DNA of 64,000 bases from NCBI GenBank assembly GCA_020137815.1, contig CM035350.1, positions 3,658,001 through 3,722,000 of the forward strand, read 5' to 3'. This document shows, piece after piece, positions 1 to 64,000 of the stretch (within the stretch, counting starts at the first letter, position 1; each line of letters starts with the position of its first letter). A model generated the notes under the pieces. That model worked only from the letters and a program-made list of their open reading frames with translations. It was not told the DNA's origin and searched no databases. Both the position numbers and the translations under genes were made by a program. The stretch is from Hormiphora californensis (lineage: Eukaryota; Animalia; Ctenophora).

Positions 1-804
1 TACAGCAGAAAAAGATGATTGTCACAGCAAAACCCATCTACTCATCTTGTCCAGCCGGAAGGAGAAAACAAAACATCCTCATTTTCAGATACTACCAAAA
101 GGTACCCGAAGATCTGCCAGAGTTAGAGCTGAAAGCCACCTTTGGTCTTGTAGCTCCCCTACCGTTTGAGGTTCCCCCTGTGCATGCTATATTCACCGAG
201 GAAGCTTACAAGGATTTCACCATACAGCAAACACCCGGACCCAAAATTGTGAGTAGAGTTATACTGCGAGTGGGAGAGAGAGACAGACTCTTGACTGACA
301 CACACCTACCTACACAGACAGACCGAATGACAGAGCTCGTGTTTGGAAAGCAGCCTGACAAACTTGACGAATTTGGGATGAAACCTACCAAAAAGAAATT
401 TTTTAAACCCAGTGCACCGGCCGCTAAACGGATACGATTTGCCCCGCCCTGTCTTGCCATATTGCCGTCATTTTAACACATCCTTGTTGCTGTTTTAATA
501 CAATCGGTACTTAAACTAAACACTGACGCCAGACATGTTAATGACAGACAAGTTTTTCCAAAAACTTCCTCGACCAGAAAAGAAACTAGCTATTCTAAAG
601 TCGGCCGGCGCGCTATCGCCACACGACTCTCTTGCAATGAAAGGACCACTCTCTTGGCGCGCACGAACTTAAATTTGTAGAAATGAGATCACTCGAAAAC
701 ATAAATTTTCCGTAGCCGGGTTGCCAAATTACTGGCTCAATGACTGGGTCACCAGATTACCACTACTAACAAATAGTGACTTAACCCCTCTCTCTCTACT
801 CCAG

Positions 805-903
805 ACAAGTCAAGATAAGGATGACCTACCGCCTGCCAAGGAAACCGATATTGGGGGTGACACGAACGGGATCAAAAACGATAGTGGCTGTAGCATCCAA
901 TAG
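805..903 (+). CDS. Possible terminal exon of an upstream gene; one frame ends in a CaaX-like motif (CSIQ*)
   Basis: Polypyrimidine tract plus CAG acceptor at 785-804. Frame 0 gives TSQDKDDLPPAKETDIGGDTNGIKNDSGCSIQ*, but a second frame is also open to 964, so the frame is uncertain. Confidence 0.3.
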   Translation, partial: TSQDKDDLPPAKETDIGGDTNGIKNDSGCSIQ

Positions 904-1263
904 ACAATGGGAGACTGAGTGGTGGGGTTCCAAAAGGAATGACAATAAACAGCGACGATTTTAAATCGTTGGTACATTGGAGTAAGAATATACATATGGG
1001 CAGTATGAGTCATAATGGTGAAGTTTTGATTGTTCGTTTTTTGTGATTTCGTATAACACTATATGTTTTAGCTGAAGAATCTGTAGATACAAACACACTG
1101 TATTTTGGAATAGAATATATAGAAATAGATTGGGTGACAAAATGTTAAAACTCTGTGTAGTGTTTGATACATACACCTTCATTCCTTGTACTATAGAATC
1201 TTTGTTTTCATGCATTCGATGTATATATCGTGATATATTCTGGTCCCGTGTCTCTATATCATC

Positions 1264-3432
1264 CTACTTCAGACACTCTCCCATGATTTCAATAAACCTC
1301 TGATACTCGATCATGTCGTCCTCCGTCCCACATCCTGTCTGTTCAGCCCAGAGGTGCACCAAATTGCCCCTATTTCCACATCGTTCTGCGTAGTTCATTG
1401 CTGCCGTGCAGGCTGTTGTCATGCTCACTCCCAGTCCCTCGAAGAAATCAGACCTCATGTAGTCAGCCACGCAAGCAGCTCTGTACGGTTCAGGATTGAT
1501 GGATGTCTCATATGTTTTCCAGTCCTCGGCACAGCTAGCAAGTTGTTCGGTTGAGAACATATCGTCACAGAATTGTTCTGCATCCGGTCTCTTGTTCCCG
1601 AACTCTCGCTCCCAATCCCAGAACTTAGTTTTATCACACTTCCCGTACCTGTCCACCTCCCAGGTATCTCCAAATTCCAGGGCGGTCTCCATTTGGATTT
1701 CAGTTTTCCGGGCAAGCATGTCATCGGAGGGATCGCCGTTCATGTTGCCACACAAGCCACAAGTCTTGCTGCCAAACGTGTACTCATCAATGAGAAGCTG
1801 AGTACTCATCAGTCCATCAAACCTGACGGCGTTGATGTGGTTCTTCGCGTCCTTCCAGGTAACCTCCATCCACCCCTCATCGAGTCGTACCCAAACCTCA
1901 CTTCCCTTCCTCCCAACAAACTTCTCCTTGATTCCATCCTGCCTGTACTCAGTCCTTGCCCCGTCCATATTGAGCACCCTGCCCCGCTGCATTTCTATCA
2001 GAATGTCCGTGTTCAGGTAGAAGGTTACGGCTGTGAGACAGCTTCCCTTACCGTGACTAGAGCACGGCTCAAACCTCCCGTAGACATACCAAGATTTGTC
2101 ATTGCAATCCGCACCCAGCACGTACTCACAATGGCCATAGAAATCGAAGGCGTAGTTGTCAAATGTGATGACAGTGGGATCCCCAAACACTTGGCAACTG
2201 GGCCCTGGCCAGGAGTTGAACTCGGGAGGTGAAGTTGTTATTTTTATCTCATGTGAGACGATATCAATGGGCACTGCCTTTCCATTTTTACACTGATGTG
2301 CCACACAAACCACTCCAGGCATATCATCCTTGTCTGTCAGTCTCAGCCTGATTGTGTTGCCATCTCCAAGTTTGCCATTCCAGTCGGGGTTACCGGGAGG
2401 CAGGTCCAGGAGGCCGTCTATCGATGGGGACTCTGTAGTTGGCATGTCTGTAGGCCCATCGTTCGGGAGGGTCCGATACCACGATATAATGGGTGGAGGA
2501 GCGGGCACATCGCCTGAAGGAGCTGCTCGACACGTCAGAGTAAAACTCTTCCCTTCCACCGCCTCAACACGTTTTGGAGGCAGCTCCTTGAAGACTGGTG
2601 GGGTGAACTCAGGACAGAACTGGTTTAAGAAGATGGTGTAGTCTGTGCCCCTCACACAATTATCGTAGTCCAATCTACACGGGTTATAGTAGGTGATACA
2701 GTCAGTGCCACAGAGCGGCTCAAAGGTAGCCCCCACACACTCAGGACAGAGACACTGTGCGGTGCCCTCGTGATGATCCGGTACACACACCTTCCCCTTT
2801 CCACACGTTACATCCTGACATAGATCATACACCCTCAGATAAGCATCCTCGTAGGTAACACCCCGAGTATTTGCAGCCACACACCGGTACCAACCCTCAT
2901 CTGCGTGCTGTACCCGGTCATTCGTCCTGATCACATGGGCCGAGGAAACGGATATCTTTGGGTCATCCTCGTCCTTGAGACGGGGCCGTTCCAAACTCGC
3001 CTCCTCCCGACGGGTGATGGTTAGTTCAGGGGTCGGGGCACCCTCAGCCTTGCACTCAAACTGGTAGGTAGACCCAGGACTAACTGTAATGTTCCGGGGA
3101 CCCTGGATAATAACGGGAGGACTGGCATCCGCATAGGTCCCATCTCCCAGGTCCGTTATGGTGTACCGTGCACTCTGGTGATCGTCAATGACCCGCACAA
3201 ACTCGTCCACACCAAACCGCTCTCGTTTGAAGCTACGACACAGCTCCCCCAGGTCAGGTAGAACGGCCTCACAATGGCTTTTGTGCTCACATAGGACCTC
3301 CAAATCCGTCATTTCCCTACAATCAATGCCCTGAAGAGCGGCGGGGGATGCCTGGCCGACCATGAAGACCAGGACAAGTAGGCCCGTAAACAATTTAGGA
3401 GGAAACATTTTCACGAAGCGATAAACTAACAT
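1264..3432 (-). CDS. Intronless secreted protein: signal peptide, Ig I-set, follistatin/Kazal, Ig, VWD, C8 (mucin/zonadhesin/BMPER-like module)
   Basis: 722-aa ORF. Hydrophobic signal (LFTGLLVLVFMVGQA; second Met at 3408). Ig motifs (FECKAEGAPTP...DEGWYRCVAAN), Kazal (PLCGTDCITYYNPC), VWD (CQVFGDPTVITFD...TCGLCGNMNGDPSDD), C8 (INPEPYRAACVAD...CTAAMNYAERC). Confidence 0.9.
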   Translation of the reverse strand: MLVYRFVKMFPPKLFTGLLVLVFMVGQASPAALQGIDCREMTDLEVLCEHKSHCEAVLPDLGELCRSFKRERFGVDEFVRVIDDHQSARYTITDLGDGTYADASPPVIIQGPRNITVSPGSTYQFECKAEGAPTPELTITRREEASLERPRLKDEDDPKISVSSAHVIRTNDRVQHADEGWYRCVAANTRGVTYEDAYLRVYDLCQDVTCGKGKVCVPDHHEGTAQCLCPECVGATFEPLCGTDCITYYNPCRLDYDNCVRGTDYTIFLNQFCPEFTPPVFKELPPKRVEAVEGKSFTLTCRAAPSGDVPAPPPIISWYRTLPNDGPTDMPTTESPSIDGLLDLPPGNPDWNGKLGDGNTIRLRLTDKDDMPGVVCVAHQCKNGKAVPIDIVSHEIKITTSPPEFNSWPGPSCQVFGDPTVITFDNYAFDFYGHCEYVLGADCNDKSWYVYGRFEPCSSHGKGSCLTAVTFYLNTDILIEMQRGRVLNMDGARTEYRQDGIKEKFVGRKGSEVWVRLDEGWMEVTWKDAKNHINAVRFDGLMSTQLLIDEYTFGSKTCGLCGNMNGDPSDDMLARKTEIQMETALEFGDTWEVDRYGKCDKTKFWDWEREFGNKRPDAEQFCDDMFSTEQLASCAEDWKTYETSINPEPYRAACVADYMRSDFFEGLGVSMTTACTAAMNYAERCGNRGNLVHLWAEQTGCGTEDDMIEYQRFIEIMGECLK

Positions 3433-4930
3433 TGGCTGACGTGGGGAGTCTACTTAAGGGGCCACCGGGAGAGGGCGACTAGCAGTCACGTGACCGGATT
3501 GCTCTGCATATGATTTTGATTATCTTAACCCTTCTCTCTGTTCCACATACATTCACAAGGTCCTCTCTCTCCTTTTTTCTCTCTCTCTCTCCCTCCACCT
3601 CCATTCCTTGGGGGCGAGGCCACTAACTTGTGCAGGAAAACTCTCCTGCAATATCCGGGGTCCCGGGGAGCAGACATTAGAACATAATTATTTCTATGCT
3701 CTGACGTCTGGTTTGTGAGAAGAAGAGAAAACAGCAAGTTTTCGGTATTGAAATCTGTCATTAGAGAGTTTAAAGAATTAACAAAAATTAATCACTCACG
3801 AGAGAAGCTTATAAAAGTGATTTTCTTCGCGAGTCCCTATCATTTGTTGCAGACGCTATTCATGTTTAGGGGTAAATACAGTCAACACACACACACACAC
3901 ACACACACACACTTTACACACGATATATATATCGAAAGATATTTTCATAATGCCATTTTTATACACACGTTATTCTGCGATTTACCCCTTTTTATCTTAC
4001 AGTTTAGCTAACTCAATACTCACTCTCTCTATCTCGGCTCCCCGTCCCTTCTCCCCATATATCAGTTCCAGAAAATGTGTGATCTCGGCGGTCTATTAGG
4101 CAAAATGGTAGGAACACTTTCTACAAGACTTGGAGTGTGTCCTCCAAAAGAGTGCTCGAGCAGAACAGATCAAATAGTGTTAAATACGTAAAATCATTTG
4201 ACTAAAAATAAACGATAAAAAACTTGCTATATGGAACCAACGACTGCGGTGCGACGTGACAGTGCTGCCTCAGTATGTGTGAATGGTGCAGTGAATGGTT
4301 AGATACGTGTGTGCCCTGTCGGGCGGAGCCTGTTAGAGTAGTTACTAGTTAGGGCGATCAACAGATGAGTGTGGGGGAATATGTTATACATTACATGATA
4401 TAGATCATATTATCATTTTTCCTGTGGTATTTCCGTGACAAGCCGATGGGAAGCTCACCTTCCAACATCAATATATTGCTTCATTTTCAATTCGAATTTG
4501 CTCAAAACTACCAAAAATTCTGTCTGGTAGGCGCCTACCCGATCTGAGCGCACTGAGAATCAAAGGTGGGATAAAAACGGGAAAAGGTAGAACTGGACAT
4601 TTTTGAAATGAACGGTGTGGTGGGATGTTTCGAAGGTGCTACAAAATTCTGAGTTTGTCACAGTTTTAACCCTCTGAATCTCACTAATAAACCTCATGAG
4701 CATGTATGTGTGTGTGTGTGTGTGTGTGTATGTGTGTACGACTGTATTATACATGAACTATGTGAGTCTGCGTGTGCATTTATGTGCGAGTCTGTGTATG
4801 AATTAAGCTGACAAGATAACGTCGAATTGAAACACAAAATTTGTGAGTCCTGCCCGCAGTGAGTGGCTATCTCTCCCTCTATCTTTTGTCCATTTTATAC
4901 TTGATACTCAATTTCTAATTTACTCCTCAT

Positions 4931-5077
<147 letters not shown>

Positions 5078-5310
5078 TTCTCTCTCTCACACATTCTCTC
5101 CCTCCCTCTTATTTATACATGTTATCATACACAGGTCGGGCCACTATAACATCTCTCTCTCTCTCTCCCACTCACTCCGATACACTCTCTGGATATCACC
5201 CTCTTGGTAAAGAGTGGCGCTGCCTTCTTCGTCTGCCTCCAAGGCTGCTGCTGCTGCTGCTCTACTTTCTCTCACGCCGGCTCGGTTCTTATAATTAACC
5301 GCTCTCCCCC

Positions 5311-6820
<1,510 letters not shown>

Positions 6821-7194
6821 TTATTGTTAGTGGGGTTAGTGTGGATTGTATTGTCTCATAGTTGGGGGGTGTTCTATGGAATGGGAGAGAATCAGGGTAC
6901 AAAATATTGGTAGGGGGAGTAGCAGTTTTAAATGGATTAAATAGGGTGGTGAGTATATTCTATTTTTAACCCACACCACTGTAAAACCGTATGTGCCTCT
7001 CGCTATTCTCTGTCTCCCCTCCTCCCCCATTGCTAAATTGAGAGACAGTAAAAAGATGTTGCAACGCGGGTGGGGCGGTGGTTTTGTCGATATATATTTG
7101 GTTGTCAGATGTATCCCAACCTGCCTCTTCCCAACGCAAAAGAGACGGTCCAAGCAAATCAAATTCTGAACCCTTGGCTATGATCACTCATACA

Positions 7195-7809
7195 TTTTTT
7201 CCCTGCCCGGGTGAATGCCGAAGGCATTCACCCGGATGTCTTTTTACTTTGTAAAAAGGCATAGCAGGGTTAGAATTCGAAAACGACATTTTGGTATACT
7301 AACTAATCGGTAGAGGGACCATTTTGGTCACACTTTCGTTGCGACGGGCAACCTCGCGGCGCGCGCGATCTGACACTTGCGGAGTAACATGCGCGCGCAC
7401 AAACAATTGAAATTTTATGAGGGGCGCGCGGCTATAAACTGTAACGCGCGGCAAAATTTGTTTTATATCGGCCGCGCGTTTTGATTCGTGAAAATTATGG
7501 AGAAATTGAAAAATCTGTTCTGCGTTTTGTTCAAAAATTCGAAAAACACTATACTCCATTTTTTTTCAACTGTTCACCCCCCAAAGTCGTGCGCGGAATT
7601 GTTTTGCGCGTTTATCACATGTTAACGTGTAGCGCGCGCCACCCAAATTCTAATTTTTATCAAATTTCAGTTTTTGGGTGAACAGTTGAATAAAAATGGA
7701 CTTTAATCCCCATTTTGCGGACAGCTTACTCGTTGGGCGAGTTGAATGGCAAATCGAAGAGGGCAGGGAAACGTAGCATTATGGATACATAATGCAAATA
7801 ATTCTTGTT
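7195..7809 (+). mobile_element. Non-autonomous Helentron (HINE/DINE-1-like) element
   Basis: 5' T-run plus sub-TIR TTTCCCTGCCC; 5' hairpin CCGGGTGAATGCC-GAA-GGCATTCACCCGG; 3' sub-TIR GGGCAGGGAAA (7761-7771); 3' hairpin GCATTATG-GATA-CATAATGC; ends TTCTTGTT. Confidence 0.7.
7552..7703. mobile_element. Tc1/mariner-like MITE with TA TSD, nested in the HINE; second copy at 48113-48264
   Basis: TIR TACTCCATTTTTTTTCAACTGTTCACCC / GGGTGAACAGTTGAATAAAAATGGACTT flanked by TA. Confidence 0.8.
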
Positions 7810-8244
7810 ATGCCAATCTCTCCGCTACTACTTAAACTCAAAATCTTTCAGCCTTACTTCTGTTCCCTTCTTGTCACTTTCTTTTTTAGTTAAGCTGTCT
7901 GTATGTGAACAGAGATAGAAAGAGAGAAAAAAGAAAGGGGGAGAGATAGAGAAAACAGACCTTCTGCGATGACAAATCCTCTTATATTTATAACATGCTA
8001 CAACAAACTACCATGCCGATTGTCGATATTGATCACATGATATAAACTATAAGTACTAAATACTAAACTGTCAGGATGGATACATATTTCCCTCTTATTC
8101 CTCTAACAGGCATGTTCTGATTAAAAATTGCGAAACGCAAGGATATTATTCTCGAATTATAGAGAGGGGGATGTAAAGACATCTCGGAGCGAGATTGATA
8201 GATATGTATCCTACTCTCATGTCAGTTCGCATGTGAGCTTTACG

Positions 8245-8285
<41 letters not shown>

Positions 8286-8652
8286 GGGAAAGATAAATTG
8301 AGCGGAAACGTGGCCGTTTGGCCGAGAAAGCCGGGCTTTAGCTTCCCTGCCCTCATCCCCTTTCCTTCTCTCCGCCCTTATCCCCTCCCTTTCCTCTCTC
8401 CCTCTTCTCTCTCGCTCCTCTAGCCTCCTTATCTCTCTCTCTCTCTCCTCTGCTCGATTCTGGGCCCTTGTCATCCTCCCTATTTCCAGATAATTGAAAT
8501 TGATAGTGGGATCAAACGCATGCTTACACATCAGTCTACTCTCCTTTCCTATATTCTCACTCTCTCTCCCCTCTGTTTCTATCTTTAACCCCATGCGAGA
8601 ACAGGGTTAAATCCCCCGAGCCCGGATCCTGTTGGATCTGAGGGATTTCTCA

Positions 8653-8683
<31 letters not shown>

Positions 8684-8808
8684 CCGACACACTTTATCTC
8701 ACCAAGTATTTTCTCTCTGTAAATTATTTTTCTTTATGCCTCCCTTACTTCCTTATATTGGTATGCATTGTGAATTCTTCTACTACCTGGAGTAATAGGA
8801 AAGAGAGA

Positions 8809-8858
<50 letters not shown>

Positions 8859-9282
8859 AGCAAGAGAGCAAGATAGAGAGAGCTCCCTATACACTAGAGA
8901 AAGATACAAATTAGCTACGCGGTAGTAAAGCGAGATATATGTTGTACTAATCTTCATAGACTCTCTAACTCTCACTCTCTCTTTCTCTCTCTCTCCTGTA
9001 CAGCTGTCTATAAATAGATTGAGCTTGCTATATATAGTTTCGGATAATAGGGTGTCACACTCACATACACACGACGTATAACTCTCTCTCTCTCTCACTA
9101 TTCTTCAACATGACATTGAGTACGATGTATGAGTTCTGCTGCGTGAGAGAGTATAACATTACTCATGGTCGTGAAGTGTCAGCGGCCGCAGAGATATTGA
9201 TCAGTCTTGAGAATACATGGAGTATGTATATATATATATAGAGAGAGAGAGAGAGGGGGGGGGATAAAGAGAAAAGAGAGAA

Positions 9283-9329
<47 letters not shown>

Positions 9330-9433
9330 CTGGGGACATGAACCCAACAAACACGATAATCCCTGCCATGGCCATGAAAAGTGTGAGTCCCTCATAGCGT
9401 TCCCCTCTCTATTTCTCTCTCTATTTCTCTCTC

Positions 9434-9495
<62 letters not shown>

Positions 9496-10774
9496 AACGC
9501 TCTGGGTAACAGGTGTTCCCCTTGGTGCACACGATACACACACGGGAATTGTATATTACTGCTGAATAGCACACACACCCTCACACACACCCTCACATAC
9601 ACACACACACTCACACACACCCTCACTCACACACACCCTCACACCCTCACAATCACTCTCACAATTACACGGGATCAAAGCAAGCATCCAAACATAATGG
9701 GTAAGGGAGCCTTATCCGTGTATATCATACCCACACAGCCATTAACTATTTTTAGTCTGGTCTTCCCTCTCTACTATTTCAGTTCATTCAAATAAGTGGC
9801 TCGCACTGAACAGACCTTTTTATGTTGTATCCCACCATTATAGGGAGAGATATAAATAGATATATAATAGGATCTTTCCAAAGAATACAATTTAATAAAA
9901 AGGGATAATATCCTATCTTATATACATATCCCTGGAATATATATAGGAACTCTCATAATCTCCTCATTTTATTTCTCTTGAACAAAATTTATTTTCTAGT
10001 TCTTGTAGGCTGGGCAGTTCAAGCGGTAGAGAGTCCTATTTTTAGTGTGTGTTGTTCTCCCGTAGATCTCGCTTGGTGTCTGTTATCGGTCGTTGAGTTC
10101 CATGTAGTTCACACAGGGATCGTTTCTAACTTGCTTGCAGGGTGTTGCTATTCCTGGTGATCGGAACTTCCGGTTGCTTCACTGGGGTACCAACGTAGTT
10201 CGTGCTTTCCCTGTCTATAGTTAACCAGTTGTCCTGTTTTGTTGTTGTTTTTTCTGGTCCTCTGCTTCGTGCTTCTTCCCTTTTTTCGGTGTTGATGTTT
10301 GTCGTGCAGGGATGCACTGTCTCTGGTTTAGTAATTTTATGACTTTCCTCTGTTTTTGGCTGACCCAATGAGTGACTGATTGACGACATTTCGGAGTGTT
10401 CGGTCTTTGTACTTGAATGTGTCGACTGGGGTCCCTCACTGCCTCCCCTTTTGACAGGTTTATGACAGTGAGGGTACACCCATCCAAACATGTATATTAT
10501 ACACACTCCACTTTCCTGTTTGTGTGTCTTTGATGATCTGGGGTTTACTTGTATACGGGATATCATGTCTTCAATGTCCTGAAGTTTGGCAAAATGTTTA
10601 CTCCTGCCTCGTATTTAACTGTGTTCCGTTATTGTTTTCCTTGTACTCCAGCATTTGTTCGTTTAGAAACTTATTTAGGAGTTCCCGTCCGTCCTTGATG
10701 TATTGTCCTGGTTTGTTTCTCCGAAGATAGTGAGAAGAGTTTTTTATCTAATAAAAAGTTGTCCAGCGTTGGAG

Positions 10775-11003
10775 ATGTTTCCTGTGTTTTATGTCCCGGC
10801 GGACTGTGTTTCCAGTGTTTGATGTCCCGGCGGACTGTGTTTCCAGTATTTTATGTCCGCGGGGACTGTGTTTCCATGTTTGATGTCCCTGCGGACTGTG
10901 TTTCCAGTATTTTATGTCCCGGCGGACTGTGTTTCCATATTTTATGTCCCGGCGGACTGTGTTTCCGGTGTTTAATGTCCCGGCGGACTGTGTTTCCAGT
11001 GTT
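10775..11003. repeat. Minisatellite, about 7 x 30-31 bp (TTATGTCCCGGCGGACTGTGTTTCCAGTGT)
   Basis: Head-to-tail units with no unique spacers. Confidence 0.9.
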
Positions 11004-12663
11004 TTAGTGTTGTTCACGTTCCGATGGTTAGGAGTGTTGCTGGGTTTATTCTGGTTTTTTTTTGTGGTCCATCCGAATTTTAATGTGTTCTGTTGTCTCG
11101 ACAGGATGTGGGGACGTATTGACGAGTAACCATGTACACCGACTGATCACACCACATATAATTTACTTAGGACTAATTTACTTGGGACATGATAGAATAA
11201 TAATTGTACTTTGACAAACCACGAAGTCATGTCTCTGTCTCTTTTGTCTGTAATTTTCAATTTTTTTTTTAACTTGTTGGTGTGACGGTGTAGGAATGGT
11301 GTCTTTTAGTGATTGGTGGACTAAAAGGACGATTGGATGCTTTATATAGTTTTATCCTACATTGATAATGATAATACATGTATTCATATTCCGCCCATAC
11401 AGTCTAGGGGCAGGACATAAGTATTATTATCATTATCATTAGCATGTGGTTTGAATCTTTTCAATTTCAAAAGCTGGATTGGTAGTGTTGAAGTAATTGT
11501 TCCGAGAATACCAAATTGTAATATCGCGTCAAAATGAAGTAAATTAGGAGTTAAATTCAATAGTTCTATCATTTGAAGTAATTGAACTACCTGTGACTGA
11601 ATTTAATATGTTGTCTAGGTTTTGAATTAAGTGGGATTCCTGACCCTACTGTGATAGCGTTTCTTGCTAGTGTTCGTGATGTTGACGGTTCTTGGTTAAG
11701 TATTCCCTACAATTTTTTTTGTTGGACCGTGCTATGTTACAAAGTTGTGTTATTTAGGGTGACTGACTATCTCTATCGGAAAATGTCGCTAGCAACCGTT
11801 TGTGCACGTGCAAATTGAAGAGATTGCTAGGGGCGGGTTGGCTGACAGTGATACTGCACGTGCTCCTGGGCAACGGGGAGTGGGCATTTCTAGTCTTCAT
11901 TAAAAGATGCAAAATGAGTGGTGTAGTGGTAATGGAGTATCCGCACGTGCAAATTGAGTTCATGGTCAATATTGACACATTATAGTTCTTCAGAAAGAGC
12001 TCGATCTCCTCTCTCCAAAGATCCCAGGAAATTCGAAATTGGTCGAAAAATGGCCGAGCTATGGGGTAAAATGTCTCAAAAATGGGCAAAAAAATTGATT
12101 TTGGAGCACATGAATCCCTTTTTATCAGCCTCTGCTACTATGGAGAACGCTGGGTTCTAGTTAATTAAAATTAGACCGAAATTATATATTCGACTATAAC
12201 GATGGTGTAGGGCTGTAATTTAAAAGGCTGTTAATTTCTATCGGTGTATCCTGTATCTATTCCTTTTATTTAAGTTAAACTTTTTTCGTATTATAATTTA
12301 ATTGAGCCAAATACTATAAGTGTCTATTTCTGTTTTCTACGGTAATTAAGATTATCTGTTAAAGATTCGTGAGTATTTTCGAGTTATTGATCTGTGATAT
12401 AATATGTCGGTTGTGGGCATTGGGCATATCGGGCAGAATAATTAGTGTAGTGTCTCTTGTTGGGTGATGAAAAGGATAAAAATATAAGTTACTAGTTTAT
12501 TAATGTATTTTATTTTTTGTAATATGGTTCTATGTGTGCACGTTATTCCTATTTTTGCAATTATGTCTAACTGTTAGAAACTAAAATTTGTCTTGTTATC
12601 GGTAGTTAATTGGGCATTGGTGTATTATTAAGTTAGTTATTAAGTTAAGTTATTAAGTATACT

Positions 12664-12963
12664 TTAAATTATTCCGGGTGGAGTGCTCTCTGCTCCAAGG
12701 GGTACTCTCGCCCCATGCTATGATGTGATTAAGTAAAGATTTAAATTTCCCGGGTGGAGTACTCTCTGCTCCAAGGGGTACTCTCGCCCCATGCTATGAT
12801 GTGATTAAGTAAAGATTAAATGTTCCAGGTGGAGTGCTCTCTGCTCCAAGGGGTACTCTCGCCCCATGCTATGATGTGATTAGTAAAGATTAAATTATTC
12901 CGGGTGAGTGCTCTCTGCTCCAAGGGGTACTCTCGCCCCATGCTATGATGTGATTAAGTAAAT
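12664..12963. repeat. Tandem array, 4 x about 75 bp, each unit containing a GC-rich hairpin
   Basis: Unit CCGGGTGGAGTGCTCTCTGCTCCAAGGGGTACTCTCGCCCCATGCTATGATGTGATTAAGTAAAGATTAAATT. Confidence 0.9.
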
Positions 12964-14767
12964 TGGCAATTTCACGGCCTTGTAATATATATGACCAACG
13001 TTGGGTTTTATATTTGATAATTAGTAAAAGCACGTTTTGGCAAGTATGTTGCCAGTAATAGTATTTTATATAATCTAAATAATTGAGTACGGTACCATGA
13101 TAAATAGTTAGGTATTCCAAGTTCGAGTGATCAGTTCGAACGATGATCCCCATCTGGTGATAATATGTAGGCCTACCAAAATCCGAACTCAATTTAAGTT
13201 TTTGAGGTACCTCGGCATATTAAGCGCCTAAAAGATGCGTTATTCCAAATTCAAATTAAAGGTAACGTGCGTGTACAATAATTAAATGTATAGTAATTAA
13301 GTTTATAATAATTGAGCCTGTGTTGTGCAGTAATTAATGTATAATTATTTTATTTTAATCAGGTTTAATCAAGTATTGCTATGGTCAAGTTGCTATGGTC
13401 AAAGTATTGCTATGGTCTCTTATTTACGTCTTATTTTATTAGTTAGGCTCGATTTCTGCTGTTCTAATCTTCGCCTTATCCTATGTTGATTGGTGCGTAC
13501 GTCTTATTTTATTAGTTATGCACGAATTTCTGCTAGTCTAATCCTGTTTTAATTGATGCGTATGTTAATTTTATTAGTTATGCCCGAATTTCTGCTAGTC
13601 TAATCCTGTCTTATCCTGTTTTGATTGTACAAGAACTAGAAAAAGACCAGCGCGGCGGGGGGATGGTGTCACCAGGACCAATTCATACCAGCGTCCAACA
13701 AGAATTCACCCCAAGAGGAACACAATACAAGGATCTTTAACGAGGACCACACGTGAGTGGGACAAAGGTACCATACAAGGTACCAAGCTGAGAGAGGAGC
13801 ATATTAAGATATTTATGTTTTAAGTAGATTACAAACTTAAACTCAAAACTTCCCCCCTACAACAATTGTTCATAAATTGTAAAGAGGGAAGAGTGAGCAC
13901 GTTTATTAGTGATATATAAAACAAGTACGAATCTTAAATAATTCTAACCCTCGCCATAAAATAAACTGTAACAAACTGTAAAGAGGGAAGAGTTAGTAGA
14001 GATGCTACCGCTGTAAGAAGTTTAAAAAAAGTATAAACGACAATTGAAAACACCAAAAAAATCTAGAAAACAAAATTCTACCAACTCCAGAAAATTGGGT
14101 ACATAACTTACTTTAGAAAGGGCAGTTCATTAGAATGTCACTCCGGTAGTAAAGTCTCCGGGAGTGACGTGGGCCATGAAACAAACTTTGATACCTAGCC
14201 CCAGTGAAATAATCACTGGGCGCCACAGTACTCCAACGCTTTTTGTCCCAAAATCCCCGCAGTATTTTCTTGACCCGAGAGAAGTTAGTAGGGTCATTTG
14301 GGAGACACATCCAAGCAATGTGTGAGAGCACCCCCATAGACAAACACTGAGTCGAGAACTCCTGTTTGTCATAGAAAAGGTAATAGAAAAAGGTCGCCAT
14401 TCCTGACAGTTCGTAGCAAGTCAGTGTTCTCTTCATATCACACAACAAACTCGATAGAAAGCACATAGACTAGTAGAACAATGGGTGAACTATAAGAGCC
14501 ATTACGAGAGTTGTCAGAACACACGTGATAGACACTAGTTACCGAATAAAAAAATTGAAATTTTACTTGGTGTCTTCAAGTGTTGTAATACATACCGTAC
14601 GCAGAGAGCGCTGTTTGAAGTTGGAAGTATCTGTCACATTTCTTGAAGGGGGGGCGAGATGTACTATATGAGAAACTTGTTTTGTTAGATACATTTTTAG
14701 ATCTGCAAGATACAGACAGCTACTGCTAATCGACCATTATCACAGTTAGAGAGCACAGAGTTCAACG

Positions 14768-14910
14768 TACCGCATCTTACCATATTTTACCGCACCTCAC
14801 CGCATCTTACCATATCTTACCTCACCTTACCGCATCTTGCCATATCTTACCTCACCTTACCGCATCTTGCCATGTCTTACCGCACCTTACCGCATCTTAC
14901 TGCATCTTAC
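14768..14910. repeat. 10-bp minisatellite (CCGCATCTTA variants)
   Basis: Direct reading. Confidence 0.85.
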
Positions 14911-16110
14911 GGTAAACCATGGCAAACAGCTGATGCCATAAAAGGACAAGCTGAACGAGAGCTGTTTACTTCTAAGTTCACGAACTAACATTTGAGTTAT
15001 CTCAATCTTTGTTACCCAAACCTCTTGTTTACCTTTGACTACTACACCGACACAACGGATACCTAAACCTCAGCAAAACCCTTCATCGATAACATCCGCA
15101 CAACGACCATCCTCATCAACACTACCTTCTACGATCACTCCATATTACACGTTAGCATCCAGCGTCTTGACCAGGTACGTAACTGGGACTACCCTAGACG
15201 ACCAGCCAAATACCCACGACAAATCACACTACAATGTATTCAGTATTGTAAGATTCGCTGCACAACCCACCTGGTATCTTTTAAACCGAGATCAGAAATT
15301 TTCTGAAGAATCTGTGTTTGGCACATGGCTCCTTTAGAGTTGCTCAACACCTGAAACAACGGGTGGTATTTGGTTACATTTGGGGATTTACAGAGACTAC
15401 CTGGATCGGTTTATATTTCAATGTACCCTGTGTATAACGAAATCACTGTGAAACAAAACCAGTAACCTAATTAAACAATGAACCTATTTCAGACGCAAAG
15501 ACATTTACAGTTATCATTATAGGAAAGAGTAGAAAACGAAACAAAGAACTACAAACTCGGTAACGTATGTGGGGAATTACAGAGAGAAGAGTCGATAAAG
15601 ATATGATCCTATTTTCACTCACATTAATGAAAACCCCGATAGACATGTTATCTTCAGAAGTTCTGAAGATAACATGTATCTGAATCAGAACACAACAACT
15701 ATGAACTACAGTTAACTCTCTAAAAAGTCTCAAACAGTACTACACTCTCTTAAACAATACCACACTCTCTCAAACAGTACTCTTTTAAACTATACCACAC
15801 TCTCTCAAACTACTACACTATACTATACTCTCAAACTATACCACACTGAGTGTTTGAGAGAGAGAGAGTGTGGCACACTCTCTCTCAAGTACTACTCACG
15901 ATTTTAGTAGCGTCCAGCCAGGAGGTGTTGTGCCGTCTTTTCATGCCTGACCATTACTGCGTGGGTCCGTCGACATCTCACAATATCGTATCTCACATCA
16001 TAATGTCCTACAATACAGCACACATGTTTTGAGAGAGGGTAGAGCAAGGCATACACCGGTAAAGTATATAGAGCAGTGGTAGCAGTGAATTGAGTTTGTG
16101 AGGCGGTGAT

Positions 16111-16112
<2 letters not shown>

Positions 16113-16206
<94 letters not shown>

Positions 16207-16217
16207 ACGAGAGAGAA
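16113..16217. repeat. (GA)n microsatellite
   Basis: Direct reading. Confidence 0.95.
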
Positions 16218-16834
16218 AATAGATACCCAGCAAAGAGTAAAAGGGAGATAAACGCGAAAGCCGATTGGAGATAAATGTGTTACCGGTGTTACGCATGAAA
16301 AGATATTGAGCACTGTCGGTGAGTAAAAGGATGATGGCATAGAAGAATTTAGAGAACAAGCAGCCGCCGATTGCTCAGATGTACTATGAAGAAAAAATAT
16401 GCAAAAAGGGACCTGTCATTGATTCGTGACGCACTTATACAACGATAATTACCAAACGATAATTACCAAACTTAGAGATAAACACGTTACTAAAAACAGA
16501 GAAAGTGGGAAAATGGGGTGTAGATAGACGATAGAGCGAGAGAGGGAGAAAAACAGAGGGTACCGATGATGAGAGATGTAAAGAAAGATAGAGAGAGAGA
16601 GGGTGCCGGGAGAGCCGAGAGGGAGAGAGACAGAGGGTACAGTGATGTAAACTTTACATCCTCTGTACCTACTTGTAAAGACAGTGAAAAAGGCCGGACA
16701 TAGAAACAAATAGGATATCCTGGTAGTTAATAAAAAGTTGGCAATGAAACTCGAGTGAAAAGAATAAAAATTCTAAATCTGACATGAAAAGAAAGGGATA
16801 AAAAGGCAATTTCGATTAAGTGAAAAGAAAAGGC

Positions 16835-17890
16835 TCATTTAGTGCTCAGCTTTCTTTGTGATCTTATGGCGTCTTTGTGCCTTTTTCGGTAGCCCTGAGT
16901 CAATTGGGCTCTCTCTGCCACTAACTCAGACTCTATTTCCTCAAGAGTTTTAGTCCTAACGAAATTGCATGATGTAATGTCTTTAAAATCAGGGTTTTGG
17001 GTGTAAAAGAAGAAGGAGCCGAGTTGCAGTTTTGGTAGTTTTGATAACTGAAGAAGAGGGCATGTCCATTTGCTCTTCCTCATCGGATGAGTCGTGCTGT
17101 AACTCTGAAATCTGGACTACTTCAGCTTCACCAACTTTCTCTGCTGGCTCTGTGTCAAAGGAAAACCCAAATTTAAACCCAGACACTGGCGTTTCAGCCG
17201 GGGCAGTACTTCGCAAAGTCAGTTTTGAACCTCAAAATAGGTATTTTTGTCCACGGCCGGGGCTTCGGATACACGATTTTCTTCCGTTTCAACTTCCTCA
17301 GAGTTGTCATTCGTAACTCCATTATTCTCCTCAGTAGTTTTCTCTGTTCGGTCCACAACATACTTGGTATGTGTTTCGTCAGTAGGATCATACCTCACAA
17401 AGGCATCACATGTTTTATTGGTAGAAGGGTGGGGTTTCCTGGTGTTTAGTCCCAGTTGGTCTAGGATGCTGTCCATGAGATTGTATTGTTTGTCTCTTTC
17501 CTCCCTCAACTCCTTTACCTCCTCATCTCCCTCACTACCATCCTCACTATCACTTCCTGAATCCTCAAACCGGGTGTCCAATTTAAACCTGTCATCTCCG
17601 CCAATCTTGCTCTGAAGGTTCATCAGTTTCTCCCCGCGTTTACCGAGGAAGTGTGCCTTATCTGAGAATATGACTTCCTCGCCTTCTGATTCAACATCTT
17701 CCAAAATATCGGTTATTTTATTCTCCTCCTCTTCTGCTTCCGAGTCGGAAAACTTGGTGACTTTGTTGGTAGAACCAGCAACATCCTTCAGACACTTCTG
17801 TATAACAAGAGACTGCTGTGTTTGCTGCTTTTTCTTGTTCTTCAAAGCAGCAAGCCGTTTAGCATTGGAATCAGCAGTAAGCATTGACAT
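16835..17890 (-). CDS. NOL8: Nucleolar protein 8-like (C-terminal part), interrupted by two apparent frameshifts near 17220 and 17030
   Basis: Motifs FLGKRGEKLMNLQSKIGGDDRFKLDTRF, VRYDPTDETHTKY and FFF...FVRTKTLEEIE...YRKRHKDAIR match NOL8 as I recall it. They are spread over three ORFs (17219-18004, 16989-17216, 16835-17083). Confidence 0.8.
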
Positions 17891-19112
17891 AAAACTTAAA
17901 GAAAGGATGATCAGCATTATGATAATTGTTCTTCCTAGTACATTGAATTTTAGAATTAAATACATTATAATGCTTCTCATTGCATTACTATACGAGCTAT
18001 ACATGTGCTGGAAAACGAAGTTACATTTTGTAACAGATCAAGCCCAGTGTTTTCGAGCAGATCATGTTCTAAGCTGAGATTGGTCAAAAAATTGTAACGG
18101 GTAACGCAGAGATGTGAACATCAAGCAGAAGCCCCTTTTGACGATATAACCAACAAGTCGGTCTAACACATGGATCGTCTCTGTAGTATGCTGTTTAGGA
18201 ATGTCCGCTATATTGGGTGAAGTGGGTGGGTGGGGTGGGGCGGTGGGTAATATTGGACTAAAATGTAGCTGTTACTTTAACATGAGACTAGGCCAGGCCC
18301 GAGAGATAGTTCAGTGGTAACTGGGAGGTCATGTGTGATAGAAATGAGAACTAGAGACAGATTTGAGTTGCATTTTATTGAGGAAAATAGCCCATTTTGG
18401 CGTCTGAGACAAACGAAAGTGAAACGAATTACAATGCAACAAGAGAGTCCCGCTTTCTCGGTTGTTTAGAAATGATTACAATTTACATCAAAGATCATAT
18501 GTCGTAAAAGAGCCTTACATGGGATTAAGTGTCTGTTCAGAGAGATGTTATTCATTTATTAGCGCCTGGATAACGATGTCATGCTGCCCTCTTCGATACA
18601 AAACGGTGTAGTGAGGACCTCAACCATCGGAAATGTTTAGTGACAACGCGACGTCGAGAAAAGATTTCGGAAGAGGGATTGAGTGCCACGTATTCCGAGG
18701 ACCGACTGGCATCACTTTCCAACAGCCGAAGAGAAGCTGCCGAAGAGAGAAATGGGGTAACGTATTACACAATCAGACAGACTTTTAAAGCGACTTTGAC
18801 ACGCAACAACTTAGCCGATTACATGGTGACATGCACTGTTAGTAACATACTTTCTCAAGTTGTACATAACCCTATCAAAAGCCTATTAAATAACGGGTAG
18901 CACATGTGACCATTTAATGTTCAATGTTCACCCCCTGATTTTCGAAAAGTGTATTTCTGCAGTATCTCTGGTTCCTGATAAGATAGACTTCATTCCGAGT
19001 ACAGACCTTTCCAATGCTTCCGGCATGGAGTATGAAGTTTTCATTAGAAGTGTTAAAGGGGGCCGGAGGTGGTGAATAGTACGTAAAAAGGATTAAAAAG
19101 GGACACTGGCCC

Positions 19113-20307
19113 CTGGGCAGGAATCAGTGTGTAATGGTGGATGGAGTGAGGTCACCCTGGGCCGAGGTACTTAGTGGGGTTGCCCAGGGTAGTGTGCTCG
19201 GACCACTTCTTTTCCTCATATATATTCTTGACCTGGAGTCAGTGCTAGACGGTAGCATGTGTCTAACTTTTGCTGACGACACTAAGTTGGTAAAAGCTAT
19301 TTCGGATATGACTAGCCAGGCGTGCCTACAGAACGATCTTTTAAGAGTGGCAGAATGGGCAAAGAAGAACAATATGAAGTTACATGAGGATAAATTTCAG
19401 CTCTTGAGCTATAGTCTGAATAAGTCTGCTATCCTCAGACAGTTTCCTTTCGCAGCTGAAGTGTTTTCATATACTACAAGCTCAGGTGTGCAGTTGACCC
19501 CCGAACCTGATGTTCGTGATCTGGGTGTCCAGATGTCTGCAGATGGGTCATGGACGAGGCACATTGCTATCATAGTGCGGAAGGCTTCCCTCTTGAGTGG
19601 CTGGATATTCAGCGTTTTTCGGGACCGTTCTCCGGAGGTTATGGTACAGCTTTTCAAGTCCTTGGTCAGGCCTATTCTTGAGTACTGTTGCCTAGTCTGG
19701 AACCCTTCCAAGGCTGGTGATATCAAGGCTATTGAGAATGTCCAACGTTGTTTCACCAGACGTCTTGATGGTATGCAGGGTCATGACTATTGGGATAGAC
19801 TGAAATTGCTCAATCTTATGTCCCTTCAGCGTCGGAGACAGCGCTACATTCTGATTCATGTGTGGAAGACGATTCATGGTTTTGTACCTAACTCTGCCAA
19901 CCTAGTATTTCAACAGCACGCTAGACTGGGTATGCGGATAGTCCCACCACCTTACCCCTATAGAGCAGAAACGAAACGAGCTAATCAATTTCACTGCTCA
20001 TTTGGTCCAAGAGCAGCTCATTTATGGAACACTCTACCTGCTGCTGTCAATTCTTGTGTGAGCTTGAATCAGTTCAAATCATCATTGGGCAATTACTTGA
20101 CAGGATTCCACGATCGTCCTCCAGTCAGAGGGTACCCGCCACTTCCAAATGACCTTTCGCCTCAATGTGCTGTGCTGTGCTGATGAGTGTGAGTGTGAAG
20201 GGATAGTTTTTCAACTTGATTTTATTTAGGTGGACCCATTCAGGGAAGGCCTGTTTCTTTATAAATAAAACTTTAATTGTAAACTTGTAAACTTGTAACT
20301 TGTAAAC
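19113..20307 (+). mobile_element. 5'-truncated CR1/L2-clade non-LTR retrotransposon; RT C-terminal ORF 19134-20183
   Basis: SGVAQGSVLGPLLFLIYI and FADDTK RT motifs; VRDLGV, SLVRPILEY, LWNTLP; 3' tandem tail (AAACTTGT)n at about 20276-20307. Confidence 0.93.
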
Positions 20308-21338
20308 TCTTTATCACCAAAATCAATAAATTTTTTACAATACTAGGCAATCAGATTTCAACTTTGCCTCCCTTGGAGCCCCCTCTTCCTACTTTTAGCT
20401 ATTAAAAAGTAAAATCGAGCGAAAATTAAATAGAGGGACACCTTTTTTTAAACAGCGAGGTGTTTTTCTGTTTCGAGTTTGTTCGGATCGCGAAGAATTA
20501 AAAAAAAATCGTGATCTGAGATTTCAAAGCGCGGCGCGTAGAATACTACACATTTTCGCGCCGTACTTTCGATGCGCGGTAAATAAGTATGGCGCGTGGC
20601 AAGTATAAAACTTTGCTTTTTGTTTAAAAAAAGCAAAATTTTTGTTAGTTCAGTTTATTAAAAAACGCGTGAGGACGTTCCTAATGGAGGCGAGACACTG
20701 TGTTGAGACGCGCATAATGCGACGCGCATGCGACGCGCATTTTGGCATTGCGACGCGCACCCTGTTTTGAATTTCGAGTGAACCTGCCAAAAAAGTTGAA
20801 AAAAATTTTGTCTCCAAAAGTTTCAAAATCGTTTTTGTTTGACTTACGGCATGCTTGTGATCGAAAATAAGTGTATTTAAGCCTACCCAGTTGGAGTAAA
20901 CCCCTTTTATTGTCAAATTTTGACTTTTTTGGCAATAACTGTTAGGCTCGTTGGGAAGATAGTATCGAGGACTTTCCAATTACTAAACGGTCAATAAAGT
21001 CAGGGCTAAATCTCTGAGGCCGTGTTTAAAAAAGGCGTGTTTCGAAGCTTTCTATGTAATTTCTTCGCCATTGTAGCGCTGATTTTGATGTCCTGAGCTG
21101 TAGTCAAGCTTTCAATTTGAAATGATTTACCAGCGTGCTCAAGGGAATTGAATAAACCAAAACCCAAATATATTTTCGTCATCCAGTACATGTGTCCTTA
21201 TTGGTAAAATATTTCTGTGAATCATCTGGCACGAAATAAACCTGAGATTTGTTCATGTTGATAGCAAGTGATCAATGTTACGAGAATAACAGAAATGTAT
21301 CAGGATTTACTGCAGATTAGTTTGTAGGTATGTTAACT

Positions 21339-21616
21339 GTGGTGGCAGGGTGGTGTAGTGGCCAGTGCACTCGCCTTCCATGCGCTAGGTCACAGGTTCG
21401 GGCATGGACTAGCACAATGCCACCTAGACCGCCAAGCTATGATTGGTAGAGGCTCTTTCGAGAGTTTCGCAAAGACGGTGCACATCTAACCAATAAGGTT
21501 GCCTGCTTGGGGTGGCGCTCGAGCTATGCTGCAGAGATATCTGTACCAAAAGTGGACCGTCGCTGAACGCCATTCGTAATAGGAGATCAGCACCACGGCA
21601 TCGTTCCGACCTACTT
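21339..21616 (+). mobile_element. tRNA-derived SINE
   Basis: Head GGCAGGGTGGTGTAGTGG (A box)...GGTTCG (partial B box); 10-bp TSD TATGTTAACT at 21329-21338 and 22414-22423 (the right copy is displaced by the MULE insertion). Confidence 0.65.
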
Positions 21617-21622
21617 TATGTT

Positions 21623-22410
21623 GGCAATTTCTGATTTGCCGCATACGGCGTCTAGACGGCGTCTGGACGGGTTTCGGTGAAATCAGCTAAAAAAGGTACC
21701 GAAATTGCTTGAGACGGGTTATAGACGGTATCAGACGGTCTCTAGACGGGTTATAGACGGTATCAGACGGTGTTGCGACGGTATCAGACGGTCTCTAGAC
21801 GGTGTCTAGACGGTACCGTCCCGGCGTCTGGACGGCGTCTGGACGGTGTCTAGACGGTATCCGTCCGAAGTTGAGACGGCACGTCTGAAAATTGTACCAG
21901 ACGTTGAGACGGACTTTTAGAACTCCGTCTGTATTTCAGACGGAGTTTTAAAAGTACGTCTCATTGCAGTCTAAAGGAAAATCGATGAAAGTACCGTCTA
22001 GACAACGTCTCAACTGAAACCGGTCAACATACCGTCTAAACAACGTCTAGACAACGTCTAAACAGAATCTCGCGATTCAGTTTCAAATACCGTCTAGACA
22101 ACTTCTCCAGCAATTTCGATACGAATACCGTCTAGACACCGTCCAGACGCCGTCCAGACGCCGGGACGGTACCGTCTAGAGACCGTCTGATACCGTCTAG
22201 AGACCGTCTGATACCGTCGCAACACCGTCTGATACCGTCTATAACCCGTCTAGAGACCGTCTGATACCGTCTATAACCCGTCTCAAGCAATTTCGGTACC
22301 GTTTTTAGCTGATTTCACCGAAACCCGTCCAGACGGTATACCGTCTAGACGCCGTCTAGACGGCGTTGCGACGCCGTCTAGACGCCGTATGCGGCAAATC
22401 AGAAATTGCC
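21623..22410. mobile_element. Foldback/MULE-like non-autonomous element with long modular TIRs built of CGTCTAGAC repeats
   Basis: TIR GGCAATTTCTGATTTGCCGCATACGGCGTCTAGACGGCG; perfect 9-bp TSD CTTTATGTT (21614-21622, 22411-22419). Confidence 0.9.
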
Positions 22411-23097
22411 CTTTATGTTAACTTTATTGAAGGCGTTGCCATGGTTAATTAGTAAGGAGGGTTTTCATAGTTCTTATTGCATAATTCTCATACAATACAC
22501 ATATCTATTATCTGCCTTCTCATTCAGCAGAAACACAGAACGGGATGAAGCAATAAAGAACAATTGTTGATGAGTCAAGCAGGGATTGCTAACTGCTAAG
22601 TTATCTTCTTTTGTTATTCTGGTACGGAACCTGTGACAGGTAATGTGATATTTCAAAATTTCAAACTTATCTATCTGTGGTATGCTTGGTAACGCAATTA
22701 CCTATATACCTTGCGGGCACGCTAAAACTTGCTTTACTATCGCAATATACTGTAGAGGGGTAATTTCGTTACCAAGTGGTATGCCATGAACCCAGAACCA
22801 TCCATGTTCATTCCAGCACACATCACAAATTGGGATGGAATGGTAGTGATGGGTTGGGTTGTCTTTGGCCTTGTTTATGGGTGGTCGTGTTCCTGGTTCC
22901 GGTCGGGATGGGCTCTCTGTCTTGGCGGGGGTCGGGGTCTTCCCTTTCCCTTGGGCGAGGGATTGGGCTGTGTGCGTGTTGTGCGGCTAATGACCGCGGA
23001 CGTGAGGCTGTCTCCCATTATGGGGGTAAATTCAACGCCAGAGAACTAGTCTCCCTCAATTATGGCAACCGAGGGCCTCTGCCTTGTACGCATTCCT

Positions 23098-23196
23098 GTG
23101 TGAGGGAGGGATAGAATGCGGTGTGAGGGAGGGATAGAATGCGGTGTGAGGGAGGGATAGAATACGGTGTGAGGAAGGGATAGAATGCGGTGTGAG
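23098..23196. repeat. Minisatellite, about 4 x 23 bp (GTGTGAGGGAGGGATAGAATGCG)
   Basis: Direct reading. Confidence 0.9.
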
Positions 23197-23274
23197 ACAA
23201 GACAAGAAAAAGGAACACCCTGTTGACACGGGAAAATGCATCATCCAACTCTACCGCCTGCAAGACAAAAATGA

Positions 23275-23645
23275 GGTAAGCGGTAAAGGTTGACCCGTCT
23301 CCTGAGAATTTTATTTTTCTTTGGCCATAACTCAGCCATTTCTTGACCAATTTGCAAAATATTGGGCTCGTTGGAAAGAGGACATTGAGCTCTTTCAGAT
23401 GAGCCCAAGAAAATCCAAATCGGCGCAAATTGCGCGGCTTTGCGCGGCGTAATGGCGCAAAATGCGCGTTTTCGCCACTACGCCGCGCAATTTGCGCCAA
23501 TTTTCATTTCATTGAGCTCATTTTAAAGATCTCAATGCCCTCTTTCCAATGAGCCAAAGATTTTGCAAATTGGTCAAGAAATGGCTGAGTTATGGCCAAA
23601 ACAGTTTTAAATTCTCAGGAGACGGGTCAACCTTTACCGCTTACC
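23275..23645. mobile_element. MULE-like MITE
   Basis: TIRs over 100 bp starting GGTAAGCGGTAAAGGTTGACCCGTCTCCTGAGAATTT; perfect 9-bp TSD CAAAAATGA. Confidence 0.9.
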
Positions 23646-23657
23646 CAAAAATGATTA

Positions 23658-23745
23658 CAGTCAGACCCCGATTTACGAGGTTGTACCCCGATTTTCCGGG
23701 CAAAACCATTTCCTCCGAGCATCCCGGTAAATCGGGGTCCGACTG
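23658..23745. mobile_element. pogo/Tigger-like MITE with TA TSD; related copy at 36195-36317
   Basis: TA-CAGTCAGACCCCGATTTAC...GTAAATCGGGGTCCGACTG-TA. Confidence 0.85.
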
Positions 23746-24515
23746 TACTAAAACTAGTAAAAGTCACAGAAATTTAAAGAAACTCTCCCGATCTCTGTCT
23801 GGCCCGATTTGATTCTCAATCGACGCAGTGCGCTCAGATGGGGTCTGCATGGCGCCAGACAGCTCGATCTTGGTGACATAGATCACACCTGGCGCGACCC
23901 CTGTACCAGGTGTCTATGTTGACACTTGATAATGGTATCTTCTTAATAATATCCATCTCTCAATCTTTATAGAGTTTCAGGGATGATTGGGAATTTGAAT
24001 TTTACAATTAAACTTCACAGAAAACTTAGAAATGTTTTTCCACGTTAAATCCAACGACCAAAGCAACAAAAAAAACGACCGGTATATCAGATCGAATATA
24101 TACGCTCATACTGCACTATTGACGTTAAGACACATCTTTGACCAACAACACGTGACGGAATCTTGAGAACATCCCCGATCAATATACAGTCACACACATA
24201 CATAACATACTTACACACAAACATTGTATGTTTAGAGGGATGAATAAGGATGAATAGCTGTCCCTATTTATACTTTATAGACATTAAATAAAGAATTCCT
24301 TGACATGTTCCCAGTCTGCCCGCTCTCACACCGGGTCCGAAATTCATATCTGAGTTGATTAGTTAATGATCCCAATTTAGTTATATTGAGTAAGTTTTAT
24401 TTAGTTATATGTATGGAAATTTATTTATCGATTATAGCGCTCCTACTTTTACCGATTTACTGGTGCAATCATAATTTAAAAAATTATATGATTGTGAAGT
24501 GTTATTTTTATTTAC

Positions 24516-25828
24516 CAATTTTATCACACTGAGGTACATCAGTTGACCATGATCCATCATCCTGACAAGTCAGTGTTGCACTTCCCACTAGGATATGGTT
24601 GGCAGCACATTCAATAGTGGCAGATGTTCCTGTTGGTGAGGCAGCCCAGCTTCCTTGTGTTGATCCCTCAACAGTAAAGGCAGGACACTCAACTGGTTCT
24701 AAATTAAAATAGTAATTAGTAATTGGCGTGAGAAGTATAACACGTTGTAGCTCATTGTCAGGGGTTGCGGGAGGTTTTTTTTCAGGGGGACGTGGACGAT
24801 CGAATATTATTGCGATGACCTTTTTTGCAAGCAAAGTATACTCGATACGTGCAGTAGGGGGTTTCCAGACCACAGTCAGACACTAACGAATATAACTTAA
24901 TTTTGTTTTAAATGGAACAATGATATTGTCGAATGAAAAATACAATTTGTAGGAGACACACTGAAGTTGGGTGCGCTCGTTGAGATCTCAACCGCGTGAC
25001 ACACACTAAAGTTCGAAGTTTTGCGAAAAACCATTTTTGGCTGAGAAATCATTTGCATGAGGCTAATGTCTTTTATACTGGTCCATCGAGGTGTCATTTA
25101 TCCATATAATAATACATAATACTGGTGAACTGTGACCGAGTTAGTGTGTGTGTCACAACGAGCGCCCCCAACTTCAGTGTGCCTCCTCAGCGCCCTGATA
25201 CAAAATTACCCTTACCTGCTCTGTAGAAGTCAGATGCTGTGTCTAAATTACCGGCAGAAAACTCGATCTGCTCCACATCACCGCCCAACATTGGAACACA
25301 TTCGCCCATTGAACTATCTGTGAACAAGTAATTCAGCACCTCCACATTGTTACATGCAATGATAATGGCGGTCTCTGTTTTGGTGATTGTCCAGATTTTA
25401 TCCACCTCCACCGGGGGTTGCACTGACAGGTCTGTGTAGCTGCTGTTGCAGTAGCCTATCCAAAACTGCATTGGGGAGGAGAACTTCACTAACACATAAG
25501 TGACCCAGTTGTAGTCCTTTTTGAACATCGTCGTATAGATCACCTCATCACTGCCCAGAGGAGAGTCCGTCTTTATCTGGAGAGGTGTTCCCTCCAGGTC
25601 CCAGGGTATAATCCTCACACCCCGCTGTACAGCTATCCAGTCTAAAAAAACAACAGACATATTTTAACTCTACATAAAACTATGTTCTTATGGAACAATA
25701 CTGTACAGCTGACCACTAAAAATACACAATTTAAATATATAATACTTTATCCAGTAAATCTTTGACCAACCTGCAGTGAGAACAACTGTTCCACACAATG
25801 CAGCTGTGAAGAGAAGTAGACGTATCAT
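24516..25828 (-). CDS. Small secreted protein: signal peptide, WDLEGTPLQIKTDS beta-rich domain, sushi/CCP domain (exons 25771-25828, 25216-25641, 24516-24698; 3' end uncertain)
   Basis: MIRLLLFTAALCGTVVLTA signal; phase-1 GT-AG introns; sushi CPAF...ATIECAANHILVGSATLTCQDDGSWSTDVPQC. Confidence 0.8.
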
Positions 25829-25900
25829 TTCAACACGCACGTTGTACATACAAACCACTATTATACATGGAAGGTTTTACAAACATAAACAAGGTTATAA

Positions 25901-26177
25901 GGGTCACCACACACCAAAGTTAAAATTAAAATTAAAATTTTGATTTTAAACCCGCACACACCAGCGGCCGTTAAAATTTCTCTCCCCCATTCTAAAAGTA
26001 ACAATCTCGCGCGCGATTTTAACGGCGTGTTAAAATTTTATCATCCAACGCGACCGTCAAAATCGTGCGTGAGACTGTTACTTTTAGAATGGGGAGAAAC
26101 ATTTTAACGGCCGCTGGTGTGTGTGGGTTTAAAATCAAAATTTTAATTTTAATTTTAACTTCGGTGTGTGGTGACCC
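25901..26177. mobile_element. PIF/Harbinger (Tourist-like) MITE
   Basis: Near-complete hairpin; TIR GGGTCACCACACACC; TAA TSD on both sides. Confidence 0.88.
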
Positions 26178-26292
26178 TAACTGTGTAAAGGCAATGTGGC
26201 TAATGATCTAGCACTATCGATATGAAATAACAATTCTGTCTTTGTAGACACAGGATTCATGTTTTGAGCTTATATACTAATATAATGCATAG

Positions 26293-27960
26293 TTGAGTTA
26301 TCTGATACGCCCGGACCCCCGGTACAGACTATACAGAGCGGGGGTTATCAGGGAAGGTGGTTTATAATAGTCAGGAAAACTCTGTCAGGCCAATGCTCTG
26401 ACCACAGAACTGAGAATATAGGGTTAGGCCAATGCTCTGACAGGGAAAACTGCAGTAATGAGCGGCCCAGGTGGTGATTTCAGTAAAAAAGTAAAATCAC
26501 GCCTGATTCCTGTTCATAACTCCCCAGAATTTTAACAATTCTAACGCATCTCGCCAACAAGGTACGCGTACGAAAAAAGACAGATCATATGCATCTTGTA
26601 ACATGATACGAATAATTTGGTATCATAATGCCCACCTGTCCGATCTCAGTCGCTGGAAGACTATTCGATCTCAGGGTCAGCACACACCTTCACCGAACTA
26701 ATGATATGGAGGGTCGGAGGATTTTATGAGGTTCTCAAAGCATGAACGAATGTGTACAACAGATGCCCAATACTGAGCAATGACCATGCCTCAAAAGACA
26801 ATATAGCAACTACAGATCATATACCCCCGCTTTGTCTTGTCTTGACCAATGTCTTTAACCACAATTGCTGTCAGGAACTCCAAACAAAACGGGCTTAGGA
26901 TCTCTTATATGACCTGTATTAGACAAAAGATGATTTGAGCTTTCCCTAAATTGGATGTGTGTCTATAAACAGCTACGACGCGGTCGACAAGTACGACCGC
27001 TAAATTGTTAGACAACGAGCTGTATGTGGTCAGCCAATATGACGGAGAACCTTCCTTCCTTCCTTCCTTCCTTCCTTCCTTCCTTCCTTCCTTCCTTCCT
27101 TCCTTCCTTCCTTCCTTCCTTCCTTCCTTCCTTCCTTCCTTCCTTCCTTCCTTCCTTCCTTCCTTCCTTCCTTCCTTCCTTCCTTCCTTCCTTCCTTCCT
27201 TCCTTCCTTCCTTCCTTCCTTCCTTCCTTCCTTCCTTCCTTCCTTCCTTCCTTCCTTCCTTCCTTCCTTCCTTCCTTCCTTCCTTCCTTCCTTCCTTCCT
27301 TCCTTCCTTCCTTCCTTCCTTCCTTCCTTCCTTCCTTCCTTCCTTCCTTCCTTCCTTCCTTCCTTCCTTCCTTCCTTCCTTCCTTCCTTCCTTCCTTCCT
27401 TCCTTCCTTCCTTCCTTCCTTCCTTCCTTCCTTCCTTCCTTCCTTTGACCAACATCGTCTCTACAGCAACGCCCCCTCTTAACCGGAAATCAGTGTCAGA
27501 ATCAATGTGTTTTAATACATAAGAAATCCAGTGAGGCAGTGCAATGTGCATACATGGGTTTTTTGCCAAGCTAGGTTTTTTTCACGATCAAACGCCCTTC
27601 CCAACATGATTTACACTCACCTCTTACACTGCGACTTCTTTATTATTTTCTGATTTTTACACGCCATCTCCCATTATTGTTATGTTGATCAACTAACCCC
27701 TCCTTCTCAATCAATTAAATATCCCTTCCTCCATCAGTTTGATGAGGAAAAGATGAAACTAACACTGGAAGTTCTGGATTTGAAACGTTGGGAGATATCA
27801 TATGTGGAGGAGATAAATGAGTGAGATGTCCTTACTTACATTGAAAGAGAAATACTGGAATCAATAACACGGAATAAGTAAAAATTAGAACCTTATCTTT
27901 TAAAGTGGGAGTAGAGGTAATGGAGGAAAGACAGTGACCGACGACCGTCTTTGGTCGTGA
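26293..27960 (+). CDS. Possible small multi-exon gene, weakly UBX/ubiquitin-like; start not found
   Basis: Phase-compatible AG/GT-bounded exons give ELSDTPGPPVQTIQSGGYQGR/ILTILTHLANK/SLEDYSISGSAHTFTELMIWRVGGFYE/.../FDEEKMKLTLEVLDLKRWEISYVEEIND/GSRGNGGKTVTDDRLWS*. Confidence 0.3.
27050..27444. repeat. (CCTT)n microsatellite, about 395 bp
   Basis: Direct reading. Confidence 0.97.
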
Positions 27961-28856
27961 AACTCGTGTGATTTTTCTTAATTGTTCAATGCTCAATTAC
28001 TATTTCATGATCATTGATAAACTGATAAATGATAATGGTGGTTGCATTTGGCAATATATTGTCAAAAAATGTTTAGCTTTTCCTTTTGAGCGTTAAATCA
28101 AATATAATTACAGTTCAATTACATGTCAACAACACGTAGTCAATGCAACAAAAAGACTAATGTAAAACTAACAATATTGTTTTATGTACACTGAAACTTA
28201 ATGGAAACGAAATGAATGTGTTTTATATTCTTCCCACACACTTTTTGTCTGAAAATGACATAAGAAATGTGTGTTGATCTTGTTTGAAAACAATTAACAA
28301 CTCAAGAATCTAATTGGCCTCATTTATCTTCTCATCCTTGATTTCAGTCTTCTTCATCGAGTCTCCGAAGACAGAAGTGTGTGAAATTGAATGTTATGTA
28401 ACGCGCGAGAAGAAAATTGAGGGTAAAGTACTGCTTACTTCGCGCGGTGAGCCTCTTTCACGTGGTAAGCGCGCGCTCTCTTCTGGATGCTGCGTGCACT
28501 GCACAGTGCAGTCTCTTTCCGATGCTGTGCACTCTCTTTGAGGCTCTCGGACTCCTTATGGGTCACCATCAGTCTCCCAAAAACGTCCAAGAGGCCTCAA
28601 GTCTTAAAATTTTAAAAACGCATTTTGACATTTTTTGAATTTGACCAATTTGGTGCGCGTCGCAATGTGCGCGTCGCATGCGCGTCGCGATATGCGCGTC
28701 TCAACACATTCGGGGTGCCTCCATGGTCCCTGATGCGATAGAAACGTTACTCCGGGTGCATATGAAAGGTCTTAAATCATCTTTCCAGTGAATTTGTTAT
28801 CTCATTAGGAACCAGAGAAATCACAGAAATAGACTTTGCGAAAACCAGGGGGTGAG

Positions 28857-29694
28857 AACAGTTGCTCAGACAGCTCCCATTTACCTCGGAGCTTGACATC
28901 TACTACACCCCAGATGGGTCTGAGATTGAACCAAAACTCTGTGTACGGGATCTTGGGGTCCAATTGTCCAATGACCTGTCTTGGGATCAGCACATCGGAA
29001 ACATGACTGCAGAAGCCCGAAGGATAAGTGGATGGGTTCTACGTGCTTTCAAAACAAGACAGCCCAAGACAATGCTCATTCTCTACAAAAGTCTTGTCAG
29101 AAGCAAGCTGGAATATTGCTGCCCACTTTGGGACTCACCCAAAATCTCTGACATTATGAGTGTTGAAGCAGTACAGAGAAAGTTCACCAAACGCATTCTT
29201 GGAATGAGCGACCTGAGCTACTGGGATCGCTTGAAAAAACTGAACTTACGCTCCATGCAGCGACGTCGGGAACGCTACTCTATCATCATGGTGTGGAAGA
29301 TGGCGAACGGAAGTGCCCCCAACAACATTGGGCTGACATTCCACGATAATACAAGACTTGGAAGGAAAGCTGAGGTTCCAACATCCCCCACCACCACACA
29401 AGTGTCTGTCGCTACGAAGTACCATAACTCCTTTGCCTGCAGAGCGGCTCGACTTTGGAATACTCTACCAAGCAATGTGAATACGGCAGAAGACCTAGCC
29501 TCATTCAAAGTTCTCCTTGGTAAATGGCTGAAGAGATTCCCAGACCGTCCCCCGGTGACTGGATATTCTCGACAGAATAATAACTCAATTCTTGACTGGG
29601 CACGAATAGCTTCCAGGGAGGGGGAGGCTCTATGAGGAGCTGACACCTGTGCAGGATCTGCACAAAGAGGACTACAAGACTACAAGACTACAAG
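28857..29694 (+). mobile_element. 5'-truncated CR1/L2-clade LINE of a second subfamily; ORF 28862-29635
   Basis: VRDLGVQLS, YKSLVRSKLEYCCPLW, QRRRERY, LWNTLP, PDRPPVTGY; 3' tail (ACTACAAG)x3. Confidence 0.92.
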
Positions 29695-30529
29695 AAAAAG
29701 GACTTAATCATTTCCAGGTTATCTAGAAAGTCCATCAACTTAATGGGCAAACTAATAGTCTTACAGTGCTGCTTGCAGTCAAAATACGGTAACGCAAAAT
29801 ACAGTAAGGAGACGCGCACGGTGCATAACGCGCGGCAAAAAGTTCATGTGTCAGCACGTACTAGCGCCCTGATTGGTCACGGTTGCGCGTCGTCTTACTG
29901 TATCTTCGTTTTCCATTACCGTTTTCCCACTACAAGCGACCGTGTAATAGTTGAGACTAAAATCGGAATATTAAATTTTATATTGATGAAGTACAAACAA
30001 CAAAGTAAATTATTTGTAATTAGCTTGCCTTGTTTGTTGAACAAAACAATAATTAGCATACATTAATTAACAAATTATATCTAAATTCCTCACTTAAAAG
30101 CAAGAAGTCATGAATTGAGCTAGAATATGAAGTGCATTCAATGTTTATGATGTAAGGTAAGTAAAATGACATGTTCCAATCCCTCAACATATTTTGAGTC
30201 GCTTGACACTGTCTCCGAAATAAAAGTATGAACAATTCAACACATGTTGTCTCCCTCTTCACCAATGTTGTAACTTGTTTGACAGTGAAGATATCACTTG
30301 CCCATACCTGAATTTCCCTCTCTCTATTTCATCTATTCTATCTCTCCATCTCTAGTTCTTTCTCCCCCTCTCTCTCCCTCCCTCTTACTTCCTTTCTTTC
30401 TCTCTTCTGTCCCACATACAAATGTTTTCTCCCTCTCTCTCACTCTTTCTCTCGTACCCCTTGGAACCACACTTGGATCATGTAGACTGTAATTCTTTGC
30501 CAGTGAAAACATTTCTCTGTTTCTATATC

Positions 30530-31052
30530 ATGTTAGGTGTTCGTGCTCGCCCCAAGAGGGTCGCTTATACTCCACCTGTGTTTGATTCGTCTGGCAAGTT
30601 AGTCTCTGCTCCCCGTCACTTTCAATACGAGGAACAGTCACCCAGATCATCGGATCGTGGGCCTCGCGATCCGAACTTGAAGAAGATTCTGGAGGAGTAT
30701 CGGAGTGAGGAGTTCCGGAGACGAAGTGGAATAAGTTCTGGTACACCTGGAAAAGGAATAAATGAGAAAGGCAATGGAACCCTTTCTCCTGTCAGGAAAG
30801 ATATCAAATGCAGCACAGCACTGCCTGGAGAATGCACAATAATATCTGAATTAGAGGAGAGTACAAAACCTGCTGCAAAAATGTCTACACCAAGCTGCAC
30901 TCCTTCCCCTCTTGCTAATTCAGAGTTTCAATCTCCATACTCTTCAAAGCAGCACCTTCCTCCATCTGATATACAATCACGGCAGGAATCTGGTGTTGTG
31001 TACAACTATGGGACGCCGAGGTGAACAAATGACCTCTCCTCCCACCCCTCTT

Positions 31053-31122
<70 letters not shown>

Positions 31123-32060
31123 ACTCTCTCTCTTTTTCTCTCAACAGTAACACCCATCCTCCCTCTCTACTATAGACCACGCCAGTACAACACAAGGATG
31201 TTGGAGAGACAGCGGACATTCATTTGTCACAACATACCCAATGATGTTACGATGGGCATGATAAAAACTCAGCTCAAACTATACAACATAGGTAATGTCT
31301 AGCTTACTGAAATAATTTTGCCTCGTTTGCAGTTCTACATTCATGCTCAGATCAGATATTTATTGGTTCTTGTTACAGGAGCCTATGTGGCCATCAATGA
31401 GCGGAGCAAGGATAAAACTCGGTTCTGCAAGATAACTGTGGAAACTGATAATCAAGCTGAGCACCTCGAAAATGTGAGATTGGAAATCAGAAAATATTTA
31501 AAACGATAGAAATAAGCTGTAATAATCCGTTGAAACACCCCCTCCGGCCTCTTCCTCCAAGCTTGACTATTCATTAACCCTATTTCAGTTGTGTGAAGTG
31601 ACGGTAGGTCGGTCTGTACTGGAGTTCAAGCCTGATCTTCAGTTGAGTGACGACCAGAAAGACAGACAAAAGGTCTCCAATGTCCTCTCTGTCCACAGGT
31701 AATACCAAAACCGCCTGGGTGACTCCGGGGGGGGGGGGGGGTACACTCCCGGTGATCGGCAGATCTGCTAATTCATATCCCTTCTAACTCTTACATGAAG
31801 TACCATCTTCCATATATACCAACCCAACACTGTTTCAGGCAGGCGCAAGACCTTGGTATAGATTTGGAAGCAGTCCTCAAGCGACCAGAGACTAAAGATC
31901 ATACCTATATCCCCCATGAGATGCTTGGAAGAACTACTAGATCTAGTTGCACAGTTAGACACACTCTGGAGGAGAAATCACAACCGGTAATCTAGATCTG
32001 TCTAAGACTCTGATTGTTTTGAGATTAATTAATTGTTACACCTTTATTTCTCACTCTGTT

Positions 32061-32114
<54 letters not shown>

Positions 32115-33312
32115 ACTCTCTCTCTCCCCCTCTATATCTCATTAGCTCATTTATTTCTCTTGCACTTTCGACTGATATCATCATTTCTCCTGTTTTCACT
32201 GTCAGGTTTTGTTGTTCAAGACGTCTCGTGTCGATATGCGTACTAACCGTGTCAAGGACCGTCCCAAAGAGGAAGAGTATTTGGATGCCCTTCAGCCCTC
32301 TCAACTGGACGTCACCTTCCCAGAAACACCCCTTGCAGAGATAGAGAAGTTTTATAGCAACTCTACACCCAGCAATGTGTCTTGTAACTTGCCCCTAAAC
32401 CTCAGTGTCACCCCTATAACACCCCCGGACAAGAACTCTGTAAAGGTGGAGACTGGGAATTTAGAGATGAAACGGCTCGCTGAGGAGAGACAGCGAAGGA
32501 AGGAGAGACAGGCAGCTGGGACCCCTCTCTCTAGTAAACCTGTTTTCAAGCCGGCTATAATAGGGAACAGTGTACCAGTCAAGGACACAAAACCTGTCAT
32601 GACACCTAAAAAGAGTGTCCCGGATAAGGAAAATAACACCCGTGATCAGATCACCATCCCCCGCAAAACCTTCCTACATCCCCAAGTTTACCCCTCCACC
32701 TATCCTGAAAAGACCACCCAAGACATCTTCTACCGTTCCTTCCACCTAACACCACCTAACACGCCACACAACAAGGCAGATGGACGTGCCTGGGACCTAC
32801 CCTATGAGTTTAGTCTTTACTCAACTAAACATCAACTTGATAACTGGTTCTCACCCTGTCTCACTGAACCAATCTCCTCACCTATTGGTGATGTTACACA
32901 GCCACCTGACGACCTGGCCAGCGTAGCATGTCCTTACCAGGAGGCCGGGGATAACAAGGACCTGCTAACTTTCCTTCTCAAGGATGTTGATGACATCATC
33001 ACCCAGGGAGACTACACCCACCTCAACGAGATCTCAATTCAGGCCCAACAATTGTTGGACAGGATGGAAGGCGAGGGACAAGTCTGGGATCTCCTGGCTG
33101 GCACCGAGCCCATTCAGAACAAGATAGATACAGTAACGTTGGTGAAGGAGCTGGAGGATGGGGGTGATATTGAACTAGCGGAGGAGTTGCGAGAGGAGGA
33201 GGGTCTGGAGGGAGATGTAAAGGAGGAGTTGGATAGTTGTAGAGCTGATTTTCTGTTTTTTAAACTGAAGAATGCTATTGAGTGTCTTGATACGCGTGGG
33301 CTTTGTGTTTAA
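30530..33312 (+). CDS. Uncharacterised protein of about 690 aa with one divergent RRM-like domain (6 exons; true start may be upstream)
   Basis: Phase-consistent exons at about 30530-31020, 31176-31291, 31379-31473, 31589-31698, 31839-31986, 32206-33312. RRM-like segments RTFICHNIPNDVTMGMIKTQL and KTRFCKITVETDNQAEHL. Confidence 0.65.
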
Positions 33313-33612
33313 TGTTTTCAGCGGCTAATGATATTTTGGGCCTCCGATTTTATCAATGGGGCATCTTGTGCTGCGCTGATTTTGTTATCTTGATTACTCG
33401 AGAAGTTTATTTTGTATCCTACAGCACCTTGTTGTTGTCACTATTTTAAAAAGCTAAAATTTTCATGTTTAATTTTATATTCTGAGACCGTTTGTTTGTT
33501 TTCCCCCTCTTCAAAACCATAGTACCTTTCCCTATCAGTAACTTGCTTTACAACTTGCTGTTTTGTCCAATGCCCAATCTCTCACCCACTAACATTATTA
33601 TAGCAGCTGGTA

Positions 33613-35813
<2,201 letters not shown>

Positions 35814-36194
35814 CGGGAAGTGTGTTATGAGCAGATTTAAGTTATTTAATGCCATAATTTTAACCAAAATATGCCCCATTATTTAGTTCTGAAAACTGAA
35901 TTCTCTGCCCCGGGTGCATGTCCCACGGTCTGTCTCACACACCCATTGTTACTTCGTGTAACGCGCGGCAACACCGCATTAATTCAGTTCGCGCTAATTC
36001 TTCCCCGGGCGTGGTTCGATGTCACGGTCGTGTAGAATGAGAGGAGGGGCTGTCTGGCGTCGCCGATCACTGTAGAGTTTTAAACGGGATCTTTAGGTGC
36101 CAGACAGGGGAGGGCTAAAGTAGGAAACATACCAGGGTTTCAGACCTCCACTTTCCGGATTGAATTTAGTTTATATTTCCCCTGGAAATTACTA

Positions 36195-36317
36195 CAGTCG
36201 GACCGCGATTTACCGGGATGCTCGGGGGAAAGGGTTTGGCCCGGTATATCGGGGTCAAATACTGTTAATTTCCTATTTCGGGGAAGATTATCCTCCCGGT
36301 AAATCGGGGTCCGACTG
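36195..36317. mobile_element. pogo/Tigger-like MITE with TA TSD
   Basis: TA-CAGTCGGACCGCGATTTACCGGGA...TCCCGGTAAATCGGGGTCCGACTG-TA. Confidence 0.85.
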
Positions 36318-36438
36318 TATTTACTGAACAAGAATAAGCTCATCAATCAGTCGTGTTTTGAGAGATAAAACAAATCATAAAACCACATGATTAAACATGG
36401 ATAAGCCCTTAACAAAAACGCCAGTCCTTCGTAATAAA

Positions 36439-39400
36439 TTATTCGTTTCGTTTGTGAGGTGGCTTGTAGGATCCATGCCGTCCAGACTTCCCAGCGGTTA
36501 CAAAACCATCGTTCTCTTGTCCGTCACCTTGTGATCGAGATCCTTGGTTCCGTGCTTCACCACCCTCAGGAGTAGAGCGGGATCCCTGGCCGGATCTTGG
36601 TGGGGCTGACGGGGGGAATGGTGTTATGGCGCAACTTGTTTGAGGGACCGCGCGGGCAAACTGCTGAAATGGTGTAGTTTACATGTGAGAGAGCCGCGCG
36701 CAAACTTACCTCCTCCGACGGGTTCCTGACGATTCTCAACCGGTACAGTTCGCTTCTGGAGGTTCAACTTTCTACGTCCACCAGTAGATGGGGCCTCGTC
36801 ACGGGAAGGTTCATCTCTGCGGGGGCTCTCCCTTTGAGGACTGGCCTTACGGACACTGCTCCTCCAGCCACCACCATCACCCCGAGAATCCCTGTCACGG
36901 TCACCACGGCCGCCATAGTCACCACGGCCGCCATAATCTCGGTCCCGATCACCGCGACCTCCAAAGTCTCGATCTCGATCTCCACGGCCAAAGTCTCGGT
37001 CTCGGTCCCCACGGCCTCCAAAGTCTCTGTCTCGATCTCCACGGCCAAAGTCTCGGTCTCGGTCCCCGCGGCCTCCAAAGTCTCGAGTATCTCTTGAGTC
37101 CCTATCCCTGGCTCCCCGTGCATCATAGACATCACCTTTTCGTTCCTTCTCCCTGGCCTCTTTCTTTGCCATAACCTCAGCCTCTTTCTCCATCTGCTTC
37201 TTAGCAGCAGCCCTTGCCTCTTCCTCATCCCTCTGTCTTTCCTCCTTGAACTTTCTCAACTCTTCTTCTTTCTGTCTCTTCTTCTCCATCTCCTCCCGGG
37301 CTCGGGTCTCCTCGTTCCTCTTCCTGGTGAGGTCTCGGAGGATCTCCTGTTTCTTCTCCTCCCTCCTATCCGCCCTCGCAATCGCTATCTCTTCTTCGTA
37401 GTCTTCCAACTGTCGAGAGTATTCTTCCTCCTGCGGATGGGCATTTAATTTAGTGGGATACCGGGTAACTAATTAGTAACTAACTAATTAGTAGACTGAG
37501 TATTCAGCCATTTCTTTTGCATTGGGTCAGATTTGAATCTGCTTCTGCAGAAAATGGAAAAGCTGTGAAACACATACCAGTGAAGTGAGAAGGTCCGCAA
37601 CAAAGTCATCCTTATCATCCTTCATCCTTAGCAGCCTCTCTCTGGTAGTGATATCCTGTTCTCTCTTTTTGATGGCCATCTCGATCTTGTCAGCCTCCTT
37701 CTTCTCCCACCAAACCTTGGTCTCCTTCTGGGTCTCCTCCCACTCATCCTCAAACAAGGGAATCTCAACCAGCCGCTGGGCTCGTGTGTTGTAGTCCAAT
37801 CGACGCTCAACCTGATATATGGTGTGACCAAATGTTAACAACAATATAATAGTACACTTTTAATTTCGTTCATTTTAAAACTTATCATCCTGTTTCAAAA
37901 AGTCTTTCTCTCTCTCTCTCTCTCTCACCTGTCTCATTTTCTGTTTGAACTCGTTCTTCTCCTTGCTCATGTACTCAATACCACGGGCCAGTAGGTCTTC
38001 CTCCTCCATTTCACAAAGCTCCTCCTCTGTGAGACCCTTGAAGGGCTCCTCTCCCACCTAACAGGGGCAGAAAATGGGTGAGCAAGGGCAGAGAACGGGG
38101 TGATAGGTGGGAGAGAATGGGACGATGGTCGGGAGAGAATGGGCGAGAAGGGGGTGATGGATAGGAGAGAAGGGGGCTCAGGTTAGTATAAAATATTTCA
38201 GCAGTACCTGTTCCATGAGCTTCTTGACACGTTCCATCTTCAACAATTTATCCTTGTGTTTCTCTTCCCTTGCACTCCTCTCCTCAGTCCTCTTCTTCTC
38301 CTCCTCATCCCTTCGCTTGGTCTCCGCCTTGGCTGCCTCCACCCTCGTCTTCTCTCTCTCCTGCAGCTCGGCTCTCTCTTTCTCGGTGTTGAGGTTCTCA
38401 TAATACTCCTTCCTGTTCTCGATCATTTCCTTTCGTTTGATCATGTTCTGCTGGTCCTTCTTGGCACCCTTCAGATAGTTGGAAATGGCATCGTGTCGTG
38501 CTTGCTCCTTCGCCTTCTGCACAGGGGAACAAGGGTTCGGTTAGTACAAAAAAACACAGTATATCACTGATGATCTACCGCTGGTAGTGAAACATTTGTT
38601 TTCTGTTAAAACCCTGTTGTTTGTATTTGTAGTATATCACAGATCTGATAATGTCAAATATATTGTGGTATCTCACGTACAGCTTGAATCTGGGGGCAGA
38701 TAAGTTGGACACTATGGTTGAGAGATCGGTGAAGGGACACCTAACTGGTTCCTGAACATCTCACTAGGCATCTGCTGAACAGTAGGTCCACTGAGGGGGG
38801 ATGGGTAATATTATATTGAGAATCATTCTAGTGCAGATAGCCCGGATAATTCCTCTCTCTCTCACGTTCTGTTTCTACTGACTGTTTTTATACATCACTT
38901 TGTAACTGTTATGCTTGGTAACCATGGAAACTAAGCTGTGTGTATGCATCTAATCGATAACAGAGTAAACGATAACTCATCCTCTTAAATGGCATACTTT
39001 CTATCTACACAGAACTCGCTACTATCATTTATTACGGGACAATGACCCACATTTGTCCCCAACTAACACTGTTACATGTAACATTTAACACTGTTATACA
39101 TGTAACATGTGCAATATATCTCTAATACCTTGACGTTTCCTCCCGTTGGTACTGGATGGTACTACCAAAGATGAAAGTGCCAGTGCTGTGGTCAATCCTC
39201 AGCTGGAGATCCAGAGTACGGGCAGGGTCAATAATTAACCGCTCCAGCTCTAGCTCCTCAATAAAGGGAATCAGAGAGACAACCTTGGACATGGTTATCT
39301 TGTCGTAAACCTAGGAAGAAGACTTTTGTAAGTCGTCATACTGCTGTGTTTTTAGTTGTTCAAATTGGGCGGGTCTAAACCAGACACGGTTTATTAATGA

Positions 39401-42095
39401 AGAGAGAGGATCTAGATAGATATGCAATTAAAGTACAAACCTGAGCGAGTTGTCTCATGAGACGGAGGATGGCAACCTGTCGGACATCCTTCGTGTAGGC
39501 AGTCATGGAGGGGTACTTCTCCTCTACCCCCAGCAACATGGTATGGATCTCTGAACACATCTGAAAGGAGAGTGGTAAATCCAGGGATATTGTGGAGTAT
39601 AGTATAGACCTTCGAGAATCGTACCAAAAAGGGGGGGGGGACTACTCTAGGCCTGGGTATCATGGAGTAGGGGATATTTTCGAGACACCCTTGGTCCCAC
39701 CCTTCCCGAAACACACACCCCTACCTTGAGTGGTTTGAAGTCCAATTCGAGAAGTTTAAAGAGAGGCTGGAGTTCCGGGTAGACCTTTCCAGGGATGCCA
39801 TGTTTCACGATATCCTGCACTAGGGTGTCCCGGGTGGGAGCATGGGGCAACTCCAGATAACTAGCAAGGGTCATGTTCTTATCCTTTGTAGCGTTCTGCA
39901 GGTCGAGGTACTTCTCATTCTCGCTCATGGAGGAGGGAAGGGGAATGGCCAAGGTGGCCATGAGGACACCTGAAGCGAGCATCTGTTTTTCCTGCTCGGT
40001 GGCTGTTTTCTTGAGATCCGTAACCAGCTGGTAGTGTTTCATTAGTGCACACGCTTCAAACAACCTGATTAATTTGGGGGTCAGTGTCACAAAGTTATTG
40101 GGGAGGAAGGAGGCAGAATTTATAGAATATAGGGTATACATTACCTGTTACTAGCCTTGCTAAAAACGAGGGCCTGTTGCTTGTAGTAGTTGGCTAGGGC
40201 CTGAGGTTTAGGTCGCTTCTTGCTGAGCTGCATTAACGAGTGGATATCGTGGATCGTCTTGATTGCTTCCTGGGATATTATCATTATTACCAGGCTCCTC
40301 TAGTGTAGGACTGTATTGGATATTACCCATCAATATCCAAGTCAAGAATTAATTTATCTCACCTGCCAGAGGTTGATATTGATGGCACAGTTTATCTCAC
40401 CTGCCACAGGTTGATATTGATGGCACAATTTATCTCACCTGCCACAGGTTGATATTGATGGCACAGTCCAGCTGGTGTAGTCTGGTATCCAGATGAAGTT
40501 GTAGGGACACCGGATCATTCAGATTGACCGAGTTGGTCTGATGACTATGCTTGATCACCAGGTTCAGATGGTTCCTGACACTGTCCGATAGCTTACGGAA
40601 CTCAGCTTTTCGCTCGTACTTGATACAGAAATTGAACGCTGTATGTGAGAGAGAAGACGAATTATTGGAGTTGTCAAATAAACGGTGTATCTCTAGTATC
40701 TCTAGTATCATACCCGGTCTAGATACCACTGATGGTATTGTGGCAACCTAAAACCAGGCACCATGGCAACCTAAAACACCTACCCACTTGGTCACTATGG
40801 CAACCTAAAACACCTACACACTTGGTCACCATGGCAACCTAAAACACCTACCCACTTGGTCACCATGGCAACCTAAAACACCTACCCACTTGGTCACCAT
40901 GGCAACCCAAAACACCTACCCACTTGGTCACCATGGCAACCCACAACACCTACCCATCTGGGCGATATCCTGGTAGAGTTTCTCCACCTTGTTGTTGTTC
41001 TTTAAAATATCCAGAACATGCCTGTAAACCTCCCACAGGAACTTTACCCAAGGTGTCAGCACGGTCCTGTCAGCTCGATCTTGACTGTCCTCTCCAGAAA
41101 CTGTAGCCAACATCAGACTGGGAAGTTTAGTTCGATCAGGGGTTGAAGGTGAGTGGTGAAATATATTAGTGTTTGAAGGAATTGTTTCAGATAATAGTTG
41201 TCAGCAGGGTCTTTGCAGCGATCAAGTGTGGAATCATAAACGAGAACACCGGCGGGGGTTCTCTCCCCAGGCAAGTGCCAGGGGAGAGAGAGACTTCCCC
41301 TACTTCTCGGTGAGTGGGAAATCCTTACTTCTCTGGGGTGTACACCATATCAAGATCGTCTACATCAGCCAGGGTCTCCTTCGCCTCCCTGCTCGCCTCC
41401 TCAGCCCTGTTCTCAGCCATCTGTACAAACCTCCTGATAACCTGAAAAGTGGGGTTGGGGTTTAATAGGGTGGGGGGGGGGGGAGTTATGAAAAATGGGG
41501 GGTTAAAGAGTGGGGGAGTTATAAAAATTGGGGGGGGGGGGGGTAGTTACTAGTTGTCAAAGTGATTATACTGGAATCAACTACTATTTTCAAACTACTC
41601 AAATAATATGAATTTTCTCTCTCTAGGGAATTCAGGTCTTACCTTCTCCAGTGAGTTGATATCAGTGTTCTGGGTCAGAATCTTGTACTGGTATAGACCC
41701 TCCTTGGCAGCGTGCCCTTTCTTCAGATCAACACATAGCTCCAGGTACTGGTTGATGATGGGCTCGTGCACGTCATGCTGATATTGCCGGTGACGTCTCA
41801 TCCGGAGAACCTGGGGGGGGGAGGGGGAGTTATCATTATAAGGTGTAGTTCCCCAGCTAGAAGACCAATCCAAGACCAATACTCTTCATGGCAACTGACA
41901 TCTCACCTCGGTTACCATGGTAACTGACATCTCACCTCGGTTACCATGGCAACTGACAACTCACCTTGGCTACCATGGCAACTGACAACTCACCTCGTGC
42001 AGGGTATCGAGGGCATCGGTGTAGTTTTGGACGCGGATGAACTCCAACGCCCGGCGTAAAGCATGCTCCGGATTATTGTAGTACACCATTGGCAT
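36439..42095 (-). CDS. EIF3A: Eukaryotic translation initiation factor 3 subunit A (about 15 exons)
   Basis: [77 protein letters not shown] region, coiled coil, [10 protein letters not shown]-terminal repeats; stop at 36439-36441. Confidence 0.96.
40745..40956. repeat. Intronic minisatellite, about 6 x 33 bp, containing CCATGGCAAC
   Basis: Unit TTGGTCACCATGGCAACCTAAAACACCTACCCAC abutting an eIF3a donor site. Confidence 0.9.
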
Positions 42096-42136
42096 ACTAT
42101 TATATGGAGATGAGGATATTATGTTGTAATACTACC

Positions 42137-43130
42137 GGCCCAGTGTCAAAAAGCCACGAATATGCGAATCTAATTTCCAATGCTTTTAGAGAAAATAATG
42201 CCAAAATAATGCCAAAATAATGCCAAGCCTAGTTCCCCAATCACACACATTTGTCTGTAAATTACAGTGTAATGTGAACCCAAAACAAGAAATTATACAG
42301 CTGTTTCTCCCCTCACTCTCACCCTCTCTCCTCTATTCTTCTCTCTCCCTTTCTCTCTGTCTATCTCTATCTCTCTCCCTCTCTCTATCTCTCTCTCTGT
42401 CTCTCCCTCACTCTCTCTCTCTCTCTCTCACCCACTCTCTCTTTCTCTCTCACCCACTCTCTCTTTCTCTCTCACTTCCTCTCTCTCCCTCTAATTAGCT
42501 CGTGCTAATAAGGTAGTATGGTAGGTATCAGATTTCATGGGATTCTGAGATTCTAAGGCATTATTTTTGCGTGTTAATTGGGACTCTGAGGGACTCTGGG
42601 GCATTATTGGGACTCTGGGGGCATTATTGGGACTCCAGAATCCAAATAATGCCCTCCTTAGTTTATCACTCAAACCTGTTTTTTAGCTTCTAAAACAATT
42701 CTACGAGATAGACAATCACTATAAGGGTCACATAAAACAAAATAAGGAGAGTTGATGTACCACAAATTAAAACAATTAACCTATTTTATAATTAACTTAA
42801 TTAAAAAATTAAATTATTAAAAAAATTTTTCTTCAAATTTCGCTAGATTTTTATTTAAAATGACTTATTATGATAGGGAATGGTTCCCGGGTGCTCTATA
42901 AAGTCATTCCAAGCACCAAATTCATGCAAAATTGACAAATTTCAACAGAGTCTCAAAATGGCATTATCAGGCATTATTTAAACAGATGCCCGAATAATCG
43001 AATAAACTGTTAACTAATGCCTTCTATGTACTATCTAGTATCATTGCCAACACTTTTTAGTTAGAAAATAATGCCTTTTTTAAGAAATTTTCAGAGTCTA
43101 ATGCCTTTCGAAATAAGTTGACACTGGGAC
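42137..43130. mobile_element. Non-autonomous TIR element in the eIF3a 5' intron; superfamily unresolved
   Basis: GGCCCAGTGTCAA...TTGACACTGGGAC (12/13 match); 4-bp flanking duplication TACC; sub-terminal TAATGCC/GGCATTA repeats. Confidence 0.6.
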
Positions 43131-43686
43131 TACCGGAGGGGGCCACGGGGATATTATGTTGTTTTACTAGGAGAAGGGGGATATTATGTTGTAATACTAG
43201 GAGAAGGGGGATATCATGTTGTAATACTAGGAGAGGGGATATATCTGGGATAAAGCAAGATAAGTACAACACGGACATATACTTGTTATTCAGGTAAGAT
43301 GGTAAGGAATCGTCGCATTAGATGCAACAAGGGATAAAAGTGAGGGTTTCTGGATTGCAGACTATAAGATCTGTTTATTAGGTAAATATTTACAAAGAGG
43401 TGTACGATATATAAATTAACTTTCTACACGTAAAAAGAACACCCTTCTTTTATTGAAGTTCTGACAAATATAGATTGTTGTTCTTCTCACCTCTCTCTCC
43501 CAAGAATCAAGAATGTGTCTTTCTCTCACTCTCTGAAAAAAAGAAAGAAAAAACTTCCACACGTTCTAAAAAATCTGATAACACAAGCGCATGACGCATG
43601 CAAAGGTGCCTACCTAGCAACTAGGGGTAAATAAAGAAAATTACAATTCGAGTGTTCTCGATAACACTATGGCCAACAACAACGCC

Positions 43687-45797
43687 TCAGTAGTACGACT
43701 CGGATAGTTTGATGATCTCCCTAAACGCACTCCCCAGTTTGCCCTGGGTTTGGGAATGTCGGGTTACCTCCCTTGAAATATTGGCAATCTGCTGGTGACA
43801 CAAATGGCACTTCTTGTACCGCTCCTCTCTCGTGATATCGATATGTCCCCCAACCGGGGGTGCATTGATATTGTCCTTGATCAGTTGTCCGAAACTCTTG
43901 ATCACGTGTTTAAGGGTGGCACACGCCACCAGAAGGTGGTTCTCGTGTTTGGAATGGAACAGGACACGAAGGGAGGGCAGGACAATGGTACACACGTGGA
44001 GGTCCCACACCGCGGGGCGAGCCAGCAACACCTGAGAGAGGGCGACATTAATTAGTTGACAATAATTAGTTGATAGGATGGTTATCTCGGGGTGCCTACC
44101 AACGAATCGGGACATGATCATTGTTCCTACATGATATAACTATACCAGTCAATTAAAATTAGACAATCCCCAACCCCAAACAGGGTATTATAATACCTGG
44201 AAAAGATCAACGGTGACACCCTGATCATCCAAACCAAGAGCAACATCTAGTGCCTCCTTCAAGTCGCCCTTAGCCCACACACTCTTGACCAGCTGGAGAT
44301 TTCGTAACCTCTCCTCCAGGTTATCCCTGCAGAAGAAAGATAGTAAGAAAGAGACATCTACAGGAAACTTTATAATCGTCAAATTATCGTCAGAGGGGTA
44401 GATGTATGTATGGTATCCCTACCTGAGGCTCCTATGTCCAGTAGCTGCGTGGTGTAGAAAATCACTTTCCGTCACAGTCTCTGTTGGCCCTTTGTTGTCT
44501 AGTAAACTAATCTTGGCGATGGCTGCCGGGTTGGGTTCAGCTGCAGGTGGTGTGGGTTGTTTGTCCCTCCTGAAGGGTACCTGACCCTGAGATGTCGGTG
44601 CCTGTTGTTCCCAGTGGTGCAGATTCTTCCTTGCACGTGGGGGTGTTCTCTGGAGGGCGCCACGTACTGCAGGGGGCGGGGCCATGTCCCCTCCTACCGC
44701 TGCCGCTGCTGGTTTTGGGGCTGGAGCTGATGGAGTTTCGGCAGGAACGGCGGTTTCAACTAGAGGTGTTAGATCACCGTTGAATGGTTTTAACTTGGCA
44801 ATATCAACCACCCAAACAGACACATTTGTGTGTTGATAGGACGCTCCCATGAGCTGGCCACTCTGTACAGCCAAATCGGACACCTTCCCCCAGAACAGGC
44901 AGAGACTATCGTAGACTCGGGCGGGCTCCCAGCCGTATACCCTCAAACTATCCTCTGCACCACTAAACAATGCCTCTCCCTCAGGACTATACACCACTCT
45001 GCGGATTGGTTTCGCTTGTGGGCTTGTCGTGGATACCAAATCAAAGGTCTCCAAATCCCAGAATTTCACCGTTTTGTCCGAGGATGATGTCGCCAGCAGC
45101 AGCTCACAAGGGTGAAACTGAATATCAGTTATACCAGCGTCATGTTGGGTGAACTCGTGGAGTACCTTGGAGGAACCCAGGTCCCACAGTTTTACCAACC
45201 CATCCTCAGATCCGGTGACAACCCATTTACCGTCCGGGCTAAACTTGAGACAGTTTATTTTACCGCCGTGACCCTTGTATGTACACAAGCAGCCCTGTCT
45301 CCGCGTATCCCATAACCGCACATTGGTGTCCATGGAACCAGAGGCAAGGAACTTGCCAAATGGGTGAAACCCGATCGAGGAAACATTGGCTTTGTGCCCA
45401 GAAAGAGTGCGGATCACTTGAGCACGGTCAATATGCCACACTTTCAAAGTCCCAGATGCACTTCCACCGACCACGTGTTCCTCGGAGCAATCGAAGCCCA
45501 CGCAATCAACGCCGCTTGTGTGTCCAGAGAGACTTTGTGTGACCGTAGGTGACCCTATGGTCCATAAGTTTACCTGCAAAAAGGAAACAATGTACAGATA
45601 TGAACAACAAAAATGTTTGCTACAGTTTTATGGCCTTGTCGATATGATGCAGCTTCATTCGTAAATCTTACTTTTCTGTCCTCTCCACCGGTTGCAAGTA
45701 ATCTGGCTGATTTAGGACTGATCGAGAGACAGTTAACGTTTCCGCCGTGAGCTGCAAACTCCTGGAGCCGCCATGCTCGTTTGCTTTGAAACGTCAT
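43687..45797 (-). CDS. KATNB1: Katanin p80 WD40 repeat-containing subunit B1 (4 exons)
   Basis: [17 protein letters not shown]...[13 protein letters not shown]; six WD40 repeats; C-terminal con80 domain ([37 protein letters not shown]). Confidence 0.96.
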
Positions 45798-45877
45798 AAC
45801 ATAAGGGCTCCAATTCTAGAGGTGTTATATTGTAATGATAAAGGAACAAAAACAATCAATATTGATTAGCTCAAAGG

Positions 45878-47334
45878 CAGGGACACTTCGGCCAGGGGAC
45901 AGCCAGTGGGGTTGAAGGGGGCGAACCCCGGGGGGGTACCAACCTATTTTTTTGTATTTTTTTGTATTTTTTTGTACGGTCCGTACAAAAAAATAACCAA
46001 AATTCCCTGCTTTTTCCGTACAAAAAATACGAAAAAATACAAAAAAATATACTGCTGAAGGGAACTTCTTTAGGGCCCCCTATAAGTCTCTAGAGGTTTG
46101 CGGGGTCCTTATACTGGCCTGTATAGCCCTCTAGTTTCGTAGTACTCATAATCACGGTGTCCCAGCATATTTTTTGGCCGAGAATGGCCAAAATTTATCC
46201 CCATTTTGGCCGATTTTTTCCCGTGGTCTAAGTTAGTTTGATAATAGTTCAAGATAGTGGAACTTTAATTAAATAGTCTAAAAACGGTTGAGGTTTTGAA
46301 TCTAATTTTTTTATAGTATTTTAAAAGTTTTGAAAAAAAATGGTCCGGGCGAGTTTCGAACCCGGGACCTTCCGCGTGTCAAGCAGTTGTAATAACCCCT
46401 ACATCATGGAGGAGCTGACATGACTGCGATTTGAGAGTATATATTCTAGTGCACACACAATTGGCCGGGGGAGAGAGGCCGATTCGGCTTTTTCAGTTTT
46501 TCGGCCTTCTTATGCCTCCTTTTTCCAGGCATGAGGGGGAATAAGTAGGCATATTCGGCCGAAAAATGAAATTTCATCAGAAAATAAAGCTTGTGCACTA
46601 TCCCGACATATTTTTGCACGCTGAATCACGTGAGCTACTTTTTAAAGTGCTCAGAGGTGAGGAAAGTGCCCTAATTGGGCATAATTGAACCTAATTGGTC
46701 AAAAATTGAAATTTCATAGAAGACATTGAATAGTCAAGTTTGAGCACTAACCCCACTAATTTTGGTATGCTGAGTTACGTGAGCTACTTTTTGAAATCCT
46801 CTGATGCCAATTAAGGGTGCTAATTGACATAATTGGATGTTAATTGGTAATGCTGAAGAATGTATTATGTAATGTCATTACCCACTATCCCCACACATGT
46901 GAGGCTTGTTCCCTTGTTCGTAAATCGGCACTTTTTGCATTTCCATTGCTTGCATGTCGTGTATTTAGGCATCGCTAATGCTATGAATTTCTGCACATTA
47001 GTAAGACTTGTTCTAGTTAGGAGTCGTGGGGACGGGGAATGGTAAAATAAACTAAACAAACACTCTAGAGGCCTTTAAAGGCCAATAGAAGGACCTCGAG
47101 CGCCTCTAGAGACCTGTAGAAGGCACCAAAGAAGTTCCCGACAGCAGTAAACTTTTTTGTATTTTTTTGTATTTTTTTGTACGGACCGTACAAAAAAATA
47201 TTGCCTGCTTTTTCCGTACATCCGTACACAAAAATGGTTGGTACCCCCCCCCCCCCCCCCGACTCCCCCCCCCCCCCGAAAAGTTGATATTTTTGAGCGT
47301 TTTTAGACCCGGACACCCACGAGCGCCGTCCGTG
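45878..47334. mobile_element. hAT-like non-autonomous element enclosing a long inverted repeat (45930-46100 / 47100-47250)
   Basis: Termini CAGGGAC / GTCCGTG; 8-bp TSD CTCAAAGG vs ATCAAAGG (7/8); inner IR GGGGGGGTACCAACC...GGTTGGTACCCCCCC. Confidence 0.65.
46341..46412 (-). pseudogene. Degenerate tRNA-Val-like sequence (tRNA pseudogene or SINE head) inside the hAT-like element
   Basis: CCATGATGTAGGGGTTATTACAACTGCTTGACACGCGGAAGGTCCCGGGTTCGAAACTCGCCCGGACCA followed by T8. B box intact; acceptor and anticodon stems pair poorly. Confidence 0.65.
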
Positions 47335-47360
47335 ATCAAAGGACAGGTAGCATTCAGCAT

Positions 47361-47843
47361 GAGGCCCCTCGGAAATGTTCAGACAAGTTTAGACAAGTTT
47401 TAGACAAGTTTTAAAAATGATTCAGGTCGGTGTTACCCGACCCAAGAAAATACAATAATAATTTAATTAATAATTTAAAAACACACTCAAAAAATAAATA
47501 TAGTTAAAAAAAGAGGAAATCTGGAGAAGTGGGGAGGGAGATGGGGGAGGGAGAAGGGATCAAGGTATCTGTGTATGGGGGGGGGGGGTGCATAGTGATA
47601 GATTTGGTGGTAAGTGGAGAAGAGAACAGTGTGATTAAGGGAGTGGGAATGACCGGGTGGAAGGGTGAGAGAGAGAAACACGATGCTAAGAGAGAGGTGA
47701 ACAGCAGTGATGTTCAAGTCATGCACAATCAAGTCACGCCCACCAATCACAGCTCAGAACGCGCGGAGTGCTTCGCGCGTTCTGCGCTGTTATTGGTGGG
47801 CATGACTTGATTGTGCATGACTTGAACATTTCCGAGGGGCCTC
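47361..47843. mobile_element. Hairpin MITE with AT flanks (ISL2EU/Harbinger-like), interrupted by a retroposed fragment at 47382-47709
   Basis: TIR GAGGCCCCTCGGAAATGTTCA. The insert has a 7-bp TSD ATGTTCA and a minus-strand tail (AAACTTGTCT)x3. Confidence 0.75.
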
Positions 47844-48001
47844 ATTACAGCTCCCTGAGAGCCGAGAGGCCAGTGGTTGGCAAACGTTGCTGGCCCCCGT
47901 TCAGCGCGGGATAAGGCAGCGCTTTTCAAGGCCAGTGGCCACGAGGCGAAGAAAACAAGAAACAAGAAAAGAAGAAAAAAAATTTAAAAAAGAAGAAAAA
48001 T

Positions 48002-48539
48002 AAGGAACCATAATAAAGTTCAAGAGCGCACCCCATCCAAGAGCGTACCACCTCCAAAAGACACCACTCCAAGAGCGCACCACATCAAAGAGAGCTCCCC
48101 GTCCAGAAGATAAAGTCCATTTTTATTCAACTGTTCACCCTCCAACTCGTGCGCGTGCGATATTTTAATTTACGCTGCGCGCGCTACACGTTAACATGTG
48201 ATAGACGCGCAAAACAATTCCGCGCACGACTTTGGGGGGTGAACAGTTGAAAAAAAATGGAGTATACCGCGCGCAGGGGACACCACGCGCAGAAGAGACC
48301 GCACGCGCAAATACAACGCCGCGCTGGTCTCTTCTGCGCGTGGTGTCCCCTGCGCGTGGTATCTTCTGGATGGGGAGCTCTCTTTGATGTGGTGCGCTCT
48401 TGAAGTGGTGTCTTCTGGAGGTGGTGCGCTCTTGGATGTGGTCTCTTTTGGGTGTGGTGCGCTCTCAGGTGTGGTCTCTCTTCGATCGGGTGCGCTCTTG
48501 GGTGCTCTTGGAGGCTCTTGAACTTTATTATGGTTCCTT
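48002..48539. mobile_element. Hairpin MITE with AT flanks carrying a nested TA-MITE (48113-48264)
   Basis: TIR AAGGAACCATAATAAAGTTCAAGAG; internal CAAGAGCGCACC repeats; the nested element duplicates TA relative to the opposite arm. Confidence 0.85.
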
Positions 48540-49258
48540 ATTGTCTGGATCCGATCATATCGATTGCGCGTTTAAATATGCATCATAGAAAAGCAGTTTA
48601 CCGCTCGCTACATACCATACAATTTCAAACGGCCCAGCTCAGCTAAAATTTCAAACGCGAACGCGGTTTTGAAAAATTCTAGTCAAAAACTTTTTGCACA
48701 AAATCTCAAAGCTTCCTTTTTTGCTCCTCAGTCCTCCCAGAGCGGTATCTTCTGGATGGGAGGTTTCTCGTTCCTTGAAGTGGCCTCTTCTGGATGTGGT
48801 GGTCTGAGACTGCAGCGTAGATCAAGCTGAGCCCCCATCGATCCGCCACAACCCCCAATGCATTCGGCATTCGGGCTTCGAGATCTATCGACTGTGAAAT
48901 ATCCTCCGAAGTAACTTGAACCTTGATGACAAACTTGCATTCAAAATACCACTGACTTCTTTAAGAAGAAGTCCGACAATTAGTAATTACGAAATAATTA
49001 CTCGAGTCTAGATTTTGGAGTGGTGCACAACATTGGTATCCAGACACCGGTGTAGCATCTGTACGAAGTCTTTTACCAGATAATTGAATAATACTATCAA
49101 TTGTGTAGTTTCAACCATTGACAGTATTTGCTAACTTACCAGTCCTTGGTCCTTACTGTGAAGCTACCCTAAAATTTTAAGTGGCTTCAAATTCTAATTA
49201 CACAATGCTGATCACTCTTTTAATAGCTAGAGAGGTATTTTGAGACAGTGGTTAAGAT

Positions 49259-52200
49259 ATGGCGCCCAAGAGATCGTCCAAAAGAAGCTTTACGACTCCA
49301 TTTAAACCACCAATGAAGATTGAGTACGTTGTCTCTTCAACGTCACGCATTTATACGCATATTGAAGAATATTAAATAATTTCTCTCATTCTTGATACTT
49401 TGACAAATAAAAAAAACTAATATATTGTTTCAGAGATGATTTTGATAGTCTTGGTCAGTCACCTGCAGCTGGATCAGGAGTGGTGCCTGACTTCACTCCT
49501 AGCCCAGCTGTCCCACCATCCTCTTCCCCGCCTACTAAAAAGGCTAAGAAAGGTCCTGCAAAGAAAACACCTATATCTACCAGGAAAGGTAATTCGTATG
49601 CTCCCAGTTAGTGAAATGCATATTTTTCTGTTTTCTGACAATTGCTGATACCAATTGTGACACCTATAGTATAATTGCTGACAATAACTTTTCTTTCAGG
49701 ACGCTCCACTCACAATCACGACACGATTTCCAAGTTCGTAGTCAGGGTTACACTTTGTTCATGCATTAGATATACAATCCAAGAACTGTCTTGTTTTCTT
49801 CACCCCGATGAACCATCTTACGTGCTAGTTGCTCTAGGCGAGGGCTATTTTCTTTCAATACCACGTCAATCCAATACATTTTATAATGATATAATCTCTC
49901 TGTCCAGGCCCCCAGAGACCCCTGCATCCGCCCAACAACCAACTTCTAACCGGTCATCATCGCGTTTTAAAACGCCTGTTTTGAAGGTGGAGCAAAAGTC
50001 TACTGCGGTAAAGCTCGAGGAAACCCCCATAACGCCCTCTGCTGAGTCTAAACACGGTGATCATGCTACTACTCCAGCAACTGGTTTTGCACAACTGGGG
50101 GAAACCCCTGTAACTGATCCGGCTGTGAAGTGCGAACAGGGCCCTGTTTCTGAGGCACAACGCGACTTTGATACTCTTGGTGAAACACCTGGACCTGCTG
50201 CTAGCACCTCAGGGTGAGTCCCTCCTCCCACTGGTGATCATTGGAAGTCTCCTGCCTCCCCAGATGTCATTATTTTCTAGAAAGATGTGGTCAGCGAGAG
50301 CCAGCAAGAGCAGAGAGCGAAGGGCGCGCCGAGAGCGTGATGAGAGAGCAGGGAGCGAGAGACGAGAGAGCGACGAGGGATGCCCGCGAGGTCGCACGAG
50401 CACGAGACGCGGCGCGAGAGACGCGAGAGAAGAGGCGTCGCGAGAGAAGCGAGCAGCGGAGAGAGAGAGCGAGCGTCGCAGACGTGAGGGATCGTCAGCG
50501 AGCGCGAGCGAGAGCTCCAGCGAGAAGAAGAGTAGCGATCGCATAGTCTCGATCTCGCATCGAGCCTGCAGTACTCTCTATGGGCGTCTCTCCGAGGTCT
50601 CTCTGCAGAATCTCGCATACCGAGTCATCAGTCGATCATCTGCTGACCTCCTCTATCTCTCCTCTACTACTCCTCTCTCCTCTCTCGTCTCCTTCTCTAC
50701 TCTCTCCTCATCTCTTGTTCTACTGCTCTTCTTCTCTCCTCATCTCTTCTTGGCCCCCCAACAGTCGCCACTTGGCCCAACGAGCCCTTGCTACCTTTTG
50801 CTCTAACTCTCTCCCCTAATATTGTCCCTGGCTGCTGTCAAAAACGTTCCCTCTTTCAGTGACGTTGCAGCAGGGCTACCCGACGACAAAAGTAATCTCG
50901 CCGGTTCGAAGGAGAATGATAACGGTATGGTAATAAAGCCCACCGAATTGTCACATTTTATTGGCCCACGTCACTTGCTATTATATACCTTACTAGAGAT
51001 GATCTGCATCCCTTTCTCACTCTACACTGTAGAGTCTACACCCATTCCCTTCAGGGGCCGGTCGAGCAAAGAGACGACGAACACAGACCCAATTCTTTGG
51101 GGAAGTTACGCCCAGTGATGCTGCGATTAATCAGGGAGAGAAACATGAGGATGAGACTAAAGATGAAGATTCTGATTTCGATCCGACTGGTGGTGATGAT
51201 GATGGTGAAGATTATGATGGTGCAGGGGGGTCTCAGTTCAAGAGGCCTACTCAGACGGTGGTTCGTAGCAGCCATATTACTGGTGCACCCCGGAAGAGAA
51301 CAGCCAAGACATTTCAACACATGTTGGAGATTACACAGTTCCTGGCCAGTATACCAAGGAATGTCGATGAAATTCCCTTCCACCCTGCCTTCCTCAAACA
51401 CAGGTTTGCTAATCATGGTACAAGCACACAGGGAAATCGTAGAAAGCAATGCAATAAAGTGATTACCATGTCATACATGTATTTTATCAGGGGTTGGGAT
51501 ACAGATGGTATGAGTGCTTGGGTGATGCCCCATCCATTGGCAATCAAGTCTGATACCTCCTGTTACACGGATGCAGAAGTGGCCCTCTCACGACAATTTC
51601 CACCCGGTCCGCCCGTCTGGTAAGATCCCCAACTGTGGTAAACCTACATCGCACTCAGTACCCACTACCCACTCTCTATTACCCCATTCTATCTTTGCAC
51701 GGTACTGTCTCTCCAGTCTCCACTTTATCACTTTTGTGCCATTTAACAGTCGCCCCCATCCCTCGTTAGTCCGATTATGGTGCGACTAGCGTGCAACGGC
51801 CGGTACCCGGAAGACAAGATGAGTGTCCGGTTAGCACTCCAGATGAGACGATCACACGTTGTCTTGGTGACGCTGAAGGACAGGAAACATGTCCGACACT
51901 GGGAGAGGTTGGCCAGGTGGGCCAGTTGTGTCGTTGGAGGGCAGTTCAGTGGGAGTGCCTCGTTGTTGAGTAAGTTAGAGATGGCCATTCTAGATCGATC
52001 TGATTAAATACAATGATCGCTGTGCTGTAACAACTTATTCTCAACTAACCCGTTCCACACAGAAACCGTCATAAAAGTGTTGCTTCGAATGATAAAGCAG
52101 AAGGGTTCGTGGAACGTCAAGAGATTCCTGGAGTGTGTCACATATATTGCTGTTATTCAGCAACTGGGAACAACCCTCCCTGAGGTGAAACCGGTGAGTG

Positions 52201-53018
52201 ACTAAATGTTTTCTTAATGATGAGATGAGCAGGATATGATAGGGCAGATCCCTTCGTGGGGTGGACGCTGTTACTCAGCTGTTGAACACAGGGAGCTGGT
52301 TCATTTGTTCAACAGCTAAGTAGCAGCGTCACCTCACGAAGTGACGTCATTATATGCTTGACAGCTTCTACCAGAGAGTGTTCTGTACTCCACTGCCGAC
52401 CGTACACTGTGCTATACAGCTGATACAGTTCTTGATGAGTGAGTGCTTCAAAATGTAAGAATCTTAAAGAGGAGAGTGAGAGAGGGATGTCAGGGATTCG
52501 AGATGGTCGAGATGGTTACTTTAATACTGCATAACGTAACTAACGCGTGTGCCAGCCCCCACGTCACACGTCTAGACCAATTTTCTTTGAAATGCCTTGG
52601 TAGTTTTACAAAACAACTGCACTCACACTGGGTGTCTACTTTTTATTGCTAATCTGCGTCCCTAATCACTATAACTGTAATTTTGGTTTAATTGATCAAG
52701 TTTTATTGACAGGGATATTATTTCTGTTGAATTGTCTTTGTGGATAGTATTGATAATTATGCTGTAACACACATGCATAACAATATAATGTGTGTATGTG
52801 TGTGCCTCTTACTTACAGTAAAACCAAATTGCATCACACCACCATGAACAATTGGATCGCTGTGGATTCCTATGCTCCGAGGAGAGCGAGAGAGAGAGAG
52901 GTGAGAGCGAGAGCAGAGCCTCTCTCCTTTCTTCTCTCTCCTCGCTCTCTCTCTCTCTCTCTCTCTCTTCCTCTCTCTCTCTCTCTCTCTCTCCCTCTCC
53001 TTCTCTCTCTCTCGCTCG

Positions 53019-53060
<42 letters not shown>

Positions 53061-55711
53061 TCCTCTATCTCTCTCTTTCTCTCTCTCTCCCTCTTCCTCT
53101 ATCCATCTGATTGGTTGTATCACACACAGATCGTCTCCAAGATAGTCGAGGACATAGCGACAGAGGTGGATGCCTACATGAACCAAAAGAAGTGGAGTCC
53201 ATTGTTCAGGGAACAGTTCAACTGCCTTGGGATTGAGGTAATAACATGTTCGATTGTTAATAAATAATAATCGAGTCCCTGTCGGGGGGGGGGGGGGCTA
53301 CTATGGAGGAATATAGTTGTGAAGAGGGAGTATTATATAGAGAGGACTTGACTTAAAACGTCTGTACCCACAACCCATTTAATTAAAAGGGACACATTAT
53401 TAGGTCGTATATATACAGATCGTATTATATATTACTTAAATTAGTAATATTGCCGAGGCCCGAGAGAGGGAGAGAGAAATATAATATGGAGGAGGGACAT
53501 AGAAGACAGAAAACGTTTTACTGACTGACAGAAAGTGAAGACATCCCATGGTCTGCATCCCTGTCAGGCCAATGCTCCTCTTGATTTGAACACCTTGCCG
53601 GCCTTGTTTTGTACACAGACCCCCCTCCGTGTGTGCACATGTTTTATATTATTAACTGACCCCCCTCCTCGACATCTGGTTTAACAGATCCCTTTCTCCC
53701 TTAGTATCATGGTGAGCTGGTCTCCAAGAGGACGATGAGATCGGGTGTACCCGGATCTGGGCCGCCCTTCCTCACTGACGAGGAGTTCCAGAAGAAGTAT
53801 GGGGAGGTACCGCCACAACTGACAGACGAGGAACAAACTCGTATCTACGATAATGAAGGTGAGGGATTGCTTTCCCACATTTATTAGCAATTGTCATTGT
53901 ACTTCGTTGGGGTCTGATGGGCCCTGGGCGCTGGCCAGCGCTATGACATACCACGTGGCCCAAAAAAACTAAGGGTATGTCGTTGTTATATGTGGTTGGT
54001 GACAGGTCTTATATCTTGGAGAAAGTGATGATCCGACTTGCTTTACGTCTGTGTAATTGTACATGTTGGCAGGTTCATACTAACGTCATACTAAAACTTC
54101 ATTTGAAATGCCAGGGTACAAATATAGGAAACTTGGAAAGTTTATGATTGGACATTTCACCGGCAATACCCTAGTAAACGCACATACGCCGTTAGTTGCA
54201 AAAACGGCGTCGTTCTACTCCGTTAACAGCGCACTCAAAATACGACCATGTTACGACGTCGTTTTTGCAACATTTTTGCGCCACACATTTGCAGTTGCAA
54301 GAACGGCGTCGTTAACGGCCGTTAGTTGCATAAACGAGGTCGTTTATGCAACTACGTCGTTTATGCAACTAATGGCGTACGGGCGTTTACTAGGGTATAA
54401 GCAGAGAACTTTCTAAATATTTAAAGGTCAATGCCTTTGACAAGTCAATCAAATAAATGCTTGGAATAGCGTTACGTAAAGCTGACACAATTTGCCAGAA
54501 CCTTCTTGAACATTACGTATTATGTACTGATAAATAACTTCTCTAGTTTTCTGATATCTCTCTTTCTTACTGTACCTTGCTACACGATCACTCCTAATTC
54601 ATGTAAAGTTAATTATTGCATCATCTAAAATTTAACAACTTTTTTAATACGTTTAGAGGTTAAACCATTTTATTATATTTTTCTATAGTAACTTTTTATA
54701 GAAAACTTTTTATTCGAAGGCCTCTTATTACATGCTTGCCTTGCTCGACCTGTCTCACCGCAAAGGGTTGGACCATCAAAATTGCATGCATATTGCACGA
54801 ATATGCTATAAACATATTCCGTGGGTGATCGATTTATAATCAATCGTTGTTTTATTGAACGGGCAAGTAGCCAGGACAAGTTCAACTTACCATGATATAT
54901 TGAGATATATTGAGATATAGTAGTTCAACCCAATAAAAAGGTACCTTATTCCTTCCAAAACTACTGAACTTGTCCACTGCATTAATACTGTTTCCTGACA
55001 CTCAATTAAAAGTAAAACGTGTCGGCATAATGATATGTCAATATGAAGGTCCACAATTAGGACGTGCAGTTCAGACTGGCCTAACAGCACACCCCTGCTA
55101 TTTTGCCTCGGGATATATTCATGTTTGATGTGTTTCTTTTTCTAGTTTCTACACTTGACAATGCTTTTCTTCCAGTTTTTTATTGAGCGAATCTCACGGT
55201 TAGTGGTTACATTGAAAATAAGAAACTCTCTCTTCGTTACCATGGTAACGTGACACTGTTATCTTGTTACCATGGTAACATAACACTATCGTCTTGCTAC
55301 CATGGTAACGTGACACTATCGTCTTGTTACCATGGTAACGTGACACTATCGTCTTGTTACCATGGTAACGTGACACTATCGTCTTGTTACCATGGTAACA
55401 TAACACTATCGTCTTGTTACCATGGTAACATAACACTATCGTCTTGTCAATGACTTGTTGGTCACATGACACACATGTTATTATCACGTCTTGTTACAGG
55501 TAACGTGACGGGACATTTTGAGGTACCCTCCCTTCGCCAACTCCTCTCCCCCGTCCTACCCACGGTTGAAGAAAGAGAGGAGAAAATGAGGGTGGTACAC
55601 CGTCAGAGAGAAGATACCAGAAGGGATGCTCTAAGGAGCCTGGCCAGAAAACATGCCCTATCTGAGCTGGCCGGGGAGAGGGGCTTGAAGAATGGAAGCC
55701 GTGAAGAGTAG
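49259..55711 (+). CDS. Uncharacterised multi-exon protein (about 14 exons) with a low-complexity, TP-rich N-terminus
   Basis: Starts MAPKRSSKRSFTTPFKPPMKI. Phase-consistent GT-AG exons through RKRTAKTFQHMLEITQFL, RHWERLARWASC, NNWIAVDSY, EEFQKKYGEVPP to KNGSREE*. No family recognised. Confidence 0.75.
54169..54395. mobile_element. MITE with CCCTAG termini and TA flanks (EnSpm/CMC-like)
   Basis: CCCTAGTAAACGC...GCGTTTACTAGGG; internal AGTTGCA repeats. Confidence 0.8.
55236..55448. repeat. Intronic minisatellite, 7 x 30 bp, with GTTACCATGGTAAC palindromes
   Basis: Unit GTCTTGTTACCATGGTAAC(G/A)T(G/A)ACACTATC; 6 of 7 palindromes are perfect. Confidence 0.93.
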
Positions 55712-56130
55712 CGATGTTACGAAATGAGTATTATATCTTCGAGCAAGACATAATTATGTTGGAATTTATTTTCTTGGTTGATTGTAAGTTGTCTGGTTAA
55801 TTTAGTTATATTTAGATGTGCCAGTTAAATCATCAAGGGTTATGTCGTTGGAAAAATTATATTGCTCTATCTCTCTCCGGGCTAGTTATCATGCTAACTA
55901 GCAGTTGAATATGTAATGTACCTAATCTGTTAAAAAGTTTTATTCAATTCAAGCAGTTTTCCCAAAGTACATACATGATATATAAACTTGCTTAATTAAT
56001 TTATTCAGTTTCTACCCAGTGACGCCAAAGTGTAATTATTATGTAATTATTATCCCCTCGATCTATCCCTAATATACATGGCTTCCTTACATCTAGCTCA
56101 CAACTAATGATGGTATAACAGTGAGCTGCT

Positions 56131-59100
56131 ATGGGGTGCGGGTCATCTTCTAGTGTGAAGACACAGGTGCGTCGGAGATATTTTTTATTTAGAGACAAAC
56201 ATCTCATTCCATAATAATGTTTACGCTGAACCAATCCCCCCGTTCCTTTTTTTCTCAGACATGTCAGAAGGCATCCCCCCACTTCCTCACCCTTTCCTTT
56301 ATTTCTCCCATGTTATTTCCCCAGCAGACCTCCCCGACGGCCCTATCTGGAAGGGACGAGCCCAGTGACATAGTCCGGGATATCCACGCCAGTATTTACC
56401 AGGATGACGTACTAACTCTCCACAAGTTAATACTCTCTGCTGCACGATCTGAGCAGATTGCCCTCAATCAAAGGTGAGGTGACGTTTTTTAGTTGCTTGT
56501 GGAACCATTTCACGGCTGAGCAAGAAAATAATGTCAAGCTGGGAGTGGTTATTATAAAAAATAGCCCTTAGCTGCACGAGATCTGACATCCCTCTGACGT
56601 ACAATGATGGCCCGAGAATAAGTTGTAAGTTCGAAAATGCCCCTGTATGGTATGATTGGATGGGTTCAAACGTGTCAATTCAAATTGATTATTGTCAGGA
56701 GAAACGAAAGGCTAGAAATAAATCCTGTTCACTCGAGACAGTGTTGATCTGTCAAGAGCCATGGAAACTCTTAATTATCAAAACAAAATATTCGATTATA
56801 TAATACCTCGACCAAAACGCGGAGTTTTTACGTCAGCCGACCCGAAACCGGATTAAATTTTGCCACCTGCTGGTCTCAGGGCCTCGAAATATGTCAAAAT
56901 ATGTCTGAATTGTCATTTGGGGTCATTTAGACCTTTTAATTACATGTAATTACCCTTTAATTACATGTAATTACATTTTAATTACATGTAATTACTTCTA
57001 ATTACATTCCAATTACTTCAGCACCTCGAGAGCTTTCGAACGCACCCTAGAACACCTATCTACTCCTTCTAATTGCCAAGTTCTGTATACCCCTTATTTT
57101 GACTGTTTTTCGCGTCCTACCCCTTATAGGTTTGGGTATGGTCATCGCCACACCCCCTATACGTCGCGGGACCTCGAGACCTTTCCAACGAGCCATAGAA
57201 CACCTCTCTACTACTTCAGGGGGCTTCAAAACTTTCACTCTAAAAATATCTATGGTTATGGTTATGGTTATGGTTTATGGTTTATGGTTTTTTTTCATCT
57301 GGTATTAAGGGCCTGTCGGCTCGGCCCCGTTGTTTTAGTTTTAGGGGGGATGTTTTAGGGGGGATGGGTTGAGTTTGGGTTATATTCGGGTCGGGGGGGC
57401 CTTACCAGGCCCCGAATAGGGTAAGCTGGGGTGAAATGGCCCGCGGGGTAAAGTGGCCCATGTATGGGGCAAAGTGGCCCTAGTTATTACATGTGGTCAC
57501 GTGACATTTTCTCCAGCGGAGACCTGCTCGTTCTGTTCCGAATTTTCGCTTTAAAACTGCTGTCATTTCTGTTTGGGTTGCCCGATTTTAATTTTGCAAA
57601 AACTGCCAGTTAGGCTTTACCTCGACCAAAACGCGGAGTTTTTACGTCAGCCGACCCGAAACCTAATTAAATTTGGCCACCCGCTGGTCTCAGGGTCTCC
57701 AATATGTTAAAATATGTCTGAATTGTCATTTGGGGTCATTTAGACCTTTTAATTACATGTAATTACCCTTTAATTACATGTAATTACATTTTAATTACAT
57801 GTAATTACTTCCAATTACATTCCAATTACTTCAGCACCTCGAGAGCTTTCGAACGCACCCTAGAACACCTTTCTACTCCTTCTAATTGCCGAGTTCTGTA
57901 TACCCCTTATTTTGACTGTTTTTCGCGTCCTACCCCTTATAGGTTTAGGTATGGCCATCACCACACCCCCTATACGTCGCGGGACCTCGAGACCTTTCCA
58001 ACGAGCCATAGAACACCTCTCTACTACTTCAGGGGGCTTCAAAACTTTCACTCTAAAAATATCTATGGTTTTATGGTTTTATGGTTATGGTTATGGTTTT
58101 ATGGTTTTATGGTTTTTTTCATCTGGTATTAAGGGCCTGTCGGCTCGGCCCCGTTGTTTTAGTTTTAGGGGGGATGTTTTAGGGGGGATGGGTTGAGTTT
58201 GGGTTATATTCGGGTCGGGGGGCCTTGCCAGGCCCCGAATGGGCCATGTGACACATGGTTGGGAAAATAAAGCGCCTACAAGTCTTATCACAAATACACT
58301 ACATGAAGGTATGAGACCTAATATATTTTGGATAAAAAACCGTATTGAACAGCTTTATAACACACATACCTTGTTCTTCGGACGACTCTAGTTGTGGTAC
58401 TGCTGGCTGGGCTGGTTGTCACCATTCTACCGGCCGGACTGGGCGGTCCAACCTCCAGATCACTGAGTCCACTAAGACTAGTGTCTGTACTTCCCGCGTC
58501 GCTGGACGCAGGGGATAGTGGCTGGTCCCTCATGTTGAGATAGGATGGCGGCAGTTGGGAGGCTGAGGGGGATTATGTGGGTAAGAGGGTGGCAGTTGGG
58601 AGGCTGAGGGGGATTATGTGGGTAAAAGGGTGGCAGTTGGGAGGCTGAGGGGGATTATGTGGGTAAAAGGTAGAATATTTAGGGTGATGTTATCATAGGG
58701 ATGGGGGGCGAAAGAACGCGTACTTTTGGGAAATATCATGGGGGATTATTATTATATGGGATTAATATATGGGATTATTATTTTTATATGGGTATAATCG
58801 TATCCGGTAGAGTTAATACCACTTTAACATAATATGTTTGATTTGATTTCTAAATAGGGCGGGCTATGACGCTATGGCGTGATTAGAGTGTGTCTTAATA
58901 CTAGGACAGAATTCCATATTCCCATTACATATGCATATAGCAAGAAGAGATATTAGATTATTGATAGTAATAACTCGTGCCATATAATACACTACTGATC
59001 ATATCTTTGTATCATTGTTCACACCAATAGTGTTGGCGGGTGTGGTATTATGACATCGAAGACGCTCATTTATTAGACGTTTCGGCTGTACGGCCATTAT

Positions 59101-62100
59101 CAATAATGCTCAATAAATAGTTTTACGTTGTAGTTGATGAAAGTTTGAAACTTTCATCAACTACAACGTAAAACTATTTATTGAGCATTATTGATAATGG
59201 CCGTACAGCCGAAACGTCTAATAAATGAGCGTCTTCGATGTCATAATACCACACCCGCCAACACTATTGGTGTGAACAATGATACAAAGATATACTACCC
59301 CACCAGCCTCCACCATCTCCAAACACTACTGATCAGTGTTATATGGCCATGACATTTGTCCCTGTTCGCGCTACCAAAGCTTGGCACATATTTATATCGA
59401 GAAATAGCTGCACGTGAAAAACTCACGTGTGTGGTGAACTTCCATCACTTCATCAGCGGCAGGCTCCACTATCTCCCCACGTCTGGGGCTAACTGGGGCC
59501 CTCAACCTCGTCATCGCGTCCACATTGTCCTGTGTCACTGTGGTGAACTCGTGGTCGTAGCTGGGCATGGGATCCTCTATGGACAGGAAGGAAGCACTGG
59601 TAGGAGTTCGGGGATCGATGGAGTCCAACAGATCAGTCATGTCTCCACGCGGCATTCGGATATTAAACAAGCCTGTAGTTCGACTAGCGCCTTGGTCTGA
59701 AAAAGGAGGGGGATCAGTGTTGAAAAGTGTGTGTGTCGAGGACTCAGACTATATGACATATATTTTATAACCACCCAGACTATGACCTATATGATATATT
59801 TTATAGCCACTCAAGTTGTTCTCTTTTTGTCCATGTATCTCTAACTCTCTCCGCTCTTTTCTCGTCTATTTAGCATGTGAATACGAACAAGAATTTTAAA
59901 ATTTCGAACTTTTAGTCCTATTACAAAGTAAGGGCGACATTTCGACTCTTTAAATATTCATCATGATAAATGCATCCTTATAGTTCTCAATAACTAAGTT
60001 GGACTAAAATCATATTGGTACAGAGATCGAAAGCTAACAAAATAAAACAGAATTCCAGCCGGATATCTTACCTTCAATAAGGACAGTATCAATGGCAGTC
60101 CGAGTTTGAGTGAAATCAAAGACTCGATTGGTTTTAAAAGACAATTGTTCGGTACATGCAGTTGACGCTGCCATGTGATGTTTAGTTTGCTAAATACTAT
60201 AATAAGGGGGAAGAGAGAGTTCTTAGTATATGACTAATAGGGGGAGGGGAGTTTTTAGTATGACACAATTTTCATCATAGGAGGAAGCAGGATGCAACAA
60301 AAAAGTAAACCTGACAATTTAAATAATTACACTTTCATTCAGTTGTAAATGATAGAGTTCGAGAGATTCACGCTTGGTAGAAACTGCATGTCTCGTTTAA
60401 ATTGCCCAGTAACCGATATATTAAAGGGGAAGCCATACAAAAGAGCTGTTGTTGTTTTTGGCATTTTGCCCAGCCAGGTGTGGCCGGCTGTGAAACCCAC
60501 TGTAACTATACCATGTAGATTGACGGATATACTCTAGGCTCTAGCTTTAATAATAATTCGGGGCCTGGCAAGGCCCCCCGACCCGAATATAACCCAAACT
60601 CAACCCATCCCCCCTAAAACATCCCCCCTAAAACTAAAACAACGGGGCCGAGCCGACAGGCCCTTAATACCAGATGAAAAAAAACCATAAAACCATAAAA
60701 CCATAACCATAACCATAAAACCATAAAACCATAGATATTTTTAGAGTGAAAGTTTTGAAGCCCCCTGAAGTAGTAGAGAGGTGTTCTATGGCTCGTTGGA
60801 AAGGTCTCGAGGTCCCGCGACGTATAGGGGGTGTGGTGATGGCCATACCTAAACCTATAAGGGGTAGGACGCGAAAAACAGTCAAAATAAGGGGTATACA
60901 GAACTCGGCAATTAGAAGGAGTAGAAAGGTGTTCTAGGGTGCGTTCGAAAGCTCTCGAGGTGCTGAAGTAATTGGAATGTAATTGGAAGTAATTACATGT
61001 AATTAAAATGTAATTACATGTAATTAAAGGGTAATTACATGTAATTAAAAGGTCTAAATGACCCCAAATGACAATTCAGACATATTTTAACATATTGGAG
61101 ACCCTGAGACCAGCGGGTGGCCAAATTTAATTAGGTTTCGGGTCGGCTGACGTAAAAACTCCGCGTTTTGGTCGAGGTAATTAGAGAGAGTTTTAGCTTT
61201 AATAATAACCTCGACCAAAACGCGGAGTTTTTACGTCAGCCGACCCGAAACCTAATTAAATTTGGCCACCCGCTGGTCTCAGGGTCTCCAATATGTTAAA
61301 ATATGTCTGAATTGTCATTTGGGGTCATTTAGACCTTTTAATTACATGTAATTACCCTTTAATTACATGTAATTACATTTTAATTACATGTAATTACTTC
61401 CAATTACATTCCAATTACTTCAGCACCTCGAGAGCTTTCGAACGCACCCTAGAACACCTTTCTACTCCTTCTAATTGCCGAGTTCTGTATACCCCTTATT
61501 TTGACTGTTTTTCGCGTCCTACCCCTTATAGGTTTAGGTATGGCCATCACCACACCCCCTATACGTCGCGGGACCTCGAGACCTTTCCAACGAGCCATAG
61601 AACACCTCTCTACTACTTCAGGGGGCTTCAAAACTTTCACTCTAAAAATATCTATGGTTTTATGGTTTTATGGTTATGGTTATGGTTTTATGGTTTTATG
61701 GTTTTTTTTCATCTGGTATTAAGGGCCTGTCGGCTCGGCCCCGTTGTTTTAGTTTTAGGGGGGATGTTTTAGGGGGGATGGGTTGAGTTTGGGTTATATT
61801 CGGGTCGGGGGGCCTTGCCAGGCCCCGAATAATTCTCTAAAACGTGGTATAAACATTTTTGAAGAAATTGGCATTTTTGTTATCTTAATTGTCAATTTTG
61901 TGAAATCGGGGCAAATATGGCCCACTCTCCGGGGCAAAGTGGTCCGGTCTGGGGCAAAGTGGCCCACCTCTAGGACCAATGAAATGGCGCCTGCAATACC
62001 ACGTGATATTGGAATGCACAAAAATGTAGTACAGACGATCAAATTAGGGGCAAAGTGGCCCATGTTCCGGTGCAGAACATGGGCCACTTTGCCCCTAGTT

Positions 62101-63664
62101 TGATCGTTTCGTCTAACAACACCAGGCACGTGATAAAATCGAGCAATGCTATTGGCTTGGGCCACTTTGCCCCGGTGCAAATTTTCCAAAAAACGCCTCA
62201 CCAAATTATTTGAATTGATTAATTAACCCATTAAATAAAACTTGTAGATATTAAAATTAAGCTCGGCTGAAAGGAAAAGGTTTCATTGGATAGCCTATAT
62301 AATTTTTTTCTTCCTGCTGTATAAATTGCGTATTTTAGAACCTAAAACGTTAAAAGTGGGCCACTTTTACCCCAGCTTACCCTAATATAAATCTACCAAT
62401 ACAATCAAGTTGTCACTTCGACCCCTCCCTTGGCCGTCTGATCGTTATTTAAAAAATGAAAAATATCGATAAATAACAAGTTTGAGGTGACAGCTTCAAA
62501 TAATATACGTTGAACTTGTTTTATACTAATTTACCAAATTAAAGATAAGTCTTTAAGACATTAACTGACCACCTCTCATATGATTTGGTCCACGTTCACT
62601 ATAATTATAAACCTCTGTCTTCCGCTTTTCCACTTCAATTTCCTGGTTTGCCTTTCGTTATCCCGAAACCCGGGGGGAAAAAAAACCCCCCCCCCCCCCC
62701 GGGGGCCCCAAAAATCACCCCTCTTTTCCCACCTTCCCACCCTTTTTTTATCCCCCTAATTCCCAAATTTTTCTTCTCCTTTTCTCTCTCTCCCCTTATC
62801 TCTCTCTCTCTCTCTCTCTCCTCTCTCTCCCCTCCTATCTCTCATTCTTTCTCTCGCTCTCCCCTCTCTCTTCTCTCTCTCTTTTCTACTCCTCTCCATC
62901 TCATCTAAATCCGAAATTTCTACACTCTCTCTCCCTCCAGATATAAGAAAGTGTATGGGTCGCCTCTGTTAGATAGTAAACTGTTGAGTGGGGAAGTATG
63001 GCATCTCCTCCTTGCAGAGAACCTTGTCGAATACCAGCTATCTTCACTGTTTATACAGGTACGGGATAGTTGTTCACAAAAACACAACGATTACAGAAAT
63101 CAAAAGCAAAGGTAAAAGTAATCCTTGATTGCTTTTGTGAATCGATTGCTTTTCTGTCAGAGCATTGGCGATTGGCCTGAGCTTATAATCGGAGCACGCG
63201 AGAACTGCGGTCAGAGCATTGCCGCATTGGCCTGCTTTTGAGTTTTGCTTTTGTGAATATGGGGTTCAATCGACTATGTATTACATAGTATGTAATTTGC
63301 AGCTTGGGTCACCCAAGTTAGGTGTAAAATAGTGTATAGTGTGTTATCAACTACATATTGTTCAGGGTTATGATGTGATGCTGTTACTAGACGTTTTGTT
63401 GTCACAGCAGGGGGTGAACAATGTTAAACAAGTCATTGACAAAGGTAACATCATTTTTCAATTTTATGTTTTCCGTCCTAGTTTTGTCATAGCATGTAAT
63501 ACAATTTATTCGCACAGACTTGAGATTTCTCTCTCTCTTTCATTTGCTCAGATTCTGCTTCAACCCTATAACCAGATGCCCAATGTCTCCCTCTCCTCAG
63601 ATCTGCTGAAGAAGTTGGAGAACGCCCTTTGCAACGAAGAGGAGGTTACGAGCGTAATGCATGA
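56131..63664 (+). CDS. Divergent annexin-like protein with an N-terminal MGCGSS acylation motif; 3'-partial (exons 56131-56166, 56325/8-56473, 62941-63058, 63366-63444, 63492-about 63664)
   Basis: Phase-consistent splicing gives MGCGSSSSVKTQ...LHKLILSAARSEQIALNQR/YKKVYGSPLLD...VKQVIDK/ACNTIYSHRLEISLSLSFAQILL, which resembles annexin repeats. The family call is by eye. Confidence 0.55.
56712..60174 (-). CDS. Nested antisense gene, about 200-aa S/T/P-rich uncharacterised protein (exons 60072-60174, 59427-59696, 58370-58562, 56712-56748)
   Basis: MAASTACTEQLSFKTNRVFDF.../DQGASRTTGLFNIRMPRG.../PSQLPPSYLNMRDQ...VVRRTR/STLSRVNRIYF*. Strong GTAAG/GTGAG/GTATG donors with matching phases; the last exon is less certain. 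Confidence 0.75.
56805..57417 (+). mobile_element. Helentron/DINE-1-like non-autonomous element, family X copy 1 (more diverged)
   Basis: Sub-TIR CCGACCCGAA...TTCGGGTCGG; 3' hairpin GGGGCCT-TACC-AGGCCCC; internal (TTATGG)n; no TSD. Confidence 0.75.
57419..57618. mobile_element. Left part of TIR element Y (TA-GGGTAAGCTGGGGT...)
   Basis: TIR matches 62358-62382; GGGGCAAAGTGGCCC sub-terminal repeats. Confidence 0.75.
57619..58240 (+). mobile_element. Helentron-like family X copy 2
   Basis: Near-identical to copies 3 and 4. Confidence 0.8.
59001..59322. mobile_element. Penelope-like retroelement remnant: inverted pseudo-LTR palindrome plus 29-nt tail
   Basis: 146-bp perfect arms around G59147; tail 59294-59322; 13-bp TSD ACACTACTGATCA (58989-59001, 59323-59335). 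Confidence 0.75.
59186..59222 (+). ncRNA. Minimal type-I hammerhead ribozyme-like motif (U3-A8 variant); mirror copy on the - strand at about 59072-59108
   Basis: ATTA-TTGATAA-T-GGC-CGTACA-GCC-GAAAC-GTC/-TAAT reads as stem I, core, stem II, GAAA, minimal stem III, GUC cleavage triplet, stem I. Confidence 0.6.
60556..61178 (-). mobile_element. Helentron-like family X copy 3 (inverted)
   Basis: Reverse complement of copy 4. Confidence 0.8.
61208..61830 (+). mobile_element. Helentron-like family X copy 4
   Basis: Head-to-head with copy 3 across a 29-bp spacer. Confidence 0.8.
61831..62382. mobile_element. Right part of TIR element Y (...ACCCCAGCTTACCC-TA)
   Basis: TIR followed by TA; multiple GGGGCAAAGTGGCCC / GGGCCACTTTGCCCC repeats. 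Confidence 0.75.
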
Positions 63665-64000
63665 GGTAGTAAGGCGCGGTGACACCGCCGCGGTCCTGTG
63701 CTCTCTCCTCACTGCCCAGCACTCACCGCAACATAAAGTGTCGCGCGCGCACGCGGTAAAATGTGACGCGCGCACGAACATCTGCGAGGCGAGGCAAAGA
63801 GCACACAACCGTTATCCCGGATGGTAATGGGATAAGCAGAGAGAAGGATGTGAAACCGAAGAAGAAAGAGAGCAAGATTATTGTCTGTATGTATGGAACT
63901 GTTGCCATAGCAACAAGAACTAATTTCATAGCAGGGAGTTAGAGAGATCAGAGTGAGAGAGATAGTAAATATAACGAGAGAGGGCGAGAGGACGACTATT

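What the first reader, a model, noticed from the sequence alone, without database searches (positions are those of the whole stretch)
58989..59335. Perfect 293-bp palindrome carrying two mirror-image hammerhead ribozyme cores with a U3-A8 compensatory pair, in an intron shared by two antisense genes
Seen: 146-bp perfect arms with a 1-nt loop, a 29-nt tail, a 13-bp TSD, and in each arm ATTA-UUGAUAA-U-GGC..GCC-GAAAC-GUC-UAAU. Known: Penelope-like elements have inverted or tandem pseudo-LTRs, a short tail, and minimal type-I hammerheads with a tiny palindromic stem III proposed to work as dimers. The catalytic core needs a 3-8 Watson-Crick pair, normally C3-G8. Here both positions are changed together (U3-A8), which suggests selection for activity. 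Inference: this is a small non-autonomous Penelope/retrozyme-like element. Because it is palindromic, both the + strand annexin-like pre-mRNA and the - strand nested pre-mRNA would carry one sense ribozyme core. Each would also fold into 146 bp of dsRNA (an ADAR/Dicer substrate) that could silence the ribozyme.
Basis: partly seen in the sequence, partly recalled or inferred. Interest (0 to 1): 0.85.

Follow-up and report, generated by a model that had tools for sequence, protein, structure and literature searches.

The report
Spliced-leader-capped Penelope stub in comb jelly
The mirror-image insertion is real, and its centre is an exact DNA copy of the short leader that comb jellies splice onto their messenger RNAs, joined to the ribozyme-bearing front end of a likely Penelope-type jumping gene, so the insertion was most likely copied, from both sides of the cut, from mature leader-capped messenger RNA; its ribozymes are probably silent here.

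Summary
Palindrome, tail, 13-bp duplication and both U3-A8 hammerhead cores are confirmed. The central 44 nt are a spliced-leader (SL) exon: 44/44 identical to three loci that continue with a GT donor (SL RNA genes), and similar to the published ctenophore leader. The SL joins the element exactly at a 3' splice acceptor that other copies keep unspliced. The rest looks like the front of a Penelope-like mRNA: minimal hammerhead, ATG at stem II, 42 open codons, one-sided tail. Its RT/endonuclease gene was not found. Likely mechanism (inferred): both nicked target strands primed cDNA on SL-capped RNA, both ran to the cap, and the ends annealed through the SL's own near-palindromic start. U3-A8 and opposite-strand hammerhead pairs are already published. 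In either host transcript the core is predicted to be buried in the hairpin, so a ribozyme role here is unlikely. This scan found similar leaderless Penelope palindromes, and SL-headed LINEs, on other DNA before. The SL-tagged Penelope stub was not found in the searched literature; it bears on whether these elements copy sense or antisense RNA.

The parts
58989..59001 (+). left copy of the 13-bp target-site duplication
59002..59146 (-). tail-less arm; element sense on the minus strand; inferred first-strand cDNA primed from the top-strand nick
   Evidence: mechanism inferred
59072..59107 (-). minimal type I hammerhead, mirror copy
59109..59152 (-). complete 44-nt spliced-leader exon, 44/44 identical to the exon of SL RNA gene loci L002, L003, L005
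   Evidence: similar to the leader printed in PMC8527503
59147..59147 (.). centre of the palindrome = 6th base of the leader, the unpaired base of its near-palindromic 5' start; G on plus, C on minus
59142..59185 (+). second leader copy (43/44; differs only at 59147), overlapping the first by 11 nt
59185..59186 (+). trans-splice joint: leader 3' end to element exon; other copies carry a pyrimidine tract ending in AG here
   Evidence: loose ends before 59184
59187..59222 (+). minimal type I hammerhead, U3 59191 / A8 59196, 3-bp stem II, palindromic ACGU in place of stem III, predicted cleavage after 59218
   Evidence: PMC4209133
59197..59322 (+). first 42 codons of the element's reading frame; its ATG is hammerhead A9, the extra U and G10.1
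59294..59322 (+). 29-nt tail, element-derived, present on this side only
   Evidence: high depth through 59321 in 4 of 4 runs, then a drop
59323..59335 (+). right copy of the target-site duplication
   Evidence: X3 record 15
58563..59426 (-). host intron (minus-strand gene of unknown function) holding the insertion
   Evidence: third-position differences in organism B
56474..62940 (+). putative host intron of a plus-strand gene; annexin label unconfirmed
   Evidence: in-frame join only; no family hit

Best explanation
The insertion holds two head-to-head copies of a host spliced-leader exon joined to a minimal hammerhead and the first codons of a likely Penelope-type reading frame, and was most likely written into the intron by reverse transcription of leader-capped mRNA from both sides of a staggered cut. 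Shown: the centre is the SL exon; the SL joins at the element's splice acceptor; the family is multi-copy; the tail is element sequence on one side only; there is a 13-bp duplication. Inferred steps: (1) the element's pre-mRNA is trans-spliced at the acceptor in front of hammerhead stem I; (2) the element's RT-endonuclease nicks both strands 13 nt apart; (3) the top-strand end primes at about +96 of the frame and the bottom-strand end at about +126, the 29-30 nt between the two start points being the tail; (4) because trans-splicing removed everything upstream, both cDNAs stop at the cap after 150-180 nt; (5) their 3' ends, both the complement of the leader's near-palindromic first 11 nt, anneal through 10 base pairs around one G-G mismatch, which was repaired to the G-C seen at 59147; (6) fill-in gives a perfect palindrome. 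The product is a dead-end stub, and its hammerheads are predicted to stay paired to their antisense arms in both host transcripts.
For: SL identity: 3 of 5 metagenome loci found with a leader pattern carry the same 44 nt followed by GTAAG and a U-rich, Sm-like stretch; the other 2 carry 42 nt of it directly before different reading frames. The published ctenophore leader has the same first 13 nt and the same TTGAG end. One protein hit to the frame is labelled Pleurobrachia bachei. Splice joint: loose ends with a pyrimidine tract ending just before the shared AG at 59184 appear in 5 of the 7 runs laid (X1, X6, X7, X9, X14; tables were cut). Contigs that cross the leader-hammerhead joint occur in organism B in two studies (X7 records 20 and 24; X9 record 25), and X1 has summed depth 1449 at 59172-81 against 56-65 in unique flank. 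Penelope-like anatomy: intron end at the 5' side of helix I and an extra base between 9 and 10.1 (PMC4209133); frame starting at stem II, cutting and extension of both strands, two internal RT start sites that define the tail, predicted dimer (PMC11167929); head-to-head inverted pLTR, 31-bp tail, 8-10-bp duplications, pLTR containing the first codons (PMC3846280). All 4 length differences between the window frame and its relatives are whole codons. Copies end near 59288-93 (long contig in X1, X3 and X5; X9 loose end; P0007) or just past 59319 (P0003, P0004, X1/X3 loose end; depth drop). Two cDNA ends anneal at -8.5 kcal/mol, against -0.8 for the single-strand hairpin. A fold-back of the tail-side cDNA would put C, not G, on the plus strand at 59147. 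One X5 contig joins an arm cut short at 59091 to a full leader start at 59142, which needs two cDNAs (one contig, 29-letter side, weak).
Against: No RT or GIY-YIG partner was found, and no genome is held, so Penelope membership rests on anatomy. All runs are contigs labelled 'DNA?', so RNA versus DNA is unsure, and X1/X3 may be the window's own sample. The empty allele and the left junction were not seen. One copy cannot tell annealing of two cDNAs from fold-back of the tail-less cDNA. Independent trans-splicing events cannot be told from one ancient capture. The second end point near 59290 lies next to a variable stretch that can also end alignments.
Confidence: 0.6

Rival explanations
2. One ancestral copy captured the leader once (by trans-splicing or template switching) and became a small non-autonomous master; later copies inherit the leader at the DNA level.
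For: The same joint is found in two organisms and at many times single-copy depth.
Against: The palindrome centre sits at the very start of the leader, as expected if the template began at the cap. Unspliced acceptor forms coexist in the same runs. Whole-codon indels point to protein-coding masters.
Confidence: 0.1
3. One reading: the copy is a functional cis-element whose ribozymes cleave, or whose dsRNA regulates, the two overlapping pre-mRNAs.
For: The core is intact, and the insertion lies in an intron of a conserved minus-strand gene and probably of a plus-strand gene. A 146-bp hairpin is a plausible editing or Dicer substrate (general knowledge).
Against: The antisense arm comes first on both strands; stem I pairing probability is about 1e-44 in the palindrome and 0.001 in the arm alone. 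Published minimal hammerheads cleave poorly even as dimers, or need the element's protein (PMC4209133; PMC11167929). Perfect arms mean a young insertion. In X3 the junction contig has under half the depth of the flank (117 against 263), which fits a polymorphic allele.
Confidence: 0.05
4. Assembly or library fold-back artefact.
For: Perfect palindrome; leaders cause hairpin cDNA artefacts; no contig listed spans the whole insertion, and X1 has no cover at 59332-59401.
Against: A fold-back read cannot create a 13-bp flanking duplication, an element-derived tail on one side only, or unique genomic flanks on both sides. X3 record 15 runs from the tail through the duplication into unique flank with no mismatch (27+36 letters, short of the 31 rule).
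Confidence: 0.03

Closest known systems
Endonuclease-bearing Penelope-like elements with inverted pLTR and tail (Adineta Pen2a, PMC3846280; Anolis PAc, PMC11167929; fig. 2 legend of bioRxiv 10.1101/2021.04.23.441226)
   Same: Head-to-head inverted copies, a 29-30-nt tail on one side, short target duplication, pLTR holding the first codons, frame starting at hammerhead stem II.
   Different: No RT/endonuclease frame in or linked to this copy; the inverted joint lies inside a host spliced leader, not in element sequence; the element's acceptor has been used, whereas Penelope copies are known for keeping introns.
Minimal hammerheads of metazoan Penelope-like elements, including the U3-A8 variant of Schistosoma Cercyon (PMC4209133)
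   Same: No stem III loop, palindromic 15-16 positions, extra base between 9 and 10.1, G10.1-C11.1, 4-bp stem I, U3-A8, pairs on opposite strands.
   Different: Stem II is only 3 bp here (7-8 bp in the Schistosoma families).
Ctenophore spliced leaders and their dispersed genomic copies (PMC8527503: 718 leader copies in Hormiphora)
   Same: Same first 13 nt and same TTGAG end; 44 nt.
   Different: The middle differs (another leader type). The passages read do not link genomic copies to retroelements.
Dinoflagellate retrogenes with DNA-encoded leader relics (PMC5585692, PMC6050394, PMC12014239; search listing and abstract starts only)
   Same: A DNA copy of the leader marks a retrocopy of trans-spliced mRNA.
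   Different: Those are host genes in protists; here it is the element's own mRNA front, doubled into a palindrome.
Non-LTR retrozymes (PMC7229834 listing; bioRxiv 10.64898/2026.07.22.740005, first part read)
   Same: Small, non-coding, type I hammerhead, derived from Penelope-like pLTRs.
   Different: Retrozymes are head-to-tail tandem arrays with active hammerheads in each unit; this is a single inverted pair.
SL-gene-targeting retrotransposons NeSL, SLACS, CZAR, CRE (recalled; names also appear in earlier scan notes)
   Same: Retroelement sequence next to leader sequence.
   Different: Those insert into SL genes. Here there is no SL-gene upstream flank or GT intron, and the leader lies inside the target duplication.

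Membership tests
Penelope-like element (EN+) | RT plus GIY-YIG reading frame in the element or its master | tested here: inconclusive
   Only the first 42 codons are present; no long protein with this start was found; no genome held.
Penelope-like element (EN+) | Minimal type I hammerhead in the pLTR with the frame starting at stem II | tested here: met
   against PMC4209133 and PMC11167929.
Penelope-like element (EN+) | Inverted head-to-head pLTR with a 30-40-nt tail on one end | tested here: met
   29 nt (one codon shorter than relatives), element-derived, one side only.
Penelope-like element (EN+) | Short target-site duplication | tested here: met
   13 bp; the empty allele was not seen.
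Penelope-like element (EN+) | Splice acceptor at the 5' side of hammerhead helix I (as in D. virilis) | tested here: met
   Loose ends before 59184 in 5 of 7 runs; PMC4209133.
Spliced-leader exon | Identical to the exon of a gene that continues with a GT donor and an Sm-like site | tested here: met
   L002, L003, L005 and X14 record 10. The Sm-like site was judged by eye; Rfam has no matching model.
Spliced-leader exon | Found before many unrelated sequences, joined at its AG | tested here: met
   L004, L006 and many unrelated loose ends at 59109.
Spliced-leader exon | Capped 5' end of mRNAs in raw RNA reads | not testable with these tools
   Only contigs were served.
Active hammerhead ribozyme | Self-cleavage after 59218 | not testable with these tools
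   Folding predicts a weak monomer (-2.2 kcal/mol) and burial in the hairpin.
Non-LTR retrozyme | Head-to-tail tandem units, each with a hammerhead | tested here: not met
   Single inverted pair; no other copy in the window.
SL-gene-targeting retrotransposon | Insertion into an SL RNA gene, with gene flanks outside the duplication | tested here: not met
   Loci L002, L003 and L005 match the window over the 44-nt exon only.

The most novel reading that the evidence does not exclude
In comb jellies, trans-splicing of a Penelope-like transcript fixes the 5' end of the reverse-transcription template. The element primes both target strands on capped sense mRNA, and the leader's own near-palindromic start seals the two cDNAs. 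This would be a natural tag showing that head-to-head inverted pLTRs come from sense, processed RNA rather than antisense RNA; it would explain intron retention as survival of the unspliced copies, since spliced templates give only dead stubs; and it would make retroelements a source of the hundreds of scattered leader copies in ctenophore genomes.
Probability: 0.45. Interest if true: 0.65.

Novelty: new variant of a known kind. Interest (0 to 1): 0.5.

Why it matters
How Penelope-like elements make inverted ends and keep introns is unresolved. PMC3846280 (Discussion) favoured self-priming on an antisense template and left the sense alternative open; PMC11167929 showed sense-RNA priming of both strands in vitro. 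A spliced leader can only be added to sense pre-mRNA at an acceptor, so a leader at the inverted joint is genomic evidence for a sense, mature template. It also gives a simple count that separates two models: which strand carries G at the centre, relative to the tail, across copies. The U3-A8 pair and the palindrome alone are ordinary.

Tried and rejected
No whole genome, so copies could not be counted or aligned. Rfam: no hammerhead hit; miRNA hits are hairpin artefacts. DNA pattern scans: exact core in metagenomes 0 hits; leader and frame patterns in viral contigs 0 hits each; gapped core pattern 1 viral and 8 prokaryotic hits, none of the 9 with the cleavage triplet and stem I, taken as chance. 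Partner search: none; five hits, of which 2 (P0005, P0006) are unrelated repeat proteins and were dropped; three short hits; none confirmed among 212 and 48 candidates; Atlas gave only scores under 0.8. I first read the X1/X3 loose end behind 59319 as the master's continuing frame; rejected as unproven because P0003, P0004 and that loose end diverge right after a shared three residues. I first took X5 for RNA; withdrawn, since its label is 'DNA?'. The RT at 19080-20180 reads as a LINE-type RT (type judged by eye) with no hammerhead nearby, so it is not the partner. The tail resembles the nearby 41-nt repeats (58547-58670) only loosely, and depth shows it is family sequence. Absence of cover at 59332-59401 in X1 proves nothing. 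The annexin label was not confirmed. Papers not held: PMC2844618 and PMC5785218. Supplements of PMC8527503 could not be read and may list leader types or loci.
Full report
Observation. The palindrome is exact: arms 59001-59146 and 59148-59293 with G at 59147, a 29-nt tail and a 13-nt direct repeat that occurs only twice in 64 kb. Each arm holds a minimal type I hammerhead core with U3 and A8, an extra U after A9, a 3-bp stem II, ACGU in place of stem III and a 4-bp stem I. A descriptor fitted after the fact finds these 2 sites in the window and none in 200 simulated sequences of the same length. Rfam has no matching hammerhead model. The insertion lies in an in-frame GT-AG intron of a minus-strand gene whose exon differs at third positions in a second organism, and in a putative plus-strand intron whose 'annexin-like' label found no support.

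The centre is a spliced leader. Contigs of public runs laid on the region showed the central 44 nt at far higher depth than the rest (X1: about 58,700 summed, against 56-65 in unique flank), with unrelated flanks at both ends. A metagenome scan with part of this stretch gave 5 loci. Three of them (L002, L003, L005) carry the same 44 nt followed by GTAAG and a U-rich stretch, the layout of an SL RNA gene; two (L004, L006) carry 42 nt of it directly before different reading frames. The leader printed for the ctenophore Hormiphora shares the first 13 nt and the TTGAG end (PMC8527503, passages), and one relative of the element's frame comes from a Pleurobrachia protein set. The host is therefore read as a comb jelly. 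The complete leader is on the minus strand (59152 to 59109); the plus-strand copy differs only at the centre base.

The leader is joined at a splice acceptor. In 5 of the 7 runs laid (X1, X6, X7, X9, X14) some contigs replace the leader with a pyrimidine tract ending just before the AG at 59184-85 (the tables were cut at 129 and 38 hidden rows). Contigs crossing the leader-hammerhead joint occur in organism B in two studies (X7 records 20 and 24, X9 record 25), though none has 31 letters on both sides. If those runs are RNA, they show trans-splicing; if DNA, they show further leader-bearing copies. The labels are 'DNA?'. In D. virilis the Penelope intron ends at the same place, the 5' side of helix I (PMC4209133, parts 1 and 2 of 4 read).

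The rest is the front of a Penelope-like mRNA. The ATG formed by A9, the extra U and G10.1 opens 42 codons that run through the tail, as in the Anolis element, whose frame starts at stem II (PMC11167929, parts 1 and 2 of 4 read). Three of 5 hits in the full protein scan are other copies, a fourth copy came, and all 4 length differences from the window are whole codons. Contigs over the hammerhead in X1 have depths 1603 and 971, which suggests tens of copies (rough; the tool warns that depth is not copy number). Depth stays high through the tail and falls at 59322 in 4 of 4 runs, so the tail is element sequence. Other copies end near 59288-93 or just past 59319, matching the two internal RT start sites that define the tail in vitro. 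No RT or endonuclease partner was found, so membership is by anatomy only.

Mechanism (inferred). A first-strand copy of the leader carries G where the leader has C at base 6. The plus strand has G, so a single cDNA primed at the tail and folded back does not fit; priming from both nicks does. Both cDNAs would stop at the cap, and their ends pair through 10 bp around a G-G mismatch (-8.5 kcal/mol), better than the single-strand hairpin in the same register (-0.8). Fill-in yields the perfect palindrome, the one-sided tail and the duplication. One X5 contig with a shortened arm joined to a full leader start fits two independent cDNAs (weak). Fold-back of the tail-less cDNA remains possible; leader-driven self-priming is known in vitro (PMC9984361, passages).

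Function. On both strands the antisense arm is transcribed first, the hairpin is worth -261 and -269 kcal/mol, and stem I has a computed probability near 1e-44. Published minimal hammerheads are weak or need the element's protein (review PMC6765202, passages). U3-A8 shows no listed substitution across the contigs of 4 runs and is published for Schistosoma elements, along with opposite-strand pairs. It is a family trait and says nothing about selection on this copy. X3 has one contig from tail into flank at depth 117 against 263 for the flank, which fits a real and perhaps heterozygous insertion; the empty allele and left junction were not seen.

Novelty. Inverted pLTRs with tails are standard (PMC3846280, passages and Discussion; bioRxiv 10.1101/2021.04.23.441226, passages; PMC2377424, passages). 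Searches for Penelope with spliced leader, trans-splicing, ctenophores or twin priming (listings only) showed no paper on leader-bearing Penelope copies. The library lacks most subscription journals, two relevant papers were not held, and I recall, unverified, that rotifer telomeric elements may be trans-spliced; PMC6431247 has no such passage. PMC7986045 gave no ctenophore leader (passages). Earlier notes of this scan describe leaderless Penelope palindromes in other genomes, one with the same two-sided priming idea, and leader-headed LINEs in euglenids and dinoflagellates; none matched this sequence or genome. I had written my reading down before seeing them, and they are not independent evidence. 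Verdict: a new variant of a known kind, interest 0.5.

Noticed in passing
L002 2030-2150, L003 1680-1800, L005 1198-1310: The SL RNA gene lies about 1.6 kb upstream of the 18S rRNA start, on the opposite strand, in L002 and L003; L005 is an 87% identical spacer. This suggests the leader gene sits inside the rDNA repeat spacer.
   Followed up: partly
L004 1202-1243 (-), L006 697-738 (+): The same leader stands directly before frames that look like LINE ORF1 proteins (L006 has a PHD finger; L004 judged by eye). In L006 it is next to a LINE RT fragment. Leader-headed LINE copies may be common in this host.
   Followed up: partly
window 56804-57417, 57617-58240, 60552-61834: A 625-bp unit occurs four times; two copies form a 1.28-kb near-perfect palindrome (60552-61834) and three are 99.8% alike. 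It ends in a GC-rich hairpin. No hammerhead was found in it; class unknown.
   Followed up: no
window 58979-59001 and 59336-59347: The target site, read without the insertion, is itself an imperfect inverted repeat (13-bp stem, -9.1 kcal/mol as DNA).
   Followed up: partly
window 59179-59226 (runs X7, X9): In organism B a copy joins leader sequence to 59226 and skips the whole hammerhead: a second acceptor or a microhomology deletion.
   Followed up: no
window 59091/59142 (run X5): In the asymmetric joint a G precedes the leader start, where the SL gene has C; the published leader also starts with G. It may be a copy of the cap; one base, weak.
   Followed up: no
window 58547-58670: Three 41-nt repeats each carry a candidate minus-strand splice acceptor; only the lowest keeps the frame, and an X5 contig lacks two units.
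   Followed up: partly
window 1267-3453 (-), 19080-20180 (+), 33604-33975 (+), 39650-40747 (-), 43690-45627 (-): Pfam hits: Ig plus VWD protein, a LINE-type RT, dihydrouridine synthase, eIF3a exons, and a WD40 frame next to a katanin con80 domain.
   Followed up: no
window 23275-23645, 25900-26178, 47710-47829, 48264-48362: Other, more decayed palindromic repeats (82-92% self-complementary); no leader or hammerhead motif was found in them.
   Followed up: partly
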